This document shows positions 1 through 64,000 of a DNA stretch of 64,000 bases, in pieces (within the stretch, counting starts at the first letter, position 1; each line of letters begins with the position of its first letter). A model generated the notes under the pieces. That model was not told where the DNA came from. It searched no databases and saw only the letters and a program-made list of their open reading frames with translations. The DNA is from a virus. The DNA is taken from positions 1 through 64,000 of the IMG/VR virus record IMGVR_UViG_3300005077_000565, one strand, 5' to 3'. The position numbers and the translations under genes were made by a program.

Positions 1-2
1 CC

Positions 3-98
3 ACCAGTGGGAGTAAATGTGGTCTGTGATGCAGTGGCAGTAAACGTAGTTACTGTTCTAGCAGTTTGACCAAATGGGGGGATTCCGATGTATGACAT
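3..98 (-). CDS. 5' part of a virion structural/fibre protein (MSYIG-type N-terminus), runs off the window edge
   Basis: Manual translation from ATG at 98: MSYIGIPPFGQTARTVTTFTATASQTTFTPTG; same MxYxG start as ORFs 1019..1972 and 11796..12170. Confidence 0.7.
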   Translation of the reverse strand, partial: MSYIGIPPFGQTARTVTTFTATASQTTFTPTG

Positions 99-102
99 TC
101 TT

Positions 103-729
103 TTATCCTATGAAATTGCCGCTAAATTCAGAATATCTAATGCTATTTGATGTATGTAGATTTGTACTGTCACCATATCCATATACATTTACATAATCAC
201 CAGCCGATAAGTAAACCTGTGTATATCTGTTATATGTAACATATTCAGCAGCAGAAGTTGGATGAGAAGACCTAAATTCACAAAATACAGAACCATTTTT
301 GTAAAAAAATACATAAGTCGATCCAGAGGTGTTAGCTTTATGCCAATACCTCAAGTAGAATTGATATACTCCAGAAACTGGCGCAGTGAAAGTCGAGTTC
401 GAGCTATTATAATGACCACCCCTATTGTGATTAACACTAGAGTATTGCAACTGCGTGTTTGAAGTCGGTTCTTGATTAGAAGAACATGAAGCAGAAAATG
501 ATGGTTGATAAGGAGTCTGAACAATACCATTACTCGTAATCTTATATTTAATATTTGCGTCATTCATAGCTGGTGATGTACTATATTCAATTACAAATTC
601 ACTACCAGCACTATTATCACGAGTTTTCCAGTAAGACATTGATCCATGATAAAATCCAGTTGTAGCTTTTACTACTGGTTTACTGATTTCAGTATATAGA
701 GCATCTGAAGGTATCTTACTCAGAGCCAT
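103..729 (-). CDS. C1q/TNF-like domain virion protein (putative receptor-binding tip)
   Basis: QPSFSA...NRGGHYNSSNSTFTAPVSGVYQF...VYLSAGDYV...FSGNFIG fits the gC1q signature. Confidence 0.8.
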   Translation of the reverse strand: MALSKIPSDALYTEISKPVVKATTGFYHGSMSYWKTRDNSAGSEFVIEYSTSPAMNDANIKYKITSNGIVQTPYQPSFSASCSSNQEPTSNTQLQYSSVNHNRGGHYNSSNSTFTAPVSGVYQFYLRYWHKANTSGSTYVFFYKNGSVFCEFRSSHPTSAAEYVTYNRYTQVYLSAGDYVNVYGYGDSTNLHTSNSIRYSEFSGNFIG

Positions 730-735
730 TTTATA

Positions 736-999
736 TTATCCTTGTTGTGTTGCCATCTGTGCTTCCATCTCAGCTTGACGTTCAGCTGCAGACTTTACCC
801 AACCTTGAGCAAAAGCAAGAGCAACCATTTCGTCTCGGCTTCCGGGAATCTGTATGCCAGTTTCCAGGCATCGTTCCACTGTAATCTTGATTCTTGCACG
901 CTCATGAACTGCATTGTCAATCCAGTCTTGTTGAGAGAAAGCAGCATAACCCAGTGCTGAGTTTTCTGCGTCTGTAAGAGTAATTGTGTAAGTTGTCAT
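736..999 (-). CDS. small hypothetical protein between two C1q genes (possible fibre accessory/chaperone)
   Basis: AAGGA upstream; 87-aa ORF tightly packed in the operon. Confidence 0.65.
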   Translation of the reverse strand: MTTYTITLTDAENSALGYAAFSQQDWIDNAVHERARIKITVERCLETGIQIPGSRDEMVALAFAQGWVKSAAERQAEMEAQMATQQG

Positions 1000-1018
1000 T
1001 TTGTATTTTTCCTTTTAA

Positions 1019-1972
1019 TTAACCGATCAGGAATCCTGACCACTGAGAATAATATCCCTGATTAGCACCCATATACAGTCCATTTCCGGTAAATGCTGTA
1101 TGTAAGTATATATCAACCCAGTCACTTGCACTGAGACCGATATTAACACCTCCACCAACGTAATCATATTCAGCGCCCCCTGCAGGCTGAGCATGAGCAA
1201 CTTCATAAAGTGGGGTCCCGTTTTTACGAAGCACCGTATGACCACTATTTGCACTAGCCCCTGTTAAAATCGACCAAGTGAAATGATATGTGCCAGAGAC
1301 TGGAGCCACAAACCTGTAGTTAGATGTATTATAATGCTCACCAATGTTTAGGTCGACAACGTTGTATGGGACCGTCCCAACCGTATTATACCAATATCCG
1401 CTATTACCATGAGCGGTGAATGCAGGTTGATATGGCATACGTACACGCCCAGCGGAGTCACCGATAAGGTAATCCCCGACAGAAGCGTGACTTAATGCGA
1501 AAGTATTTCCTGATCCGTATTGGATAAGTAAACCATTCGCCCCAGCGGATTCAATACGGTTGTTCGTACCATCCCACTGCCCGATAGCCAGAGCTTTACT
1601 ACCATCAATCGTGCGGAATCGTCCATTAGATTTACTAATGTCTACATCCCCAGTCATCGTATCACCAGTCCGACGAACCGCACCAGTATCAGTCAATGTT
1701 TGTACTGGATAGTCACGATAGATCACGTAAATGTTATTGCTACCACTACTAGGTGCTTCAGAAAACACCAGCGAAGTTCCACCACTCACGGAATACGACC
1801 CATCAAACGGAGATTGCTGCACGTTGTTTACGATAACTTCAATGTTGGCTGCCTGCGCCACGTATCTACCCAGTGTGAATACGGTAGTTGATCCATCGCC
1901 ATTGAATGCCTGTGAATAGACACCAGCGAACGTTGATGCACTAGGTTGTGGCGCAGAACCCAGATATGCCAT
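1019..1972 (-). CDS. virion protein: N-terminal beta-sandwich (FNGDGSTTVFTL) plus C-terminal C1q domain
   Basis: MAYLG start; QPAFTA...GEHYNTSNYRFVAPVSGTYHF...LSASDWVDI...WSGFLIG. Confidence 0.8.
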   Translation of the reverse strand: MAYLGSAPQPSASTFAGVYSQAFNGDGSTTVFTLGRYVAQAANIEVIVNNVQQSPFDGSYSVSGGTSLVFSEAPSSGSNNIYVIYRDYPVQTLTDTGAVRRTGDTMTGDVDISKSNGRFRTIDGSKALAIGQWDGTNNRIESAGANGLLIQYGSGNTFALSHASVGDYLIGDSAGRVRMPYQPAFTAHGNSGYWYNTVGTVPYNVVDLNIGEHYNTSNYRFVAPVSGTYHFTWSILTGASANSGHTVLRKNGTPLYEVAHAQPAGGAEYDYVGGGVNIGLSASDWVDIYLHTAFTGNGLYMGANQGYYSQWSGFLIG

Positions 1973-2292
1973 CAGGTGATCTCCAGAACACTGCAGATTA
2001 CATCCACGGAACTGGCCAGACTACTCAGTGCCCGTAGGCTGTCACCGGACTCTAGTACCAGTTTCTGATCTCCACCCACAGGCACCAGCGCACCGCCGGG
2101 AGGTATAGTGGCGCCTTTGACCAGATAGTAGTTGGTGGCGCTGGAGGTTATATAGACGTCCACGGTCAACACGCTGGTGGTGGTGTTGGCCAGGGTTAGA
2201 CCAATCACCGTGGTCTGAGTGGTTGCCGAATAGATCACCACCGCTGATGTACCCATGTCCTTGGCAAAACTGTTCTTGAATGTATTAGCCAT
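1972..2292 (-). CDS. small virion structural protein (MANTFKN family), paralog of 12170..12493
   Basis: MANTFKN...KLVLESGDSLR...DVICSVLEIT aligns with MASSFKN...PINLEPNDSIR...DAVASVLELS. Confidence 0.75.
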   Translation of the reverse strand: MANTFKNSFAKDMGTSAVVIYSATTQTTVIGLTLANTTTSVLTVDVYITSSATNYYLVKGATIPPGGALVPVGGDQKLVLESGDSLRALSSLASSVDVICSVLEIT

Positions 2293-2300
2293 GTTGATAT

Positions 2301-2507
2301 TTATCCCAGTGCGATGGCCATGGCCACAGCGTCGTCAGCGGCTTTTTGTGTGTAATAACTACCGGGTTCTCCGTTCAGCGTATCGGCATCAGTACTACTG
2401 AGTCCGCCGCTGGTTCCGACCCAGCTGGCTCCATTATAGGTCCAGGTCTTGCCACTGGCAGTATAGGTGTCACCGTTGTTAGGTGAGTCGGGAAAATTAA
2501 TGGCCAT
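2301..2507 (-). CDS. 68-aa adaptor-like virion protein (MAINFP N-terminus, AMAIALG C-terminus)
   Basis: N-terminus near-identical to 5745..6425; C-terminal AIALG shared with 12496..12870; GAGGA RBS and AATAAATA motif upstream. Confidence 0.7.
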   Translation of the reverse strand: MAINFPDSPNNGDTYTASGKTWTYNGASWVGTSGGLSSTDADTLNGEPGSYYTQKAADDAVAMAIALG

Positions 2508-2564
2508 TGTATCTACGTCCTCGGTTACTGTATTTATTGGTTTTAATAATAAGTTTATCGCTTT

Positions 2565-2801
2565 TTAATGTTGTTCAAAATCATTGATAACTTCAACAAT
2601 GTTCCAACATGGTAGCGACTTCATCTGTAAAACTAATTCACGCATCTGCTGAGCGGACATTATCACCGAACCGTCATAAACATATTTTTGTTGTCCGCCA
2701 TGCCAGATTAAATTTCCCTGAAGATCAGTGATGGTCCTGGTATAGTTTTCGTTATCTATTTTTCTAACTTCCAGGCGCATTGGTTTTTTGTTAATTTTCA
2801 T
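2565..2801 (-). CDS. hypothetical protein
   Basis: 78-aa ORF coupled (ATGA overlap) to 2798..4252. Confidence 0.55.
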   Translation of the reverse strand: MKINKKPMRLEVRKIDNENYTRTITDLQGNLIWHGGQQKYVYDGSVIMSAQQMRELVLQMKSLPCWNIVEVINDFEQH

Positions 2802-4252
2802 ATAGTGTCAAACGTTGCATCATACCATCCTAGATAGGCTGCACCGTATGCGTAATAAAGAGTTCCAGACCCGTCCCAGTAGGGGGCGTCCTGATATCCA
2901 CCACCGCCAAAATAATTACCACTCCAACATGATCCGTACCACCAGGGATTGTTGTCGTAGTAAGTTGCGCAGTTACCACTGTTGGCATCGGTATCGTAAT
3001 CATATGTAGTTAGGCCATATTCATTGACTGCGTGGTAGGAGTACCACCCCGAAGTAGTAGATCCTATTAAGTTAGCATAATCGCGAGGATATTTAAATCC
3101 GTAGTTGCTGGACCATCCGGCAAATTTCCACTTAGCGAGTAGATCCATATTACCCAACGTAACATTGTGAGTGCCACTGGAGTAGGTAGCCTGATTTCCC
3201 TTGACTCCCTGTACCACTGTGTCTCCAAGATATCGCCAATAATCTAAACCAACCCAGAGATTAAAATTTCTGGAATCATCATAATTGCCATAGGCAGTGA
3301 CCCAGGGCCCGGTACAGCGAGCACGAGTGGCGCGGTCAATTCCTCCAGTTCCCCTGCGATTGGCAATGACCATGGTCAATGGGACTCCTGGACGATAAGT
3401 AAAATCAATATAAAATTTTTGAACTCCAAGTCCGCCGGGATTTAACCAATACATGCCGTTTGTGTTAATTCCTTGTTTATACAAATAGACCGGGTCTGGT
3501 GCAGCGGTATCTCTGGATAAACCCGTTAACCTAGGATGTCGTCCCGTGGATGTTGAAATTGTTCGATATAATTTATTTTCCAGTAAATCACGCACCGAGG
3601 GCTCTGTGCCATCTATGACATCAACACGCGGCTGCCAAAACTGAAGTCTGGATGTTGCGTCAGAACAATAATAATGATAAGTTCGATGAACTGCCTGTGT
3701 GGCTGTAGGGCTCCAACGAAGATCTCCGGCAATATTACAAAAATCAATATTTCCGCGATTGTTGATTCCACCAGACACTGTATAGTAACCAGTGTCGGGA
3801 TGATTTATATTGTGTTTTGTGTCACTGGGGAATACATGACCCACTACCAGATACCAGACATTCTGCGTTAACCAGCTGATATTACTGCATGACCAGTAAG
3901 GGTTGCCTTCAGTTTCGTCAGTCTGTATTTCCTGAACTGTTCCGTTATCGTACATACCCAGATAAAATGTGCCACCGGTGGTGGACGACGTCCGGCGCAC
4001 CCAGACGCTGAATCGATATAATTTAGTTCTGTCAATATTAAACCAGCTGGTTTCCCAGCCACCGTCGGCGCCGCCATCGCCACTGGGTCTAGTTTCCCAG
4101 ACTACATCTGAAGTGCCGTGCGGGTTCACGGCATAAATGCGTTCATTTTCAACAGTGGCACCATTTTGTCCAAACATACCAGTACTGCCAGAGCCTGTGG
4201 TCCAACTGCTGGAAGTTATTAAATTAGGATCGTTTAAATAATTAATAGGCAT
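2798..4252 (-). CDS. putative adhesin: N-terminal carbohydrate-binding-like jelly-roll plus C-terminal fibrinogen-related domain
   Basis: NGMYWLNP...LWVGLDYW...LTTYDYDTDANSGNCATYY...WWYGSCWSGN mirrors the fibrinogen-C FST.D.DND...NCA...WWY..C motif. Confidence 0.75.
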   Translation of the reverse strand: MPINYLNDPNLITSSSWTTGSGSTGMFGQNGATVENERIYAVNPHGTSDVVWETRPSGDGGADGGWETSWFNIDRTKLYRFSVWVRRTSSTTGGTFYLGMYDNGTVQEIQTDETEGNPYWSCSNISWLTQNVWYLVVGHVFPSDTKHNINHPDTGYYTVSGGINNRGNIDFCNIAGDLRWSPTATQAVHRTYHYYCSDATSRLQFWQPRVDVIDGTEPSVRDLLENKLYRTISTSTGRHPRLTGLSRDTAAPDPVYLYKQGINTNGMYWLNPGGLGVQKFYIDFTYRPGVPLTMVIANRRGTGGIDRATRARCTGPWVTAYGNYDDSRNFNLWVGLDYWRYLGDTVVQGVKGNQATYSSGTHNVTLGNMDLLAKWKFAGWSSNYGFKYPRDYANLIGSTTSGWYSYHAVNEYGLTTYDYDTDANSGNCATYYDNNPWWYGSCWSGNYFGGGGYQDAPYWDGSGTLYYAYGAAYLGWYDATFDTI

Positions 4253-4255
4253 ATT

Positions 4256-5017
4256 TTAATTGTATAGTGTGGCACCAAATTTGTTAAACAGATTAGTATA
4301 ATATGTGTGAACACGTGTCATTTCGCTGGACGACAGGGCTACTCCATATACTAATACACTAAACAAATAACCAGTATAAACTGTGCTGGCATATCCAGAA
4401 CCAATGCGTATACCATTGGACCTGACTACTGCTGTATTGGACCTGTTTGACAATACATTTCCACCCCAGGATCCGGCGTTCCATGCATAAGCAGATTGTC
4501 GATCTGCTGACATTTTGATTGCTCTTAGATTCCATTGGCTGGCAGTAGATACACCAAAATATCCATAATCATATGAATTATATTGCGTATAAAAACTTAT
4601 GTTGTTGTCGGTCTCCCAGGTACAGGCTAGTTCCTGTTCATAACTAGAGTAGGTATTAGGTACTTTTTCAAAAATTGTTCGGCGACTACCGGGCTGAACT
4701 GCATTAAACACCAGCACTAGTGTGAATTCACCAGTCATGTCTACACGGTTGCCATCAGCAGTTGATGATTCCCAGTATTTTGAACCATCAAATGCCAGAC
4801 AAGGCACTCCACTGACCGTGGTCTTTGTCATGTTACCACCCTGGGCATTCATGGCTATATTTTGTTGGACATCGTGCCAGACTGAACTCCCAGTATAATT
4901 CAATGCAGATAAATTAAACAATAGACCGCTTGTGGGGAGTGCAATGTAGTTTTTTAAGCGGCCATAGCTGTCAATGTCGTCAGCTGATAGTATTTTATCA
5001 CCTATGTACACCGTCAT
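4256..5017 (-). CDS. LamG/concanavalin A-like lectin domain protein
   Basis: GLLFNLSALNY...LAFDG...FTLVLVF...IRIG...VLVYGVALSSSEM pattern. Confidence 0.7.
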   Translation of the reverse strand: MTVYIGDKILSADDIDSYGRLKNYIALPTSGLLFNLSALNYTGSSVWHDVQQNIAMNAQGGNMTKTTVSGVPCLAFDGSKYWESSTADGNRVDMTGEFTLVLVFNAVQPGSRRTIFEKVPNTYSSYEQELACTWETDNNISFYTQYNSYDYGYFGVSTASQWNLRAIKMSADRQSAYAWNAGSWGGNVLSNRSNTAVVRSNGIRIGSGYASTVYTGYLFSVLVYGVALSSSEMTRVHTYYTNLFNKFGATLYN

Positions 5018-5748
5018 ACACCAAACCTCAATCTTTCAGTATAATAATGATCAAAAACTTCATCGGGATCTAGAGCTCGGTGATAAATTCTAATCACTGC
5101 TATACCACCAGAATATTGTCTTCCTGATGATTCGCGACCAATATTAAGCGTTGAACCCGGATTAGCATTACCAGAAGTTGCAATGCTGGTTACGCTATTG
5201 TTGGCATACTGATATAATCTTCCATGTCCGTAATCCCAGACACTGCACCAGTAATTCCAAGCAGATCTAGGACTGGCGCTTCCGGTTTCATGATAACCAT
5301 CAGGACTGTGGCTGTACCAATAATTTGACATCAATTGATTACTCTTGTTCCAGCTCATATAAATGGCACTGCCACCGTTTATCAAAACAACAGTACCGCG
5401 GTCACCACTGGTAACTTCAGTACTAGCGGGATATAACCAGGCTTCGATAGTTGCATTTTTTGATAATATATTATTGCAAGTTCCTTGAAAGTATTTGCCA
5501 TCGGAATTAAAATTCCAGCCGTGCGCTGAATTAAACTGTGATGTAGTCACACCACCATATGCAGTCAAATGTGCGCTATTTCCTGAAATATCGTACAATG
5601 TAGATGAGCCATCAACCCAGGAGTTGGGGTCTGTTGCATCATAATATGCTGCGAGGCCAGTGAAGGATATTGTACTGCTCAGTGTACCAGTACTGGTGAT
5701 TTTCCCAGAGTTGATTATTGAACTTCCTGCAAAAACCGACACAATCAC
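5014..5748 (-). CDS. LamG/concanavalin A-like lectin domain protein
   Basis: GLAAYYDATDPNSW...LYDISGN...TIEAW...LNIGR...YSGGIAVIRIYHRALDPDEV. Confidence 0.8.
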   Translation of the reverse strand: MIVSVFAGSSIINSGKITSTGTLSSTISFTGLAAYYDATDPNSWVDGSSTLYDISGNSAHLTAYGGVTTSQFNSAHGWNFNSDGKYFQGTCNNILSKNATIEAWLYPASTEVTSGDRGTVVLINGGSAIYMSWNKSNQLMSNYWYSHSPDGYHETGSASPRSAWNYWCSVWDYGHGRLYQYANNSVTSIATSGNANPGSTLNIGRESSGRQYSGGIAVIRIYHRALDPDEVFDHYYTERLRFGV

Positions 5749-6425
5749 TCCTTGCTGACTTCACGCAATAGAAACTGATATCGCTTACCTGAACGATTGT
5801 TTATTAAAAATAAATCAGTTTCACCTTCCTGTATAGTCCAGTCTCCCCAGGTACCATCTACACTGTTGGAGCTGCCCTGATTCGATAGGTTCAAATCCCC
5901 GGTGTATATATTGGCCCAGCGTAGTGTGGCGCTTCCGAGATTTTGTGTGTTATTTGTCAGAGGTAAAATATTACCACCAACGTCCATGCCGCCCTGTGAA
6001 TATATACCATTAGTAGTCACTGCTGCCCCGCTGGCAGAGCTACCGACGCTCAGTCCACCGTTAACATGTAGCTTTTTACCTGATACGTTGGCGCCGCTGC
6101 CACCGACTGAAAACGTACCGTATTGTCCATTGAACCAAATATAGTCAGTAGAACTAACATCGGTCCACTGTATACCAGCCCAACTTGATGAATTGCCATT
6201 CAGCGCAATTTGATAGTCTGAAGAATTAGCAAAGGTCACCACACCAGTGGCAGTGTTATTAATATCATTTCTAAGAAATTGTGTACTGTCTATATTATCC
6301 AGTGTTTCTGCATTACCACTATTAGAGAATACTCCGGTCCAGGAACTTCCATTGTAAATCCAGGTTTTACCGTTGGCAGTGTAGGTCTGACCGTTGTAGG
6401 GTGCGTCGGGAAAATTAATGGCCAT
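5745..6425 (-). CDS. short tail-fibre-like protein
   Basis: AETLDNIDSTQFLR and NLGSATLRWANIYTGDLNLSN...DGTWGDWTIQEGETDLFLINNRSGKRY, motifs typical of fibre proteins of large aquatic phages. Confidence 0.7.
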   Translation of the reverse strand: MAINFPDAPYNGQTYTANGKTWIYNGSSWTGVFSNSGNAETLDNIDSTQFLRNDINNTATGVVTFANSSDYQIALNGNSSSWAGIQWTDVSSTDYIWFNGQYGTFSVGGSGANVSGKKLHVNGGLSVGSSASGAAVTTNGIYSQGGMDVGGNILPLTNNTQNLGSATLRWANIYTGDLNLSNQGSSNSVDGTWGDWTIQEGETDLFLINNRSGKRYQFLLREVSKE

Positions 6426-9400
6426 TACTGCTGACCCTCCAGACGTTCAATTCTACTCTGCAGTTGTTCAATCAGCGTCTGCTGATCCTTGATGGCTTCG
6501 ATCAGCAGTGGAACTAACTTTTCATATTTCACTGTCAGATAGTCGTCGCTGACAGGGGCAGTGGTGACAACTTCCGGCAGCACTGCTTGAACTTCTTGTG
6601 CACTGACACCCACCTGGCGTTCGGGATTATTGTAGCCCAGAGACCTGGCAGTGTCGTTTTCACGGAAGTAGTAGCCGTTTAATTGTTTGACCTTGTCGAT
6701 GGCATTGTCAATGCGGCCCTCGAATGTCTTGAGTCTGGCATCCGAATAGTAGGCAATAACATCATTGGTGGCACGTATTTGTCCAGTGGTGCCACTGGCA
6801 GTGGTACCCACGCCTAGACTGTTGACCTGCAGATTACTGCTGGAACCCACCTGTGGTGCTACATCGATCCAGAAACTGTCGTAGTAGACGTGTAGTGTGC
6901 CGCTGTCACTCTCATACCAGAGGTCACCGGAACTTCCACTGGGCGGTGTATCTTGAATGGACACACGCTTCTGGTAGTAGGCGCTGTCGTTGCCGTCCAG
7001 TAGATCAGCATCCAGTCCTGATCCCGAGCCGTCGTTGCCGGAATGCCAGAACACAGATCCGTTGGAATGTTTAATACTACCACCATAGGTCATTCTAAAA
7101 TATTCAGTAGGGTAGTTATCGTTACCACCCAGTGCTACATAAAAACCGGTTTCATTTTCTCCCCAGCCGCTGGCTTGTTTGTACAAGCCCAGATTCATAT
7201 GTGTGCGATATCCGCTGGTATGTAATGCTTTCTGATGCAGGAACGGTAAGAACGCACTCGCTGACCCCACATTAACCTCTGGCACAATTATTGGAGCTGA
7301 TGTTAAACTGGTGACACTGGCACTGTCATGATCTGCAGGTGTCGATACGGTAATGGTTCCACTCATTGAGTCACCGGTGACATTGACGTATCTTGAATCT
7401 AGATCCACAGAACCTATGGCAGTAATATGGCCGTAGGTGTCCAGGGTGATATCCTGAATCACTGTACCATTACTGTTGTTGACGCTGGCCTGGCTGCTGG
7501 TATCAGTGTGGCTGAATTCTGTACCGGACAATGTCAACCCAGAGCCTGCGGTATAGGTGGTGTTGGTGTCCACTACAGTTTCAGTACCAGTTGAGTATCC
7601 AGTGACGTGACCGTAGGTGTCGAAGGTCAGTGCAGTGACATAGGTTCTAGCACTGGCGGTTAGATTGCTGGCAGTGCTGGTATCAGCATGACTTATTGTT
7701 ATACTACTGGCGCCGGTCTGGTTGGCGGTTCCCAATTGACCGCCGCCGGTGAGGCCAGAGCCGGCGGTGACTGTCATTGCTCCATCCCCGATACTGACTG
7801 TGCCAGTGGCTACACTGGCGGCTGTGACGTGTCCGTAGGTGTCGAATGTAAAACTAATATCCTGTATAAAGGTGTTGCCCGAGTTATCACTGCTGAGATT
7901 TCCCACACTACTAGTATCGGCGTGAGCCACCGTATAGTCGGTGCCTTCGCCGGCTGAGCCAGTTACAGTAATTCCTGAACCAGCGGCCACGCTGGCTGCA
8001 TAGTTGCCGGTGGTGTCGGTGCCCAGTGCCACACTGTTGGCTGCGATAGTGGTGGCGACACTTACTGTGCCGCTGGCTAGATCTGTCAGTGTAGTATTGG
8101 CCGTGCCAGTGACATCACCGGTCAGTGTTACTGTGATCACTGGATCAGGTTTGTTTTGTATTTCCGACCAGTCTACGCTGGAGTCGTTGGCAGCAATAGT
8201 AATGGTGTCGTTGGCTGCATCTGTGGTTATGGTCACATTGGTGCCGGCCACCAGTGTCAGCGTGTCGTTGTTGCTGTCGGCAACCACTGTAGTCTGTCCG
8301 CTAACGGCAATATTTTTAAATATGTTCTGTGACGACCCGGGATCAGTGTTGGTTATAGTAGGAGTTGCCGATTCACCAGCAGCGCCCACTGCGATTCCAG
8401 TGCCGGCCACCAGGCTGGCCACATAATCACCAGTGGTGTCGGTGCCTAGTGCTACACTGTTGGCTTCAATGGTGGTGGAAACTGTAACGGTGCCACTGGC
8501 TAGATCTGTCAGTGTAGTATTGGCTGAGCCAGTGACATCACCGGTCAGTGTTACTGTGATCACTGGATCAGGTTTGTTGGTAGCGTTGGTCCAGTCCAGA
8601 TAGTAACTGCCGTCCTGTCCGTCCAAAAGGTCGGAGTCTAATCCCGACCCAGTGCCGTCTACAGTGGCCACTGCGGCAAGTATATCCCCGGCAGTGACTG
8701 CGCCAGTGACACCGTTGACCGACAACACACCGGTGTTGCTGAATGTAGTGCCTACTAGACTTAATCCAGCACCGGCAGTATAAGTACCGGCACCGCTGAA
8801 CTGTATGTAATTGATGTCGTCGGTGCCCACTGCAAACGTGTCGGGGTCATCTACAAACCCTACCCAGCCGGTGCCTTCGTTATCAGTGCCGTCGGTCACC
8901 AGAATGTATGAGCCGGGAATTTCATCAGCGGAGTCGCAATATACACATCTAGTCAAAATCCAGTCTGTGCTGGCTGATCCCAGTTGAGAAATATAATAAC
9001 GTCCGTTTTCCACTGCATCAGTCTGATCTTTTAACAGTATACCGTTGTTCAATGACCAGCTGGAGTTTCCGTCAATGGTCAGTGTTGCCGTGGCTGCTAT
9101 GGTAAAAGTAGCCCCTACACCAGCAGTGCCGTTGTCGTAGACGCCGGTTAAGTTACCAGTGGTGGCTATTTTACAAGGGGCCATGGTGGCCAGGCCCTGT
9201 GCCATGTTGTCCACATACTGTTTGTTGGTCAGATGGTAGGTCTGTGTGGGACTGGCAGAGACTGTGACACTGGAGAATTCCACTGCCGAGCTGGTGCTGA
9301 CATCTTGACCAATGGATATTTCACCGTTGACAATACCGACACCAGTGCCAGCACTGAAGTGGCCACGTACCTCTGCGGCACTGGGACCAGTGTAGGTTAT

Positions 9401-11089
9401 CACACCACCGGCATATGTGATGCTGCCATCACCACCAGCATCAACCACACTGATGGCAGCACGTGCACGTGCATCAGTATAGTAAAGATTAGTACCTTCG
9501 GCGATACTGGTGGTAGTACCGGGAATATTTTGCCAACGACTGTTTGCGCTGTTCCAGGCTAGTAGGTCGTTGTCGGCAACACTGTTAGTATAAACATCGT
9601 GCAGATTACTTAAATAAAACCCAAAAGTAGGACGTACTAACAATGTACCCTGTGTGCCATGTGATCTAACAACTGCAGCTACTTCAATCGCACGATCAGG
9701 TGCAGTTGGACGAGTTGCGGTTAATCCGCCGGGCGTTGTTGGGTTTGCATAGAGTATGGTGCCTTCGGGCCAGGCCAGTGTGTTTAGTTCTCGAACCTTG
9801 CCAAAACAAGTCACATAACCGTATTGATTATTTGCAAATGCCTGTGTGGCGACACCTACAATCCAGGTGTCCTGAAAGCCAGGAGTAGTTAAATCAGCGT
9901 TGGCTATCAATAAATGGTCACCTTGTGCTCCGGCGAACATTACCAGAGCACCGTTGGCAATGGCTTCGGTGGCTTTGGCGTAGAAATTAGTTTCTTGCCC
10001 AGTTTGTAATACTACACCATTGGCTAGACCTAGGTTAAATGTACCTTCACTGGCGTTCCAGGCAATCTGGCCGGTGGCTACTGAAACTGACGCACTGGTG
10101 TTAAACTGTATGGAATCTACGGTAATATCCGAAAACGTAACATCATCACCAGTCTGATCAATTGAGATTACACCATCGGTTATAGTGACACCGGTGCCGG
10201 CAGTGAAATGTGCACGAACTTCAGCAGCACTGGGCCCAGTATAGGTAATAACACCCGAATATGTGTCGTAGCTGATGCTACCGTCGCCACCGGCATCTAC
10301 AACACTGATGGCGTTGCGTGCTCTAAATGTGTTAAAATATAGGTTAGTGCCTTCACTGATGTCAGTGGTGGTCTTGGTGGCTAGGCGGGTATCAAATCTA
10401 GCGTCAGTCCAGTAGAGATTCGTACCCTCGGATAAATTTGTGGTACTCTTGGCGGCAAACTGATTGTCAAACCTAGTATTAGTCCAGTAGAGATTAGTGC
10501 CTTCGGTTAAGTCTGTGGTAGTTTTTCCCGAAAGCGCAGAGTCAAAACGTGAGCTGGTCCAGTAAAGATTAGTGCCCTCACTGATGTCAGTGGTGGTCAA
10601 TACCACTGCGCCAGTCTGGCTGTTGACACTGGAGACTCCTCCAGTAATAGTAATAACGCCGGTGTTACTGTCGTAGCTGCCGCTGCCGGTGACACTGATG
10701 GCTGCTCGTGATCTTGCGTCTGTGTAGTAGAGATTGGTGGTGCCTTCACTGAGGTCGTCAGTGGTCTTGGTGGCAAAATCGTCGTTGAAGTCGTCGATGG
10801 TATAGCTGGTAACTCCAGTTAGTCCGCTGCCGTCACCGTAGAATTCAGCGGCATGTACTTGATTCCAGGTACGTGTTACTGAACCAAGATCTCGTGTTGC
10901 TGTGACGTCTGGCAGTAAATCGCTGCCAACCGAGTCGTTAACTGTGATCTCATCTACTTCCAGACTGGCAATACTGAAATTGCCGTCTACTGTTAGATCA
11001 CCGGGTACTGTTACGTTGCCGTCATTGTCTACAATGTCATGCTGGCCAACAGTCAGACCATTCTTTACCTTAAAATTCTGATTTGCCAA
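6425..11089 (-). CDS. long tail fibre with internal repeats and C-terminal intramolecular chaperone (peptidase S74-like)
   Basis: Thr/Ser/Gly-rich; EGTNLY repeats; C-terminus YYSDARLK...QVGVSAQEVQAVLPEVV...YEKLVPLLIEAIK plus coiled coil; TTG start after GGGGAGAG. Confidence 0.85.
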   Translation of the reverse strand: MANQNFKVKNGLTVGQHDIVDNDGNVTVPGDLTVDGNFSIASLEVDEITVNDSVGSDLLPDVTATRDLGSVTRTWNQVHAAEFYGDGSGLTGVTSYTIDDFNDDFATKTTDDLSEGTTNLYYTDARSRAAISVTGSGSYDSNTGVITITGGVSSVNSQTGAVVLTTTDISEGTNLYWTSSRFDSALSGKTTTDLTEGTNLYWTNTRFDNQFAAKSTTNLSEGTNLYWTDARFDTRLATKTTTDISEGTNLYFNTFRARNAISVVDAGGDGSISYDTYSGVITYTGPSAAEVRAHFTAGTGVTITDGVISIDQTGDDVTFSDITVDSIQFNTSASVSVATGQIAWNASEGTFNLGLANGVVLQTGQETNFYAKATEAIANGALVMFAGAQGDHLLIANADLTTPGFQDTWIVGVATQAFANNQYGYVTCFGKVRELNTLAWPEGTILYANPTTPGGLTATRPTAPDRAIEVAAVVRSHGTQGTLLVRPTFGFYLSNLHDVYTNSVADNDLLAWNSANSRWQNIPGTTTSIAEGTNLYYTDARARAAISVVDAGGDGSITYAGGVITYTGPSAAEVRGHFSAGTGVGIVNGEISIGQDVSTSSAVEFSSVTVSASPTQTYHLTNKQYVDNMAQGLATMAPCKIATTGNLTGVYDNGTAGVGATFTIAATATLTIDGNSSWSLNNGILLKDQTDAVENGRYYISQLGSASTDWILTRCVYCDSADEIPGSYILVTDGTDNEGTGWVGFVDDPDTFAVGTDDINYIQFSGAGTYTAGAGLSLVGTTFSNTGVLSVNGVTGAVTAGDILAAVATVDGTGSGLDSDLLDGQDGSYYLDWTNATNKPDPVITVTLTGDVTGSANTTLTDLASGTVTVSTTIEANSVALGTDTTGDYVASLVAGTGIAVGAAGESATPTITNTDPGSSQNIFKNIAVSGQTTVVADSNNDTLTLVAGTNVTITTDAANDTITIAANDSSVDWSEIQNKPDPVITVTLTGDVTGTANTTLTDLASGTVSVATTIAANSVALGTDTTGNYAASVAAGSGITVTGSAGEGTDYTVAHADTSSVGNLSSDNSGNTFIQDISFTFDTYGHVTAASVATGTVSIGDGAMTVTAGSGLTGGGQLGTANQTGASSITISHADTSTASNLTASARTYVTALTFDTYGHVTGYSTGTETVVDTNTTYTAGSGLTLSGTEFSHTDTSSQASVNNSNGTVIQDITLDTYGHITAIGSVDLDSRYVNVTGDSMSGTITVSTPADHDSASVTSLTSAPIIVPEVNVGSASAFLPFLHQKALHTSGYRTHMNLGLYKQASGWGENETGFYVALGGNDNYPTEYFRMTYGGSIKHSNGSVFWHSGNDGSGSGLDADLLDGNDSAYYQKRVSIQDTPPSGSSGDLWYESDSGTLHVYYDSFWIDVAPQVGSSSNLQVNSLGVGTTASGTTGQIRATNDVIAYYSDARLKTFEGRIDNAIDKVKQLNGYYFRENDTARSLGYNNPERQVGVSAQEVQAVLPEVVTTAPVSDDYLTVKYEKLVPLLIEAIKDQQTLIEQLQSRIERLEGQQ
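8073..8578. repeat. 83-bp direct repeat inside the fibre gene (8073-8155 and 8496-8578)
   Basis: 81/83 identical by eye, offset 423 bp (in frame); encodes NKPDPVITVTLTGDVTG(S/T)ANTTLTDLAS. Confidence 0.9.
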
Positions 11090-11117
11090 GGTTCACTCTC
11101 CCCGTGGTTGTTATCAG

Positions 11118-11125
11118 TATTTATA
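11118..11125 (-). promoter_or_regulatory. T4-type late promoter TATAAATA for the long fibre operon
   Basis: Exact TATAAATA 28 nt before the 11089 start; gp55-like sigma encoded in the window. Confidence 0.75.
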
Positions 11126-11201
11126 TTATTATCAAGATGTCTACAACGATGTCAATGCTTGTGGGAAACTGTGGATTTAATCGTAAAAATAAACCTGTTA
11201 G

Positions 11202-11480
11202 TTATTTTAAATTTTCTTTAATATATTGTTCTATATCTCTCGTGGGATTCCAGCCCAAAACAGTTTTTATTTTTGTATTATCAGCAAGAGTTTCACGCGA
11301 TTCACCAATCCTAGGTTCAATAAATTTTTGATTTTTAGAAATCATATTTGCTAACTCTAAGACTGATTTGTTTGTTCCAGTGCCGACATTAAATATTTCC
11401 CCGTAATGGTCATGTTCAACTTGTATTGCTAATATGTTTGCTTGTACAACATCATCAACATGAGTAAAATCTCTGCGTTG
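11202..11480 (-). pseudogene. C-terminal fragment (92 aa) of an NAD-dependent nucleotide-sugar epimerase/dehydratase
   Basis: Manual translation QRRDFTHVDDVVQANILAIQVEHDHYGEIFNVGTGTNKSVLELANMIS...PRIGESRETLADNTKIKTVLGWNP...KENLK*; no start codon upstream in frame, Rossmann fold and YxxxK absent. Confidence 0.85.
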
Positions 11481-11542
11481 GAACCGGTGACTGAGCTTAA
11501 TGTTGCTGTGGTACCACGTCTAAATCGTAGTGTTGTTGCCAT
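11429..11542 (-). pseudogene. truncated fibre-protein N-terminus (Mtd_N-like) fused out of frame to the epimerase remnant
   Basis: TATAAATA (11594-11601), AAGGA RBS, ATG; MATTLRFRRGTTATLSSVTGSNAEI then nonsense LLMLMMLYKQTY*. Confidence 0.75.
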
Positions 11543-11604
11543 TTATCTATTCCTTTTTACTTTATTCAGTTTGTCTACGCAATGAGCATAACGTATTTAT
11601 ACAG

Positions 11605-12170
11605 TTATGTCTGAAGATCTATAGTTCCTGATCCAGACAACAAGTCAACAGTCCCTGAACCCGAGGATAAATCTTCCGGTAATCCAGATTACTCACCGAG
11701 ATCTATAGTTCCTGATCCAGACATTAAATCAATGACACTGGATCCAGTTTCTAAATCTGTGGGTAGTGTAGGCACAACTGGCGAGGTACCAGTACCTAGG
11801 TACCAGTACCTATAGCAGTGACAGTAATTCTGCGCCAGCGTATTGTAGTGTTAGAGAATACTGGTGTGAATTTAACATCTAGATATCCACTGGAGATTTC
11901 AGCACTAAAGTCTCCCAGTGAATCACTGGTTCCGGCAGTGGTGTTAGCATACTGTACTACACTGGCATTGGAGCCATCATGAAGTGCAATTACCTTGATT
12001 GTCTCGTAACTGTCTGAGTTTGCCACAGTGACTAGATATTCAGCTGACTGATATCTAGTTAAATCTAGTAAATCAATTGACCGCGGGTCAGTGGTGGTGG
12101 CCACCACGGTTGATTCTGGTATCACATTGCAGTACAGAGACTGACTAAAGGCCGGTCCCATGTAGCTCAT
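11605..12170 (-). pseudogene. virion protein (MSYMG start) truncated at 11796 by a 14-bp tandem duplication; orphaned C-terminal repeats follow
   Basis: ggtaccagtaccta x2 (11785-11812) creates TAG; removing one copy restores ...GTGTSPVVPTLPTDLETGSSVIDLMSGSGTIDLGE* followed in frame by SGLPEDLSSGSGTVDLLSGSGTIDLQT*. Confidence 0.75.
11615..11723. repeat. 25-bp direct repeat agatctatagttcctgatccagaca (11615-11639, 11699-11723)
   Basis: Exact copies 84 bp apart, encoding SGSGTIDL on the minus strand. Confidence 0.9.
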
Positions 12171-12493
12171 TACGATAGCTCCAGTACGCTGGCTACAGCA
12201 TCACAGTAGGCACTAGTAGCGGTGGCTCGTATGCTGTCGTTGGGTTCTAGGTTTATGGGTTTATCGACACTGAGTGTTGTATTGGGTGGCACTGGTACAG
12301 TGTCTAAAATTTTACGGCTGGCAGTGGCGCTGGCGTCTACTAACTCCAGTGTAACACTGACAGTGGCTGCACCGTGTGTGTTGCTGAAGAATAGTCCGTG
12401 AACTACTGCGCTGTTTAAACTGCTGCTACAGGTATAGATAGTAGTGGCACTAGTACCAATCGCTGCGTGTGCATTTTTAAAACTACTTGCCAT
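12170..12493 (-). CDS. small virion structural protein (MASSFKN family)
   Basis: Paralog of 1972..2292 in the same gene context. Confidence 0.75.
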   Translation of the reverse strand: MASSFKNAHAAIGTSATTIYTCSSSLNSAVVHGLFFSNTHGAATVSVTLELVDASATASRKILDTVPVPPNTTLSVDKPINLEPNDSIRATATSAYCDAVASVLELS

Positions 12494-12495
12494 TG

Positions 12496-12870
12496 TTAAT
12501 TACTCCCCAGTGCAATGGCAAACGCGATAGCATCGCCTTCGGATACCCCACCACTGGTGTCGGCTGGAACCCACTGACCAGCAGTTGCACTCCAGCGCAG
12601 TACTTGACCATCTGCTGGTGGTGTGGTGGCGGTGTCGACATCATTTAAATCATTGATGCTGGCATTAGACAAACCTATTGCCACCCAGGCGACGCCGTTA
12701 TAACCTTCAAATTTACCAGTGGTACTGTTAAATCGCAGAGCACCAGTTACGCTACCTGGGCGTTGTGCGGTTGTCCCCACGGGTAGCTTTAAACTGCCAG
12801 TGATGTCAAAATCAACATTACTGGTACTTGTTACAATTTTATTCAGCTGATGATCAAAATTAATAGCCAT
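12496..12870 (-). CDS. virion adaptor/fibre-segment protein ending in AIAFAIALG
   Basis: SLKLPVGTTAQRP...GALRFNSTTGKFEGYNG and INDLNDVD...DGQVLRWSA fibre motifs; TATAAATA at 12892-12899. Confidence 0.75.
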   Translation of the reverse strand: MAINFDHQLNKIVTSTSNVDFDITGSLKLPVGTTAQRPGSVTGALRFNSTTGKFEGYNGVAWVAIGLSNASINDLNDVDTATTPPADGQVLRWSATAGQWVPADTSGGVSEGDAIAFAIALGSN

Positions 12871-12954
12871 TTAACAAAACCTTATTCAATGTATTTATAC
12901 AATTTGCGTTGTTAAATTTTATTGTTACATGTATTTGGTGCAGTATACTGGGCA

Positions 12955-13995
12955 TTATTTTAGTTCTTCTATTACACAATATGCATCACCTGGCGTTCCT
13001 AAGATCGGCATACTACGTGCTATTACAGTTATGTTGTAAATTTTATGCGATGAATGGTCTATTACATTAAAACGAATCGTATCACCAGGCACTGATGCAC
13101 TGTCAACTAATGTCCAGGAAGTATCGCCAGGTGCAATATTAATAGTACCCGATGTTACGTTTAATGCCACTGGGGTGGTTTTGTATATACTAATAGATGA
13201 GGTGGCTGGTGGGTTATAATTAATTTCCACACCCAAAGTTCCCGAAACATCAGTGATTCGTACAGTTAAATTTCCTCGTTCTGCTTGTACCCCACCTACA
13301 ACTATAACTGAACTACCGGAATACTCGCTTATAATATTATTTGGCGTCGCGACACCAGTAAATGCAGTACTCTGAACTGTCGTGTCTGGGAATGTTAGGT
13401 TTCCGGTTGTATCAAATAACCATGATGAATTGCTGCCACCAACATCGGTCATAAGTTTAATACTTCTACCTGAATCGGTCCATATTTCAGTGACTGTACC
13501 GTTTGACCCCACAGTTATGTATGGTGTTGTCAACGATCCCGGCAAAGTAGTAGTACCGGCAGTCTGATTAAACAGCCAGGTACGGGTATCTTCTGTATTT
13601 TTAATATAGAATGAATTAGCACCGCTTTGATTGGTATAGCCTATTTCTGTACCAAAACCGGTTGTTGGGCCAGCCCAGTTGATAGATCCAGTACTGTTAA
13701 TGTCACCGGAATCCGGCAATGTTAGATCGCCAGTTGTCGCAAATACCCAGGGGGTTGTGCCACCATCGGCATTGGCATAAATTTCAACACCGCCAGTGTA
13801 GCCTGTGACTTTAATATTGTTACCGTTGTTGAAGTCGATGGAGTTGTTGTTTGCCGAATGCTGAATATATGATTCGTATATCAGTAAATCACCGACGTCA
13901 ATATCGTTACTGGTAACAGTTTCAGACACGTTGACGCTGCCAACGACGTTAACATTACCAGTTATATCTAAACCTTGCTTAAAATAAGTTGTCAT
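12955..13995 (-). CDS. virion structural/fibre-like protein with W-x-F...T-G...T-(L/F)-P repeats
   Basis: Three repeats (WVFATTGDLTLP, WLFNQTAGTTTLP, WLFDTTGNLTFP); GATAAATA at 14018-14025. Confidence 0.65.
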   Translation of the reverse strand: MTTYFKQGLDITGNVNVVGSVNVSETVTSNDIDVGDLLIYESYIQHSANNNSIDFNNGNNIKVTGYTGGVEIYANADGGTTPWVFATTGDLTLPDSGDINSTGSINWAGPTTGFGTEIGYTNQSGANSFYIKNTEDTRTWLFNQTAGTTTLPGSLTTPYITVGSNGTVTEIWTDSGRSIKLMTDVGGSNSSWLFDTTGNLTFPDTTVQSTAFTGVATPNNIISEYSGSSVIVVGGVQAERGNLTVRITDVSGTLGVEINYNPPATSSISIYKTTPVALNVTSGTINIAPGDTSWTLVDSASVPGDTIRFNVIDHSSHKIYNITVIARSMPILGTPGDAYCVIEELK

Positions 13996-14040
13996 ACCTT
14001 TATCCCCTGTATGACAATATTTATCGGATCAACAAAGAAT

Positions 14041-14066
14041 AAAAAACCCGCCGAAGCGGGTTTTTG
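14041..14066 (-). terminator. Rho-independent terminator after the major capsid gene
   Basis: aaaaacccgc-TTCG-gcgggtttttt on the minus strand; T-tracts on both strands. Confidence 0.9.
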
Positions 14067-14091
14067 GTTTGCACTTTCAGCAATCAGTTGA

Positions 14092-15246
14092 TTAGCTGAA
14101 GCTCAAGCTAGCAGTAGTTACCGCAATCTTGTTGAGGTAGTCGGCTGCGTTGCCTAGAGATGAAGCCTGGTTGTTTAGCTCAACATAACCATAACGTGTC
14201 ATGAAGCTAACAACTGGTTCAAAAGTGTCGGGATCTAGAACAGTACCGCTGCTCATTAGAGGAACATATGGGCAGTAGAACGCGGCTGCATCAGCCTCGC
14301 TAGAACCTTTGTAACCAACTAGAACGTCATCGTTAGTGGCGTATTGGTTTACATACACTTTTACAGTGTTGTTTAAAGTACCAACTAGTTTTGTGTTAGT
14401 AGGTGCTTCGAAAGGACCTTCTGTAGTACGAGCAAACGCACTAGTAGTGGCGCTTTGTAGTACAGTTAGTACGCTAGGGCTTACAACAACCCAGTTACCA
14501 GCACCACGGCGTGTGCGGGCAGCGATGTCGTTGGCAGCTTTGTTGATTAGAACAGCTAAAGCAGCGTGTTCGTCACCAACGAAAGTAGCAGTACCACTAA
14601 CAGCAGCTTGGTTGAAAGTTGCGCTTGCAGTTCCAGCTAGAGTAGTTAAAGAACCAATGATTTCCTGGTCGATTTCAGCAGTGATTTCTTGTGCTAGAGC
14701 GGCCATGATTTCGGCTTCAACGTCGATACCATGCATAGCTTGTGCATCTTGAGCTGCTTCGAAAGTCCAGCGTGCGCTTAACTTGCGGCTCTTGGCTTCA
14801 ACAGTTTGCTTTAGAATTTGGATGCTTAGTTTTTTACCAGCAACGCCTTCTAATGCGCTAGTTGCAGCAGGCCTACCACCAGCAACACCAGAATAACCAG
14901 TGGCGATAGCAAAGGGGCTTAGAGCTTCGTCACCAGCAGTAGCTGTGTCGAAAGTTTCAGCGTAACGTACACGTAGAGTGTGGATTTGTCCAACTGGACC
15001 AGTCATGGGTTGAACACCAACTAGTTCGTTAGCGATAACAGTTGGCATTACACGGCGGATAACTGGAAGGATAACTTTGTTAAGAGTTGCAACGTTACCG
15101 GCCATAGTAGCACCAGCAGTAGCACTTTCAGAAAGTGCACGCTTGGTGTTCTCTAGAACAGTTTCCATTACAGCTTTTTTGTTACCTGCCAAACCGTCTG
15201 TAAGGGCTTCTTTGGTAGCTGACCAATTTTCAAATAGGTTTGCCAT
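14092..15246 (-). CDS. gp23: major capsid protein (T4 gp23 family)
   Basis: RRVMPTVIANELVGVQPMTGP, VEAKSRKLSARWTFEAAQD, EITAEIDQEII, GYKG...FYCPYVPL, FMTRYG. Confidence 0.95.
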   Translation of the reverse strand: MANLFENWSATKEALTDGLAGNKKAVMETVLENTKRALSESATAGATMAGNVATLNKVILPVIRRVMPTVIANELVGVQPMTGPVGQIHTLRVRYAETFDTATAGDEALSPFAIATGYSGVAGGRPAATSALEGVAGKKLSIQILKQTVEAKSRKLSARWTFEAAQDAQAMHGIDVEAEIMAALAQEITAEIDQEIIGSLTTLAGTASATFNQAAVSGTATFVGDEHAALAVLINKAANDIAARTRRGAGNWVVVSPSVLTVLQSATTSAFARTTEGPFEAPTNTKLVGTLNNTVKVYVNQYATNDDVLVGYKGSSEADAAAFYCPYVPLMSSGTVLDPDTFEPVVSFMTRYGYVELNNQASSLGNAADYLNKIAVTTASLSFS

Positions 15247-15259
15247 TTTTATTTTCTCC

Positions 15260-16357
15260 TTAGCGAATTCCGGCTAATTTCTTTAAATTAATGATTTCGG
15301 CAGATCCACCAGTCTCTGACTGGGTAGCTTTATCACCAGTTACCACTCTAGTGTTTTCGGTGAGCTTTGCCTTTTCTTTGACAGAAACCTGAGTTCCTTC
15401 TTTTAGTACGTTGGGCAGATATTTGTTAAATGCTTCACGTAGTTTATCAGTTTTAACTGATTCAAGTAGTGCACCCATAATTTCTCTCTGGTCCTTGCTT
15501 AAGGGAGCCATCATTTCGCTTAATTGCGCTTTACGATCTGTTAGATCCTTGGCAACTTTCGCTTCACGTCTAGCTTCCATGATTGCTGTTTCTTTATTTG
15601 CAAGGGCTTGTTGAGATTCGCTTAATTTAGTCTCTAGAGACTGAATTGAACGATTCAACTTAGCAATCTGTGTGCCTTCGGCCAATGTGCTGGTCATAAA
15701 TTCAGCAGCAAATGTTTCGAAAATCTTACGACCAAAGTTATTTTCCTTGGCTGATTGAATGTCTTCTTTAAGGGCAGTTAACTCGCCTTTTAGAGTTCCT
15801 TCAATAATTTTCTCAACTTTAGCAGCAGCATTTTTTACAAACTGTGCACGGGCTTCAGCAATAATTTTTTTGCCTTCGGTTACCATTCGGACTTTTTGTT
15901 CAACTAGTGAACGCTTGTCTTCGTGGAATTCGTTTAGCTCTTTGGTTAACTGTCCGAGTACAAACTCTTCTAGTTTTCCAAAATTTGTCTTCTGTGCTTC
16001 ACGATCCTCTCTGAGTTCAGTGATTTCTTTCTTAAGAACAGACATGATGAAGTTGTCCAGCATTTTAGCGTGTTCACGGATTGCTCGTTTATAAGCAACA
16101 CGGTCTTCGGCTAATTTAGCTTTATCTTGTGCAAATTCAACTAGTTCTGCTTTAATAGTATCAGTTAACATTGCGTCCATTGCTTCTACGATCTGATTCT
16201 TGTCGTTCTCATATCGTGTAGCAAATTCCTCACGTAGCTGAGCAGTGATTTCCTCACGTGCTTCAGTGATACGCTTTTCAAATGCTTCGCTGATGCTCAT
16301 TTTCACGTCTTCAGACAGCACCTCAGAGCCGAGAATTTTATCAATTTCTTGAGCCAT
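15260..16357 (-). CDS. gp22: prohead core scaffolding protein (gp22-like)
   Basis: Coiled-coil, E/K-rich, many L/I-x-E sites; between protease and MCP. Confidence 0.8.
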   Translation of the reverse strand: MAQEIDKILGSEVLSEDVKMSISEAFEKRITEAREEITAQLREEFATRYENDKNQIVEAMDAMLTDTIKAELVEFAQDKAKLAEDRVAYKRAIREHAKMLDNFIMSVLKKEITELREDREAQKTNFGKLEEFVLGQLTKELNEFHEDKRSLVEQKVRMVTEGKKIIAEARAQFVKNAAAKVEKIIEGTLKGELTALKEDIQSAKENNFGRKIFETFAAEFMTSTLAEGTQIAKLNRSIQSLETKLSESQQALANKETAIMEARREAKVAKDLTDRKAQLSEMMAPLSKDQREIMGALLESVKTDKLREAFNKYLPNVLKEGTQVSVKEKAKLTENTRVVTGDKATQSETGGSAEIINLKKLAGIR

Positions 16358-16993
16358 TTAATCTCTCCCTAGGTCCTTGATGAAGTTGATGACCTCTTCT
16401 TGGAGGTACCTTTGCGCTCGAATGTCATGCTTTACCGCAGTGGCTACGTCCCAAATTGCTGAACCACGGCGGTGATTCATAATCTGCTCGTAAATTGGAT
16501 CAGGATATGCGTCAGGAGCACTTGGATTCGCAACTATATCTACTGTTACGATTTCAAAATCTGACACGTTACCATTTCCATCAACATTGCCGCTGCCTCT
16601 TGAGCTGACACCTAACTTGACACCACTTTCTAGTAGCGTCTTACAAATATTACCCATAGGAGTGGGTAGCATTTTTAACTTACCAATCCCATCATTACCA
16701 TTCATCTGCATGTCAACAATCATGTGACTTACACGATCTAAATTAATGTTGAGATCATCGGGGTGATCCGCTTCCCCTAAAACCGTGTATCCCTTTTTAA
16801 TCTTTTCCTGCAATGACTGTACGGCACTGCTGATTTCATTTACTGGATACACACGTTGGTTTTGGTTACGTACACCACCTTGAATAAAAATACCACGCAT
16901 GTAGAGATTTTTGCCACCTTTACCATCGTCGATGGCTTCGGTAACTATATTAGCTACATTTGGAAGTACAATTTCGCGTAGTGGCGTGTACAT
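16358..16993 (-). CDS. gp21: prohead core protease (gp21 family)
   Basis: NQNQRVYP, LGEADHP, RVSH, LGVSSRGSG, DIVANPSAPDA. Confidence 0.93.
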   Translation of the reverse strand: MYTPLREIVLPNVANIVTEAIDDGKGGKNLYMRGIFIQGGVRNQNQRVYPVNEISSAVQSLQEKIKKGYTVLGEADHPDDLNINLDRVSHMIVDMQMNGNDGIGKLKMLPTPMGNICKTLLESGVKLGVSSRGSGNVDGNGNVSDFEIVTVDIVANPSAPDAYPDPIYEQIMNHRRGSAIWDVATAVKHDIRAQRYLQEEVINFIKDLGRD

Positions 16994-16999
16994 AATGGA

Positions 17000-17761
17000 T
17001 TACCCTTTTGCCTTACGGAAACCAGTGGCTTCTTGAGGACCGGTTACACCCATGTCTTTAGCAACAGGTGCTTTACCGCCTTTTTCCTCGGCGCCAGCGA
17101 TTTTAACAGCTTCACCACCCATGTCTTCACCTGGGCCTACTGGTGACTTACCGTTATCGGTTCCATCTGTATGTGCAACTTTAACTGCAGTTAAGTCAGC
17201 GCCTTCACCTAATTCGACAGATTCAACGGGCATTTCATCACCGTCCATGTCGCTTTCAGGGCCTTCAAAACCTTCACCTTCGTCGCCGTCGGGTTCAGTA
17301 TGTCCAGCGTCACCAACTAATTCAGCAAATGCTGCTTTTAGTTCTGCTAGTGCGTCTTCAACGTTCATCATAGCTTCTTCAGCTTCTGATTCTGCGCCTT
17401 CTTCAGCACCATCAAAATCAGATTCTTCGCCTTCGTCACCAGCTAATTCATCAGCTAGATCAGCTTCGGCTTCATCTTCTTCGTCTTCTTCAGCTTCACC
17501 GAACATTTCTTCAGCGTCGATTTCATCGGCACTGTCGGAAATGTCTTCAATGAAGTCATCTTCCATGTCGCTATCGTCGATAGCTTCTTCAAGTTCTTCT
17601 TCCTCGATGACATCTTCTACAGCGGCATCTTCTTCAACCAGGTCAGCATAAATCTGACGTGATTTTTCAACGAAGATATCGTGTAGTAGATCCGAGGCAC
17701 GTTCTGTGTCCTCGTTAATCACCAACTCGAGGACTTGTTCTAGTTTACTTTTGGTATTCAT
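17000..17761 (-). CDS. highly acidic prohead core-like protein
   Basis: Extreme D/E content; position equivalent to T4 gp67/gp68; GAGGAG RBS; ACTAAATA at 17810-17817. Confidence 0.65.
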   Translation of the reverse strand: MNTKSKLEQVLELVINEDTERASDLLHDIFVEKSRQIYADLVEEDAAVEDVIEEEELEEAIDDSDMEDDFIEDISDSADEIDAEEMFGEAEEDEEDEAEADLADELAGDEGEESDFDGAEEGAESEAEEAMMNVEDALAELKAAFAELVGDAGHTEPDGDEGEGFEGPESDMDGDEMPVESVELGEGADLTAVKVAHTDGTDNGKSPVGPGEDMGGEAVKIAGAEEKGGKAPVAKDMGVTGPQEATGFRKAKG

Positions 17762-17850
17762 TTGCGTAACTCCTCAATGTTGACACAGCAATTGTTACAA
17801 AGTCATTTTTATTTAGTAACCAAAGCATTTTACTTGTTCAAATGCGTAGA

Positions 17851-17882
17851 AAAACGCAAAAAATCAAAGATTTTTGCGTTTT
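17851..17882. terminator. AT-rich hairpin, probable terminator downstream of the portal unit
   Basis: aaaacgcaaaaa...tttttgcgtttt inverted repeat. Confidence 0.6.
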
Positions 17883-17898
17883 AATGTAGTTGTAACAA

Positions 17899-18099
17899 TT
17901 ATTCGGCTGTCTGACGCCCGTACATACTACTAAACTCACCGACTCGAACTTCGTGTTCTAGACGTTCTAGTTCACGTTTTTTTCTGAGTTTATTTAGGTG
18001 TTTTAGTGTTAGACGTACACGACGGGTATCATCTATGTTGGCAATCTGATGTCGGTCATCAGAAGCTTCATAGTACTCTCTTAGTTCCTGAAACCTCAT
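17899..18099 (-). CDS. small basic head-associated protein
   Basis: Coupled to the portal stop; MRFQELRE N-terminus; RLTLKHLNKLRK. Confidence 0.65.
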   Translation of the reverse strand: MRFQELREYYEASDDRHQIANIDDTRRVRLTLKHLNKLRKKRELERLEHEVRVGEFSSMYGRQTAE

Positions 18100-19790
18100 G
18101 GTTGCTCCTCTGTATTGTCTGCGGCACCGGCGTCACCAGATATTGGTGATGCACCAGTGTCTGCTGGTGCATCTTCTGGTTCACCTAGATCTATTTCCTG
18201 ACTGGCGGCATCAAAATCTGGACGTACGCCAACGCTGTTCAAACCACTAATTGCATCTTCGGATCGTGCAATTTTTCCAGCTGGATTTTCTTCTTTCCAG
18301 TAGCGTTCGTTTTCCAGTATTTCCTGTTCGGTCAATCCCAAGTACTTTCTTAGTATAAATCTACGACTTAGGTAGTTAATGCTGTCAACCTGAGAAAGTA
18401 CGTTTACACGTGCATTGTTAATTTCAATCTCACGATACTGACTAAAACTCTGCGGTTCTACAAATTTTATATCAAACAAATTACTTTCAATTTGTATTCC
18501 ACGATGCTTTAAGAACAACTTGAATTCGCGATCAAATCCCGGCTGAACAATACCCTGCAGACGCTGACAATATTGTGTGAACCGAAATTCCTGAATAAAA
18601 GCTGTGCCAACTCGACCATCGTTATAGCTAGCGGTGCCATCTTCGGGCCCAGTGGGTAGATAACTGCTGGGTACACGCAGGGCACGCATCATTTTGTTAG
18701 TGAAGAACTTTAAATCGTCAATTTCGCCTAGGTTGGTACCACCGGGTAAAACTTCTACCTTGGATCCACGACCATCAGCAGTCTGTGCGAAGAAATAATC
18801 TTCCATGATGCTCAGTGGATTGTACTGCGCATCCATGACGTTTTGTCCACCACCACTTTTGTTGGGTATACGGCGCTGATGAATCTCATTTTTTACACGC
18901 TCAATAAATCCATTGGCTTTATGTGCTGGCATGTTGCCAACGTCCACATAGAATACACGGCGCTCGGGTGCTCGCTGAACACGATAAATGATAATCGCGT
19001 CTTCCAGCAACTCTTTTTGTTTGTAGGTTTTAAAAATTGGGTCAAGTATACTTGTACCAAAAGGCCAGTTTTGATCCATGCCTTCGGTCATGGCTACATG
19101 TAGCACGTGCTCGCTATTGACTGCAAATTCACGATTTTCTAGTGTAGAAAAATTTCCACTGCTGGAACCAGCTGGATTTCGCCCCTGCAGCGATGCAAAT
19201 GCGCCGCTGCTACTACCACCTGAAAAACTGTTGTTATGTTCTAGCGGTGCAGTAGCAGTTTTATTCTGTAGATTTAAATCTAGATTTTTAAGAATATATT
19301 GCTCGGGTTTCTTGCCTTCGCTTTCGTTGACTACAACTTTAATGACATCCTGTGGATTTACGTAGCTTAGTACCCAGGTTTCAGGATCACGTATAAATGG
19401 CTGATCGCCATACTTGATAGCGTTCCTGAATGTACGAAATAGTCGTTTGTCCCAGTCATTGATGTTACACCACTGTTTTAGTGTCTGCTCTAAAATTTTA
19501 GCTTCGGTTTGACTGGGGTCTGATTTGTAGAAAATTTCAAAAGGTACACCGGATTCAGTGTTTAACTGTGTGCTGAATTCAGCAATGGTATCCAGTGCGG
19601 CATTAATTTCACTGTCCATGTCCATCTGATCGTACTGCATATAGCGTTCGACTCGGTTGGGCATACCACTGTAGACTTCAGGAAGCCAGCTCTGAAAACG
19701 GCTAGTAGTACCACTGCTACTAGCTGTTTTACTTGTATTTGTTTTTTCAGGCTTACCTTGGTAGACTGAAAAGTGTTTTTTCCATGACAT
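18096..19790 (-). CDS. gp20: portal protein (T4 gp20 family)
   Basis: LLEDAIIIYRVQRAPERRVFYVDVGNMP, EDYFF, LPGGTNLGEIDD, ALRVPSSYL. Confidence 0.95.
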   Translation of the reverse strand: MSWKKHFSVYQGKPEKTNTSKTASSSGTTSRFQSWLPEVYSGMPNRVERYMQYDQMDMDSEINAALDTIAEFSTQLNTESGVPFEIFYKSDPSQTEAKILEQTLKQWCNINDWDKRLFRTFRNAIKYGDQPFIRDPETWVLSYVNPQDVIKVVVNESEGKKPEQYILKNLDLNLQNKTATAPLEHNNSFSGGSSSGAFASLQGRNPAGSSSGNFSTLENREFAVNSEHVLHVAMTEGMDQNWPFGTSILDPIFKTYKQKELLEDAIIIYRVQRAPERRVFYVDVGNMPAHKANGFIERVKNEIHQRRIPNKSGGGQNVMDAQYNPLSIMEDYFFAQTADGRGSKVEVLPGGTNLGEIDDLKFFTNKMMRALRVPSSYLPTGPEDGTASYNDGRVGTAFIQEFRFTQYCQRLQGIVQPGFDREFKLFLKHRGIQIESNLFDIKFVEPQSFSQYREIEINNARVNVLSQVDSINYLSRRFILRKYLGLTEQEILENERYWKEENPAGKIARSEDAISGLNSVGVRPDFDAASQEIDLGEPEDAPADTGASPISGDAGAADNTEEQP

Positions 19791-19809
19791 AGTTTAGATC
19801 TCTATCCGC

Positions 19810-19838
19810 ATAATAAAGTATTTATCAGCATTTGTCAA
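19810..19838 (-). promoter_or_regulatory. nested promoter: sigma70-like TTGACA-N17-TATTAT with GATAAATA late motif in the spacer
   Basis: ttgaca aatgctGATAAATActt tattat upstream of the portal gene. Confidence 0.6.
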
Positions 19839-19844
19839 TACTGA

Positions 19845-22049
19845 TTAGCCCATTTGCTCAAGTTCAATCCTGGACTTACGTGTTTCAGTGAGTATCTGAT
19901 CTAGTTTTTCCACCATTAGCCCTAGTTGGCGATTAACATCGCTTTCGGGTTCGGGCTTATTTTTGTCGTTAAACCAGTTATCATATATGCCGTAGCCTAA
20001 GCCAACGGTACCACCAATGATAGCACCAGGTATAGCACCCACACCACCAAATGCTGAACCAATGGCTGCACCAGTACCGGCAAACCCTGCGACTGTGCCC
20101 AGTGTGCTAGCTGTTTTACCAGCGTTGGTGTCAGTGCCCAGGGCATCTGCAGCAAGACTTCCTGCTACACTGCCGGCTAGTCCTAGGCCGAGGCCACGAG
20201 CAGCTGCTGCGCCACTGGGCATGGCAAATCTTCTGGCTGCTGCTGCACGTCCAGATCTACTGGCTGCTGCACTGGCTGCTGGCCGGCGCCCAAATATTCG
20301 TTGAGCACCACGTGCAACACCTCGTCCGGCACGATATAGTTTGTAACCACCGTAGCCAGCTAGGCCGGCACCAGCTACTCCTAGCATGGGGTTTTCAGAG
20401 AAGAAGTCCATGCCAGCTCCACCAATACCTTCAAAAATTCCACGGTCCCCGCCGAAATTATCTGATATTCGGCGTAGAGCTGAAATTAATTCCTGGCCAC
20501 CGTTGTTGATGTTTACAGCTAGTTGATCTAGTACTGTATTAAGTGCGCTGGCCTTGATGTTGTTGGACATTTCTTCCAGTGTTGCCGGTAATGCCATGAT
20601 GGCGGTACGCTCAAATCCACCCAGTGCTTCGGCACGTGCGCCGGCAACTTCTCCAGCAGTGGCAAATTTACCACCCATGTTGGAACCACCAAGTATGCGA
20701 TTAATCATTGATGCAAATTCCATGGCATCAGCGTCGTTACGACTTAATGTTGAAATTGCCTGAAGCTGGCCTGCGCCCGGGGATCTACCTAGTTGTTGTA
20801 ACAGTGGTACCAGGGCATTAGAGAATTGTTCAGGTGTCATGGTCCTGTTCTCGAGGTTCTGTCTTATGAATCCTGAAATTCTATCCAGCGACTCACCAAA
20901 TTCAGCGCCACCGTAGGCTGCCATCTTACCGTATTTGCCACCTTCAATAGTTCTAAAATCCTGACCACTCATGGCACTGTACATCAGTGCGTTAGCTAGC
21001 CCAGTGTCGGCTTTACCAATAACGTCGGATATTGACGATAGTTTACCGCGTACTTCATTGGTCATCCGTCCCGACTGTTCAAAACTACGTGTCATTAGGC
21101 TTACACTGGTTTCAGTCATAGTTTCCTGACGTCGCTTGAGCATTTCACGACGATCTTGTCCAGTTAATGCAGCCAGCGCTGATGTTTCTTTGAGAAGATT
21201 ATTCATACCGCCGGCTACTTGTGCTGTTATTTGTGCTGTGGTCTGGCCAGACAACCGTCGCAGTTCAATTTCCTGCGCCAGTACTTGATTCATTTCTTCG
21301 TTGCTTAGACCAAAATAATTAAACTGTCTTGCGGTGTCACGCACACGCTTGCTTAATCTTGAAAATTCCAGTGCACCGTCGGTGGTGTTACGTCCTAGAC
21401 TGTTGACCGCTTCACTGTTTTCAATTATGACTTTACCAAACTTGGCCATGTCCAGTCCGGCGTCTGCGGCTGCACTGCGCAGATCATTCAATTTAGTCCC
21501 CAGACCAGCGCCCACGGAGCTCATGTCACTCAGTGCTTTACCAAACTCCTCGACAATACCGGCCATGGCGCCAAATGCTGTACCCAGACCCACAACACCG
21601 CCGATGGCACCAGCAATGTCCTTGAGGCTGCCGGTTTTAAGTCCAGCTGCTAGTTTTCCAGTGAACTCAGAAGCACCACGTTTCATGCTGTCGCCGGATT
21701 TTTTCATGATACTCATGAACTTTTGTTCATTTTCTCGCTGTTTCTTGGCCCATTCGCGACGTGCTTTGGATTCAGATGTGGCCTGTTCTCTGGCTTTCTT
21801 TTCTTCGGCAGTTAGATTTTTTATAGCCTTGGTGGTTGACTGCATGCCAGTGGTCACTGACTTCAACAAATCGGCATTCTGTTTGAGTACTTTGTTGCTG
21901 TAGACTTTGTCGTTACGCAACATTGCTTCGAGATTTTTAATTATCTGCGCATCGGTTACAATTAGTTTATCAAGTTGTTCCTTGGTGGCCCAGGCCGGCA
22001 CTGACACCGATGACCCGCCAATTTCAAATTTATAATTTTCTTTTGCCAT
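19845..22049 (-). CDS. tape measure-like protein (gp29-like)
   Basis: Helical A/G/S-rich protein with hydrophobic Gly-rich segments; divergent from gp26-like chaperone; ATG at 22049 follows GGTGA (track starts at TTG 22058). Confidence 0.6.
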   Translation of the reverse strand: MAKENYKFEIGGSSVSVPAWATKEQLDKLIVTDAQIIKNLEAMLRNDKVYSNKVLKQNADLLKSVTTGMQSTTKAIKNLTAEEKKAREQATSESKARREWAKKQRENEQKFMSIMKKSGDSMKRGASEFTGKLAAGLKTGSLKDIAGAIGGVVGLGTAFGAMAGIVEEFGKALSDMSSVGAGLGTKLNDLRSAAADAGLDMAKFGKVIIENSEAVNSLGRNTTDGALEFSRLSKRVRDTARQFNYFGLSNEEMNQVLAQEIELRRLSGQTTAQITAQVAGGMNNLLKETSALAALTGQDRREMLKRRQETMTETSVSLMTRSFEQSGRMTNEVRGKLSSISDVIGKADTGLANALMYSAMSGQDFRTIEGGKYGKMAAYGGAEFGESLDRISGFIRQNLENRTMTPEQFSNALVPLLQQLGRSPGAGQLQAISTLSRNDADAMEFASMINRILGGSNMGGKFATAGEVAGARAEALGGFERTAIMALPATLEEMSNNIKASALNTVLDQLAVNINNGGQELISALRRISDNFGGDRGIFEGIGGAGMDFFSENPMLGVAGAGLAGYGGYKLYRAGRGVARGAQRIFGRRPAASAAASRSGRAAAARRFAMPSGAAAARGLGLGLAGSVAGSLAADALGTDTNAGKTASTLGTVAGFAGTGAAIGSAFGGVGAIPGAIIGGTVGLGYGIYDNWFNDKNKPEPESDVNRQLGLMVEKLDQILTETRKSRIELEQMG

Positions 22050-22069
22050 TTTCACCAATTAACTACGTA

Positions 22070-22114
22070 GATAAATAATTTTATCACAGTAACTTACTTA
22101 TGTTACTATTTAGC
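22070..22114. promoter_or_regulatory. face-to-face late promoters (GATAAATA + at 22070-22077; GCTAAATA - at 22107-22114)
   Basis: Motifs point toward each other with an agtaac...gttact inverted repeat between them. Confidence 0.55.
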
Positions 22115-22124
22115 GAGAACAGAA

Positions 22125-22967
22125 ATGACAGATAATCCATTAAAGACACTATATCGTAAGAAGAGCGTGTATATTTCATTGCCCAGCAACGGAAAATACT
22201 ACAACGGCGGTATCGCGCTGAGTGTTGACAATGAACTGGGCGTCATGCCCATGACAGCCTCCGACGAAATATTAATCAAAACACCGGATGCACTGTTCAA
22301 CGGTGAAGCCATCATTGGTCTAATTCGTAGCTGCGCACCGGACATTGCTCGACCCGAGGAAATGCCCAGTTGCGATCTAGACCTAGTACTGCTGGCTATA
22401 CGTCTAGCCACTAGTGGTGATAAACTAGAAGTATCCAGCACCTGCCCCAACTGCAACAGCGAAGATACATATGATGTTAGTCTGAGTCACATGATCGGAA
22501 CCGCTAAAAAGATCAACCCAGACAACCAAGTAGTTATTGATGAAAATACCACTGTGACAGTTCGTCCATACTCACTGCGCAGTCAGATGAAGGGCCAGGT
22601 TCAGAAATTCCATAATTATCGCATGCAACTGGCATTGAACGAAGATATCGACGAACAGGAAAAGGCTAAAATTTTCAATCAGGCACTGCTGGTAGCCAGT
22701 TCAATCAGTGTCCAGCTGGTAGCTGATAACATCACACGTGTAGTGGTTAAAAACGCAGAAACCGGTGAGGAAACATCGGTGACTAATCCCGATCATATTT
22801 TTGAATGGGTGGAAAATATGGACAGTGTAACCTATGAGAAGATCATCGAGCGCATTCGTTCGCTGAGTGACCCGCAACTGGATACCAGCATACACTTAAA
22901 ATGTGGTAATTGTCAGCATGAATACGACACCAGTGTCGAACTGAATCCCATGAATTTTTTCATATAA
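22125..22967 (+). CDS. gp26: baseplate hub/tape-measure assembly chaperone (T4 gp26-like)
   Basis: YISLPS.G..Y, PMTASDE, DLDLVLLAIRLAT.G, two CxxC motifs (CPNC, CGNC), ends in NFF. Confidence 0.75.
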   Translation: MTDNPLKTLYRKKSVYISLPSNGKYYNGGIALSVDNELGVMPMTASDEILIKTPDALFNGEAIIGLIRSCAPDIARPEEMPSCDLDLVLLAIRLATSGDKLEVSSTCPNCNSEDTYDVSLSHMIGTAKKINPDNQVVIDENTTVTVRPYSLRSQMKGQVQKFHNYRMQLALNEDIDEQEKAKIFNQALLVASSISVQLVADNITRVVVKNAETGEETSVTNPDHIFEWVENMDSVTYEKIIERIRSLSDPQLDTSIHLKCGNCQHEYDTSVELNPMNFFI

Positions 22968-22988
22968 GGGCCGCGGGGATGTCCCCGT
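22955..22988 (+). other. putative -1 programmed ribosomal frameshift signal (T TTT TTC plus hairpin gcgggg-atgt-ccccgt)
   Basis: X XXY YYZ heptamer in the correct phase just before the stop; the -1 frame is open into 22979..23194. Confidence 0.65.
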
Positions 22989-23194
22989 CTGAATTAAAGC
23001 AATATACCGACGAACTGACGGCCCAGATTAAATCATATGAACGGGGATTAATTGAATTAGCCATATATTCCAATGGCAGTGTAACCTATGCTGATCTACT
23101 GAATATGACTGTCAGTCAGATAGAGGTATACGAAAAATCCTTAAATGCCAAGATTAAATTCGATCGAGGGATTAAAACACAACAGATGTTATAA
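22979..23194 (+). CDS. gp51-like small assembly protein / frameshift extension of gp26
   Basis: In the -1 frame relative to the upstream gene; SVTYADLLNM motif; position. Confidence 0.6.
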   Translation: MSPSELKQYTDELTAQIKSYERGLIELAIYSNGSVTYADLLNMTVSQIEVYEKSLNAKIKFDRGIKTQQML

Positions 23195-23199
23195 TCTTA

Positions 23200-23680
23200 C
23201 TCACGGTGTCTACGACACCGGAAATTTCGCTATCGCTCAATTTCATTTTTAACTTACTCGACGTTTATTTTATTTTGTCTGATTGTGGATAATTGATATC
23301 AGACATATTATTAATTTAATATTCGATTTTACCATGAAGTCCAGTCACACTTAGCCTGATCGGCCAAGTGTTACCCAAACAAATGCTTTACCATTCATCC
23401 ATAGCCACACCACAATTCGAAAAACCTTTGTAACGTAAGGTGAAGGGCGGTTATGCGGTACCCTTTTACAATCTGCTTATAACGCAGGAACACAGCTGAC
23501 CAATTGTGGCGATCATGCTGCTACCCGTGGGTTCCAATAGTCCAGGAGAGCCCACTCATTTTCGGTTTGTCAAACCAACGCATTGACTTGCAACAACGTC
23601 ACACCCATCGGCTACGAGCCTTACCTCGGCAGAATCTTGACGGGTCGAGCTGCCTCGACCAAACAAAGTTGCTATGATTG
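23200..23680 (-). ncRNA. candidate large structured non-coding RNA (family unassigned; strand inferred from the upstream operon)
   Basis: About 490 bp without an ORF; many stems, e.g. ggtcgag/ctcgacc 23643-23660, 23347-23371, cggtgtc/gacaccg 23204-23220, long-range ccacaatt/aattgtgg. Confidence 0.6.
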
Positions 23681-23687
23681 TATTAAA

Positions 23688-24206
23688 TTATTTGCCAGTA
23701 CAGTTATTGCGGAATGAGTCTTTGTTGAGTTCAAAAAAGTCTTCAAAACATGTAATGCGCCAGGATGTGCCTAGGGAGTCTGTATAGTCTAGAGATCTAT
23801 TGGTTTTATAAGTTTTTGGGAGTTGGAATGCCACGAACCTGCCCTTGCGGTTGAATTTCATAAACAAAATGTTTACGTCATTAACATCAGAACTAGCATC
23901 TTTGATCTGCTCAATCCAACCTTCGAGAAGTGTAATGGGTTCATTAATTAAAAGCCTGTGAAACGGGAAGTCTGCATAATTCTTACACTCGACATTGAAC
24001 AACTTCCAATCGTCGGGTGGAATTATGTCCCCCTTGTGTGCCCTGATTTGCCCTTCAGTCAAACGATCGCGGCGATGAGCATTCTTACCGCCGGTAAACG
24101 CACCCGAGTCCGGTACTCGGGTAAAGCTGTCCTCATAGAGATCTGACAGGAAATTAGCAACCTCCCGTTCAAAACCCTTGCCTTTACTTTTGCTTTTACT
24201 TGCCAC
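23688..24206 (-). CDS. Holliday junction resolvase-like PD-(D/E)XK nuclease (Hjc-like)
   Basis: KGKGFEREVA...RVPDSGA...GDII...VECK. Confidence 0.8.
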   Translation of the reverse strand: MASKSKSKGKGFEREVANFLSDLYEDSFTRVPDSGAFTGGKNAHRRDRLTEGQIRAHKGDIIPPDDWKLFNVECKNYADFPFHRLLINEPITLLEGWIEQIKDASSDVNDVNILFMKFNRKGRFVAFQLPKTYKTNRSLDYTDSLGTSWRITCFEDFFELNKDSFRNNCTGK

Positions 24207-24537
24207 GCTTGCTTATTTTTTCTAAAATGTGAATGCCAATATCGTTGACATTGTATATTTTCCTATGTCCAGTATAACGCTTTTTTACTTCGTTGTCACG
24301 TGGTCTTTCGAAAATTGTTGATAGGTCATCAGAAGACAGTATACCTGAATTTATATATTGTTCATATAAATCAGTGGTGCGCTGTGCACTGCTGACGTAC
24401 TTATATTCGGTCTCATGAAATGTCACTGATTTGGGTGGAATTTCTAAAGTCTGACCAGAATCTAGGTCAGTTAAGATTATTCGTTCCTGATCACTGCTCG
24501 ACATAATCGGTATCCGAATTAAACGTAGTAAAACCAT
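24196..24537 (-). CDS. hypothetical protein (true start probably at MSSSDQ)
   Basis: Fills the gap between gp46 and the resolvase, overlapping both. Confidence 0.55.
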   Translation of the reverse strand: MVLLRLIRIPIMSSSDQERIILTDLDSGQTLEIPPKSVTFHETEYKYVSSAQRTTDLYEQYINSGILSSDDLSTIFERPRDNEVKKRYTGHRKIYNVNDIGIHILEKISKRGK

Positions 24538-26266
24538 TTTCTTTTACAACTTGTAGTGTATGGCTTACACGCCCCACTAGTTCGTCGCGATGGCTGATCA
24601 GGAAGATATTTTTATTTCTTTCACGAACCATACGTTTCAATACACCCAGTGCTGATTCAACACCGTTGCTGTCCATGCCACTGTCGATTAATTCGTCAAT
24701 GACCATGAAGTTGATGGGAGTATTCATACTTTCAAATACATCACGGAAACTCCAGCTTAGACCCAGGATCAGACGATTGCGTTCTCCGCGACTTAGGTTA
24801 TCAAAATCTAATTCTCGACCCAGCTCGGTGATTTCCACCGCTAGATCTGGTTTGAACTGAACTTCGTGCGGTAATCCCAACTTGGTCAGATAGTAGCCGA
24901 GTCGTGTGTTAAGATATGATAGATTTTGTTCAATAATGCGTTTACGGATAAAGCTGTCTTTATTAGTCAACAGCTTCATCAAAAATTCCTGGTGCTCACG
25001 CAGACGATTCAACTCGTTCATGATATTCCAGTCCACGGTCTGCAAACCTTCGTTCTGCAATGATTCAATCTGATCAGTATAAGGGTCAGTTTCTTCTAAC
25101 TTGTGTGTAAGTTGCGCTTGAAGTTGGATGACTTTATTCTTATGGTCATGTGCATCTGCAATGTTTTCATAAAATGTTTCCGGTGCAGCACCAGTGTCAC
25201 CCAGTAGACCTAATGCAGAATTTAATTCATCCAGCGTAGTATTGTTAGTGATTAATTGTTGCTCGGCATCAGACAGCGTGGATTGTTTACTGACTAAAAT
25301 TTCATTCTGTTTCTGATCGTGCATCTGGCCACCACATGCATAACATTTATGATCTAGTAATAGTTCGATTTCACGTTTTAGTTTTTCGATAAGTTTTTCC
25401 TGGCGTGCAGAATCAGCTTTGTTGTTGTTGATCTGTGTGGTCAGTTGGCGTCGGCGTTCCACATTAATGTGGTAAACTGCCAACTGTGCGTGCGCCGCTA
25501 ATTCAGCATCAATATCCAAGTGCTCTAGTGCACTTATGGCCTCCTGAAGACTGCTGATGTCAGTCACACGTTTTTCAGACCAGACACGCTGACGTCGTTC
25601 CAGATCTTTAATACTTTTCTGAATCGCAATATTAGCTTCCTCAATACCTTTGATTCTATATTCTTCTTCTTTGATGGCGTCCTTGGTGTCCTTCATCTGC
25701 TCTTTGAGCACGTTGGCCTTCTCACTGAGCATGGTGATACCCAGTAGCTGTTCGATGATATCTCGCTGATCATTGGCACGCATACTCAGGAAAGGCTCAG
25801 TGTAGGTATTAAGTGCCAGCACATGCTTGAACATAGTATGCCCAAGCCCAAAAATCTTTTCAATCTCTACCTGTGTTAAGCGACCTTCGCCCTGAATTTC
25901 ATCAGTAGCACCATCATGGAATTCGTGGTTATTGACTATGAATTTAAAAATATTAGGCTTACGACCGCGTTCAATGCGGTATTCGACCCCGTCCTTTTCA
26001 AAGTCAACAGTAACCAACATACCTTTGTTGTTAGTTTTATTAATTAAGTTGTCTTTTTTAATGTTAGTCAGCGCCTGGCCGTACAGTGCGTAACTTAGTG
26101 CGTTGACAATGGTGGTCTTGCCGGTGCCGTTACGACTCCCGTCACCACCTAGATCAACGTTGTTGCCTAGAACCAGGGTAAGTCCAGCATCGGTAAATCT
26201 CACTGCCTGAGTCACGTTACCGATTGACATGAAATTTTTTGCGGTAATTGCTTTGATATTAATCAT
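24491..26266 (-). CDS. gp46: recombination endonuclease ATPase subunit (gp46/Rad50/SbcC-like)
   Basis: KNFMSIG, Walker A NGTGKTT, zinc hook CYAC, signature LSRGE, Walker B VIDELID, ISH. Confidence 0.95.
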   Translation of the reverse strand: MINIKAITAKNFMSIGNVTQAVRFTDAGLTLVLGNNVDLGGDGSRNGTGKTTIVNALSYALYGQALTNIKKDNLINKTNNKGMLVTVDFEKDGVEYRIERGRKPNIFKFIVNNHEFHDGATDEIQGEGRLTQVEIEKIFGLGHTMFKHVLALNTYTEPFLSMRANDQRDIIEQLLGITMLSEKANVLKEQMKDTKDAIKEEEYRIKGIEEANIAIQKSIKDLERRQRVWSEKRVTDISSLQEAISALEHLDIDAELAAHAQLAVYHINVERRRQLTTQINNNKADSARQEKLIEKLKREIELLLDHKCYACGGQMHDQKQNEILVSKQSTLSDAEQQLITNNTTLDELNSALGLLGDTGAAPETFYENIADAHDHKNKVIQLQAQLTHKLEETDPYTDQIESLQNEGLQTVDWNIMNELNRLREHQEFLMKLLTNKDSFIRKRIIEQNLSYLNTRLGYYLTKLGLPHEVQFKPDLAVEITELGRELDFDNLSRGERNRLILGLSWSFRDVFESMNTPINFMVIDELIDSGMDSNGVESALGVLKRMVRERNKNIFLISHRDELVGRVSHTLQVVKENGFTTFNSDTDYVEQ

Positions 26267-27288
26267 AGATTTGCGTAAATGTCCATCAATAGTTTACTGT
26301 TGATAATTTCACTGTCAACCGCTTTAAGTTGATTGTATACAATCTGATCCACGTTTTCTACTTCAATATCACCGTCGGTGCGCCACTCAGTGGAATGCTC
26401 TTCTTTCTTAGCCGGCAGCAGACTGATTTCTCGAAGTTCGTATTGTTGAGCAAAAGTTTCTTTAATGAAGTTTGCCTCTTCGTAGCTAATGGGGACATCC
26501 AGCGTGACACGACAATGTGTGTTTCGATTCAAATATTCGCCGGGATTATCAATGAGCTTGCTCAATGGTAGAGTACGATAACGTGGTGCATCCGGCCAGT
26601 TACGGTATTCAGGGACACCACCCCACTCTAAAATCATCATACCACGTTCGTCATCCCAGGCATCTGCATAATTGTGTGGAAACGGATTACCGATATAGTG
26701 CACTTTTCCATTAGACTGGCGTTTGTGAAAGTGCCCACTAAACACATAGTCCGGGGACTCGAAATGGCTGTGATTTAAGCCGCCGTGGTCAGGCATTTCC
26801 ACCATGGCGTTCATCTTGAAGTGGGGCAGTTCGAAATGTCCAAACACATACTTGGATTTTAGACGCGGCATTTTACGCCACTCTTCTTCCACCAACCAGG
26901 GAACAATCGCCACACCATCGCGCTCGACAATGGCATCGTTCACCACATGCACATTACTGTGTAAACTAGCATAGGGCATACTATGAATTTCACGCTTTTC
27001 ACGATAATATAGATCGTGGTTACCCATGATCAAATAGACATCCTCAAAGGCTTCACTCAATCGCTTGATATTGGGTACTGTGTAATTAAGTGTACTTACA
27101 TTAACAGTACTACGATGATGGTGCCAGTCTCCTAGAAATATACAGGTTTCACAACCAGCTTCCTTGGCCTGTTCGATGAACCAGTAGATAAAACGCTCAC
27201 AGTCGTCGTTGTGTTGTCGGCTGTTGTTTTTATTACCAAAATGAATGTCAGTGAAACACGCTACTTTTTTAAAGAATGTCTTGCTCAT
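26263..27288 (-). CDS. gp47: recombination endonuclease nuclease subunit (gp47/Mre11/SbcD-like)
   Basis: TDIHFG, LGDW, GNHD, GHF, SGHFH metallophosphoesterase motifs. Confidence 0.95.
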   Translation of the reverse strand: MSKTFFKKVACFTDIHFGNKNNSRQHNDDCERFIYWFIEQAKEAGCETCIFLGDWHHHRSTVNVSTLNYTVPNIKRLSEAFEDVYLIMGNHDLYYREKREIHSMPYASLHSNVHVVNDAIVERDGVAIVPWLVEEEWRKMPRLKSKYVFGHFELPHFKMNAMVEMPDHGGLNHSHFESPDYVFSGHFHKRQSNGKVHYIGNPFPHNYADAWDDERGMMILEWGGVPEYRNWPDAPRYRTLPLSKLIDNPGEYLNRNTHCRVTLDVPISYEEANFIKETFAQQYELREISLLPAKKEEHSTEWRTDGDIEVENVDQIVYNQLKAVDSEIINSKLLMDIYANL

Positions 27289-27311
27289 TTATGTGTGTAT
27301 GTTAAAGTGAT

Positions 27312-28187
27312 TTAGAGATCAGTGTCATCATCGTGTGATTCGTAAGCATGTGCTTCACGAGCTCGACGATGTGCATCTTCGGTATCTAGCTGTCTACCAA
27401 AACTCGGTGCTTGACCCATTTCCTGTAACAGATCATCGCGGAGATTCTGATTACGTTTTTCCAAGTTTAAAACTCTAGTAAAGCTATTAGTAATGGCTGC
27501 TGTGTAGTAGGCAAACGGGTTCTGACTCTTACTTTCATCAAAGTACAGGCCAATCTGAGACAACTGCATCAGCGCATGACTTCGCATTTCGTCGACGTAG
27601 GTATAACCCCGCCAGTTACTACGCATACTGTATCGTTGACATAGCATGATCATCATACTAGCCAATTTCTCAGTAATCCTGCCATGTGTGACAGAAAACT
27701 TACCGGTAGTTAAGTCGCCACGCCAGTGGCTGCGGACAACTTCCTGCCAGCCGCCAGCACGCCAGACTACATGTTTGAACGGTGGGAAATTGCACTTGGA
27801 GTGATGGTCAGCAGTGGATTTAGGTTTATTCTTACGCCCGGGTTCAGCGGGTACATGAGCAAACGTCATTACACGTATAACTATGTCTTCTTTGGGGATC
27901 GTTGCCCCGTCAAATTTAAAATCAATAAGTCTGGGTTTGTCTTTTAATTTTTTAGTTTCAGATGACTCCCAGGCTGCTAGTGCCTGAGCGTAGTTTTCAG
28001 CCGCCAGACGATCTGCTCGTGTTTGCTGAGCCTCATCTAATAGGCGATCGGTGATTTCAGCAACATCATACACAATTGCGTCTTCGTTGTAATATTTTCG
28101 ATCTTCAATGTAACAAAAACTTAATTTACTCTTATGAATTTCTTTTAACAGTTCTTTGTTGTTTAGATAGTTAACTTTTTTAGTCAT
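27312..28187 (-). CDS. gp55: late transcription sigma factor (T4 gp55 family)
   Basis: NYLNNKELL...NWRGYTYVDEM...FDESKSQNPFAYYT...NSFTRVLNLEK; adjacent to gp47/gp46 as in T4-like phages. Confidence 0.88.
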   Translation of the reverse strand: MTKKVNYLNNKELLKEIHKSKLSFCYIEDRKYYNEDAIVYDVAEITDRLLDEAQQTRADRLAAENYAQALAAWESSETKKLKDKPRLIDFKFDGATIPKEDIVIRVMTFAHVPAEPGRKNKPKSTADHHSKCNFPPFKHVVWRAGGWQEVVRSHWRGDLTTGKFSVTHGRITEKLASMMIMLCQRYSMRSNWRGYTYVDEMRSHALMQLSQIGLYFDESKSQNPFAYYTAAITNSFTRVLNLEKRNQNLRDDLLQEMGQAPSFGRQLDTEDAHRRAREAHAYESHDDDTDL

Positions 28188-28210
28188 CCGTTCAATCCTT
28201 TAACAATCTT

Positions 28211-28239
28211 AGTATAAACTTACGATTTACAAAAGTCAA
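28211..28239 (-). promoter_or_regulatory. host sigma70-type promoter for the gp55-47-46 operon
   Basis: TTGACT-17 nt-TATACT, then AAGGA RBS. Confidence 0.8.
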
Positions 28240-28260
28240 TACCTGAGTGCATTTTCCATG

Positions 28261-28268
28261 TATAAATA
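28261..28268 (+). promoter_or_regulatory. late promoter TATAAATA for the baseplate operon
   Basis: Exact consensus followed by AGGAG RBS and ATG 28291. Confidence 0.8.
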
Positions 28269-28290
28269 GTCATACAGGAGAACGGTAGTT

Positions 28291-28902
28291 ATGTTAATTT
28301 TTGAAGTCATATCCGAAGCCACTGCAAAAGATATTGCTGTATTCTACGGTGGACGCTTTCAACCCATGCATCAGGGGCACTATCAGTTATATCAGCAGCT
28401 GACGAACAAATTTGGCTCTGACAACGTCTATATTGCCACTACATTTGGGCAAAAACAACAAAAAATGCATGCCACCGGCGACTACTCATCTGATCCATTT
28501 ACATTTGAAGAAAAGACGCAGATAGCCAGTCGGATGTTTAATATTAATCCCGGAGTGTTTGTAAACACACAACCCTATCGCCCGGATTTAAGCAAGGTTG
28601 GTAGAAATCCCGACTCCACGGCTGTGATATTAGCCTTTAGTGAAAAGGATGCCGGGAGATTATCCACTGGAAATGCACTTCGAGAATTACCACAGGATTT
28701 AAGCACACTAGAACCCGCTTCTAGCGGTATTGCATATTTTGTGACTATGCCGGTAAATCAGGGAGGTATGAGTGCCACTGATTTCAGAAAGATCATGGCC
28801 ACTGCCGACGATCAACAAAAGCACGATGCATTCATCAAGTTTTTTGGGAAATTTGACCCTGCGGTGTTTAACTTTATTCAGGAACGACTAACTCATGGCT
28901 GA
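28291..28902 (+). CDS. HxGH nucleotidyltransferase-fold (cytidylyltransferase-like) protein
   Basis: FYGGRFQPMHQGH, PFTFEEK, KDAGRL, MSATDFR. Confidence 0.75.
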   Translation: MLIFEVISEATAKDIAVFYGGRFQPMHQGHYQLYQQLTNKFGSDNVYIATTFGQKQQKMHATGDYSSDPFTFEEKTQIASRMFNINPGVFVNTQPYRPDLSKVGRNPDSTAVILAFSEKDAGRLSTGNALRELPQDLSTLEPASSGIAYFVTMPVNQGGMSATDFRKIMATADDQQKHDAFIKFFGKFDPAVFNFIQERLTHG

Positions 28903-29485
28903 TCTACGAGCACGTTTAACTGCCAAGGGGAAAAATAATCCCGGACTTAATGGTCCCGGCGCAGTATTGTCTGTGACTAATGGTATAGTATTCCCTTTCA
29001 CTCCTAACATTGCAACACAGACGCAGGTTGAGTATACACAATATGATCTTGTGCACACCAACTATCAGCCCTATGCTTATAGTAAAACTCGAGCTCCCAG
29101 CTTGCAGATTACCGGTGCATTTGCCAATCAGATCAAAGAAGATTTCGAATATACGGTGGGAGTACTACATTTTCTAAAATGTAACACTAAAATGTTTTTT
29201 GGTGATGATTCAGAATATGCTGGTGCACCACCACCGCTACTAAATTTCAGCGCACACGGGGCCAATAATTTTAAAAATGTACCAGTACTGATTGGTGGGT
29301 TTACTGTCAGTTATCCCGATGATGTAGACTACGTCGAAGGGGAAATTGGTGATGAAACAGTTAAGCTACCGGCAATCATGTCAATAGCCATTGATCTATT
29401 ACCACACTATAGTGCCGCTAAACAGCAGGAATTCAGTCTAGCTGAGTTCAGTACTGGTAAACTCTATAAGAACGGATTCATCTGA
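28895..29485 (+). CDS. baseplate-tail tube junction protein (gp48/gp54-like)
   Basis: FPFTPNI...HTNY...GAPPPLLNFSAHG...FKNVPVLI..F...YPDDVDY; position before gp53-like gene. Confidence 0.6.
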   Translation: MADLRARLTAKGKNNPGLNGPGAVLSVTNGIVFPFTPNIATQTQVEYTQYDLVHTNYQPYAYSKTRAPSLQITGAFANQIKEDFEYTVGVLHFLKCNTKMFFGDDSEYAGAPPPLLNFSAHGANNFKNVPVLIGGFTVSYPDDVDYVEGEIGDETVKLPAIMSIAIDLLPHYSAAKQQEFSLAEFSTGKLYKNGFI

Positions 29486-29775
29486 TGGTTAACTATAAAT
29501 CCAACAGTCTATACAGAAATACTCCACTGAACGACAAATACCTGGAAAATTACCAGCCACCGTTCGTTGTGTCACCACAGAATGTGCGTAAATTAACACT
29601 GGTGTCCAAATATAATTATCGTCCGGACTTATTGGCCTATGACCTCTACGGTGACGCTGGACTCTGGTGGGTGTTTACCTTGTATAACAGAAACGCCATA
29701 CTAGACCCAATCTACGATTTTGTCACCGGTCTGGAAATTAACGTGCCAGACGTTGGAAGTATTGTCGGAGTTTAA
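29485..29775 (+). CDS. gp53: baseplate wedge protein gp53-like (LysM-like)
   Basis: YRPDLLAYDLYGDAGLWWVF...N. Confidence 0.75.
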   Translation: MVNYKSNSLYRNTPLNDKYLENYQPPFVVSPQNVRKLTLVSKYNYRPDLLAYDLYGDAGLWWVFTLYNRNAILDPIYDFVTGLEINVPDVGSIVGV

Positions 29776-29778
29776 TCC

Positions 29779-31995
29779 GTGGCCTATTTACAAAACCAAC
29801 TAAATCGGTACGACATGTACAACTACCGTATACAGTTATATCAAACTGTACCCAGTGTAGTATCTGATCTTGACCGATCACTTGTGTCGGGGAAATCCAC
29901 GCTGCTGATAGATTCTGCAGTCAGCTCACAGTATAACATAACAAAACTAGAACATACTTTCGTTTCCGGTTACGGGCAAGTGCGCTCTACGTTCGCTCAT
30001 CGTTTTGATTTCGCCGTCAGCGAGCCCAATGGTGCAACATTTTTGGCTAATCTGGCCACCAGCGCCGCCGCTCTGGGGATAGAAAACCATCTGCAGGCCA
30101 TGTATATTGTCGCCATATCATTTATCGGGCACACTGATGGTCGTATACAGACACTGCCCAGTAAATTTTATTATCCAGTCTCGATAGTTTCTGTGGATAT
30201 GCAAATTGAGTCTGGTGGATCGTTGTATAACATCAGCGCTGTTGAAAATTCAACAACTGGGTTTAACTATCTTGAAGGTGTTATCAAGGAACAGTTGACC
30301 GTTGAAGCTTCAACCGTAGGGGAATTCGTCGCTGAATTCATCACAAAGCTAAATCGCAGTAATGAACTACAGGTATTAACCAACCGCAACCAAGCCTATC
30401 CCGATGAATACCAGATGGAGTTTGACATCGAGTCCGGAACCGACAAGTGGGCTGAGTGGAAGATTGAACAGACTGATGCTGACATGACAGTCAACGGTTC
30501 CAGTCGTGTTGGTGATAAAATACAGTTTGTGATCAACAACGGAAGTAATATTTCAGATATTATCAAAATGGTGTTGTCTGCCACCGCCGAGTACAAGCGC
30601 ATACAGTTGCACACTGGTGGCACAGCACGCCCTGAAGCCGCTGCCGTGTCAGAAGCTGATTTAAGTAAGTTCAAAGTATTCTTTAAACTGATACCCGACG
30701 TTGAATATCTAAAATTTGATCCGCTAAGACACGCATACACCCGTCGAGTAAAATATAAAATTAAAAAATACATCACGCCTGATGTTGTCGTGGACAATGT
30801 CGAATACGACAGTAGTATAACCGATGTTTCTGTACAGAATCAGCGTGTAACTAATTTAATGAAAGAAGGATTGCTTCGCAAACGTTATGACTATATCTTT
30901 ACTGGTAAAAATACCGAAGTAATGAATCTGGATATAAAGTTAAATTCTTCGTTCTATATTATAAGTGTCACCGGACTGAACAGTACAGTGGGTGATGCCA
31001 ACGCAGCTCAACCATCCAGTGGCAATGATGCGCCCAACATTCAGTCACAATTTAAGACACTGGCTGAAATTCAGAAGGCACTGGAAGATATTTCCGGCAA
31101 GTTAGCTGATGAATCTAGAAGAGCACAACAGTTAATAAAAACCTATAAAAATACTCAGAGTACAGTGGACCCGCTGGAGCCAGTGGGCAACGAGTGGGAC
31201 CTGATGATTAATAGCGATGCACAGGAAATCAGCCAAGCACAGAATAATATACGTGTATTGCGCACAGAGCGCGAAACACTACTGGCACGGCGTGAAGAAA
31301 TAATCAATGCAAGAGCAGCCACCGCCAGAGCTTCAACCAAGGCTGGTTCCTACGAATCATCTCGTGCAAATAAAATCGACATGCCGGTATATTTTGCGTC
31401 CGACGTTATCGATCAGTCCGATCGCTTTGCTCCGGAAAATGACAGGACCGGTGGTAGTATTCAATTTGGTGCAGTATCAGCAAACCTAGAAAATACTGGT
31501 GATCTGATGCGTATAGAGTTAACAGTGCGCGGTGATCCCTACTGGATGGGAATGCCCAACAGTTTTTATCGAAAAAATTCCAGTGTTGTTGACTTAGTTG
31601 ACTTTGAACAAGGCGGCAATATGTTTTTCTTAAACATTAGATTGCCAATAGACCGTGATGTTGATGGTATAAGAAAACCACAGACAGATTTCGCTATAAC
31701 CGGTGTATATACAGTGATATCAGTGACTAATTCATTTGCCAATGGTCAGTTTGTACAATATCTAACCGCTGTCAGGGACATTGCCACAAACGCCAGTACT
31801 GTGTATAAAACACTAGACACTCCGCCAGATTCAATAACTACCTCGGCAGCGTCCATGGATAACACTAATCCCAGTGATCCTAAAAATGATCCCGCAACCA
31901 CACAGGAAAGCATGGCTGGCCCAATTGCCGCAAGCAAGAGCACAGCAGCGCCGAGCTCGTCTCCAAGAATCTCGCGGCAACGCCAATTGATGTAA
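29779..31995 (+). CDS. baseplate hub protein (gp27-like)
   Basis: YDYIFTGKNTEV, IELTVRGDPYW, GVYTVISVTNSFANGQFVQYL; lies between gp53 and gp5. Confidence 0.6.
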   Translation: MAYLQNQLNRYDMYNYRIQLYQTVPSVVSDLDRSLVSGKSTLLIDSAVSSQYNITKLEHTFVSGYGQVRSTFAHRFDFAVSEPNGATFLANLATSAAALGIENHLQAMYIVAISFIGHTDGRIQTLPSKFYYPVSIVSVDMQIESGGSLYNISAVENSTTGFNYLEGVIKEQLTVEASTVGEFVAEFITKLNRSNELQVLTNRNQAYPDEYQMEFDIESGTDKWAEWKIEQTDADMTVNGSSRVGDKIQFVINNGSNISDIIKMVLSATAEYKRIQLHTGGTARPEAAAVSEADLSKFKVFFKLIPDVEYLKFDPLRHAYTRRVKYKIKKYITPDVVVDNVEYDSSITDVSVQNQRVTNLMKEGLLRKRYDYIFTGKNTEVMNLDIKLNSSFYIISVTGLNSTVGDANAAQPSSGNDAPNIQSQFKTLAEIQKALEDISGKLADESRRAQQLIKTYKNTQSTVDPLEPVGNEWDLMINSDAQEISQAQNNIRVLRTERETLLARREEIINARAATARASTKAGSYESSRANKIDMPVYFASDVIDQSDRFAPENDRTGGSIQFGAVSANLENTGDLMRIELTVRGDPYWMGMPNSFYRKNSSVVDLVDFEQGGNMFFLNIRLPIDRDVDGIRKPQTDFAITGVYTVISVTNSFANGQFVQYLTAVRDIATNASTVYKTLDTPPDSITTSAASMDNTNPSDPKNDPATTQESMAGPIAASKSTAAPSSSPRISRQRQLM

Positions 31996-32010
31996 AAGGC
32001 ACAATATAAG

Positions 32011-33777
32011 ATGCATAAAAGTGTAAACAAATACAGCCGTAAAGTAAAAGAAACCTACAACCAGAACATAAGTTCCAAGGGTTTGAAAATTCCTGCTGGC
32101 GTCTATCGTGGTATCGTAGTAGAACACGGTGATGATCGACAGATGGGACGAATCAAAGTCAACATCAGTCAGTTTTATGGCTCAGTGGCCACCAAAGAGG
32201 TCAATGAGTTGGAATCTCAGGAATTTCTGGGTGCAATCTGGTGCCGTCTAGTAGTCCCCTATGGTGGAACCTACAGCGATGAGGGCTCGGCGCAGAGTTA
32301 CGGATTTCTAGGAGCGCCACCAGCAGTGGGCAACGAAGTACTAGTAGCATTCAGTGGCGACAGCGACAAGGGTTTTATTTTAGGTGTACTACCTGAAGAA
32401 CAACGTATCAGCACCATGGCCGGCCCGGTTGCTCGCATGGCCATTGACGAAAATGGCGATCGTGTTTTTACACAAGCCTACGACACTGATAGAACTCGTA
32501 GCACTGAAAATGATTTACCAGCCATGCACGGGCAGGCCGCCGCACTAGTCAAACAGGGTCTAGCTGGGGATCGTCTTCGTGGTCTAAACTTCAGTAACCC
32601 AACAAGATCTGGAAATACAGTAAACCGAGTCACCGCTATCAGCACACCTGAAGGTCACTCTATAATCATGGACGACGGCGACATTGAAGGCAATAACTTT
32701 TCGTTGATGCGTTTTAGAACCGCCGCCGGCGCACAGATATTAATGGACGACAACAATGGTTTTACCTATATTATAAGTCGTGATGGTAAAACCTGGATCG
32801 AAATGAACTCCAACGGTGACCTAGATATTTTCAGTGAAAAAAGTATCAACATGAACACCAGCGGTGACTTTAACGTCAGGGCCGGTGGCGCCATTAACAT
32901 GGAAAGTGCCAACGGATTCAACCTTCGTGATGTCAGCCCCGGCGGTATCAAGATGTTTGCCAGTGTTGGCACCATTGATATCAAAGCCGCCACTGATCTG
33001 CAACTACAAGCTGGTGGTAACGGTAACCTGTTAGTAGCCGGCGGCTGGAGAGAAACAGCAGCTCGCATTGATATGAACGGTCCCGTAGCCAAATCTGCCA
33101 CAGAGCCCAGTATCACCAAACACCCCGGTAACCGAACAGTCACTGAAAGTGTATCACGCCGCGTTCCAGAAAAGGAACCCTGGCCAGGGCACTTGAATGT
33201 CAGTAATGTCAGCTACGGTTCAGTAACTGGCTCCGAAGGTGTTAGCCTATCCTTCTACGAAGGAGCGCCCAGCAACCCCAATGCTGTGGAAAATACTGGG
33301 ACATTGACTGAAGCCGCCAACATCACAGATGACGCTGTGTTAAGTGGCAGCGGACTAGTAGTCTGGGCCCCGGGTGTAGATCGACGAGTAGATCAAAGAT
33401 TAATTGATATTGTAGAACGAATCGCCAAACGATTCGGAAAAACGCTGACAATCACCAGTGGATATCGTAGTCCCGGGCACAATGCCAGCCTTCGTGACGC
33501 CAGCGGCCGCCAGCTGACGGCAAAAAATAGTCAGCACATGTATCATCGAGCCGTGGATTTATCTGGTAATGAATTTACCAATGCCGAGCGTCTGCGTATA
33601 ATTGAAATTGCATCCAGTGAAGGTATAACTGGTATTGGTGTATACAACGACAAACATATTCACCTGGACATACGCGGTGGTAATCCCATCGGCTGGGGCA
33701 GTGGTAACACCTTCTCAGGAATTCCAGATTATGCAGTCAGCACCATACAGAAACACATAAGCGGGGGATTTGCCTGA
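32011..33777 (+). CDS. gp5: baseplate spike gp5/VgrG-like protein with C-terminal M15A zinc peptidase
   Basis: OB-fold (GRIKV...PPAVGNEVLVAF), beta-helix (GHSIIMDD, GAQILMDD), then ITSGYRS...NSQH...AVD...HIHLD. Confidence 0.8.
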   Translation: MHKSVNKYSRKVKETYNQNISSKGLKIPAGVYRGIVVEHGDDRQMGRIKVNISQFYGSVATKEVNELESQEFLGAIWCRLVVPYGGTYSDEGSAQSYGFLGAPPAVGNEVLVAFSGDSDKGFILGVLPEEQRISTMAGPVARMAIDENGDRVFTQAYDTDRTRSTENDLPAMHGQAAALVKQGLAGDRLRGLNFSNPTRSGNTVNRVTAISTPEGHSIIMDDGDIEGNNFSLMRFRTAAGAQILMDDNNGFTYIISRDGKTWIEMNSNGDLDIFSEKSINMNTSGDFNVRAGGAINMESANGFNLRDVSPGGIKMFASVGTIDIKAATDLQLQAGGNGNLLVAGGWRETAARIDMNGPVAKSATEPSITKHPGNRTVTESVSRRVPEKEPWPGHLNVSNVSYGSVTGSEGVSLSFYEGAPSNPNAVENTGTLTEAANITDDAVLSGSGLVVWAPGVDRRVDQRLIDIVERIAKRFGKTLTITSGYRSPGHNASLRDASGRQLTAKNSQHMYHRAVDLSGNEFTNAERLRIIEIASSEGITGIGVYNDKHIHLDIRGGNPIGWGSGNTFSGIPDYAVSTIQKHISGGFA

Positions 33778-34490
33778 TGTTAAAAACAGTAGCCATAGAA
33801 AATCGAGTACAGTGGGAATCCTTCACTGTGGCTGATGCAAATCGAGTAAACTTAAAAATATCGTTACCAGTGATCGAAGCTTCAGCAGAAATTCTAGAAA
33901 TCGTATTAGGTAGATCATTGTATTATCCCTACAGACACCTAAATCAGAATGATCAATATGTAATTGGCTATGGTTATGGTGATACTGACCTGGAATCTGG
34001 GTATACTGAAGCTGAAGCATACAGTCAGTGGCTGGCTGCAATGAAGAAAAAACAACGAGAATTGAAGGCACAATTACCACTGTTGGCTGTTTCTCAGAGT
34101 CATTTTGATGCGTTGTTCAGCCTGTATGTTTCCACAGGGGTCTGGCGCCGAGTCGAAGGTGATCAGGGCACTTATGATATAGAATCTGCGATACTAGCTG
34201 GTTCCTGGAAAACAGTTGCTGATATGCTGGCCAATGGACGCGAATCCAGAGAGGATCGACTAGTAGAATCACGTGTGCTACAATTGGCAGATTATTCCAA
34301 TTCTAACACCAGAGAACGAGTTAAATTTCAGGGCATTCAGGATGCACGAGTCCAATATGCTAGAAACATCAGTGATCGTCTAGCTAGACGCCAACTGGAG
34401 GCCGGTTACTATCGCCAGACCACAGCATTCGTCCCCGGCATCTCCGATCTTAGAAAACGAGAATTAATAGCAAAATACGGTAAACTTTAA
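33777..34490 (+). CDS. degenerate lysozyme-like (GH24-fold) baseplate protein
   Basis: IGYG...SQSHFDALFSL...R..E retained; catalytic E/D/T not evident. Confidence 0.55.
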   Translation: MLKTVAIENRVQWESFTVADANRVNLKISLPVIEASAEILEIVLGRSLYYPYRHLNQNDQYVIGYGYGDTDLESGYTEAEAYSQWLAAMKKKQRELKAQLPLLAVSQSHFDALFSLYVSTGVWRRVEGDQGTYDIESAILAGSWKTVADMLANGRESREDRLVESRVLQLADYSNSNTRERVKFQGIQDARVQYARNISDRLARRQLEAGYYRQTTAFVPGISDLRKRELIAKYGKL

Positions 34491-34527
34491 CATAGGCAAC
34501 TAAATATTTTAACAACACAGGCGAATC

Positions 34528-35079
34528 ATGTCCAGCACTCTATTACTAAACGCAGACTACACGCCCATGGAACTGAGTCCAATCAGTCTACTTTCCTGGC
34601 GTGAAAGTATACGGGCTTACTATACTAACAGTATTTCAATACTAAAAACCTATGATCACTGGACAGTGCGATCACCCAGTGTGGAATTTGCAGTCCCCAG
34701 TATTGTTGTTGCCAATCAGTACCATAAAAGAAATAACTTTGCTAAACTGACACGAAAAAATCTATTTGTTCGTGACGAATATCGTTGCCAGTACTGTGGT
34801 GTCAAGTTCTACTATCATGAGCTGACTTTTGATCACGTATTGCCGCGCAGCCATGGTGGGGCCAGTACCTGGGATAACATGGTTGCTTGCTGCAAATCCT
34901 GCAATCATAAAAAAGGTAACAACGCCAAAATTTTACCCATACGGCGTCCCTACCAGCCGACCTGGCACGAAATTTACAACCAGAGTAAGTGCTATCGTAT
35001 TACTATACCAGATCCAGCCTGGCAGGAATTCTTACAATGGCCCGAAGAATTGCTGGAAATTAAAATAGCACATAATTGA
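34528..35079 (+). CDS. HNH endonuclease
   Basis: LLLNADY, RDEYRCQYCG, TFDHVLPRSHGG...WDNMVACCKSCNHKKG; own ACTAAATA motif at 34499-34506. Confidence 0.9.
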   Translation: MSSTLLLNADYTPMELSPISLLSWRESIRAYYTNSISILKTYDHWTVRSPSVEFAVPSIVVANQYHKRNNFAKLTRKNLFVRDEYRCQYCGVKFYYHELTFDHVLPRSHGGASTWDNMVACCKSCNHKKGNNAKILPIRRPYQPTWHEIYNQSKCYRITIPDPAWQEFLQWPEELLEIKIAHN

Positions 35080-35095
35080 AGCCATAAATAGTATT

Positions 35096-35461
35096 ATGGC
35101 GACATTTAGAGGCTATAGTACTATTGACAAGCGTTTTGGTAATTTTGTACTAGAAGATGTGCAGTTAGCAAAACGCGATTTATTGAATCACTTTTACACA
35201 CGCAAAGGTGAGCGCATACACGAACCTGAATTTGGCAGCATACTGCCAGATTTAGTGTTTGAGCCTCTGGTTCCCGAAGTAGTAGATCAAGTCGAAGACG
35301 ATGTACGCACAATCGTTCGTACCGACCCACGCTGGACACTTAAAGACCTTAACATCGAGATAGGTGAGCATTCTATTACATGCCACCTGGATCTGGTCTA
35401 TAATCCAACAACTACGATAGAATATCTATACTTAAAATTTACAGCAGAAGAAGAGAATTAA
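35096..35461 (+). CDS. gp25: baseplate wedge protein gp25
   Basis: DLLNHFYTRKGERIHEPEFGS...LVFEP...DPR. Confidence 0.9.
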   Translation: MATFRGYSTIDKRFGNFVLEDVQLAKRDLLNHFYTRKGERIHEPEFGSILPDLVFEPLVPEVVDQVEDDVRTIVRTDPRWTLKDLNIEIGEHSITCHLDLVYNPTTTIEYLYLKFTAEEEN

Positions 35462-35462
35462 T

Positions 35463-38400
35463 ATGGCCCAGAGTGTACGACAACGAAATTTGTTTGCAGC
35501 CGAAGATTTTACAGTAGTATATGACACCTTCAAGCAGGCAAATTTTCAAGCATACGACTATGACACTATTCGTCAGACCATGGTTGATTACATACGTAAC
35601 AACTATCCAGAGAATTTCAATGACTGGATTCAATCCAGTGAATTCGTAGCACTGGTAGAACTGCTGGCCTTTCTAGGACATAACCTAGCGTTCCGTGTAG
35701 ATCTTGCTGGCCGTGAAAACTTTTTAAGCACTGCTGAACGTCGAGCCAGTGTATTACGTATTGCTGACTTTTTGGGATATAATCCTATACGTGCTCTACC
35801 AGCACGAGGCCTATTGAAGATTCAGACAATCAAAACAAATCAGAACATCTACGATGTCAATGGAACTAGCCTCAAGAATAAAACTGTAAATTTCGTCGAT
35901 GAGCAAGATCAGACCAGTTATCAAAACTTCCTGTTGATTATGAATGAGGTCCTGGGTAACGCCAACAGGTTCGGTAGACCAGTTGCCAAGTCTACAATTA
36001 ATGGTGTCCGCACAGAAATTTATACCGTAAATCAAGCAGCGAACCAGGATATAACATTTAAATTCAAAGCACGGGTTAACGGAAATGAACAGTCATTTGA
36101 GTTACACGGTTCAACTATCGATGATGGGTTAATTCAGGAAACCATCCCCAATCCAGAATCTGCTTTTGGACTAGTGTATCGTAACGATAATCAGGGTATC
36201 ACTAGTAGTGACACCGGCTTCTTTGTAAGTTTCAAACAGGGAACTTTACAGTTCAGCGATTATAATGCCGATTCAGCAATCAGTAATCTACATCTGGCAG
36301 TCAACAGTACCAATATCAATAACAATGACGTCTGGGTTCAGACAGTCGATAGTCTGGGGCTAGTACTAACAGACTGGACTAAAATTGATTCCACGTACGG
36401 TGCCAGCGCAATTTTCAATGCCATAAACAACCAGACCCGTTCAGTATATTCAGTCAAAACTTTGGAAAACGATGCTATTAGTGTGAATTTTGGTGATGGC
36501 GTGTTTGCTGATGTACCACGTGGTATCATCAGAGTCTGGTACAGAAACTCAGTCAATGAGATCTACACACTTAATCCCGATGATGTAGGCACTGTAAACT
36601 TCAGCATCAAATATCTAGCAAGTGACGGAAACGAATATACCGCGGCATTTGCAGCTGAGCTTGAAACCAGTGTTAATAACGCCAGTAGTCGCGAAACTGT
36701 GGCCAGCATTAAAGAGAACGCTGGCCGTGTGTTTACAACGCAAGACCGAATGGTAACTGCTGAAGACTACAGTATTCTACCACTGACTGTCAGCAACAAC
36801 GTTAAGAAAATAAAAAGTGTAAATCGAACACACAGTGGTCACAGTCGCTTTATCAAGCCCAATGACCCAACAGCACATTATCAGAATGTTGTAATGATGG
36901 CTGAAGATGGGTATATCTACGGCGAAGATATTCTGGATCGTATCAGTATTCCATTGCCCAATGATATCACAAACTCGCAGATTTTTGATTTTTATCTGGC
37001 TCAGTTAATTCAACATCCCGAGCTACTGAATCTATACTATCAGAAATACTCACCCTTCGGTGTACCCTATGAGCCAGGTATCGTTGACAACAGTACTGCA
37101 TTCCAGTGGCAGCTAGTGTCAGCTGACACCAACGGGTGCACTGGCTATATCACACGTGCTGGTGTTCCTGAGCGTGTAGGTGACGCCATTACCAATGCCA
37201 TGGAAGATGTAAAAATTGGCAGCATCATAGAATTTACCGAAGAGCCCTGGATTGATGGTAGTCTGGGGAATCCCGGTGATGTATTTGATATAGTAAACGG
37301 TGGTTATGGTTACACTACAGCTAATGTGTTCATATATGGTACTGGTACTGGTGCCGCCGCCACCGCGGTTATAACCGACGGCAGTATTACTAGAATTAAC
37401 ATCACCAGTGGCGGATCAGGATATACTAATCCAGTATCGATTGTCATTGTTGGCGATGGCACCGGTGCACAGGCACGTGCACAAGCAAGATCCAGTGGCC
37501 GTCGCTGGGCCCGTGTTGTCAGCATCGACGATGACGGCCTTGGTGTCGACAACGTAACTGGAGTGCCCACTGGTATCGACAGCCGTGGACAGGGTGCAAT
37601 TATACTAAGCAACAGTGTACCACAAAATGCTAGAATTAGTCGCATATTTCCGGCGTTTACTACACAGTTCACCGACTCAGAAAAGGCAGCAATCATCAAT
37701 GCACTGTCGTTAAATAACTCGTTTGGTATTAGATACGATGCAGTAAATTCACTGTGGAAGATAGTGGCCACTAATGATCTCCCAGCCGCCAGTTTTAATA
37801 ACCCAAGATACTTCAGTCTTGCCAATGCTGGCATTGCCAACGGATCTACACCAGATCAGAGCTGGGTAGTTCGTGTTAACAAATACAGCGACCGCTGGGA
37901 AATACTATCTCGCCGTTACCGTATAGTCTACGGTAGTTCAGAATCTATTAGATTCTATAACCAGAATTCAAATATACGCTTCAATGTTGAAACAAACAAA
38001 CCCGAGCGTGACGAAATTAACGTACTGGGTATAAATTACAAACCCAACGGTAGCTCAGCCGCCATTGGCTCCGATTTAAAATTTTATGGATATCGTTATT
38101 ATACTGAAGCCAGTGGATACACGGATGATCACAAATTGCTGGTAACGGTCAGCAACATCAGCAACGATATGTATCCAGAAAATCCCATGGCTTTTAGGGA
38201 GCTTGTAGGCCCAGACCAAATTGGACTGGGTACTGTTAACGAAGACGGTTTCGAATACCAGGTTTATGACCCTGCAGCCACTGCAATTTATCCTGGCCGT
38301 GCTGACCTAACATTCAAATGGCGCCGTGTGGCCGAGACTGATGTTAGAATAGATCCTAGTATCAGCAACATTATTGATACATTTGTGTTGACTTCCAGTT

Positions 38401-38930
38401 ACGATCTTGAGTTCCGTGAATGGATAACTAATAACAGAAAGTCTCCGGATATGCCCAAACCACCCACAACTGAAGAACTACGTGCACAGTTTATTAGTTT
38501 AGACAGCAAGAAGAGTGTTAGTGACACTGTGGTATATCGTAGTGCCAAGTACAAGGTATTGTTCGGTGAACTAGCAGACAATACACTACAGGCCAAGTTC
38601 CGTGTGGTCAGAGTCAAAGGATCAACATTAAGTGATAACGAAGTCAAGAGTCGTGTATTGGAATCCATCAATAACTTCTTTAATGTAGACAACTGGGACT
38701 TCGGAGAAACCTTCTACTTCACCGAGCTGGCTGCATATGTACATAATCAGCTGCTGGGTATTATCAGTAGTATAGTTATAGTCCCCACACAGGAAAACAG
38801 TGCATTTGGGAATCTATTCCAGGTAACACCCTCCAGTGATGAGTTATTCATGCCAGACATTGATCTGAATAGCATTGAACTAGTCAGTAATTTTACAAAT
38901 TCTAATCTAAGAGTTTCCAGCAGCGTGTAA
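35463..38930 (+). CDS. gp6: baseplate wedge protein gp6-like
   Basis: YPENFNDWIQSSE...ENFLSTAERRASV...LGY, FGDG, ETVASIK...QDRMVTAEDY. Confidence 0.85.
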   Translation: MAQSVRQRNLFAAEDFTVVYDTFKQANFQAYDYDTIRQTMVDYIRNNYPENFNDWIQSSEFVALVELLAFLGHNLAFRVDLAGRENFLSTAERRASVLRIADFLGYNPIRALPARGLLKIQTIKTNQNIYDVNGTSLKNKTVNFVDEQDQTSYQNFLLIMNEVLGNANRFGRPVAKSTINGVRTEIYTVNQAANQDITFKFKARVNGNEQSFELHGSTIDDGLIQETIPNPESAFGLVYRNDNQGITSSDTGFFVSFKQGTLQFSDYNADSAISNLHLAVNSTNINNNDVWVQTVDSLGLVLTDWTKIDSTYGASAIFNAINNQTRSVYSVKTLENDAISVNFGDGVFADVPRGIIRVWYRNSVNEIYTLNPDDVGTVNFSIKYLASDGNEYTAAFAAELETSVNNASSRETVASIKENAGRVFTTQDRMVTAEDYSILPLTVSNNVKKIKSVNRTHSGHSRFIKPNDPTAHYQNVVMMAEDGYIYGEDILDRISIPLPNDITNSQIFDFYLAQLIQHPELLNLYYQKYSPFGVPYEPGIVDNSTAFQWQLVSADTNGCTGYITRAGVPERVGDAITNAMEDVKIGSIIEFTEEPWIDGSLGNPGDVFDIVNGGYGYTTANVFIYGTGTGAAATAVITDGSITRINITSGGSGYTNPVSIVIVGDGTGAQARAQARSSGRRWARVVSIDDDGLGVDNVTGVPTGIDSRGQGAIILSNSVPQNARISRIFPAFTTQFTDSEKAAIINALSLNNSFGIRYDAVNSLWKIVATNDLPAASFNNPRYFSLANAGIANGSTPDQSWVVRVNKYSDRWEILSRRYRIVYGSSESIRFYNQNSNIRFNVETNKPERDEINVLGINYKPNGSSAAIGSDLKFYGYRYYTEASGYTDDHKLLVTVSNISNDMYPENPMAFRELVGPDQIGLGTVNEDGFEYQVYDPAATAIYPGRADLTFKWRRVAETDVRIDPSISNIIDTFVLTSSYDLEFREWITNNRKSPDMPKPPTTEELRAQFISLDSKKSVSDTVVYRSAKYKVLFGELADNTLQAKFRVVRVKGSTLSDNEVKSRVLESINNFFNVDNWDFGETFYFTELAAYVHNQLLGIISSIVIVPTQENSAFGNLFQVTPSSDELFMPDIDLNSIELVSNFTNSNLRVSSSV

Positions 38931-38948
38931 AGAAAGCAATATTTAAAG

Positions 38949-41900
38949 ATGTCAAAATATAAAGCAAATCCACAAAAATTACCAAACAATACACAGGGTA
39001 ACGAGCAACAAATATATGTTGGCAAACGTCCCTCTGTGGAAATGTTGCCGGCAATTTTTAAAACTGACACTAATCGACGATTTTTAGATAGTACACTGGA
39101 TCAGTTACTGAGCAGTGGTAGTACCGAGACACTGGATACTTACTGGGGCAGAGTAAGCAGTAAAAATTATATTTTTGGACGAGATTTGTTCGCAGACGAG
39201 CATAGTGCTCAGCGAAGAAACTATCAGCTGGCGCCGGGCTACGGCGTGGTACAAGATCTAGAAACACAGGATGCAATAACCTATATCAGTGTTCTAAATT
39301 CATTAAAACAATCCGGAGCAGACATCACCGACGTTAATCGTCTGATGTCAGAACCTGGTTATGTTCTAGATTTGCCCATCAATGTCGACATGTTTATAAA
39401 CAACGTCAACTACTATTGGTATTGTAATGGCGATTCTCTGCCAGTGTGTGAAATTACCGCCACCGCCACAGACCCAATCGACATCGATCAGATCACGTTG
39501 CAGAGTTCCTATACTACTCCAGTGCTTGCAAATGGTAAAACACTGACTCTGGTTTCAGGTATGTTAGTTAAATTTACCGGCGACTACGTAACCACCTCTG
39601 AGTATAAACTCGATGCAGTCTACTATGTCGAAAACGTCGGCAATGATGGAATTCGATTAATTGAAAAGTATGATGAAACTGGCCGCCTGGTATTTTTGAA
39701 TGTTCAACAATATTCAGCATCGATTCCTTCTCGTAGCTGGGACCGCGAAAACTGGGATACCACTGCCTGGGACTACAGTGAATTTGGTGACGCTGGCAAG
39801 GAATATATCGTGGTCAATCGCAGCGGGCAAGATCGTAATCCCTGGGTGCGTGCAAACCAGTGGCACAGTATCTATGCCATCAAGGCAACCGTAGAATTCA
39901 ATGATCTGGAAATTAATGATTATATTTCCAGCGAACGCCGAGCACAACGCCCAATCATTGAATGGCATGCTAACTATGAGCTGTTTAACACTGGTACACG
40001 CGATCTTACACCAGTGACGCACTTAATTGACGATGTCGCAGACCCCGCCACTACAATTGTTGGTCAGGAACTCTACAGACATCATGATGACCTACTACTA
40101 GACAATGATCGAGTATTGTTTTTCAATGCCGGCACATACTCTAATAAAATCTATCGAGTAACTGGGTTCGGAACAAGCATTGCATTGGTTCTTGAAAGTG
40201 ATGAATCTACACTAGTCAGCGGCGACAAAGTACTAGTATTGCATCACCAGGGTACTGTCAGCGGCGCTGAGTATTACTGGAATGGAACAAGCTGGGTTTA
40301 CGGACAACAAAAGCAAACCCGCGGTAGCGCACCTAAATTCAACTTGTACGACAGCAGTAACATCGCGCTGAGTTCTTATGCTGACACTGACTTCGCTGGA
40401 GATTACGTATTTAAATACACTGCTAACAGCGCTGGTGTGGTAGATCGTGAACTAGGGTTCGCACCTAAATTTAACAGCGAAAGAAATAACAACGACATCA
40501 GTTTTGATCTGACGCTAAACAACACTAGATACTACCAAAATTTAGGCACTGATTTACGTGAAGAAATTAGTGGATACTACTATATTAAAAATCGCAGTAC
40601 TGGGAAATTTAACAACCTCTGGACCTTGATTCGTGAAGGGCAGCATGCACCTATACTGCAAACACATATAGTAACTGACGAAACTGAGTCAGTTAAGTTT
40701 AAATTGGCCAGCGAAGATCTAGGATACAGTACACAGTATTATGTTTCATATAGTCAAGGATATCGCTGGTCAACTTCAAATTATGCCAGTACCGATGAAG
40801 TTGGCACTGCCAACCCCCTGCTGGTATTCCAACGTGGTGTTGAATACAGTATTGTAAATCTGATTGCAGATGCTGCCCATGATCTTGAATTTGTAACTCC
40901 CCTGGGAGTTACAGATCCTGAAATCTCAGTTACCACATCAGGACAACAGGTTATAGTTACAGTCAGTGATCAATATCAATACTCATCAGTGATCTATCGC
41001 AGTCAGACTGATCCTGAAATGCGTGGAACTATTGTACTAGTAGCAGACACTGGACTGCGCCTAAGACTACTTAAAAATGGAGATCGTCTAATTCTAGGGC
41101 AGGATTTTACCATTACCGGCGACCAATTGTCAGTAATCACTGCGGGAGTACGCGGTGATGTCTACGATCTTGAATACACCACCCAGTCAGCACCAGACAT
41201 GGCAGTGGTGCAGGATATTGCACCTGTACACAAATACAATCCCATGAATGCCGCCGTGTCACAGGTTGGGTTCGCTAACCTGTTGAATCACTTTGAAGAT
41301 CAGTTATTGGCAATGCCAGGCATCGCTTCAGAAATTTTTGGTTACAATGACTACTACAAATTACCAACACTACACAGTTACGGTGGTACTATTAGACAGC
41401 AGATATATAGTCCTGCCAAGATGAGTTATCTATCTTCGCGTGCTGAAACTAATCCCTTCAACGCACTGGTCAAAGCCAGCGACGATTATAGAAATTTTAA
41501 AACTTACTTTAAAAATAAAGTAAAGCAGATCTGGGAATCAAAACGTTACCTAGGAGAAACATACAGTGTTCGTGAAATTGTTGACCAAGCACTTCATGAA
41601 ATTAACCTAGGCAAGACCAATGATTTTGCATATGCTCGCAGCGACATGGTCTATTACGAAGAGCCACACGCTCGTAACATGGCTGATTACAACAAAGAAA
41701 ATGAAGTCAAATACTATGTGATCGACGACCAGACGGTGTTTACATTACCACAAGTTGAAAATTATTACACTGATAAGAAAACTCACATCTATGTTTGGTT
41801 AACCGAATACAATGGATCTGCATATGTTGAACGTCCACTAATTCGTAACGTTGACTATACTGTTTCTGGAAACGTATTGACATTAACCAACACAGTGACA

Positions 41901-44900
41901 CTGGACGGTACAAACACACCAGCCCCACTGGTAATTAATACCTACGGATTTGAAGTTGACAGTTATGTACCCCCCAGCGCAGCCAAGTTGGGTTTTACAC
42001 CGATATTTGACGTTGAAATCGTCGACGGCGTATTGTACGGGCATGACGGCAGTCAACATGTAGCCTCGGGTTCTGAATACTTTGATGTCACCGACGATGC
42101 CATTGATATTGTCACTGCCTGTTTGTATGACTTTGAAGTTAGAGTAGTATCGAACATTGGATCAGTTAGTAACAATAACATACGAAATTTACTACCAACA
42201 CACCACATCACTAACAGCTACAGTTGGCAGGATACCACAGTCAGACTCGACGACTGGTACAACCGCTGGGCTGCTAGAAATAATGTAGTTGGTTATAACT
42301 CAGCCGACTATTACAACCCTGCTGACAAATTCACCTGGAACTACAGTACAGTCTATCCCTATATTGGTGGCTGGCGTGGCATCTACGTCTACTTCTTTGG
42401 AACTGATCGCCCACACACCCACCCCTGGGAAATACTGGGCTTAACCAGCAAGCCTAGCTGGTGGGATGCAAACTATAGCTGGACCGATCCAGTGCGTCGT
42501 AGTGCGTTGATCAACGCTATTCGCACTGGCCTAACCATGGAACCTGGAACTGGTCAGTGTAGTATATTGGCTGCTAGATGGAACTACGACTGGGACACAA
42601 ATGTACTAGTAGACATATCTGGCAACTTAAATGACCCAGTTACAGCCGGCGTCTGCGCAGACCCTGGTGCAGTCGCAGCCTCTGCGAATTTCCAATTCGG
42701 AGACTACGGACCATACGAAACTGACTGGCGCAACTCCAGTGAATACACGTTTGCATTAATGGAAGTTTTACTGCAACTAAAACCTTATCGTGTACATGAA
42801 CTGTTCTGGCAGATCAATAACATTGTAAAATTGTGTAACTCTAGTACTGAGAGTGTTCAGTATGGCCATAAATTTAACAACCGTCGCGCTGGACTCGACG
42901 GTACCGCTATTCACATGCTGCCCTATGAAAACGGAATAGTAAGATCTGTCACAGTAAATGCCGGTGGCACCGGTTATAATACATCATCAACTGCAACGTT
43001 GATAGTAAAAAATTCACGCCAACCAGAATTCGCAGTGACGACCCAGTCTGGTGCAGTTGTTGCTGTCAGCGTAGTAGATCCTGGTAATGGACTTTACGGT
43101 GATTCCAGACTAGATATTTCCGGCCCACTGGGCTCCAGCGGTGCAGACGCAACCGTTGATGTAATGACTGGCGCAGTTGAAACCGTTTGCGGTTTAACCA
43201 CCACAATTTCAGAGTGGGCATTTGGATTTGGTGTCAGTGCCGACAGTATCTATCAGACTCTAGGTGCGGTTCAATCAAAATTAATGTTACACGTCGGCGG
43301 CTACACTGACAAGAATATCGTTGATCTGATACTCGACGGTAGTTATAATCGTGGGCGTGTTAGAATACCCAAACAGGACTTTTCAGTTGTTCTAGATAAA
43401 AGTTCCCCTACAACTAGTGTATACTACAGTGCAGTGCAAGTCACTAAAGGTGATACTGGGTACACTGTACAGGGATTTGACACCAACAACAGAAAATTTA
43501 TCGTTGCTGTACCAAGCTACGGTGGTGCAGCTAAAAAAGAAGAAATCGGCAATTTAACAGTTGCTAGATACCTAAAATATACCAACGAAACACGCGAAGT
43601 TCGTTACGGAACTACTTTTGCTAAACGTCAGGAACTCTACGACTTTTTATTAGGGCTGTCTAAATATTACGAAACTCAGGGTTTTGAAGTTGATGTTCAG
43701 TGGAACATTGACGCTCGCGCAGTCATGGAGTGGAGTCTGGCAGATGATCCTGATCCCATTACTGTCAACGGTATCGCCGATGTTCTAACTTTCAGACAGG
43801 GTGCTGTTGGTTTTGTTGATAATATCGGATTCGTCTACGACGGGACCAGCAATTGTGTAGACTACGATGGCCGCCAGATCAAATCCAAAGATCTACTAGT
43901 ATTACGTAATGAAACCACCACGGAATTTAATGCTAAAGACAGTGCCAGACAGATTGCCGGGATTAGAATCAACGTCGTCGAGTTTGAACACGTTATTGCT
44001 ATTAATAACCTAACTCAGTTTAACGATTTAGTATATGATCCTGCGACCGGACTTGTACAGACACGTATTCTAGTACAGGGTGAGAGAACACGCAACTGGA
44101 ATGGACGATTAGAAGCTCCCGGCTATCTAGTTAGAACCACTGGTATCGTACCCAGCATTGAATCTAGTGTTCGTGAAGTAGAACGCGATAACATTAACTC
44201 TAGCAGTAAAACGCTGAATAAGATGACACGCGATACTGCGCGATTTAACGTAGGGTACGTTGAACCAGAATACTTGACCACCACATTTGTAGAAGATAAT
44301 GCAGCATACAAATTTGGACAAGGCATACGCAAGTACAAAGGCACACGCGATAGTATCAGCGCAATTATGCGTAATATAAATTTATTCGGAGCTGCACCGG
44401 CGCACCGCGTACATGACGAATGGATGATACGTCTAGGGGATTATGGTGATAAACGTCAGCGCAATCCAATACAGTTTAGCCTATCTGCCGATCTTATCAA
44501 GTCTAATCCACAGAGCATAAGATTTAACGCCGATTATATAAGTGATGATGTTAGCGATCGTGTCATTGACTATCATCAAGGGAGTTATCGTTTAATTTCT
44601 GGCGATATCACACAATCGCTACCTATGATGCCAGCAGTGCAGTATACCACTAACCGAACAATTGAGCAGAGTGAAATGTTCGGTAAGTTCAACAAAACTG
44701 CAGGCCTACCACTAATCACTGAGACTGATTATTTCTTAAAAAGTATCGATGATATTGGATCAGTATATGACAGTGAATCTGAATATGCAAACATACCAGC
44801 CTGGAGCGACAGTGTAAGCTATAAACGCGGAGATCGTGTCAGAATTAACGGTGATGTCTATCAATGCAACGTTGACTACACTGGTATAGTACCAGTGGTG

Positions 44901-47900
44901 AATCCGCTGACCATCAAAGGTACTGTTTACTTTCCCAGTGTACCAGTCAATTCAACTTTAATCATTGATGGAACTACAATTACGCTGGCCAAAGCAGCCA
45001 CTACGTCCACTAGAAATACCATAGAGTTAACAGGCACTGTTAATAATCCTGAACTGCCCAACAACAGTTCACTCAGCATTGACAACGCGACTATTTTGTT
45101 CGAGAAAACTCAGACAGTGGTAACGTATGACCCCATTAATGCCACTGGGTCAGTGATCAACCCCAGCTTCACTGGCGGGCTTGGAAAAACATTTGTTATT
45201 AACGGAACTGTAATTGATTTTAATCAAACTAGTAGTTTTAATACTGCTAGCTTGAATCCATCTAATTCAACCGGTGCCACTCAGGTCAACTGGTACGGCT
45301 CTGCTATATCTGGATCCGTCACCGGTGCCAGCGATCTATATATTGACAATACATCGGTTAGATTCTCAGTACCCGGTGTCACCGGCACTGGTCCGGTGAG
45401 CTATTATCGAACAATAGTTAATAGTGTACCCAGCGCCTGGATTTCTCTGGGTACCCAATCCAGTCCTATCACCGGGTACAGTGAAATTGATTCTGTGATA
45501 GTAACCATTGAACGTGCAACCTGGCCCACTGGGGCAGATTTTACTGCTAATACCAATGGTGTCACTGATTTCCAATACAATATCGCAGTTAGATTGGCCA
45601 GTATCAGCGAAGTACCAGTTAATTATACTATATCAAGTATTGTTAGTCGTATTAACTCTTATGCAATTTCCGACGTAATAGCCAGCAATTTTGAAAACCG
45701 TCTAAGAATAACCAGCACTGATACCAGTCTAGTTATCGGTGCCGGGACAATGAATTCTGCGCTGGGATTCCCAGTCACCAGTACCGTTTACACTGCCACC
45801 AGTAATACATCTGTTGTGGGTGCGAATTCAACACTGACTGAAATAGTTACTACAATTAATAACAGCAATATTGTCGGTGTTACAGCCAGCGCAGTGTCTG
45901 GAAAACTAGTGTTGACTAGTGTTAATGAGTCATTGACTGTTAACTACACAACTGCAGTGGATTTGGTCGGCATACCATCAGGAACTTTTGCAGCTTCATA
46001 TAACACAACCACAACATATGTTGACAGTACAATATATGATGTCATTGATGCCATCACTGAACAAAATCTTGTTGGTATCACTGCTACAAACGTGGATAAC
46101 CAACTAGTGATCAACAGTGTCAACGACAGTTTAAGTATTGGTGCTGGTTCTGCAAACAGTTATCTTGGACTGTCTGAAACTATTCTCAGCGCATCAACTG
46201 TTATTGAAGGTGAAACGGTGGCCGGAGGAAATGTGTTTGATGTCAATGATTGGATATCAATTACAGATCCCGCGCAGTTTAGTGTCTGGTTAGTTGACAA
46301 CCTAGGAACCACTAATATTTCTTCAGATGCGCTACCAGGCTACAATGTATATCAGGTATTTGATTTTAAACAGGGTATCGTTGAAATATGTGCTGGTAAT
46401 CTACTAAGTGATGCCGCCATGGTTAGTACATCCGCTGACCATAATGTTGAAATTGGTGACTATGTCATGATTTTAGGTAGCACCAGTACACCCAACGTTG
46501 ACGGTATTCATCGTGTAATTGGCGTGGAAAATGAAACACATTTCTACATTGATGTGTTTATTGAAGAAAAGGGTTACGGCGGCAAAATATTGCCAGTAAA
46601 ACCCACTAGATTCAGCAGCACTCGTGAATTAAATCAGACATTGACTGCCGTTTCGTATACCAATGGAGTTCTGGGCTGGCGCGATGGTATGTTGGCTTAT
46701 GTCGACGACATTAGAAATTCCGGTGTCAGCAGTAACATTGGTGGAGTATATGTCACCAAAACCAACATCCACACAGGACAAAAATACTTCGAGTTAATTA
46801 GAAGTCAGACCGTTAAAGCTGATAACCGCGCGATCAAGAATGCTGTGATTTATGATGGTGTGACGCAGGAAAAATTTGCTCAATTGGAAGTTTACGATCC
46901 AGTTAAAGGTATATTGCCGGGTTCAGTCGAGCGTGAAATAAATTATACCTACGGATTTGACCCTGCAACTTACAGCAGTACGACCGACGTCCGTTACACT
47001 GTTAACAACAATAATGCCTGGGACAACACATACGTCGGAAAGGTGTGGTGGGATACCAGCAACGCATATTATCTAGATTATGAACAGAGCACTACTGAGT
47101 ATCGTCAAGAGTACTGGGGGCAGTTGTACCCAACCAGTACGGTCGATGTCTACGAGTGGACTAAGAGTACAGTACCACCAGATCAATATGCACAGGCAGT
47201 CATTGATCTAACGGTTGTCGACGGCTCGTTGTTAACCGGTGATGCCTATTACAAAATTGGACAATATGAAGAAGTACAGTATTATTGGACTGAAGAAACT
47301 GCCTATGATGCTGCCACTGGTCGTGACGAAACCTATTACTATTTCTGGGTCAAGAATAAGACTACAACCGGCAACCCTGATCGACAACTGACAACTACAC
47401 AGATTGAAAACATGTTGTTGGACCCCACTGGGTCTGGTATTAACTGGGTGGCCGCCACAGGAGAAAATTCTGTAGTTATCAGTAATCCGGTGAATTACTT
47501 ACTGAGTGACTCAGCCGTGGTGCAGATTAATTTCCAGTCGACTGGTACAGAACTACACCAGGAGTATGCACTACTGGCAGAAAATGATCCTGCACTGCAT
47601 ATTTCAGAATGGCTACACCTAGGTTTACGTGATAGTATTGCCATGTATGATCGTAGTTCAACTGTTGTTGACTGCTCCGATTATGAAATTGGTGTAAATT
47701 ATCCTGCAGGCGCATATGTTAGAAGTACTTCTGGAAATTATTTTAAAGCCAAGCGTGATACCACAACTAATCCAGATGTATCAACACTGTCCTGGCAGCG
47801 AGTATATGCAGTGGTCGAAGATCAGGATGGATTGGTTGATGATACAATACCATATGGACATTTCCAGATCAGATTAACTACACCGAATCCGGTCCCCGAC

Positions 47901-49454
47901 AATCGTCTGCATCCTTATTCAAGATACGGTAATCAGATCAGACCTCGTCAGAGTTGGATACGTGATGTACTTTCTGCACGCCGCGTTGCGCTGGAAAAAA
48001 TCAATAAATTATTATTAGACATCAACTTAGTTGATACTATCCCAGACTGGGGTGATAACCTATTAAAACAACAGCGAACAGTCGGTGAAACCGTCTATGA
48101 CTTTACTAAATTCTGGAGCTACGCTGACTGGGTAAACCCAGTTACTGGCTATCAGATAGGCACGGTTCCTGACCGTGTAGTAATAACACGTAACGAATTA
48201 GATTTAGTTGAGCCAGTTGAAGGCGAATTGGCATTGGTTAAAATCAGTGTTGACGCTGATCGCATTAACCGCCGCCACGTATATCGTTATGTAAATGGTA
48301 CCTGGGAGATCCAGTTCAAGGAAAAGGCAACCATACAGTTCAACGACCTAATGTGGAACTACGAAAAGTATAGCTACGGCTGGGATAATGGAAGCTGGGA
48401 TTACGCCAATTGGGACCAGGATCCTGGTGCATTAATTAACGATGTACTTGACACGCTGTATTACGACGTTTTCACTGGCCAGTATAACCACATGTACACT
48501 GAATTCTGGTTCGCCATGATGAACTATATCATAAGCGAACAAGACCACGTGGACTGGATATTTAAATCAACATACATCAAGACCTATGTTGAACACGATC
48601 TAGACCACCGCCTGCGTTTATACCAAGTTCAGCATGAGCAGGAACTGATCGACTACATCAACAGCGTTAAACCCTTCCATACTAAACTGCGTGATTCAGT
48701 ATTTGTAAGGACTGCTGATGAAAACCCAAGAATTTCCATCAGTAGCGAAAATACATTTGATGTCACCATTCGTCTGAATCGCCTTGAGCAATATGAATTT
48801 GGCGGACTGATTGTCGATGGTGGCGCTAACTGGGCCAGCTCTGACAACGAAGATTATTCACTGTTCACCACTGCTGATGGTGATTACGACTGGATTTATG
48901 ATGCCACTGGACTGGTTCTAAACCCACACACTGCCATGGACAACGATCCTGAATTGGCACCAATTACTGCCGATGAATCAGTAGCCATAACTGTCACCAC
49001 CAACGTCAGCGGTTCAACAGTGACTGATGATACTGTACGTTATCGAATGTTTATAGATCCCACTGGCGAATTGCATAGCGACGTTATCAGAGAAACTCTG
49101 GAACTGGCAGTACCAATCACCGATGTCGACACTGAAATAACATTGGCAGATCTGTCAAGTGTAGTAGCATCAGATATAACTGAATTCTGGATCGGCGCCG
49201 AGTTAATCGAGTTTAGTCACTTTGTTGGCAATACCGCAGTAAATTGTCGTCGAGGTGCACGTGGGACTAGTCCTGCAGCACACGATTCTGGATCTGTTGT
49301 CTATGTGTCAGGCCCGTCTTATCGAATTCCAATACACAGCAATATAAGATCATATGTTGATAATTTAAGAACTGCGTATAATGACCCTGGTTTGAGCTTG
49401 ACTGATAACACTAGCGTCTACTACGATGCTGACTTCATTAGAAGAAACTCATAA
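38949..49454 (+). CDS. giant (3501 aa) baseplate wedge/structural protein, gp7-like by position
   Basis: Follows gp6; LPAIFKTDTN.RFL start, YINSVKPFHTKLR near the end; W-D repeats, CBM5/12-like motifs, S/T/N-rich insert. Confidence 0.7.
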   Translation: MSKYKANPQKLPNNTQGNEQQIYVGKRPSVEMLPAIFKTDTNRRFLDSTLDQLLSSGSTETLDTYWGRVSSKNYIFGRDLFADEHSAQRRNYQLAPGYGVVQDLETQDAITYISVLNSLKQSGADITDVNRLMSEPGYVLDLPINVDMFINNVNYYWYCNGDSLPVCEITATATDPIDIDQITLQSSYTTPVLANGKTLTLVSGMLVKFTGDYVTTSEYKLDAVYYVENVGNDGIRLIEKYDETGRLVFLNVQQYSASIPSRSWDRENWDTTAWDYSEFGDAGKEYIVVNRSGQDRNPWVRANQWHSIYAIKATVEFNDLEINDYISSERRAQRPIIEWHANYELFNTGTRDLTPVTHLIDDVADPATTIVGQELYRHHDDLLLDNDRVLFFNAGTYSNKIYRVTGFGTSIALVLESDESTLVSGDKVLVLHHQGTVSGAEYYWNGTSWVYGQQKQTRGSAPKFNLYDSSNIALSSYADTDFAGDYVFKYTANSAGVVDRELGFAPKFNSERNNNDISFDLTLNNTRYYQNLGTDLREEISGYYYIKNRSTGKFNNLWTLIREGQHAPILQTHIVTDETESVKFKLASEDLGYSTQYYVSYSQGYRWSTSNYASTDEVGTANPLLVFQRGVEYSIVNLIADAAHDLEFVTPLGVTDPEISVTTSGQQVIVTVSDQYQYSSVIYRSQTDPEMRGTIVLVADTGLRLRLLKNGDRLILGQDFTITGDQLSVITAGVRGDVYDLEYTTQSAPDMAVVQDIAPVHKYNPMNAAVSQVGFANLLNHFEDQLLAMPGIASEIFGYNDYYKLPTLHSYGGTIRQQIYSPAKMSYLSSRAETNPFNALVKASDDYRNFKTYFKNKVKQIWESKRYLGETYSVREIVDQALHEINLGKTNDFAYARSDMVYYEEPHARNMADYNKENEVKYYVIDDQTVFTLPQVENYYTDKKTHIYVWLTEYNGSAYVERPLIRNVDYTVSGNVLTLTNTVTLDGTNTPAPLVINTYGFEVDSYVPPSAAKLGFTPIFDVEIVDGVLYGHDGSQHVASGSEYFDVTDDAIDIVTACLYDFEVRVVSNIGSVSNNNIRNLLPTHHITNSYSWQDTTVRLDDWYNRWAARNNVVGYNSADYYNPADKFTWNYSTVYPYIGGWRGIYVYFFGTDRPHTHPWEILGLTSKPSWWDANYSWTDPVRRSALINAIRTGLTMEPGTGQCSILAARWNYDWDTNVLVDISGNLNDPVTAGVCADPGAVAASANFQFGDYGPYETDWRNSSEYTFALMEVLLQLKPYRVHELFWQINNIVKLCNSSTESVQYGHKFNNRRAGLDGTAIHMLPYENGIVRSVTVNAGGTGYNTSSTATLIVKNSRQPEFAVTTQSGAVVAVSVVDPGNGLYGDSRLDISGPLGSSGADATVDVMTGAVETVCGLTTTISEWAFGFGVSADSIYQTLGAVQSKLMLHVGGYTDKNIVDLILDGSYNRGRVRIPKQDFSVVLDKSSPTTSVYYSAVQVTKGDTGYTVQGFDTNNRKFIVAVPSYGGAAKKEEIGNLTVARYLKYTNETREVRYGTTFAKRQELYDFLLGLSKYYETQGFEVDVQWNIDARAVMEWSLADDPDPITVNGIADVLTFRQGAVGFVDNIGFVYDGTSNCVDYDGRQIKSKDLLVLRNETTTEFNAKDSARQIAGIRINVVEFEHVIAINNLTQFNDLVYDPATGLVQTRILVQGERTRNWNGRLEAPGYLVRTTGIVPSIESSVREVERDNINSSSKTLNKMTRDTARFNVGYVEPEYLTTTFVEDNAAYKFGQGIRKYKGTRDSISAIMRNINLFGAAPAHRVHDEWMIRLGDYGDKRQRNPIQFSLSADLIKSNPQSIRFNADYISDDVSDRVIDYHQGSYRLISGDITQSLPMMPAVQYTTNRTIEQSEMFGKFNKTAGLPLITETDYFLKSIDDIGSVYDSESEYANIPAWSDSVSYKRGDRVRINGDVYQCNVDYTGIVPVVNPLTIKGTVYFPSVPVNSTLIIDGTTITLAKAATTSTRNTIELTGTVNNPELPNNSSLSIDNATILFEKTQTVVTYDPINATGSVINPSFTGGLGKTFVINGTVIDFNQTSSFNTASLNPSNSTGATQVNWYGSAISGSVTGASDLYIDNTSVRFSVPGVTGTGPVSYYRTIVNSVPSAWISLGTQSSPITGYSEIDSVIVTIERATWPTGADFTANTNGVTDFQYNIAVRLASISEVPVNYTISSIVSRINSYAISDVIASNFENRLRITSTDTSLVIGAGTMNSALGFPVTSTVYTATSNTSVVGANSTLTEIVTTINNSNIVGVTASAVSGKLVLTSVNESLTVNYTTAVDLVGIPSGTFAASYNTTTTYVDSTIYDVIDAITEQNLVGITATNVDNQLVINSVNDSLSIGAGSANSYLGLSETILSASTVIEGETVAGGNVFDVNDWISITDPAQFSVWLVDNLGTTNISSDALPGYNVYQVFDFKQGIVEICAGNLLSDAAMVSTSADHNVEIGDYVMILGSTSTPNVDGIHRVIGVENETHFYIDVFIEEKGYGGKILPVKPTRFSSTRELNQTLTAVSYTNGVLGWRDGMLAYVDDIRNSGVSSNIGGVYVTKTNIHTGQKYFELIRSQTVKADNRAIKNAVIYDGVTQEKFAQLEVYDPVKGILPGSVEREINYTYGFDPATYSSTTDVRYTVNNNNAWDNTYVGKVWWDTSNAYYLDYEQSTTEYRQEYWGQLYPTSTVDVYEWTKSTVPPDQYAQAVIDLTVVDGSLLTGDAYYKIGQYEEVQYYWTEETAYDAATGRDETYYYFWVKNKTTTGNPDRQLTTTQIENMLLDPTGSGINWVAATGENSVVISNPVNYLLSDSAVVQINFQSTGTELHQEYALLAENDPALHISEWLHLGLRDSIAMYDRSSTVVDCSDYEIGVNYPAGAYVRSTSGNYFKAKRDTTTNPDVSTLSWQRVYAVVEDQDGLVDDTIPYGHFQIRLTTPNPVPDNRLHPYSRYGNQIRPRQSWIRDVLSARRVALEKINKLLLDINLVDTIPDWGDNLLKQQRTVGETVYDFTKFWSYADWVNPVTGYQIGTVPDRVVITRNELDLVEPVEGELALVKISVDADRINRRHVYRYVNGTWEIQFKEKATIQFNDLMWNYEKYSYGWDNGSWDYANWDQDPGALINDVLDTLYYDVFTGQYNHMYTEFWFAMMNYIISEQDHVDWIFKSTYIKTYVEHDLDHRLRLYQVQHEQELIDYINSVKPFHTKLRDSVFVRTADENPRISISSENTFDVTIRLNRLEQYEFGGLIVDGGANWASSDNEDYSLFTTADGDYDWIYDATGLVLNPHTAMDNDPELAPITADESVAITVTTNVSGSTVTDDTVRYRMFIDPTGELHSDVIRETLELAVPITDVDTEITLADLSSVVASDITEFWIGAELIEFSHFVGNTAVNCRRGARGTSPAAHDSGSVVYVSGPSYRIPIHSNIRSYVDNLRTAYNDPGLSLTDNTSVYYDADFIRRNS

Positions 49455-49474
49455 TAACTAGTGTTTACGAAATG

Positions 49475-49482
49475 TATAAATA
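49475..49482 (+). promoter_or_regulatory. late promoter TATAAATA
   Basis: Exact consensus upstream of 49505. Confidence 0.75.
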
Positions 49483-49504
49483 AGTATATTAGGATTTTTG
49501 ATAT

Positions 49505-50095
49505 ATGCGCCAATTACAAGAAAAAGCCGGACTAGCAGTTGAAGGACACATCAAGATTCTGGATCCAGAATCCGGTGAAGTGTTCGTCAACAAGCACAAT
49601 GCCATCAACTATGAAAACATCAGTGTTGCCATTGCCAACCTGTTGGCCAACCTAAATTTAGGCCCCAACAGAAACTATCATATTTTAGAAATGGTGTTCG
49701 GCAACGGCGGTGTCAATGTTGACGCAACTGGGTTAGTTAACTATAAGGTAACTAATACAACCAGCGCCAGCGGAACACTGTACAATGAAACGTTTGCTAA
49801 AGTAGTAGCCAATCTCAGCAGTGTTGATCCAGAAAACAACATGGTGGTCAACCACACCGGTGGTAATCACTACAGCGACATTGTTATTACTTGTACGCTT
49901 GATTACAGTGAACCAAACGATCAGGAAACACTGGACACATCAGTAAATATGACTGGCGATTATATTTTTGATGAACTGGGTCTGCGAACACAAGCTGGAA
50001 CATTTATCAGCCATGTAATCTTTCACCCAGTTCAGAAGAGCGCCAATAGAAAAATTCAAGTTATATACACTATAAGAATTACAGCAGGATCATAA
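49505..50095 (+). CDS. baseplate-associated structural protein
   Basis: GHIKILDPESGEV..NKHNAI, FDELGL, HVIFHPVQKSANRKIQVIYTIRI; late promoter upstream. Confidence 0.6.
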   Translation: MRQLQEKAGLAVEGHIKILDPESGEVFVNKHNAINYENISVAIANLLANLNLGPNRNYHILEMVFGNGGVNVDATGLVNYKVTNTTSASGTLYNETFAKVVANLSSVDPENNMVVNHTGGNHYSDIVITCTLDYSEPNDQETLDTSVNMTGDYIFDELGLRTQAGTFISHVIFHPVQKSANRKIQVIYTIRITAGS

Positions 50096-50097
50096 TT

Positions 50098-51183
50098 ATG
50101 CCATATACAGTAGATTATTCAGATGGATTAAAAGCACCACTAGTAGTGGCCGATGGTACAGTCAACACTGAAACCGACATAACTTTGGTGGGTAAAAACT
50201 ATGCTCGGTATGGTGAACTTATTGCCGAAAACCTGTTGCATTTATTAGAAAATTTCGCAGGATCAGCATCGCCCGATAACCCAAGTGAGGGTCAACTGTG
50301 GTATGATAACGTCAACAATGTGTTGAATTATTTCGATGATCGAGCCAGCGCCGGCGGTGTGTGGAAACCACTTGCTACACTAATTGTATCAGAAACTGAG
50401 CCAACACACGAGATCGCCGAAGGGACACTTTGGATGGACAGTGATGGGTTCGGTGCCGGTGGTAAGGTTTATATATATTTTTCCGGTGAGTGGCTGCCCC
50501 TCCAGGTGGCCAATAAAAATAACAGTGTGATACATGCTCAGGTTTTAGATACATCATTGGTAACACACAATGTACTAAAAGTATCAGCTAATGGAATTTT
50601 AGTTGGTATTATCAGCAGCGACACCACTGACTGGGTACCAAACTACGATGTCAGTGGAGGCACTGCTGAATATTCGTTGGACGGCGTCACACTACTCAAA
50701 GACCTATTCCCAATCGTCAAAGCCGGCTATAACTTAAATGTTTCCGGCAGTGAATTTTTGTTCAACGGTACTGCTACTAGTGCGCAATATGCTGACTTGG
50801 CCGAACGTTACGAAGCCGACGCAGTCTACGACTACGGAACAGTAGTTGAGATTGGTGGTGCTAAAGAAATTACAATTTGTCATCATGATCTCTGCGATCG
50901 TGTATTTGGTGTGATCAGTACGAGACCTGGTCTGATGCTGAATTCCATGGCTGGTGACAATAACACACACCCTTATGTTGCTCTAGCTGGTCGAGTACCC
51001 TGCAAGGTGGTCGGTACAGTGCGCAAGGGCGACCGTCTAGTAACTTCAGGAGAAATGCCCGGACATGCTCGTGCGGTGAGTTTTGATGACGCAGTGTCCT
51101 ATCAACATGTAATTGGTCGCGCACTTGAATCTAAAATCAACACAGAACCAGGTTTAATTGAAATAGTTGTAGGGGCAAGATAA
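50098..51183 (+). CDS. baseplate/fibre protein with C-terminal peptidase G2-like intramolecular chaperone
   Basis: YGELIAENLLHLLENFA...EGQLWYD; YADLAERY...GTVV...VALAGRVPCKV.G.V.KGD. Confidence 0.7.
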   Translation: MPYTVDYSDGLKAPLVVADGTVNTETDITLVGKNYARYGELIAENLLHLLENFAGSASPDNPSEGQLWYDNVNNVLNYFDDRASAGGVWKPLATLIVSETEPTHEIAEGTLWMDSDGFGAGGKVYIYFSGEWLPLQVANKNNSVIHAQVLDTSLVTHNVLKVSANGILVGIISSDTTDWVPNYDVSGGTAEYSLDGVTLLKDLFPIVKAGYNLNVSGSEFLFNGTATSAQYADLAERYEADAVYDYGTVVEIGGAKEITICHHDLCDRVFGVISTRPGLMLNSMAGDNNTHPYVALAGRVPCKVVGTVRKGDRLVTSGEMPGHARAVSFDDAVSYQHVIGRALESKINTEPGLIEIVVGAR

Positions 51184-51184
51184 C

Positions 51185-52471
51185 GTGGCTCTTGTACCCG
51201 GTCAACTAATCCAGGCTGCAGACTACAACACCCTGGCAACTGTGGTCAACAAGCTGTATGCTGACAATCGTTCAGATTGTCAGTATTTTGCTGAATTTAC
51301 CAGTATTGTCGATGAGGGTACTAGTGAAGTCAGTTACGTCATTAATAACGCTACATTTTGTAATGCTATTTTTGTAATACATGAAACTGATTACCCAATT
51401 ATAAGTCCAGGATCAGGCCCATTTACGTTGTCTCCAGCACCGGTCACTGGTGATCTCATAGTAATTCAGATTGGGGATCAAGTAACAGTTGGTGTTGGAT
51501 ATATAATTGACTACAACGCCGGGACCATTACGTTTACAACGGCACTTCCAGCTGCAACTAGAGTCGTAATTTATAATAGAACACTGCATCGATTTGGCTA
51601 TGGCAACACTTCAGTTGTCAACAATCTTACTGCCGGTATACTGGTCGAAGGCGCATACACCAATGGACTAATCGACAGAACAAACATTATACTCGAGCAC
51701 GTCGGTGACGACAGTCAGTTAACTAACGTTGACATTGGGCAGATTATCACAGTAAACGAGGGGAATTTCCTTGAAAGTGTTATTAATAACTCAATTATAG
51801 CAAATAACACCTATCTAACATGTGTTGCTGGCAGTGAAATACCACATACACCGTATACTACTTATAATTCCTGGCAGGAAGTTTTAACTGCTGAATTCGC
51901 GTATACTTTCGACGATTATAACCAGGGCCGGTATTTTTTCAACAGCGGTGGTGAAATTCGATGGAAACTTGAAATCACTGGAAACGTCAATAACCTGGGA
52001 TTTATATCCTGGCACCGCGCCATATCGTCAATTGGTAAATTACGTATGACACACGACAATGTTTACCAGAGTGGGTGTGGTGGTATCAGTAATGGTTGTG
52101 GGTTCTACCATTTAACCAATGAATGGCAGTTGATTTTCACCAGTGGTTCGGGCGTATGTAGCTCATATGGTGGATATGGCGGATATGGCGGATACGGCGG
52201 ATATGGCGGATATGGCGGATATGGCGGATATGGCGGTTACACTGATTTGCGAGTTCAATTTTATGCTAGATTGACATCAACCGGCGGGTCACACCAAGTA
52301 GAAATCAAACTAGTCCTAGATGACAGTACGCATAGCAGTTACGTTATGAGTGGGTCATTAACCTACGTACCGAGTGTATTCCAACCCGACTACATAGCAA
52401 AAAATAATGTTGAATATTCTGTAACTGGACCAGTGATCAGTCAGACATCACCATTTACTGACTCTTTATAA
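51185..52471 (+). CDS. virion structural protein containing a (YGG)8 tract
   Basis: GRYFFNSGGEIRW...GFYHLT..WQLIFT motif; coupled to the upstream gene. Confidence 0.65.
   Translation: MALVPGQLIQAADYNTLATVVNKLYADNRSDCQYFAEFTSIVDEGTSEVSYVINNATFCNAIFVIHETDYPIISPGSGPFTLSPAPVTGDLIVIQIGDQVTVGVGYIIDYNAGTITFTTALPAATRVVIYNRTLHRFGYGNTSVVNNLTAGILVEGAYTNGLIDRTNIILEHVGDDSQLTNVDIGQIITVNEGNFLESVINNSIIANNTYLTCVAGSEIPHTPYTTYNSWQEVLTAEFAYTFDDYNQGRYFFNSGGEIRWKLEITGNVNNLGFISWHRAISSIGKLRMTHDNVYQSGCGGISNGCGFYHLTNEWQLIFTSGSGVCSSYGGYGGYGGYGGYGGYGGYGGYGGYTDLRVQFYARLTSTGGSHQVEIKLVLDDSTHSSYVMSGSLTYVPSVFQPDYIAKNNVEYSVTGPVISQTSPFTDSL
52166..52240 (+). repeat. 9-bp tandem repeat (tatggcgga)x8 encoding YGG
   Basis: Directly visible; synonymous variants in units 1, 4 and 8. 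Confidence 0.95.
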
Positions 52472-52478
52472 AAATTGA

Positions 52479-52507
52479 TTGACAACCTGATATAAATACG
52501 TTAAAGT
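52479..52507 (+). promoter_or_regulatory. nested promoter TTGACA-N17-TAAAGT with TATAAATA (52491-52498) in the spacer
   Basis: Sequence inspection; heads the modification cluster. Confidence 0.65.
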
Positions 52508-52537
52508 AGTAGTTAATACTCTTAAAGGTAATTTATA

Positions 52538-52885
52538 ATGGATGATCGTTTATCAAAAGCATTAGAGTTTTCAAATTATCGCATCACAATTGAAAACCAG
52601 AAAAAAGCCCTAAAGGCACGTGTCAGTACACTTCAGACATTCATGCATCAGGAAGGTGTCTGGACTGCTGATCTAGCAACAATTTCTTTTATACACACGC
52701 TAATCTCCAGTGGAGAAACTTCTAGTATTATTCAAGATACTCGCGGTAACCCCGTCCAAGTTGATGATCTGGCAGAATTCCTAAAATTATTAATCAGTAC
52801 CTATAACATGGCAATGAATGAGTTATCAGTGGAATTCAACAAATTGTCCAAGGCACGAAACATTAAAAAACTAATGGATTGGTAA
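52538..52885 (+). CDS. hypothetical protein, first gene of the modification cluster
   Basis: 115-aa helical ORF with AAGG RBS. Confidence 0.65.
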   Translation: MDDRLSKALEFSNYRITIENQKKALKARVSTLQTFMHQEGVWTADLATISFIHTLISSGETSSIIQDTRGNPVQVDDLAEFLKLLISTYNMAMNELSVEFNKLSKARNIKKLMDW

Positions 52886-53775
52886 TGAATAACAACGGTG
52901 TGTGCTTCTTTGCATATAATAACGACCAGATCGACTATGTGAAACTAAGTTTGTTGCCGGCACTTCATGTTAAAAAATTCATGAAGAACAACAATACTTG
53001 TTTGATTACCAGCGATGGTGATTTTGCTTGGTTGGAAAAAAGTCAACCGTGTGAATTGATTGATCAGGCCTTTGATGAAGTCGTAATTGCCGACGTTGAA
53101 CATCGTCATAATATACGAACACATCACGACAGTCCCTGGACTAAATTTGATTCGCAGTTTAAAAATAGTAACAAGCATCTAATCAATAAATATTCACCTT
53201 TTGATCGAACATTGTTGTTAGACATTGACTATTTTGTGCGCAATGACAAACTGGACTATCTGTTTGATTCCGACGTAAATGTAGCTATGTATGATCGAGC
53301 GTGTGATCTTCGTCGTGATCCACCACATCTTTACGAACAATATTTAAATCCTGCCGGAATCCCCATGTGGTGGAGTACTCTAGTGTACTTTGATCGCAGT
53401 GACACCAGTGATATGTTCTTTGACCTCTGGGCACACGTTGCCGACAATTACGATTTTTATAAATTTTTATACGGGTTCCCTGGTAAAATGTTCAGGACAG
53501 ACTACTGTGTCAGCATTGTATCGCATATTATGAATGGCATGGTGCATGGTGATATTATACATCGTCCACTGGACAACTTAATGGAGTACATGGATCAGAA
53601 AGACGACATTGTTGAAATTAAATCAGCAGATGACTGGGTGTTCTTATCCAACGATCGCCGCGAAGCCTGGAATAACATTTTAGTACGAAACAAATCGTCA
53701 AATCTACACGTCATGAACAAACGAAGCATTGACCGTCATTATGATAAAATTTTAGAAAGTGTATATAATGTCTGA
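52879..53775 (+). CDS. GT-A fold glycosyltransferase-like protein
   Basis: FDEVV, SPFDRTLLLDID (DxD), WSTLVYF, FRTDY, LHVMNK. Confidence 0.65.
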   Translation: MVMNNNGVCFFAYNNDQIDYVKLSLLPALHVKKFMKNNNTCLITSDGDFAWLEKSQPCELIDQAFDEVVIADVEHRHNIRTHHDSPWTKFDSQFKNSNKHLINKYSPFDRTLLLDIDYFVRNDKLDYLFDSDVNVAMYDRACDLRRDPPHLYEQYLNPAGIPMWWSTLVYFDRSDTSDMFFDLWAHVADNYDFYKFLYGFPGKMFRTDYCVSIVSHIMNGMVHGDIIHRPLDNLMEYMDQKDDIVEIKSADDWVFLSNDRREAWNNILVRNKSSNLHVMNKRSIDRHYDKILESVYNV

Positions 53776-54607
53776 AGGATACATTACACTGGCAATAACA
53801 CCGGAATCAATTCAGCGTGCAGTTGCATTGTGCGCCAGTGTCAAACTAATCGACAGCGCTCGCGAGTTTTGCTTGATCACTGATAAATTCACGTCAGTAC
53901 CAAAAAAATACGAATCCGTTTTTGACATGATCATCGAACTACCATTCGGTAACAGCGATCATACCGAAGATGAACACATCAATATCTGGCAGATGTTTTT
54001 GAGTAGCCCGTTTGACCGCACATTATTTTTAGATAATAAGGTTCTAGTTCTTAGTGATATTGAGCGCGCCTGGAGCGAGTGTGAAACTTACGATTTAATA
54101 TTCCCGCATGTCGTCAGAAATTTCCGTGGCGAACAACGTCCATTGAAATACAAATTCAATGTCCATCGAAAAAATAACATTCCTGAATTTTACACTGATG
54201 TGTTTTTCTTTGAAAAAACCGAGCGATCAGCCCAGTTTTTTAAGATGCTGGATCCGGTAATGCAGCAGCATCGTCGAGTATACTCGACTATAGTTACAGA
54301 ATCTTGCCCAGATTATTTTGACTGGAACTTATTGATTAACGTTGCGATCAGACTAGCTGGTGAAGAAACTAGAATTTTTGGTAATATTGATTATACACTA
54401 GTAAGTCTAGAAAATATTACATTGGATGATCACGATCTACCCAATGACTGGACTGATTATCTGAGTAACTGGTATAATAGTGGTAATTTAAAAATTAATA
54501 ACCATAGACTATCTGGAATAGTTTGTTATAATAGTGAAAATTTTATAGAAGAAGAAATTTTAGATGACCTCCACAGTAGGATTAACTTTAGTAAAATCGA
54601 CGTCTAA
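53759..54607 (+). CDS. GT-A fold glycosyltransferase-like protein (paralog, degenerate DxD; start probably MSEG)
   Basis: EGYITLA...ASVK...CLITD...FDMIIELP...SPFDRTLFLD. Confidence 0.6.
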   Translation: MYIMSEGYITLAITPESIQRAVALCASVKLIDSAREFCLITDKFTSVPKKYESVFDMIIELPFGNSDHTEDEHINIWQMFLSSPFDRTLFLDNKVLVLSDIERAWSECETYDLIFPHVVRNFRGEQRPLKYKFNVHRKNNIPEFYTDVFFFEKTERSAQFFKMLDPVMQQHRRVYSTIVTESCPDYFDWNLLINVAIRLAGEETRIFGNIDYTLVSLENITLDDHDLPNDWTDYLSNWYNSGNLKINNHRLSGIVCYNSENFIEEEILDDLHSRINFSKIDV

Positions 54608-56351
54608 AGTTCGTGATTTTTTTGTATACTATAATGAATGGGATGGTTCAATTGTAACTGTGACCAGTTCCGAGTACGACAGTATTGGCCACCCATTTAT
54701 AATAACCGACAGTCCAGCGGCTGGTCTTATACTGCGCGGTGAAGCAAATGAGAATGATTATATTGTCACTTACAACGATACTAATTCTCTATGCCTGATT
54801 GAGCGTGGGAATGTAATCCGGCTACGCAGCAGTGAGAATAAACTTCATACTCTGACTAAAAAACATAGTCATGACTGGGATATACGTATAAAAGTATATA
54901 CTGGGAACAACAAAATGCTGGTAGAAATTAACAGCGAAAGTATCCGCAAACTCAGTAATATGACATTTAACAAAACTATCGAGATGAGTCCTAGTACTGA
55001 TCTAGGTCTTTATGTCATAAAGTATAATTCACCCGACTATTTTTTGGAAAAAATAAATGTTGATCCGGTTGAGTTGTTGACTGTGGGTAATGTGGTATAC
55101 GACATCAGTGATTTAAAAAAGCACATCAGTCTTCGCGATATTGGATTTTTAACCAGACGTATTTTTAAAAATTACTACTACGACATTGTACCCGACAGTC
55201 TGGATATTATCCAGCAAACACTGATTAAAAATAGAAGTTATGTGCACCGACATGCTGTTCACAATCTTGAACGTGCACATATCACAATGACACAGATTGC
55301 AGACCAGTTGACATTCACCACTAGTCTAAGCAAAACTGATTTAGAAGATCTGGGGTTGTATGAAGATGCCATCTGGTTATATGTTGTTGGAGACACTCCA
55401 GACGAGTACTACGGTAAAATACTGCTGGACATTAAAGAATTAAAAACTAAAAAAACTGTAACCATCACCAACGATGGTGATATCAGTCACGGCGTCTGGG
55501 GCAGTGATGCCGCACACAAAGCAGCCGCAGCATTAAGTGAAACCAGCAGATTTATCACTATTGATGCTGATAATATCGTGCACGATGATTTCTTCTCAGT
55601 GGAAGTAGACATGGATCGCATCGGTGAAAACGATGTGATTAGCTGGGCCGGTAAAAACGTTATTAACGGACTAGTCTACGGCAACGGCGGTATCAAATGC
55701 TGGCCAGTACATGTGGTCAACGGCATGCGCACACATGAAGCAGCACCGGCCAATGATAAGCGTGCCCAGGTTGACTTTTGTTGGAACATTAACTATGTGC
55801 AGATGAACAACATGTATTGCGACGTGCATAATAATGGCAGTCCCTATCAAGCGTACCGTGCTGGATTCCGTGAAGGATGTAAAATGAGTCTGGACGACGG
55901 TGATGTTGTAGACAAGTATGCGCTTAAAAAATTACATCGCAAAAATTATCAGCGCATGTTAGTGTGGATGTCGGTGGGTGCAGATGCCGCTAACGGACTC
56001 TGGGCCATATATGGTGCGAGACTTGGCTGTTATATGACTAACTTGGACAGAAATTCCTGGGACTGGCGCAACGTTCGAGATTTTAAGTGGCATACTGATT
56101 TCTGGAATTCCACTGTAGCACCACAGTTTGCTGATGAAAATGGTGTTTTGTGCCCGAGAACTGGCTATCGTTACAATCTAGAAAAATTACAAACAGAAAC
56201 TCTACGACTAGGTAAAATACTTCAGGATCAACTTGGACTGGAGATTGCTGACTTGGATGATAAAGCCAGCCGTTTCTTCAAAGAAACATATGTCAATCCA
56301 GCACGTGTAAGACCCATGGCACGAGAATCTGATGTAACCAACGAAATCTAA
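54564..56351 (+). CDS. two-part ORF: unknown N-terminal half fused to an N-terminally truncated glycosyltransferase-like domain
   Basis: C-terminal half HGVWGSDAAHKAAA..SETSRFITIDADN, NGLVYGNGGIKCW, QAYRAGFREGCKM; composition shifts near 55485. Confidence 0.6.
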   Translation: MTSTVGLTLVKSTSKVRDFFVYYNEWDGSIVTVTSSEYDSIGHPFIITDSPAAGLILRGEANENDYIVTYNDTNSLCLIERGNVIRLRSSENKLHTLTKKHSHDWDIRIKVYTGNNKMLVEINSESIRKLSNMTFNKTIEMSPSTDLGLYVIKYNSPDYFLEKINVDPVELLTVGNVVYDISDLKKHISLRDIGFLTRRIFKNYYYDIVPDSLDIIQQTLIKNRSYVHRHAVHNLERAHITMTQIADQLTFTTSLSKTDLEDLGLYEDAIWLYVVGDTPDEYYGKILLDIKELKTKKTVTITNDGDISHGVWGSDAAHKAAAALSETSRFITIDADNIVHDDFFSVEVDMDRIGENDVISWAGKNVINGLVYGNGGIKCWPVHVVNGMRTHEAAPANDKRAQVDFCWNINYVQMNNMYCDVHNNGSPYQAYRAGFREGCKMSLDDGDVVDKYALKKLHRKNYQRMLVWMSVGADAANGLWAIYGARLGCYMTNLDRNSWDWRNVRDFKWHTDFWNSTVAPQFADENGVLCPRTGYRYNLEKLQTETLRLGKILQDQLGLEIADLDDKASRFFKETYVNPARVRPMARESDVTNEI

Positions 56352-56359
56352 TATATTAA

Positions 56360-57940
56360 ATGGAACTAGGAAATTTAAATTGGGACCGTAATCCCGACGA
56401 TGGTAAACAGCAGATTCGTATGAATGATTATAATGCGGGTCTGACTAAACAACTTCTAGATAGCACCGGGCCGGGTTTCTGCCTGGCCAAATGGAAACAG
56501 GTCACTGTACATCTTGGGACTGGTATGACACATAGTTGTCATCACCCCACTACACATAAGATTCCATTAGAAGAGTTAAAAAACAACGTAAGTGCACTGC
56601 ATAACACAGAATTCAAAAAGCAGCAACGAAAAACTATGTTGTCCGGGGGGCGCCCCGCAGAGTGTGATTATTGCTGGCGTGTGGAAGACAATGGTAATTT
56701 CAGTGATCGCCATTATAAGAGTATGGAATATTGGGCACTGCCAGAGCATGACAATATCGCCAAATTAACTGGTGATGAGAATGTATACCCTAGCTACCTA
56801 GAAGTGAGTTTTAGTAATGTCTGCAATTTTAAATGTACATATTGTGGTCCCGAATCCAGCAGCCAGTGGGTTGATGATTTAAAAACGCATGGTCCCATCA
56901 AGGTATTTGCTGAAACCCCGCATGAGACATGGATTCAGGGCTGGCAGAAGAATCTAGAATCGTTAAATTATAAAAATAACGAATTTAACCCCTACGTGGA
57001 TGCATTCTGGCGTTGGTGGCCAGAAGCGTACCCGCATCTTAAAGTATTCCGCATCACCGGCGGGGAACCACTGTTGAGTAAAGAAACCTTTAGGGTTATT
57101 GACTGGATTTCCGAAAATCCGAATCCCGATCTGGAATTTCACATCAATACTAACCTAGGAGTGCCGGAAAAATTATGGCAGCAGTTTCTAACCAAAATAA
57201 CTGCGATCAAGGACTCTGACAACGTTAATAACATTACGATATACACTAGTGTAGACGGCTGGGGCAAACGTGCCGAGTATGCAAGACCAGGCCTGGATTT
57301 TGAATTATTTAAGACTAGATATGAACAACTAGTGTCACTGGGAAATATTAGATGTGTGATCATGAGCACATATAATATTTTTAGTGTTACATCCTTCAAG
57401 CAACTCCTAGAGTGGCAACTGGCACTGCGTAAAAAATACAACGCCAACCCCAGTGTATATAAACTAGAAGATCTTGGATGGCGCACACGTCCTGACGTTG
57501 ACAACAATGAGTTGCGCTATAAAAATTCCAAACACAGCAGTGTCGTGGCCATTGATGTACCTTATTTACGTCACCCCAAAGTATTGGACGCTCACATCTC
57601 GTCTCATGATCTAGTCTACAACTATATGCTGCCTAGCTTGGACTTCATGTCGGACAATCAGAGTGAACCCAATTGGCGTTATCACATGGGATTTGAAGGC
57701 TATGAAATTGATAAACTTAGACGCATTGTCATGCATCGTATGTATTTTAACCAGCCAGTAAAAAACCCCACAGACATTGAGCGCGACGACATCAACCAAC
57801 TACGTGGGCAGTTCTATGATTATGTTAATATACTAGATCAGCGTAACGGAACAAATTTCTCTGAAACATTTCCAGAAATGGCCGAATTCTATCAAATGTG
57901 CAAAGAAGCCAAAGAAAAATGGTTATCCCTGCAAAAGTAA
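56360..57940 (+). CDS. radical SAM protein with N-terminal auxiliary Cys cluster
   Basis: CNFKCTYC, ITGGEPLL, INTN; N-terminal FCLAKW...SCHH...ECDYCW. Confidence 0.9.
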   Translation: MELGNLNWDRNPDDGKQQIRMNDYNAGLTKQLLDSTGPGFCLAKWKQVTVHLGTGMTHSCHHPTTHKIPLEELKNNVSALHNTEFKKQQRKTMLSGGRPAECDYCWRVEDNGNFSDRHYKSMEYWALPEHDNIAKLTGDENVYPSYLEVSFSNVCNFKCTYCGPESSSQWVDDLKTHGPIKVFAETPHETWIQGWQKNLESLNYKNNEFNPYVDAFWRWWPEAYPHLKVFRITGGEPLLSKETFRVIDWISENPNPDLEFHINTNLGVPEKLWQQFLTKITAIKDSDNVNNITIYTSVDGWGKRAEYARPGLDFELFKTRYEQLVSLGNIRCVIMSTYNIFSVTSFKQLLEWQLALRKKYNANPSVYKLEDLGWRTRPDVDNNELRYKNSKHSSVVAIDVPYLRHPKVLDAHISSHDLVYNYMLPSLDFMSDNQSEPNWRYHMGFEGYEIDKLRRIVMHRMYFNQPVKNPTDIERDDINQLRGQFYDYVNILDQRNGTNFSETFPEMAEFYQMCKEAKEKWLSLQK

Positions 57941-57953
57941 TATATAATAGTAT

Positions 57954-59627
57954 ATGACTAAGAAAAAATTTGCTGATAACGTCTGGGAACGCAACGCTAA
58001 TGGCCAACTAAACATGTCTTTGGCTAATCGGCAACAAATACGTAATTTGTTGAATGAAACTGGGCCAGGATTCTGCCTAGCCAAGTGGTCACAGGTGACC
58101 ATGCATCTAGGCAACGGTCTAACACATAGTTGTCATCATCCCGGGGCACACAAAATACCACTGGAAGAACTCGCTGAAAATCCCGGTGCTCTACATAATA
58201 CAAAATATAAAAAATATCAGCGTAAATTAATGCTGTCAGGTCAACGCCCGTCGGAATGTGATTTTTGCTGGCGTGTGGAAGACAACAACGAATTCAGTGA
58301 CCGAGTTCTAAAAAGTCTCAGTGAATTCAGCAGCGACTACTATGATCAGATTGTTAATTACACCGGCGAAGAAGATCATTATCCAGCCTATGTTGAAGTA
58401 AGTTTTGGCAGGACCTGCAACTTTGCATGCTCGTACTGCGGTCCAGCATTTAGTAGTAAGTGGGAACAGGACATCAGCAAGTCAGGTCCCTACAAAGTAA
58501 TATATCAGGAGTATAACGCTGTACAGGAATCCGAAAAACACTACAACAACAACGAACATAATCCTTATATCGAAGCATTCTGGCGTTGGTTCCCCGATGC
58601 ATACAAACATATGCAGGTGTTTCGCATCACCGGCGGTGAACCACTGCTGATCAAGGACACATTCAGGGTCATGGATTTTCTATTGGCCAACCCCAACCCC
58701 AACCTCGAACTAGCAATAAATTCCAATGCCTGTCCGCCGGGAGATATCTGGGAGACATTTGTCAAGAAAGTAAAACGCCTGGTTGAAAATAACTGCGTTA
58801 AAAAATTTGATCTGTACACAAGTGCTGAAGCCACTGGTGAGCGTGCTGAGTATATTCGCGACGGCATGGACTGGAATATGTTTACAAAAAACATCGAGTA
58901 TTTTTTGACTGAAACTAGAAATACTCGGGTAGTGATAATGTCCACTTTTAACATACTCAGTGCCAGTACCTATCAGGAATTGCTGACCTGGATTTTGGAT
59001 CTCAAGCGCCGTTACAGCTATCATGGGCTGTTCAAGTGGTTTGAAGATCTGGGATTTTCACGTCATGAGCAGGGAGAGTTGCCCTACCAGGATAGGGTAG
59101 TTCCGGGATCAAATGCAGTTCATAGTCGCGTGGGCGTTGATATCCCCTACCTAAGACACCCTGCCTTTCTAGATGTTGCCATGTGTACACATGAGCAGAT
59201 AAACGACTACCTGATACCAGCGCTGGATTTTATGTATAGTAATCTCTCCAGTGCTGAATATTTTGGTACTAGTAGATTTGAAGATTACGAATGCATGAAA
59301 TTGAAACGCAATGTTTCGGATTGTATCAACAAATCAGTGCAGGTATATCCAGATGGCACACATCAAAATAAAACCATCGCATATGCTCGAGCACAATTTT
59401 ATAAATTTGTAGAAGAGTACGATCGACGCCGCAAAAAAGATTTCCTAAAAACATTTCCTGAATACACTGGATTTTATGACCTTTGCCGCATCGAGCATGA
59501 AAAATTATTTCCAGTACAGCATAGAACTATAATAGAAAAGGTAAAACAAGATGATCAAGTACAGAACACACTGGCAGTTGAACAAACAGTCGGGCCTGAT
59601 GCCAGCGACTCAGACACTAACGTTTAA
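57954..59627 (+). CDS. radical SAM protein, tandem paralog
   Basis: CNFACSYC, ITGGEPLL; FCLAKW...SCHH...ECDFCW. Confidence 0.9.
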   Translation: MTKKKFADNVWERNANGQLNMSLANRQQIRNLLNETGPGFCLAKWSQVTMHLGNGLTHSCHHPGAHKIPLEELAENPGALHNTKYKKYQRKLMLSGQRPSECDFCWRVEDNNEFSDRVLKSLSEFSSDYYDQIVNYTGEEDHYPAYVEVSFGRTCNFACSYCGPAFSSKWEQDISKSGPYKVIYQEYNAVQESEKHYNNNEHNPYIEAFWRWFPDAYKHMQVFRITGGEPLLIKDTFRVMDFLLANPNPNLELAINSNACPPGDIWETFVKKVKRLVENNCVKKFDLYTSAEATGERAEYIRDGMDWNMFTKNIEYFLTETRNTRVVIMSTFNILSASTYQELLTWILDLKRRYSYHGLFKWFEDLGFSRHEQGELPYQDRVVPGSNAVHSRVGVDIPYLRHPAFLDVAMCTHEQINDYLIPALDFMYSNLSSAEYFGTSRFEDYECMKLKRNVSDCINKSVQVYPDGTHQNKTIAYARAQFYKFVEEYDRRRKKDFLKTFPEYTGFYDLCRIEHEKLFPVQHRTIIEKVKQDDQVQNTLAVEQTVGPDASDSDTNV

Positions 59628-60540
59628 TCTATTTGATAACCCAGTTACACATAGCTGGGTCGATGTCATTGAAAAAAAATTAGCCGAGCCTAACACCAGT
59701 GTAGAATCTCATACACCACACGGTGTATTTCCTGCATTCGACAACAAATATGAAGTAAATAAAATACTCTACGATCATGTACAGGTTGCCAAGCAGCTGA
59801 AATCTGATCTATATTGGCCAAAAAATGTCGACGACATTGATCAGGAATTATTAAATCGATTACATGAAAATTTTCATGAAGTACAGGAAAAGTATCTAGA
59901 TTCCAAATATCAGTCAGGTTATCCCGACGAAATAAAACCAGTGGCCAATGCCTTTGCTAAAATTAATCACTATGTGCATACACTGGAAAACATTTTAAAG
60001 TGGCAGGATCAGCCCGAGCAAGTACGTGCAAATCGTCAGAGCTACTACATTATTAATTTTGGATGTCAGGACGAACATTTAAGAAATCCAGTGACGGCGG
60101 AACTGCGGGAGTATTGGAAATACACCTATCATCCAGATCAAAAACGTGCACAATTAATTCTAGGTTATAATACAGTGGGGAAACATCTACTGCACTGTGT
60201 CACTGATAACGACGTTCAGGTGGTCACTGACCATATGATACGTCCGCAGACACTGGTGGGTGGTGAAGCAATGCTGGTGGTGGCCATGGGTGCAAGCATG
60301 ACTACATCACAGCAGGACGCTGATGAACGTAATCGAATAATGGAAACCAGCATAGACCGGTTTGTTGAAAATAACAAACTTCAAGATTATGTCGACTATA
60401 AAAATCCTGAAATTAGATACTGCCTGCAACCACAGCTGGGAGTTGTCAGTGATGAGCATGATAGCTGGACTGAAGAAGATTATTTTGTATTGTGTTCACA
60501 GTATAAATTTACCAGATCTGAAATTATTAGAGAAGAGTAA
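59551..60540 (+). CDS. hypothetical protein, NxLHxxF / NxxVHxxE family (paralog of 61299..62438)
   Basis: LNRLHENF, INHYVHTLE, YNTVGKH, DND. Confidence 0.65.
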   Translation: MIKYRTHWQLNKQSGLMPATQTLTFNLFDNPVTHSWVDVIEKKLAEPNTSVESHTPHGVFPAFDNKYEVNKILYDHVQVAKQLKSDLYWPKNVDDIDQELLNRLHENFHEVQEKYLDSKYQSGYPDEIKPVANAFAKINHYVHTLENILKWQDQPEQVRANRQSYYIINFGCQDEHLRNPVTAELREYWKYTYHPDQKRAQLILGYNTVGKHLLHCVTDNDVQVVTDHMIRPQTLVGGEAMLVVAMGASMTTSQQDADERNRIMETSIDRFVENNKLQDYVDYKNPEIRYCLQPQLGVVSDEHDSWTEEDYFVLCSQYKFTRSEIIREE

Positions 60541-60546
60541 CAGTCT

Positions 60547-61302
60547 ATGAGCTTTCCTGAAAGAGTTTTGCTACTGGGATTAGCCCGCGGAGGGACTACC
60601 TATCTTCGCCAGCTACTTCGTAGTTGTATGCAACTCAATGATGGAAATACATTAATTGAACCCTACGGTGATATCGATCGTCGCTGCTGGGGGACTCGTG
60701 AAATTTCTAGGAAACAAGCCAAGGAAGAATATATTCAACTGTCTGCTAGGATTCAGAGTATACCCAATAATGAAAAATTCTTAATAAAGGACCATATTGG
60801 ACACTATGCTGACTGGTCTAAATTTTTTAATCAACCGTTTCCTTTTAGAACGATATACAAAAATTTTTATGTAATCAAACTTATACGGTATGATTTATTT
60901 GGTCTTAGTACCAGTCTATCTTTATCACAAACAACTAAAAAATATACGTATTTTGATGCTGATGCACAACCACGCGGTGTAGTAATACCCATTGATATTT
61001 TTGAACTAGCAGTGTTGACACAATGGAAATATTTATTAATGTTACATGACTGGCCAGATTGCGATATCGTTATTAATTACGACGATTTAACCGGAGACCA
61101 TCAGCTGGATCTGAAGCAACTGTTTAATGTAACTGGACACATTGATATTGATCCGCGGCAGATTAATATACAACGTAGTATCCCCTATACTGAATCAATA
61201 TCAAACTTCGATGAAATTCAGAAGAAATTTTTAGAAATAGTAACGAATTTAAAATCAGATATTTTAAATATTAACGAAAACAGAAAGGTAACTAAAAAAT
61301 GA
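60547..61302 (+). CDS. sulfotransferase-family protein
   Basis: 5'-PSB-like LLGLARGGTTYL, EPY, 3'-PB-like LIR...S, INYDDL. Confidence 0.7.
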   Translation: MSFPERVLLLGLARGGTTYLRQLLRSCMQLNDGNTLIEPYGDIDRRCWGTREISRKQAKEEYIQLSARIQSIPNNEKFLIKDHIGHYADWSKFFNQPFPFRTIYKNFYVIKLIRYDLFGLSTSLSLSQTTKKYTYFDADAQPRGVVIPIDIFELAVLTQWKYLLMLHDWPDCDIVINYDDLTGDHQLDLKQLFNVTGHIDIDPRQINIQRSIPYTESISNFDEIQKKFLEIVTNLKSDILNINENRKVTKK

Positions 61303-62438
61303 GCGAAAAATTCTTTATAACATTCAGGGATGCCGACAACGCATCTAAACCACACGCAAAACTGTTCCTGACCCCCACAGGGCATGCGCTGAGCCAATTC
61401 TGGGCAAAGACACTGAAGGAAAACTTCTTAAATCCCGATAATGTGTCGCAGAGCAAAGGCATCAACAAGATGTTCTGTTTCCAGGGCTGGCAAAAATCCT
61501 GGGACGATACAGCTTATACACGTAACTTGAAGGTACAATGCGACGAATTAAATATCGCCATTGCCGAAGTTAATCGCCATTATGGTCCATATGGGTATCC
61601 GCATATTGATACTGTGGTCACTGAAGAAAGGGTTCGCGGCCCAGAGTTCCGTGATATTATGAACGACCTGCACCATCACTTTGAATTATTAATCGGACAG
61701 GTCGGCAAAACCAGTGATTGGTACAATAAACCCGGGACTGATCTTAGTCGCTACTATGTAACACAATTAAATTTCTTAGTACACGAAATTGAAGCAACAG
61801 TCAAGTACCTTCGCGATGGGCTAGGTGGAAAGTGTGTGTACGTTAACTTTAATGGACCAAGACCCACAGGTAGCTATGAGCCCAAGGGTAAAATGTACCC
61901 ACTGGAGGACGAGCACTACGAGTGTTTCGTTGATCAATATCCCCAATGGGGCATGCTGACAGCCTACTATAGCCAGCTGGGTAAACAACATATTGAAGTT
62001 TTTAATGATAATGACGACTGTATACATGATGAAAACATCAGTGGAATTCAGTGGATGGTGGGTGAGAGTATTCTGTGTCTCGTAGACAACGATCCAAACT
62101 CACCCCCGGCTAATCGCATTCGTGGAGACTACTTAAATTGGTTATTGGCCAATGGATTCGACCCCATGGATAAAAGACTGGCTCTGGGTATTGGTGTATT
62201 GGCTAAAGTAGATGTCAATGATAATCAACATCTTGGATCGGATTGGCGTGAAATTGACGCCAAGTTGTCGGAATATGACGATATCTATGAAATTGGTTTC
62301 TGTGATGAACAATTAAACACCACAGTTAGCCAGGTCTATGAGTATACCTGGAAATCACGTCAACAAGAAGTAGTAGCTGCCATGGAAGAACTGGCTGGCT
62401 GGCAGAGCAACAACAAGACGGTTGCCGTCAACGAATAA
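61299..62438 (+). CDS. hypothetical protein, NxLHxxF / NxxVHxxE family
   Basis: MNDLHHHFE, LNFLVHEIE, YSQLGKQ, DND. Confidence 0.65.
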   Translation: MSEKFFITFRDADNASKPHAKLFLTPTGHALSQFWAKTLKENFLNPDNVSQSKGINKMFCFQGWQKSWDDTAYTRNLKVQCDELNIAIAEVNRHYGPYGYPHIDTVVTEERVRGPEFRDIMNDLHHHFELLIGQVGKTSDWYNKPGTDLSRYYVTQLNFLVHEIEATVKYLRDGLGGKCVYVNFNGPRPTGSYEPKGKMYPLEDEHYECFVDQYPQWGMLTAYYSQLGKQHIEVFNDNDDCIHDENISGIQWMVGESILCLVDNDPNSPPANRIRGDYLNWLLANGFDPMDKRLALGIGVLAKVDVNDNQHLGSDWREIDAKLSEYDDIYEIGFCDEQLNTTVSQVYEYTWKSRQQEVVAAMEELAGWQSNNKTVAVNE

Positions 62439-62468
62439 TTAATCGTAAATAAAGGGATCTTGTTTTTT

Positions 62469-62502
62469 AAGCTGCTCGATTTTTTGTCTGAGCAGCTTTT
62501 TT
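62469..62502 (+). terminator. Rho-independent terminator
   Basis: aagctgctc...gagcagctttttt. Confidence 0.7.
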
Positions 62503-62566
62503 CTACGTCGTTCGCGCAGCGGCTGTAGTATCAGATCTATTATTTTTTTAAGTAAGTTTTTCATGA

Positions 62567-62574
62567 TATAAATA
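62567..62574 (+). promoter_or_regulatory. late promoter TATAAATA, 5 nt before ATG 62580
   Basis: Exact consensus; no SD present. Confidence 0.7.
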
Positions 62575-62579
62575 TTTAT

Positions 62580-63293
62580 ATGACTAGTTTATACAATTTT
62601 GGTTCCAGCCACAGCATTGGCTGGAACTGTAGTACCAGTTACAGTAAAATTCTAGCACAGCAATATTCAGCTGACTGGATAGATCATGGTCACGCTGGCT
62701 GCAGCCCGGAGCATTTATTGATGTTAATGCAATTGCACGACTATAGAATAAAGCAAGAAGATATTGTGCTGATCCAACTAAGTCCCACACCACACACTAG
62801 TATACACATTGACCCGCGAAGTGATATTGTCGGGCATGAAAATTATCGTTATTATTTCTACAGTTATCGTTCAATGACAGAATTGGATTCGCAACAGGAA
62901 GATGATTTTATATATGCTCTTAAAGCCTATAAGACATTTGTAAACACGCCGGAAGATCAGTGGCTACACTACCTAGTCTATCTAAATTCTGTGATTGCTC
63001 GAATTCGAGAATTGCCCTGCAGAGTATTTGCGTTCTTTGATCAGCCGCTGCCGGATTTGAATCAGGCAGCTGAGCCAGTTGCGCAGCTATACAACAATAT
63101 TATCACCGAAGTCGAGTCGACTTTGAACGCATTAACTCTAGAGGAATTTGCTAAAGCTCTAACATCATGTGATATATATGCCAGAAATTCCGACGGCTCT
63201 CTGGACGCGGCCCACTATAATGAAGATGTGCACGCCCAGTGGGCTAACTATATTGATCAACAAATAAAATTAAAGTATGAAAAGTCTGTATAA
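62580..63293 (+). CDS. SGNH/GDSL hydrolase-fold protein
   Basis: FGSSHSIG (block I), HAGCS, DAAH (DxxH). Confidence 0.7.
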   Translation: MTSLYNFGSSHSIGWNCSTSYSKILAQQYSADWIDHGHAGCSPEHLLMLMQLHDYRIKQEDIVLIQLSPTPHTSIHIDPRSDIVGHENYRYYFYSYRSMTELDSQQEDDFIYALKAYKTFVNTPEDQWLHYLVYLNSVIARIRELPCRVFAFFDQPLPDLNQAAEPVAQLYNNIITEVESTLNALTLEEFAKALTSCDIYARNSDGSLDAAHYNEDVHAQWANYIDQQIKLKYEKSV

Positions 63294-63936
63294 TTTTGGC
63301 GCAAGCCATGCTGCTGGTTACGGTGCCAACACCAGCTACTCGAAAATAATATCAGAACGTCTAGGAACAAAACATGTTGAACTGGCACGTGCCGGCTCCA
63401 GTACCGAACATTTATTAATGACACTGCAATTAAATGCCAGACATATTAGTACTGATGACGCTGTATTAATTCAATTGCAGCCACATTACATGCATACATT
63501 ACACTATGATGCCAGGTATGATGATAGATTGTACCACTACAATGCGATGACATTATTGGATAGAGAACCCGACAGTGATTTTGTCTACGGTTTAAAATTA
63601 TATAAAACATTTGTAAACACGCCCGTAGACCAGTTGTTGCACTATCTAATACATATTAATTCGATATTTGACATCATTGATAAACTTGATTGCAAAAAAT
63701 TTATATTTTTTGATCACATTTTTAGGTTTCCTGAAACTTCCATTCAGATAATACTTCAACTAATCGACATGGTAAAGAGTAGAGATATTGCCGATCGGGA
63801 AATATACACCGACTTTGCACGTGCTCTACCTTTTGATGATAAGTACAGTAAATTATCCGACGGATCCATGGATAATATTCATTTTAACGACCGGGTACAC
63901 ACTGAGTGGGCCCAATATATTTTAACAAAATTATGA
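63277..63936 (+). CDS. SGNH/GDSL hydrolase-fold protein (tandem paralog)
   Basis: FGASHAAG, RAGSS, DNIH; shares LKxYKTFVNTPxDQxLHYL with the upstream gene. Confidence 0.7.
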   Translation: MKSLYNFGASHAAGYGANTSYSKIISERLGTKHVELARAGSSTEHLLMTLQLNARHISTDDAVLIQLQPHYMHTLHYDARYDDRLYHYNAMTLLDREPDSDFVYGLKLYKTFVNTPVDQLLHYLIHINSIFDIIDKLDCKKFIFFDHIFRFPETSIQIILQLIDMVKSRDIADREIYTDFARALPFDDKYSKLSDGSMDNIHFNDRVHTEWAQYILTKL

Positions 63937-64000
63937 TCTGGATTTTTGGTGACAGTTTTAGTGCTGACCCACGTGGCTGGCCTGGATTAATACAAAGTAA
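63933..64000 (+). CDS. start of a third SGNH-fold protein (partial)
   Basis: Manual translation MIWIFGDSFSADPRGWPGLIQS, with canonical FGDS. Confidence 0.65.
   Translation, partial: MIWIFGDSFSADPRGWPGLIQS

What the first reader, a model, noticed from the sequence alone, without database searches (positions are those of the whole stretch)
23200..23680. Candidate ~490-nt highly structured RNA directly downstream of a resolvase-like nuclease
Seen: one of only two long gaps in the ORF track of this densely coding window, and unlike the other (11.1-11.8 kb) it shows no gene remnants. It is packed with stems: ggtcgag/ctcgacc (23643-60), ggct/agcc (23610-20), ggttt/aaacc (23564-76), gtggg/cccac (23527-55), ctgc/gcag (23473-87), aaggg/ccctt around an internal cggttatgcggta (23443-65), acctt/aaggt (23424-41), long-range ccacaatt (23410-17) with aattgtgg (23502-09), a 10-bp stem (23347-71), tgtctgat/atcagaca (23276-305) and cggtgtc/gacaccg (23204-20). 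A minus-strand motif agca(ac)tttgtttgg followed by a hairpin occurs twice, near each end. The 23347-71 stem pairs fully (with a G-U) only on the minus strand. Known: phages carry large ornate RNAs (GOLLD, ROOL), and some nucleases partner with adjacent RNAs. Inference: a non-coding RNA co-transcribed with gp55-gp47-gp46-resolvase, possibly a new class or an RNP partner; a structured replication origin is the alternative.
Basis: partly seen in the sequence, partly recalled or inferred. Interest (0 to 1): 0.8.

Follow-up and report, generated by a model that had tools for sequence, protein, structure and literature searches.

The report
Twin-box knotted RNA of jumbo phages
The gene-free gap behind this uncultured giant T4-like phage's small nuclease gene encodes a real, roughly 470-base, doubly knotted non-coding RNA from a widespread family that RNA catalogues hold only as one fragment (Polynucleobacter-1); its job is unknown, and the nuclease next door is a swappable neighbour, not its partner.

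Summary
Observation confirmed. Window 23204-23673, minus strand, is a conserved multi-domain non-coding RNA. A covariance model built here finds it in more than 50 IMG/VR contigs at the same place: the end of the gp55-gp47-gp46 operon, convergent with the baseplate-hub genes. In the core, 95.8% of pair cells are standard pairs (shuffles 77.8%) and 32 of 37 pairs change on both sides. Two pseudoknots covary. G-U pairs fix the strand. There is no conserved ORF.

The 3' part holds two 8-9 nt boxes flanking a long hairpin. The boxes differ between lineages but stay alike within each RNA. Two terminal hairpins follow.

Rfam and ARAGORN find nothing in the window. A sister branch (L029) has Rfam's orphan Polynucleobacter-1 motif as its 5' domain. 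The flanks in Weinberg's 2010 alignment carry the same core and boxes. So this is an uncatalogued variant of a family known only as a fragment.

The upstream gene is interchangeable: PDDEXK nuclease here, SegE-type GIY-YIG in the closest relatives. Copies in small Burkholderiales (Polynucleobacter-sized) genomes have neither. This argues against a nuclease-RNA pair.

Function is unknown. My best guess is a stand-alone folded RNA or RNP scaffold; an origin or primer RNA is the main rival. This scan has found the same family before on other DNA.

The parts
23204..23673 (-). Whole conserved RNA (about 470 nt): 5' domain, pseudoknotted core, twin-box 3' domain, AU-rich linker, terminal hairpins Ha and Hb
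   Evidence: Conservation and covariation in relatives. Coordinates and pairing checked. The ends are inferred from where conservation stops, not mapped.
23661..23673 (-). Conserved leader just upstream of P1; possible 5' end or processing site
   Evidence: Conserved in the window's closest group although the upstream gene differs. No sigma-70-like promoter or T4 late-promoter match here; inference only.
23643..23660 (-). P1 hairpin (7 bp, 4-nt loop)
   Evidence: Compensatory changes in alignment A3. Shared with the 'type 2' variant RNAs. Pairing checked.
23597..23642 (-). P2 closing helix (23639-42 with 23597-600) around the variable hairpin P2a (23625-28 with 23615-18)
   Evidence: P2 covaries: three different 4-bp versions occur in relatives. 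P2a changes sequence but stays paired.
23564..23576 (-). P3 hairpin (5 bp, 3-nt loop)
   Evidence: Invariant sequence in groups A and B. Replaced by a different paired hairpin in group C.
23527..23555 (-). P4 two-part hairpin (23551-55/23527-31 and 23545-47/23533-35) with a conserved internal loop
   Evidence: 9 of 10 pairs covary or are kept in 42 distinct sequences; 99.5-100% of cells are paired.
23487..23526 (-). P5 helix (23524-26/23487-89 and 23517-21/23492-96); its loop holds the 5' strand of pseudoknot 1
   Evidence: Up to 5 pair types per position, with G-U pairs that only work on this strand.
23500..23509 (-). Pseudoknot 1, 5' strand (in the P5 loop)
   Evidence: RNAduplex of the P5 loop against the tail gives a 7-15 bp duplex in nearly all of 41 distinct sequences, with unrelated sequences between lineages.
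23410..23419 (-). Pseudoknot 1, 3' strand (after P8)
   Evidence: As above. 9 of 10 positions pair in the window.
23474..23486 (-). P6 hairpin; loop bases 23479-83 form pseudoknot 2 (a kissing loop)
   Evidence: The P6-loop pentamer pairs with the 3' half of the P7 loop. Six covarying versions occur, and all five positions pair in 32 of 40 distinct sequences.
23443..23465 (-). P7 hairpin (6 bp) with a conserved 11-nt loop; loop bases 23450-54 pair with the P6 loop
   Evidence: Six pairs, all with both-side changes. It is the most conserved motif of the family. Kissing loop shown.
23424..23441 (-). P8 hairpin (5 bp)
   Evidence: All five pairs covary.
23386..23394 (-). Box X (first twin box)
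   Evidence: The same 8-mer occurs again 59 nt downstream. Relatives have a lineage-specific 7-10-mer twice at the homologous positions.
23339..23380 (-). P9a/P9 long hairpin (6 + 10 bp) between the boxes
   Evidence: Covariation with several G-U/A-U exchanges on this strand. Extended stem seen in folds of the inter-box segment. Pairing checked.
23327..23335 (-). Box X' (second twin box)
   Evidence: longest shared word between X and X' is 7.1 nt on average within a lineage, against 4.3 +/- 1.1 between lineages.
23276..23305 (-). Hairpin in the AU-rich linker, window-specific; not a conserved part
   Evidence: This stretch is absent from the closest relatives.
23221..23244 (-). Ha hairpin: 6-bp outer stem, symmetric GA/GA internal loop (candidate tandem sheared G-A pairs), 2-bp inner stem, GNNA loop
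   Evidence: Present in all RNA types, in the bacterial copies and in E. coli phage BF17. The outer stem covaries. The G-A geometry is inferred.
23204..23220 (-). Hb hairpin (7 bp); last conserved element, likely the 3' end
   Evidence: All seven pairs show both-side changes across 15 sequences. No U tract follows.
23688..24206 (-). Neighbour, not a part: PDDEXK_15 nuclease gene (PHROG name 'RusA-like resolvase')
   Evidence: Pfam PF24608 E = 5e-27 and phrog_244. Replaced by a SegE GIY-YIG gene in the closest relatives.

Best explanation
Window 23204-23673 (minus strand) is the gene of a large, multi-domain non-coding RNA.

Shown:
- It folds into about twelve helices and two pseudoknots: P5 loop with the tail after P8, and P6 loop with P7 loop.
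- A 3' domain follows in which two identical 8-9 nt single-stranded boxes flank a long hairpin.
- Two terminal hairpins close it, one with a GA/GA internal loop.
- The fold is kept by compensatory changes in dozens of uncultured jumbo T4-like phages at the same syntenic place.
- It is non-coding and strand-specific.
- It belongs to a modular superfamily with interchangeable 5' domains and cores. One 5' domain is Rfam's Polynucleobacter-1 motif.
- The superfamily also sits in genomic islands of small Burkholderiales (Polynucleobacter-sized) genomes.

Inferred:
- It is transcribed as the 3' extension of the gp55-gp47-gp46-nuclease operon and then trimmed.
- It acts as a stand-alone folded RNA, most likely the scaffold of an RNA-protein particle.
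- It presents the same short recognition word twice to a partner that co-varies with it, whether nucleic acid or protein.
- The nuclease genes in front of it (PDDEXK here, SegE elsewhere) are free-standing homing-type endonucleases parked beside a highly conserved RNA gene, as SegB sits in T4's tRNA cluster. They are not its partners.

My confidence that it is a real RNA of this family is about 0.95. My confidence in the trans-acting scaffold mechanism is about 0.35.
For: - Family and synteny: model R1 hits the window at 182 bits and about 54 contigs, always downstream of gp46.
- Covariation: 95.8% of cells paired against 77.8 +/- 0.6 in shuffles; 32 of 37 pairs change on both sides; slid controls give 34-51%.
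- Pseudoknot 1 is kept with unrelated sequences. Pseudoknot 2 has six covarying versions.
- The 5' and 3' helices covary.
- Strand: G-U pairs.
- Non-coding.
- Twin boxes.
- Modularity: type 2 RNA has 80 predicted pairs, 38 with compensatory changes; type 3 seen.
- L029 = RF01718 (63 bits) followed directly by the R1 core. Weinberg's flanking sequences carry the same core and boxes.
- Bacterial copies.
- Interchangeable upstream gene. PSSM2_218, the gene Weinberg linked to the motif, is a SegE GIY-YIG protein.
- No promoter-like site between the nuclease stop and P1.
Against: - There are no expression data for this phage. The ends are not mapped and no partner is known.
- No Watson-Crick complement of the boxes lies within 3 kb, so what the boxes recognise is open.
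- Strict synteny at an operon end would also fit a cis-acting role.
- The family's presence in both phages and bacterial islands with an integrase would also fit a cis-acting replication or packaging signal borrowed by a parasitic element.
- Alignment A2 was fitted to the model, which flatters the pair counts. The pseudoknot tests do not depend on modelled pairs.
Confidence: 0.6

Rival explanations
1. Origin or primer RNA. The transcript folds so that part of it stays hybridised to the template (an R-loop, as with ColE1 RNA II or T4 oriF/oriG) and primes phage DNA replication. Bacterial islands carry a copy in order to be replicated by the phage.
For: - It sits beside recombination and replication genes.
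- The same element lies in bacterial islands next to an integrase.
- Earlier agents of this scan proposed this reading on other DNA; that is a lead, not evidence.
Against: - There is no GC-skew turn at the locus, though skew says little for recombination-driven T4-type replication.
- No promoter was found in front of it.
- Two pseudoknots, GNRA-like loops and a GA/GA loop are more than known primer RNAs need.
- Nothing here tests hybrid formation.
Confidence: 0.2
2. Cis-acting 3' UTR element. It protects, terminates or processes the gp55-gp47-gp46 mRNA at the point where early/middle and late transcription converge.
For: - It always lies at the operon end, and no promoter of its own was detected.
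- The terminal hairpins Ha and Hb abut the convergent gene's stop.
Against: - About 470 nt with two covarying pseudoknots and conserved loops is far beyond what 3' end protection needs.
- The bacterial copies are not at the end of such an operon.
- No hairpin is followed by a U tract.
Confidence: 0.12
3. One reading: the RNA is the guide or partner of the adjacent nuclease, forming an RNA-nuclease system like TnpB/IscB omega RNAs.
For: - In the phage loci examined a nuclease gene lies upstream of the RNA. In most it is immediately upstream; L084 and L089 have an extra ORF of about 102 aa in between.
- Weinberg also noted the gene link.
Against: - Two unrelated nuclease folds (PDDEXK_15 and SegE GIY-YIG) alternate in front of near-identical RNAs.
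- Bacterial copies have DUF6641 and unknown ORFs instead.
- SegE proteins are known protein-only homing endonucleases (established knowledge).
Confidence: 0.05
4. It is a ribozyme (self-processing or trans-cleaving). The twin boxes mark two equivalent processing or substrate sites around P9.
For: - The size, pseudoknots and invariant unpaired bases resemble catalytic RNAs.
- The boxes are single-stranded and duplicated.
Against: No match to any ribozyme family in Rfam. No cleavage data. This is a pure analogy.
Confidence: 0.08

Closest known systems
Polynucleobacter-1 RNA motif (Rfam RF01718; Weinberg et al. 2010, PMC2864571)
   Same: - It belongs to the same superfamily and lies in the same context.
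- In L029 the motif (63 bits) is the 5' domain, followed directly by the core found in the window.
- Weinberg's flanking sequences, including the Polynucleobacter chromosome, carry the core, the twin boxes and Ha.
- Weinberg reported the motif downstream of genes like PSSM2_218. That gene is a SegE GIY-YIG, the same gene family that precedes the RNA in the window's closest relatives.
   Different: - The window's own 5' domain gives no RF01718 hit even at E <= 10.
- The Rfam model covers only 141 nt. It lacks the pseudoknotted core, the twin boxes and Ha/Hb.
- The motif was filed as a possible cis-regulator and was not seen in any purified phage.
GOLLD and ROOL large phage-associated RNAs (Rfam)
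   Same: They are large, ornate RNAs of unknown function carried by phages or prophages, with interchangeable 5' parts (GOLLD subtypes are listed). (The comparison rests on my own knowledge.)
   Different: - No sequence or structure match.
- This RNA is smaller.
- There are no tRNA genes nearby.
- The twin-box and GA-loop modules are not features of those families as far as I know.
ColE1 RNA II and T4 oriF/oriG origin transcripts
   Same: A structured transcript next to replication and recombination genes that could prime DNA synthesis (analogy from established knowledge).
   Different: No promoter/DUE arrangement, no antisense partner and no hybrid-forming tract were identified. None of this was testable here.
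Syntenic ORF-free gap of E. coli jumbo phage BF17 (Asteriusvirus), L151 7659-8495
   Same: - Same gene order: gp55, gp47, gp46, small nuclease, gap, small ORF, baseplate hub, portal.
- The gap holds an Ha-type hairpin with GA/GA loop and a second Ha-like one.
- It also holds a 13-14 nt imperfect repeat (one internal mismatch) twice, 83 nt apart, around a GC hairpin.
   Different: The core model R1 does not hit it, so homology of the core is unproven. The nuclease there is annotated as endonuclease VII and lies on the other strand.

Membership tests
Rfam RF01718 Polynucleobacter-1 | Covariance-model score at or above the gathering score (37 bits) | tested here: not met
   No hit in the window at the gathering score, nor at E <= 10 over 23000-23900. 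The sister locus L029 scores 63 bits.
Rfam RF01718 Polynucleobacter-1 | Lies downstream of a GOS11034 / PSSM2_218-like gene (Weinberg 2010, Additional file 1) | tested here: inconclusive
   PSSM2_218 is a SegE GIY-YIG by Pfam (E = 6e-54). The window has a PDDEXK_15 gene instead. Its closest relatives have SegE at that spot.
Twin-box jumbo-phage RNA superfamily (defined here and by earlier agents of this scan) | P4-P8 core with pseudoknot 1 (P5 loop to tail) and pseudoknot 2 (P6 loop to P7 loop) | tested here: met
   window coordinates checked. The window was one of the ten sequences used to build the model, so its 182-bit score is partly by construction. The covariation among the other sequences is independent of it.
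Twin-box jumbo-phage RNA superfamily (defined here and by earlier agents of this scan) | Two near-identical 7-10 nt boxes flanking a long hairpin, followed by the Ha (GA/GA loop) and Hb hairpins | tested here: met
   Boxes at 23386-94 and 23327-35; Ha at 23221-44; Hb at 23204-20.
GOLLD / ROOL / other catalogued large RNAs, ribozymes, riboswitches, group I/II introns | Match to the family's Rfam model | tested here: not met
   Zero Rfam hits in the whole window and in the region at E <= 10. Nothing else was found in 16 related loci.
tRNA / tmRNA | Detected by ARAGORN | tested here: not met
   None in the window or in the 168-kb record.
Nuclease guide RNAs (TnpB/IscB omega-RNA type) | Constant pairing of the RNA with one nuclease family | tested here: not met
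   PDDEXK_15 and SegE alternate upstream. Bacterial copies have neither.
Origin/primer RNA (ColE1 RNA II, T4 oriF type) | Persistent RNA-DNA hybrid at a mapped replication start | not testable with these tools
   Only GC skew could be examined, and it is uninformative.

The most novel reading that the evidence does not exclude
The twin-box RNA is a new class of large functional RNA shared by jumbo T4-like phages and small bacterial islands. Its pseudoknotted core is a catalytic or protein-recruiting engine. Its two identical, lineage-specific boxes act as a bivalent, programmable recognition module, for instance gripping two copies of a nucleic-acid target or starting replication. The islands carry it to exploit or to sense the phage.
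Probability: 0.25. Interest if true: 0.85.

Novelty: new variant of a known kind. Interest (0 to 1): 0.7.

Why it matters
Large, intricately folded RNAs of unknown function are rare, and each one has repaid study (RNase P, tmRNA, OLE, GOLLD, ROOL).

- This one is common in uncultured giant phages of waters and has a copy in bacterial chromosomes.
- It shows that a 16-year-old orphan Rfam motif is only the first third of a much larger, modular RNA.
- The co-evolving twin boxes point to a sequence-specific partner that can be looked for.
- A related element in the same place in cultured E. coli Asteriusvirus phages would make the family testable at the bench.
- The work also corrects a tempting misreading: a nuclease plus an RNA here is not a guide-RNA system.

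Tried and rejected
- Rfam at the gathering score and at E <= 10, and ARAGORN: nothing in the window.
- blastn of the gap and of its surroundings against 50,697 phage records: no match.
- Model R1 on Pseudomonas phage PA5oct and Sinorhizobium phage Phosso loci: noise only. Rfam on them: nothing.
- Pattern scan of 185,579 prokaryote genomes for the group A/B core: 16 chance matches, none confirmed by R1.
- Protein-coding reading: rejected.
- Search for a Watson-Crick complement of the boxes inside the RNA and within 3 kb: none consistent.
- The idea that the U-rich tract pairs alternately with X or X': dropped, because that tract forms the base of P9.
- A single 8-mer repeat is not significant on its own (shuffles average 6.6). 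The signal is its recurrence at homologous positions.
- DUF6641, the divergent neighbour in bacteria, as a universal partner: absent from this record and from three jumbo-phage genomes at least 92% complete.
- PSSM2_218 as a homologue of the PDDEXK nuclease: no.
- Promoter and terminator scan: nothing useful.
- GC skew: follows transcription, with no turn at the locus.
- The supplement of the 2023 catalogue of 10,006 viral structured RNAs (PMC10690425) is not held, so I could not check whether short pieces of this RNA are listed there.

Full report
SETTING. The window is the first 64 kb of a 168-kb IMG/VR virus record, estimated about 47% complete. That makes it a jumbo T4-like phage. Its portal and gp46 are about 50% identical to those of Pseudomonas phage PA5oct, Sinorhizobium phage Phosso and Agrobacterium phage Atu_ph07.

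Genes around the finding:
- Minus strand: gp55 late sigma factor (27312-28187), gp47 (26263-27288), gp46 (24491-26266), a 113-aa ORF, and a 172-aa PDDEXK_15 nuclease (23688-24206; the PHROG name is 'RusA-like').
- Plus strand, converging: a gp26-type baseplate hub (22125-22967) and a 71-aa ORF (22979-23194).

The 493-nt gap 23195-23687 therefore lies between two gene ends.

OBSERVATION. The gap holds only short ORFs. It folds better than shuffles on both strands, with z-scores of -2.9 and -3.2. Rfam finds nothing in the window, even at E <= 10 on the region alone. ARAGORN finds nothing.

RELATIVES AND COVARIATION.
- The nuclease protein brought in 80 IMG/VR loci.
- blastn of the gap against them showed a 170-nt stretch at 73-79% identity in loci whose nuclease is only about 60% identical. 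The alignment showed helix-preserving double changes.
- A covariance model (R1) then found the element on the same strand, just downstream of the operon, in about 54 loci. These include more distant versions at 15-97 bits and 43 further contigs fetched by a DNA pattern.
- On the 42 distinct sequences, 95.8% of pair cells are standard pairs (shuffles 77.8 +/- 0.6, 0 of 500 as high). 32 of 37 pairs change on both sides. Sliding the partners gives 34-51%. That alignment is fitted to the model, so I also tested two tertiary pairings that the model does not contain.
- Pseudoknot 1: the P5 loop pairs with the tail after P8 by 7-15 bp in nearly every lineage, with unrelated sequences.
- Pseudoknot 2: a pentamer in the P6 loop pairs with the 3' half of the conserved 11-nt P7 loop. 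Six covarying versions occur.
- Frequent G-U pairs would be A-C mismatches on the plus strand, so the minus strand is the functional one.
- The longest ORFs change frame and strand between relatives, and variable columns show no 3-base periodicity.

EXTENT.
- Upstream, conservation reaches a leader, the P1 hairpin and a closing helix P2 around a variable hairpin.
- Downstream, it reaches a long hairpin P9a/P9. After an AU-rich linker come two terminal hairpins.
- Ha has a covarying outer stem, a symmetric GA/GA internal loop, a short inner stem and a GNNA loop. Hb follows it.
- Ha and Hb occur in every variant of the family, in the bacterial copies and in E. coli phage BF17. I therefore count them as part of the RNA.
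All window coordinates and pairings were checked by script.
- The hairpin at 23276-305 lies in a stretch that the closest relatives lack.

TWIN BOXES.
- The same 8-mer stands at 23387-94 and again at 23328-35, on either side of P9.
- Every lineage has its own 7-10-mer twice at the homologous positions, and usually nowhere else in the locus.
- The longest shared word between the two box regions averages 7.1 nt within a lineage, against 4.3 +/- 1.1 between lineages.
- A single such repeat is not above chance. The recurrence at homologous positions is the signal.
- No complement of the boxes lies in the RNA or within 3 kb. What they recognise is unexplained.

A MODULAR SUPERFAMILY, PARTLY CATALOGUED.
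- At the same locus other contigs carry variant RNAs.
- 'Type 2' has the same P1 and closing helix, a larger core, boxes and Ha. RNAalifold predicts 80 pairs, 38 of them with compensatory changes in only seven sequences.
- 'Type 3' has another 5' domain.
- In L029 the 5' domain is Rfam RF01718, the Polynucleobacter-1 motif (63 bits; gathering score 37). The R1 core follows it directly.
- Weinberg et al. 2010 described that motif as found mostly downstream of genes like PSSM2_218. They noted that its 3' half is variable and that it was not seen in any purified phage.
- Their Stockholm file shows, in the unaligned flanks, the P7 loop, the boxes and Ha of this family, including in the Polynucleobacter chromosome.
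- PSSM2_218 is a SegE GIY-YIG endonuclease by Pfam.

THE NUCLEASE IS A NEIGHBOUR.
- The window's closest relatives have gp46 75-79% and portal 76-78% identical. They keep the RNA but carry a SegE GIY-YIG gene where the window has the PDDEXK gene. Some group A loci do the same.
- Two unrelated nuclease folds alternating in one intergenic slot beside a highly conserved RNA gene is the signature of free-standing homing endonucleases. T4 SegB in the tRNA cluster is the precedent (established knowledge).

BACTERIAL COPIES.
- RF01718 hits 3 of 151 sampled genomes of one order, inferred to be Burkholderiales from the Gallionellaceae MAG used as the centre. A fourth hit is weak. All four genomes are 1.7-1.9 Mb.
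- In two of them the full RNA (core, boxes, Ha, Hb) lies in an island next to a divergent DUF6641 gene.
- One island also has a tyrosine integrase and Zorya-type ZorC and ZorD genes. The other has a type III restriction-modification system.
- DUF6641 is absent from this phage record and from three nearly complete jumbo-phage genomes.
- The family is therefore not confined to phages, and it is not a decaying remnant in bacteria.

CULTURED RELATIVES.
- PA5oct and Phosso have ORF-poor stretches of about 1 kb near their RusA-like gene, but no R1 or Rfam hit.
- E. coli phage BF17 (Asteriusvirus) has the same gene order and an 837-nt ORF-free gap. The gap holds Ha-type hairpins and a 13-14 nt imperfect repeat (one internal mismatch) occurring twice around a GC hairpin. 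R1 does not hit its core.

FUNCTION. Nothing here shows function. The choice is between these readings:
- (a) A trans-acting folded RNA or RNP scaffold. This is favoured by its complexity, GNRA-like loops, the GA/GA loop, its modular build and its presence in unrelated genomic contexts.
- (b) An origin or primer RNA. The neighbourhood and the sharing with integrase-bearing islands fit this. GC skew is uninformative.
- (c) A cis-acting 3' UTR element.
- (d) A ribozyme.

I commit to (a) at about 0.35. The identity of the element as a real RNA of this family I put at about 0.95.

EARLIER NOTES OF THIS SCAN. After I had reached these conclusions, a look-up showed that at least eight other windows from other genomes had led agents to the same family, the same closest known motif and the same 'twin box' feature. 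Some proposed a replication role, expression, and relatives in E. coli giant phages. I tested only the E. coli lead, and only in part.

Noticed in passing
L098 11097-11558 (-), L089 2338-2787 (+), L105 4637-5089 (+): A SegE-type GIY-YIG homing endonuclease gene occupies the slot that the PDDEXK_15 nuclease gene holds in the window. This is a homing-endonuclease hot spot beside the RNA gene; the target sites are unknown.
   Followed up: partly
L149 (G050:C4:64000-82000) and L150 (G092:C1:641000-659000): Full-length copies of the RNA sit in small Burkholderiales (Polynucleobacter-sized) chromosomes, each next to a divergent DUF6641 gene. One island has a tyrosine integrase and Zorya-like ZorC/ZorD genes; the other has a type III R-M system and DUF6876. 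This could be a mobile island linked to jumbo phages.
   Followed up: partly
L151 7659-8495 (Escherichia phage BF17, MW822008.1): An 837-nt ORF-free gap in the same synteny holds two Ha-type hairpins and a 13-14 nt imperfect repeat (one internal mismatch) occurring twice, 83 nt apart, around a GC hairpin. It is a candidate cultured model for the family.
   Followed up: partly
L053, L062, L064, L066, L067, L072, L075 (about 4560-5000) and L005, L009, L013, L017: Two further variant RNAs occupy the same locus. Type 2 has 80 predicted pairs, 38 of them compensatory. Type 3 has a 5' hairpin resembling Polynucleobacter-1's first hairpin. Neither has a significant Rfam match: L053, L005, L009 and L017 were also searched at E <= 1, where the only hit over all seven sources of that search was a chance-level one in L084; the other loci were searched at the gathering score only.
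   Followed up: partly
L124 7000-8500 (PA5oct) and L125 7400-8400 (Phosso): These are ORF-poor, GC-richer stretches of about 1 kb beside the RusA-like gene, annotated only with tiny hypothetical ORFs. They may hold other large RNAs. There was no R1 or Rfam hit.
   Followed up: partly
L144 26712-27149 (P-SSM2 PSSM2_218): RefSeq annotates this 145-aa protein as 'NAD synthetase'. Pfam places it firmly in SegE_GIY-YIG (E = 6e-54).
   Followed up: yes
window 23276-23305: An 8-bp hairpin lies in a stretch of about 50 nt within the AU-rich linker that the closest relatives lack. It is probably a recent insertion.
   Followed up: partly
window 22950-23194: Another first-reader note proposes a -1 frameshift joining the gp26-like gene to the 71-aa ORF. 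That ORF is conserved (42-51% identity) next to the hub gene in relatives. The frameshift itself was not examined.
   Followed up: no
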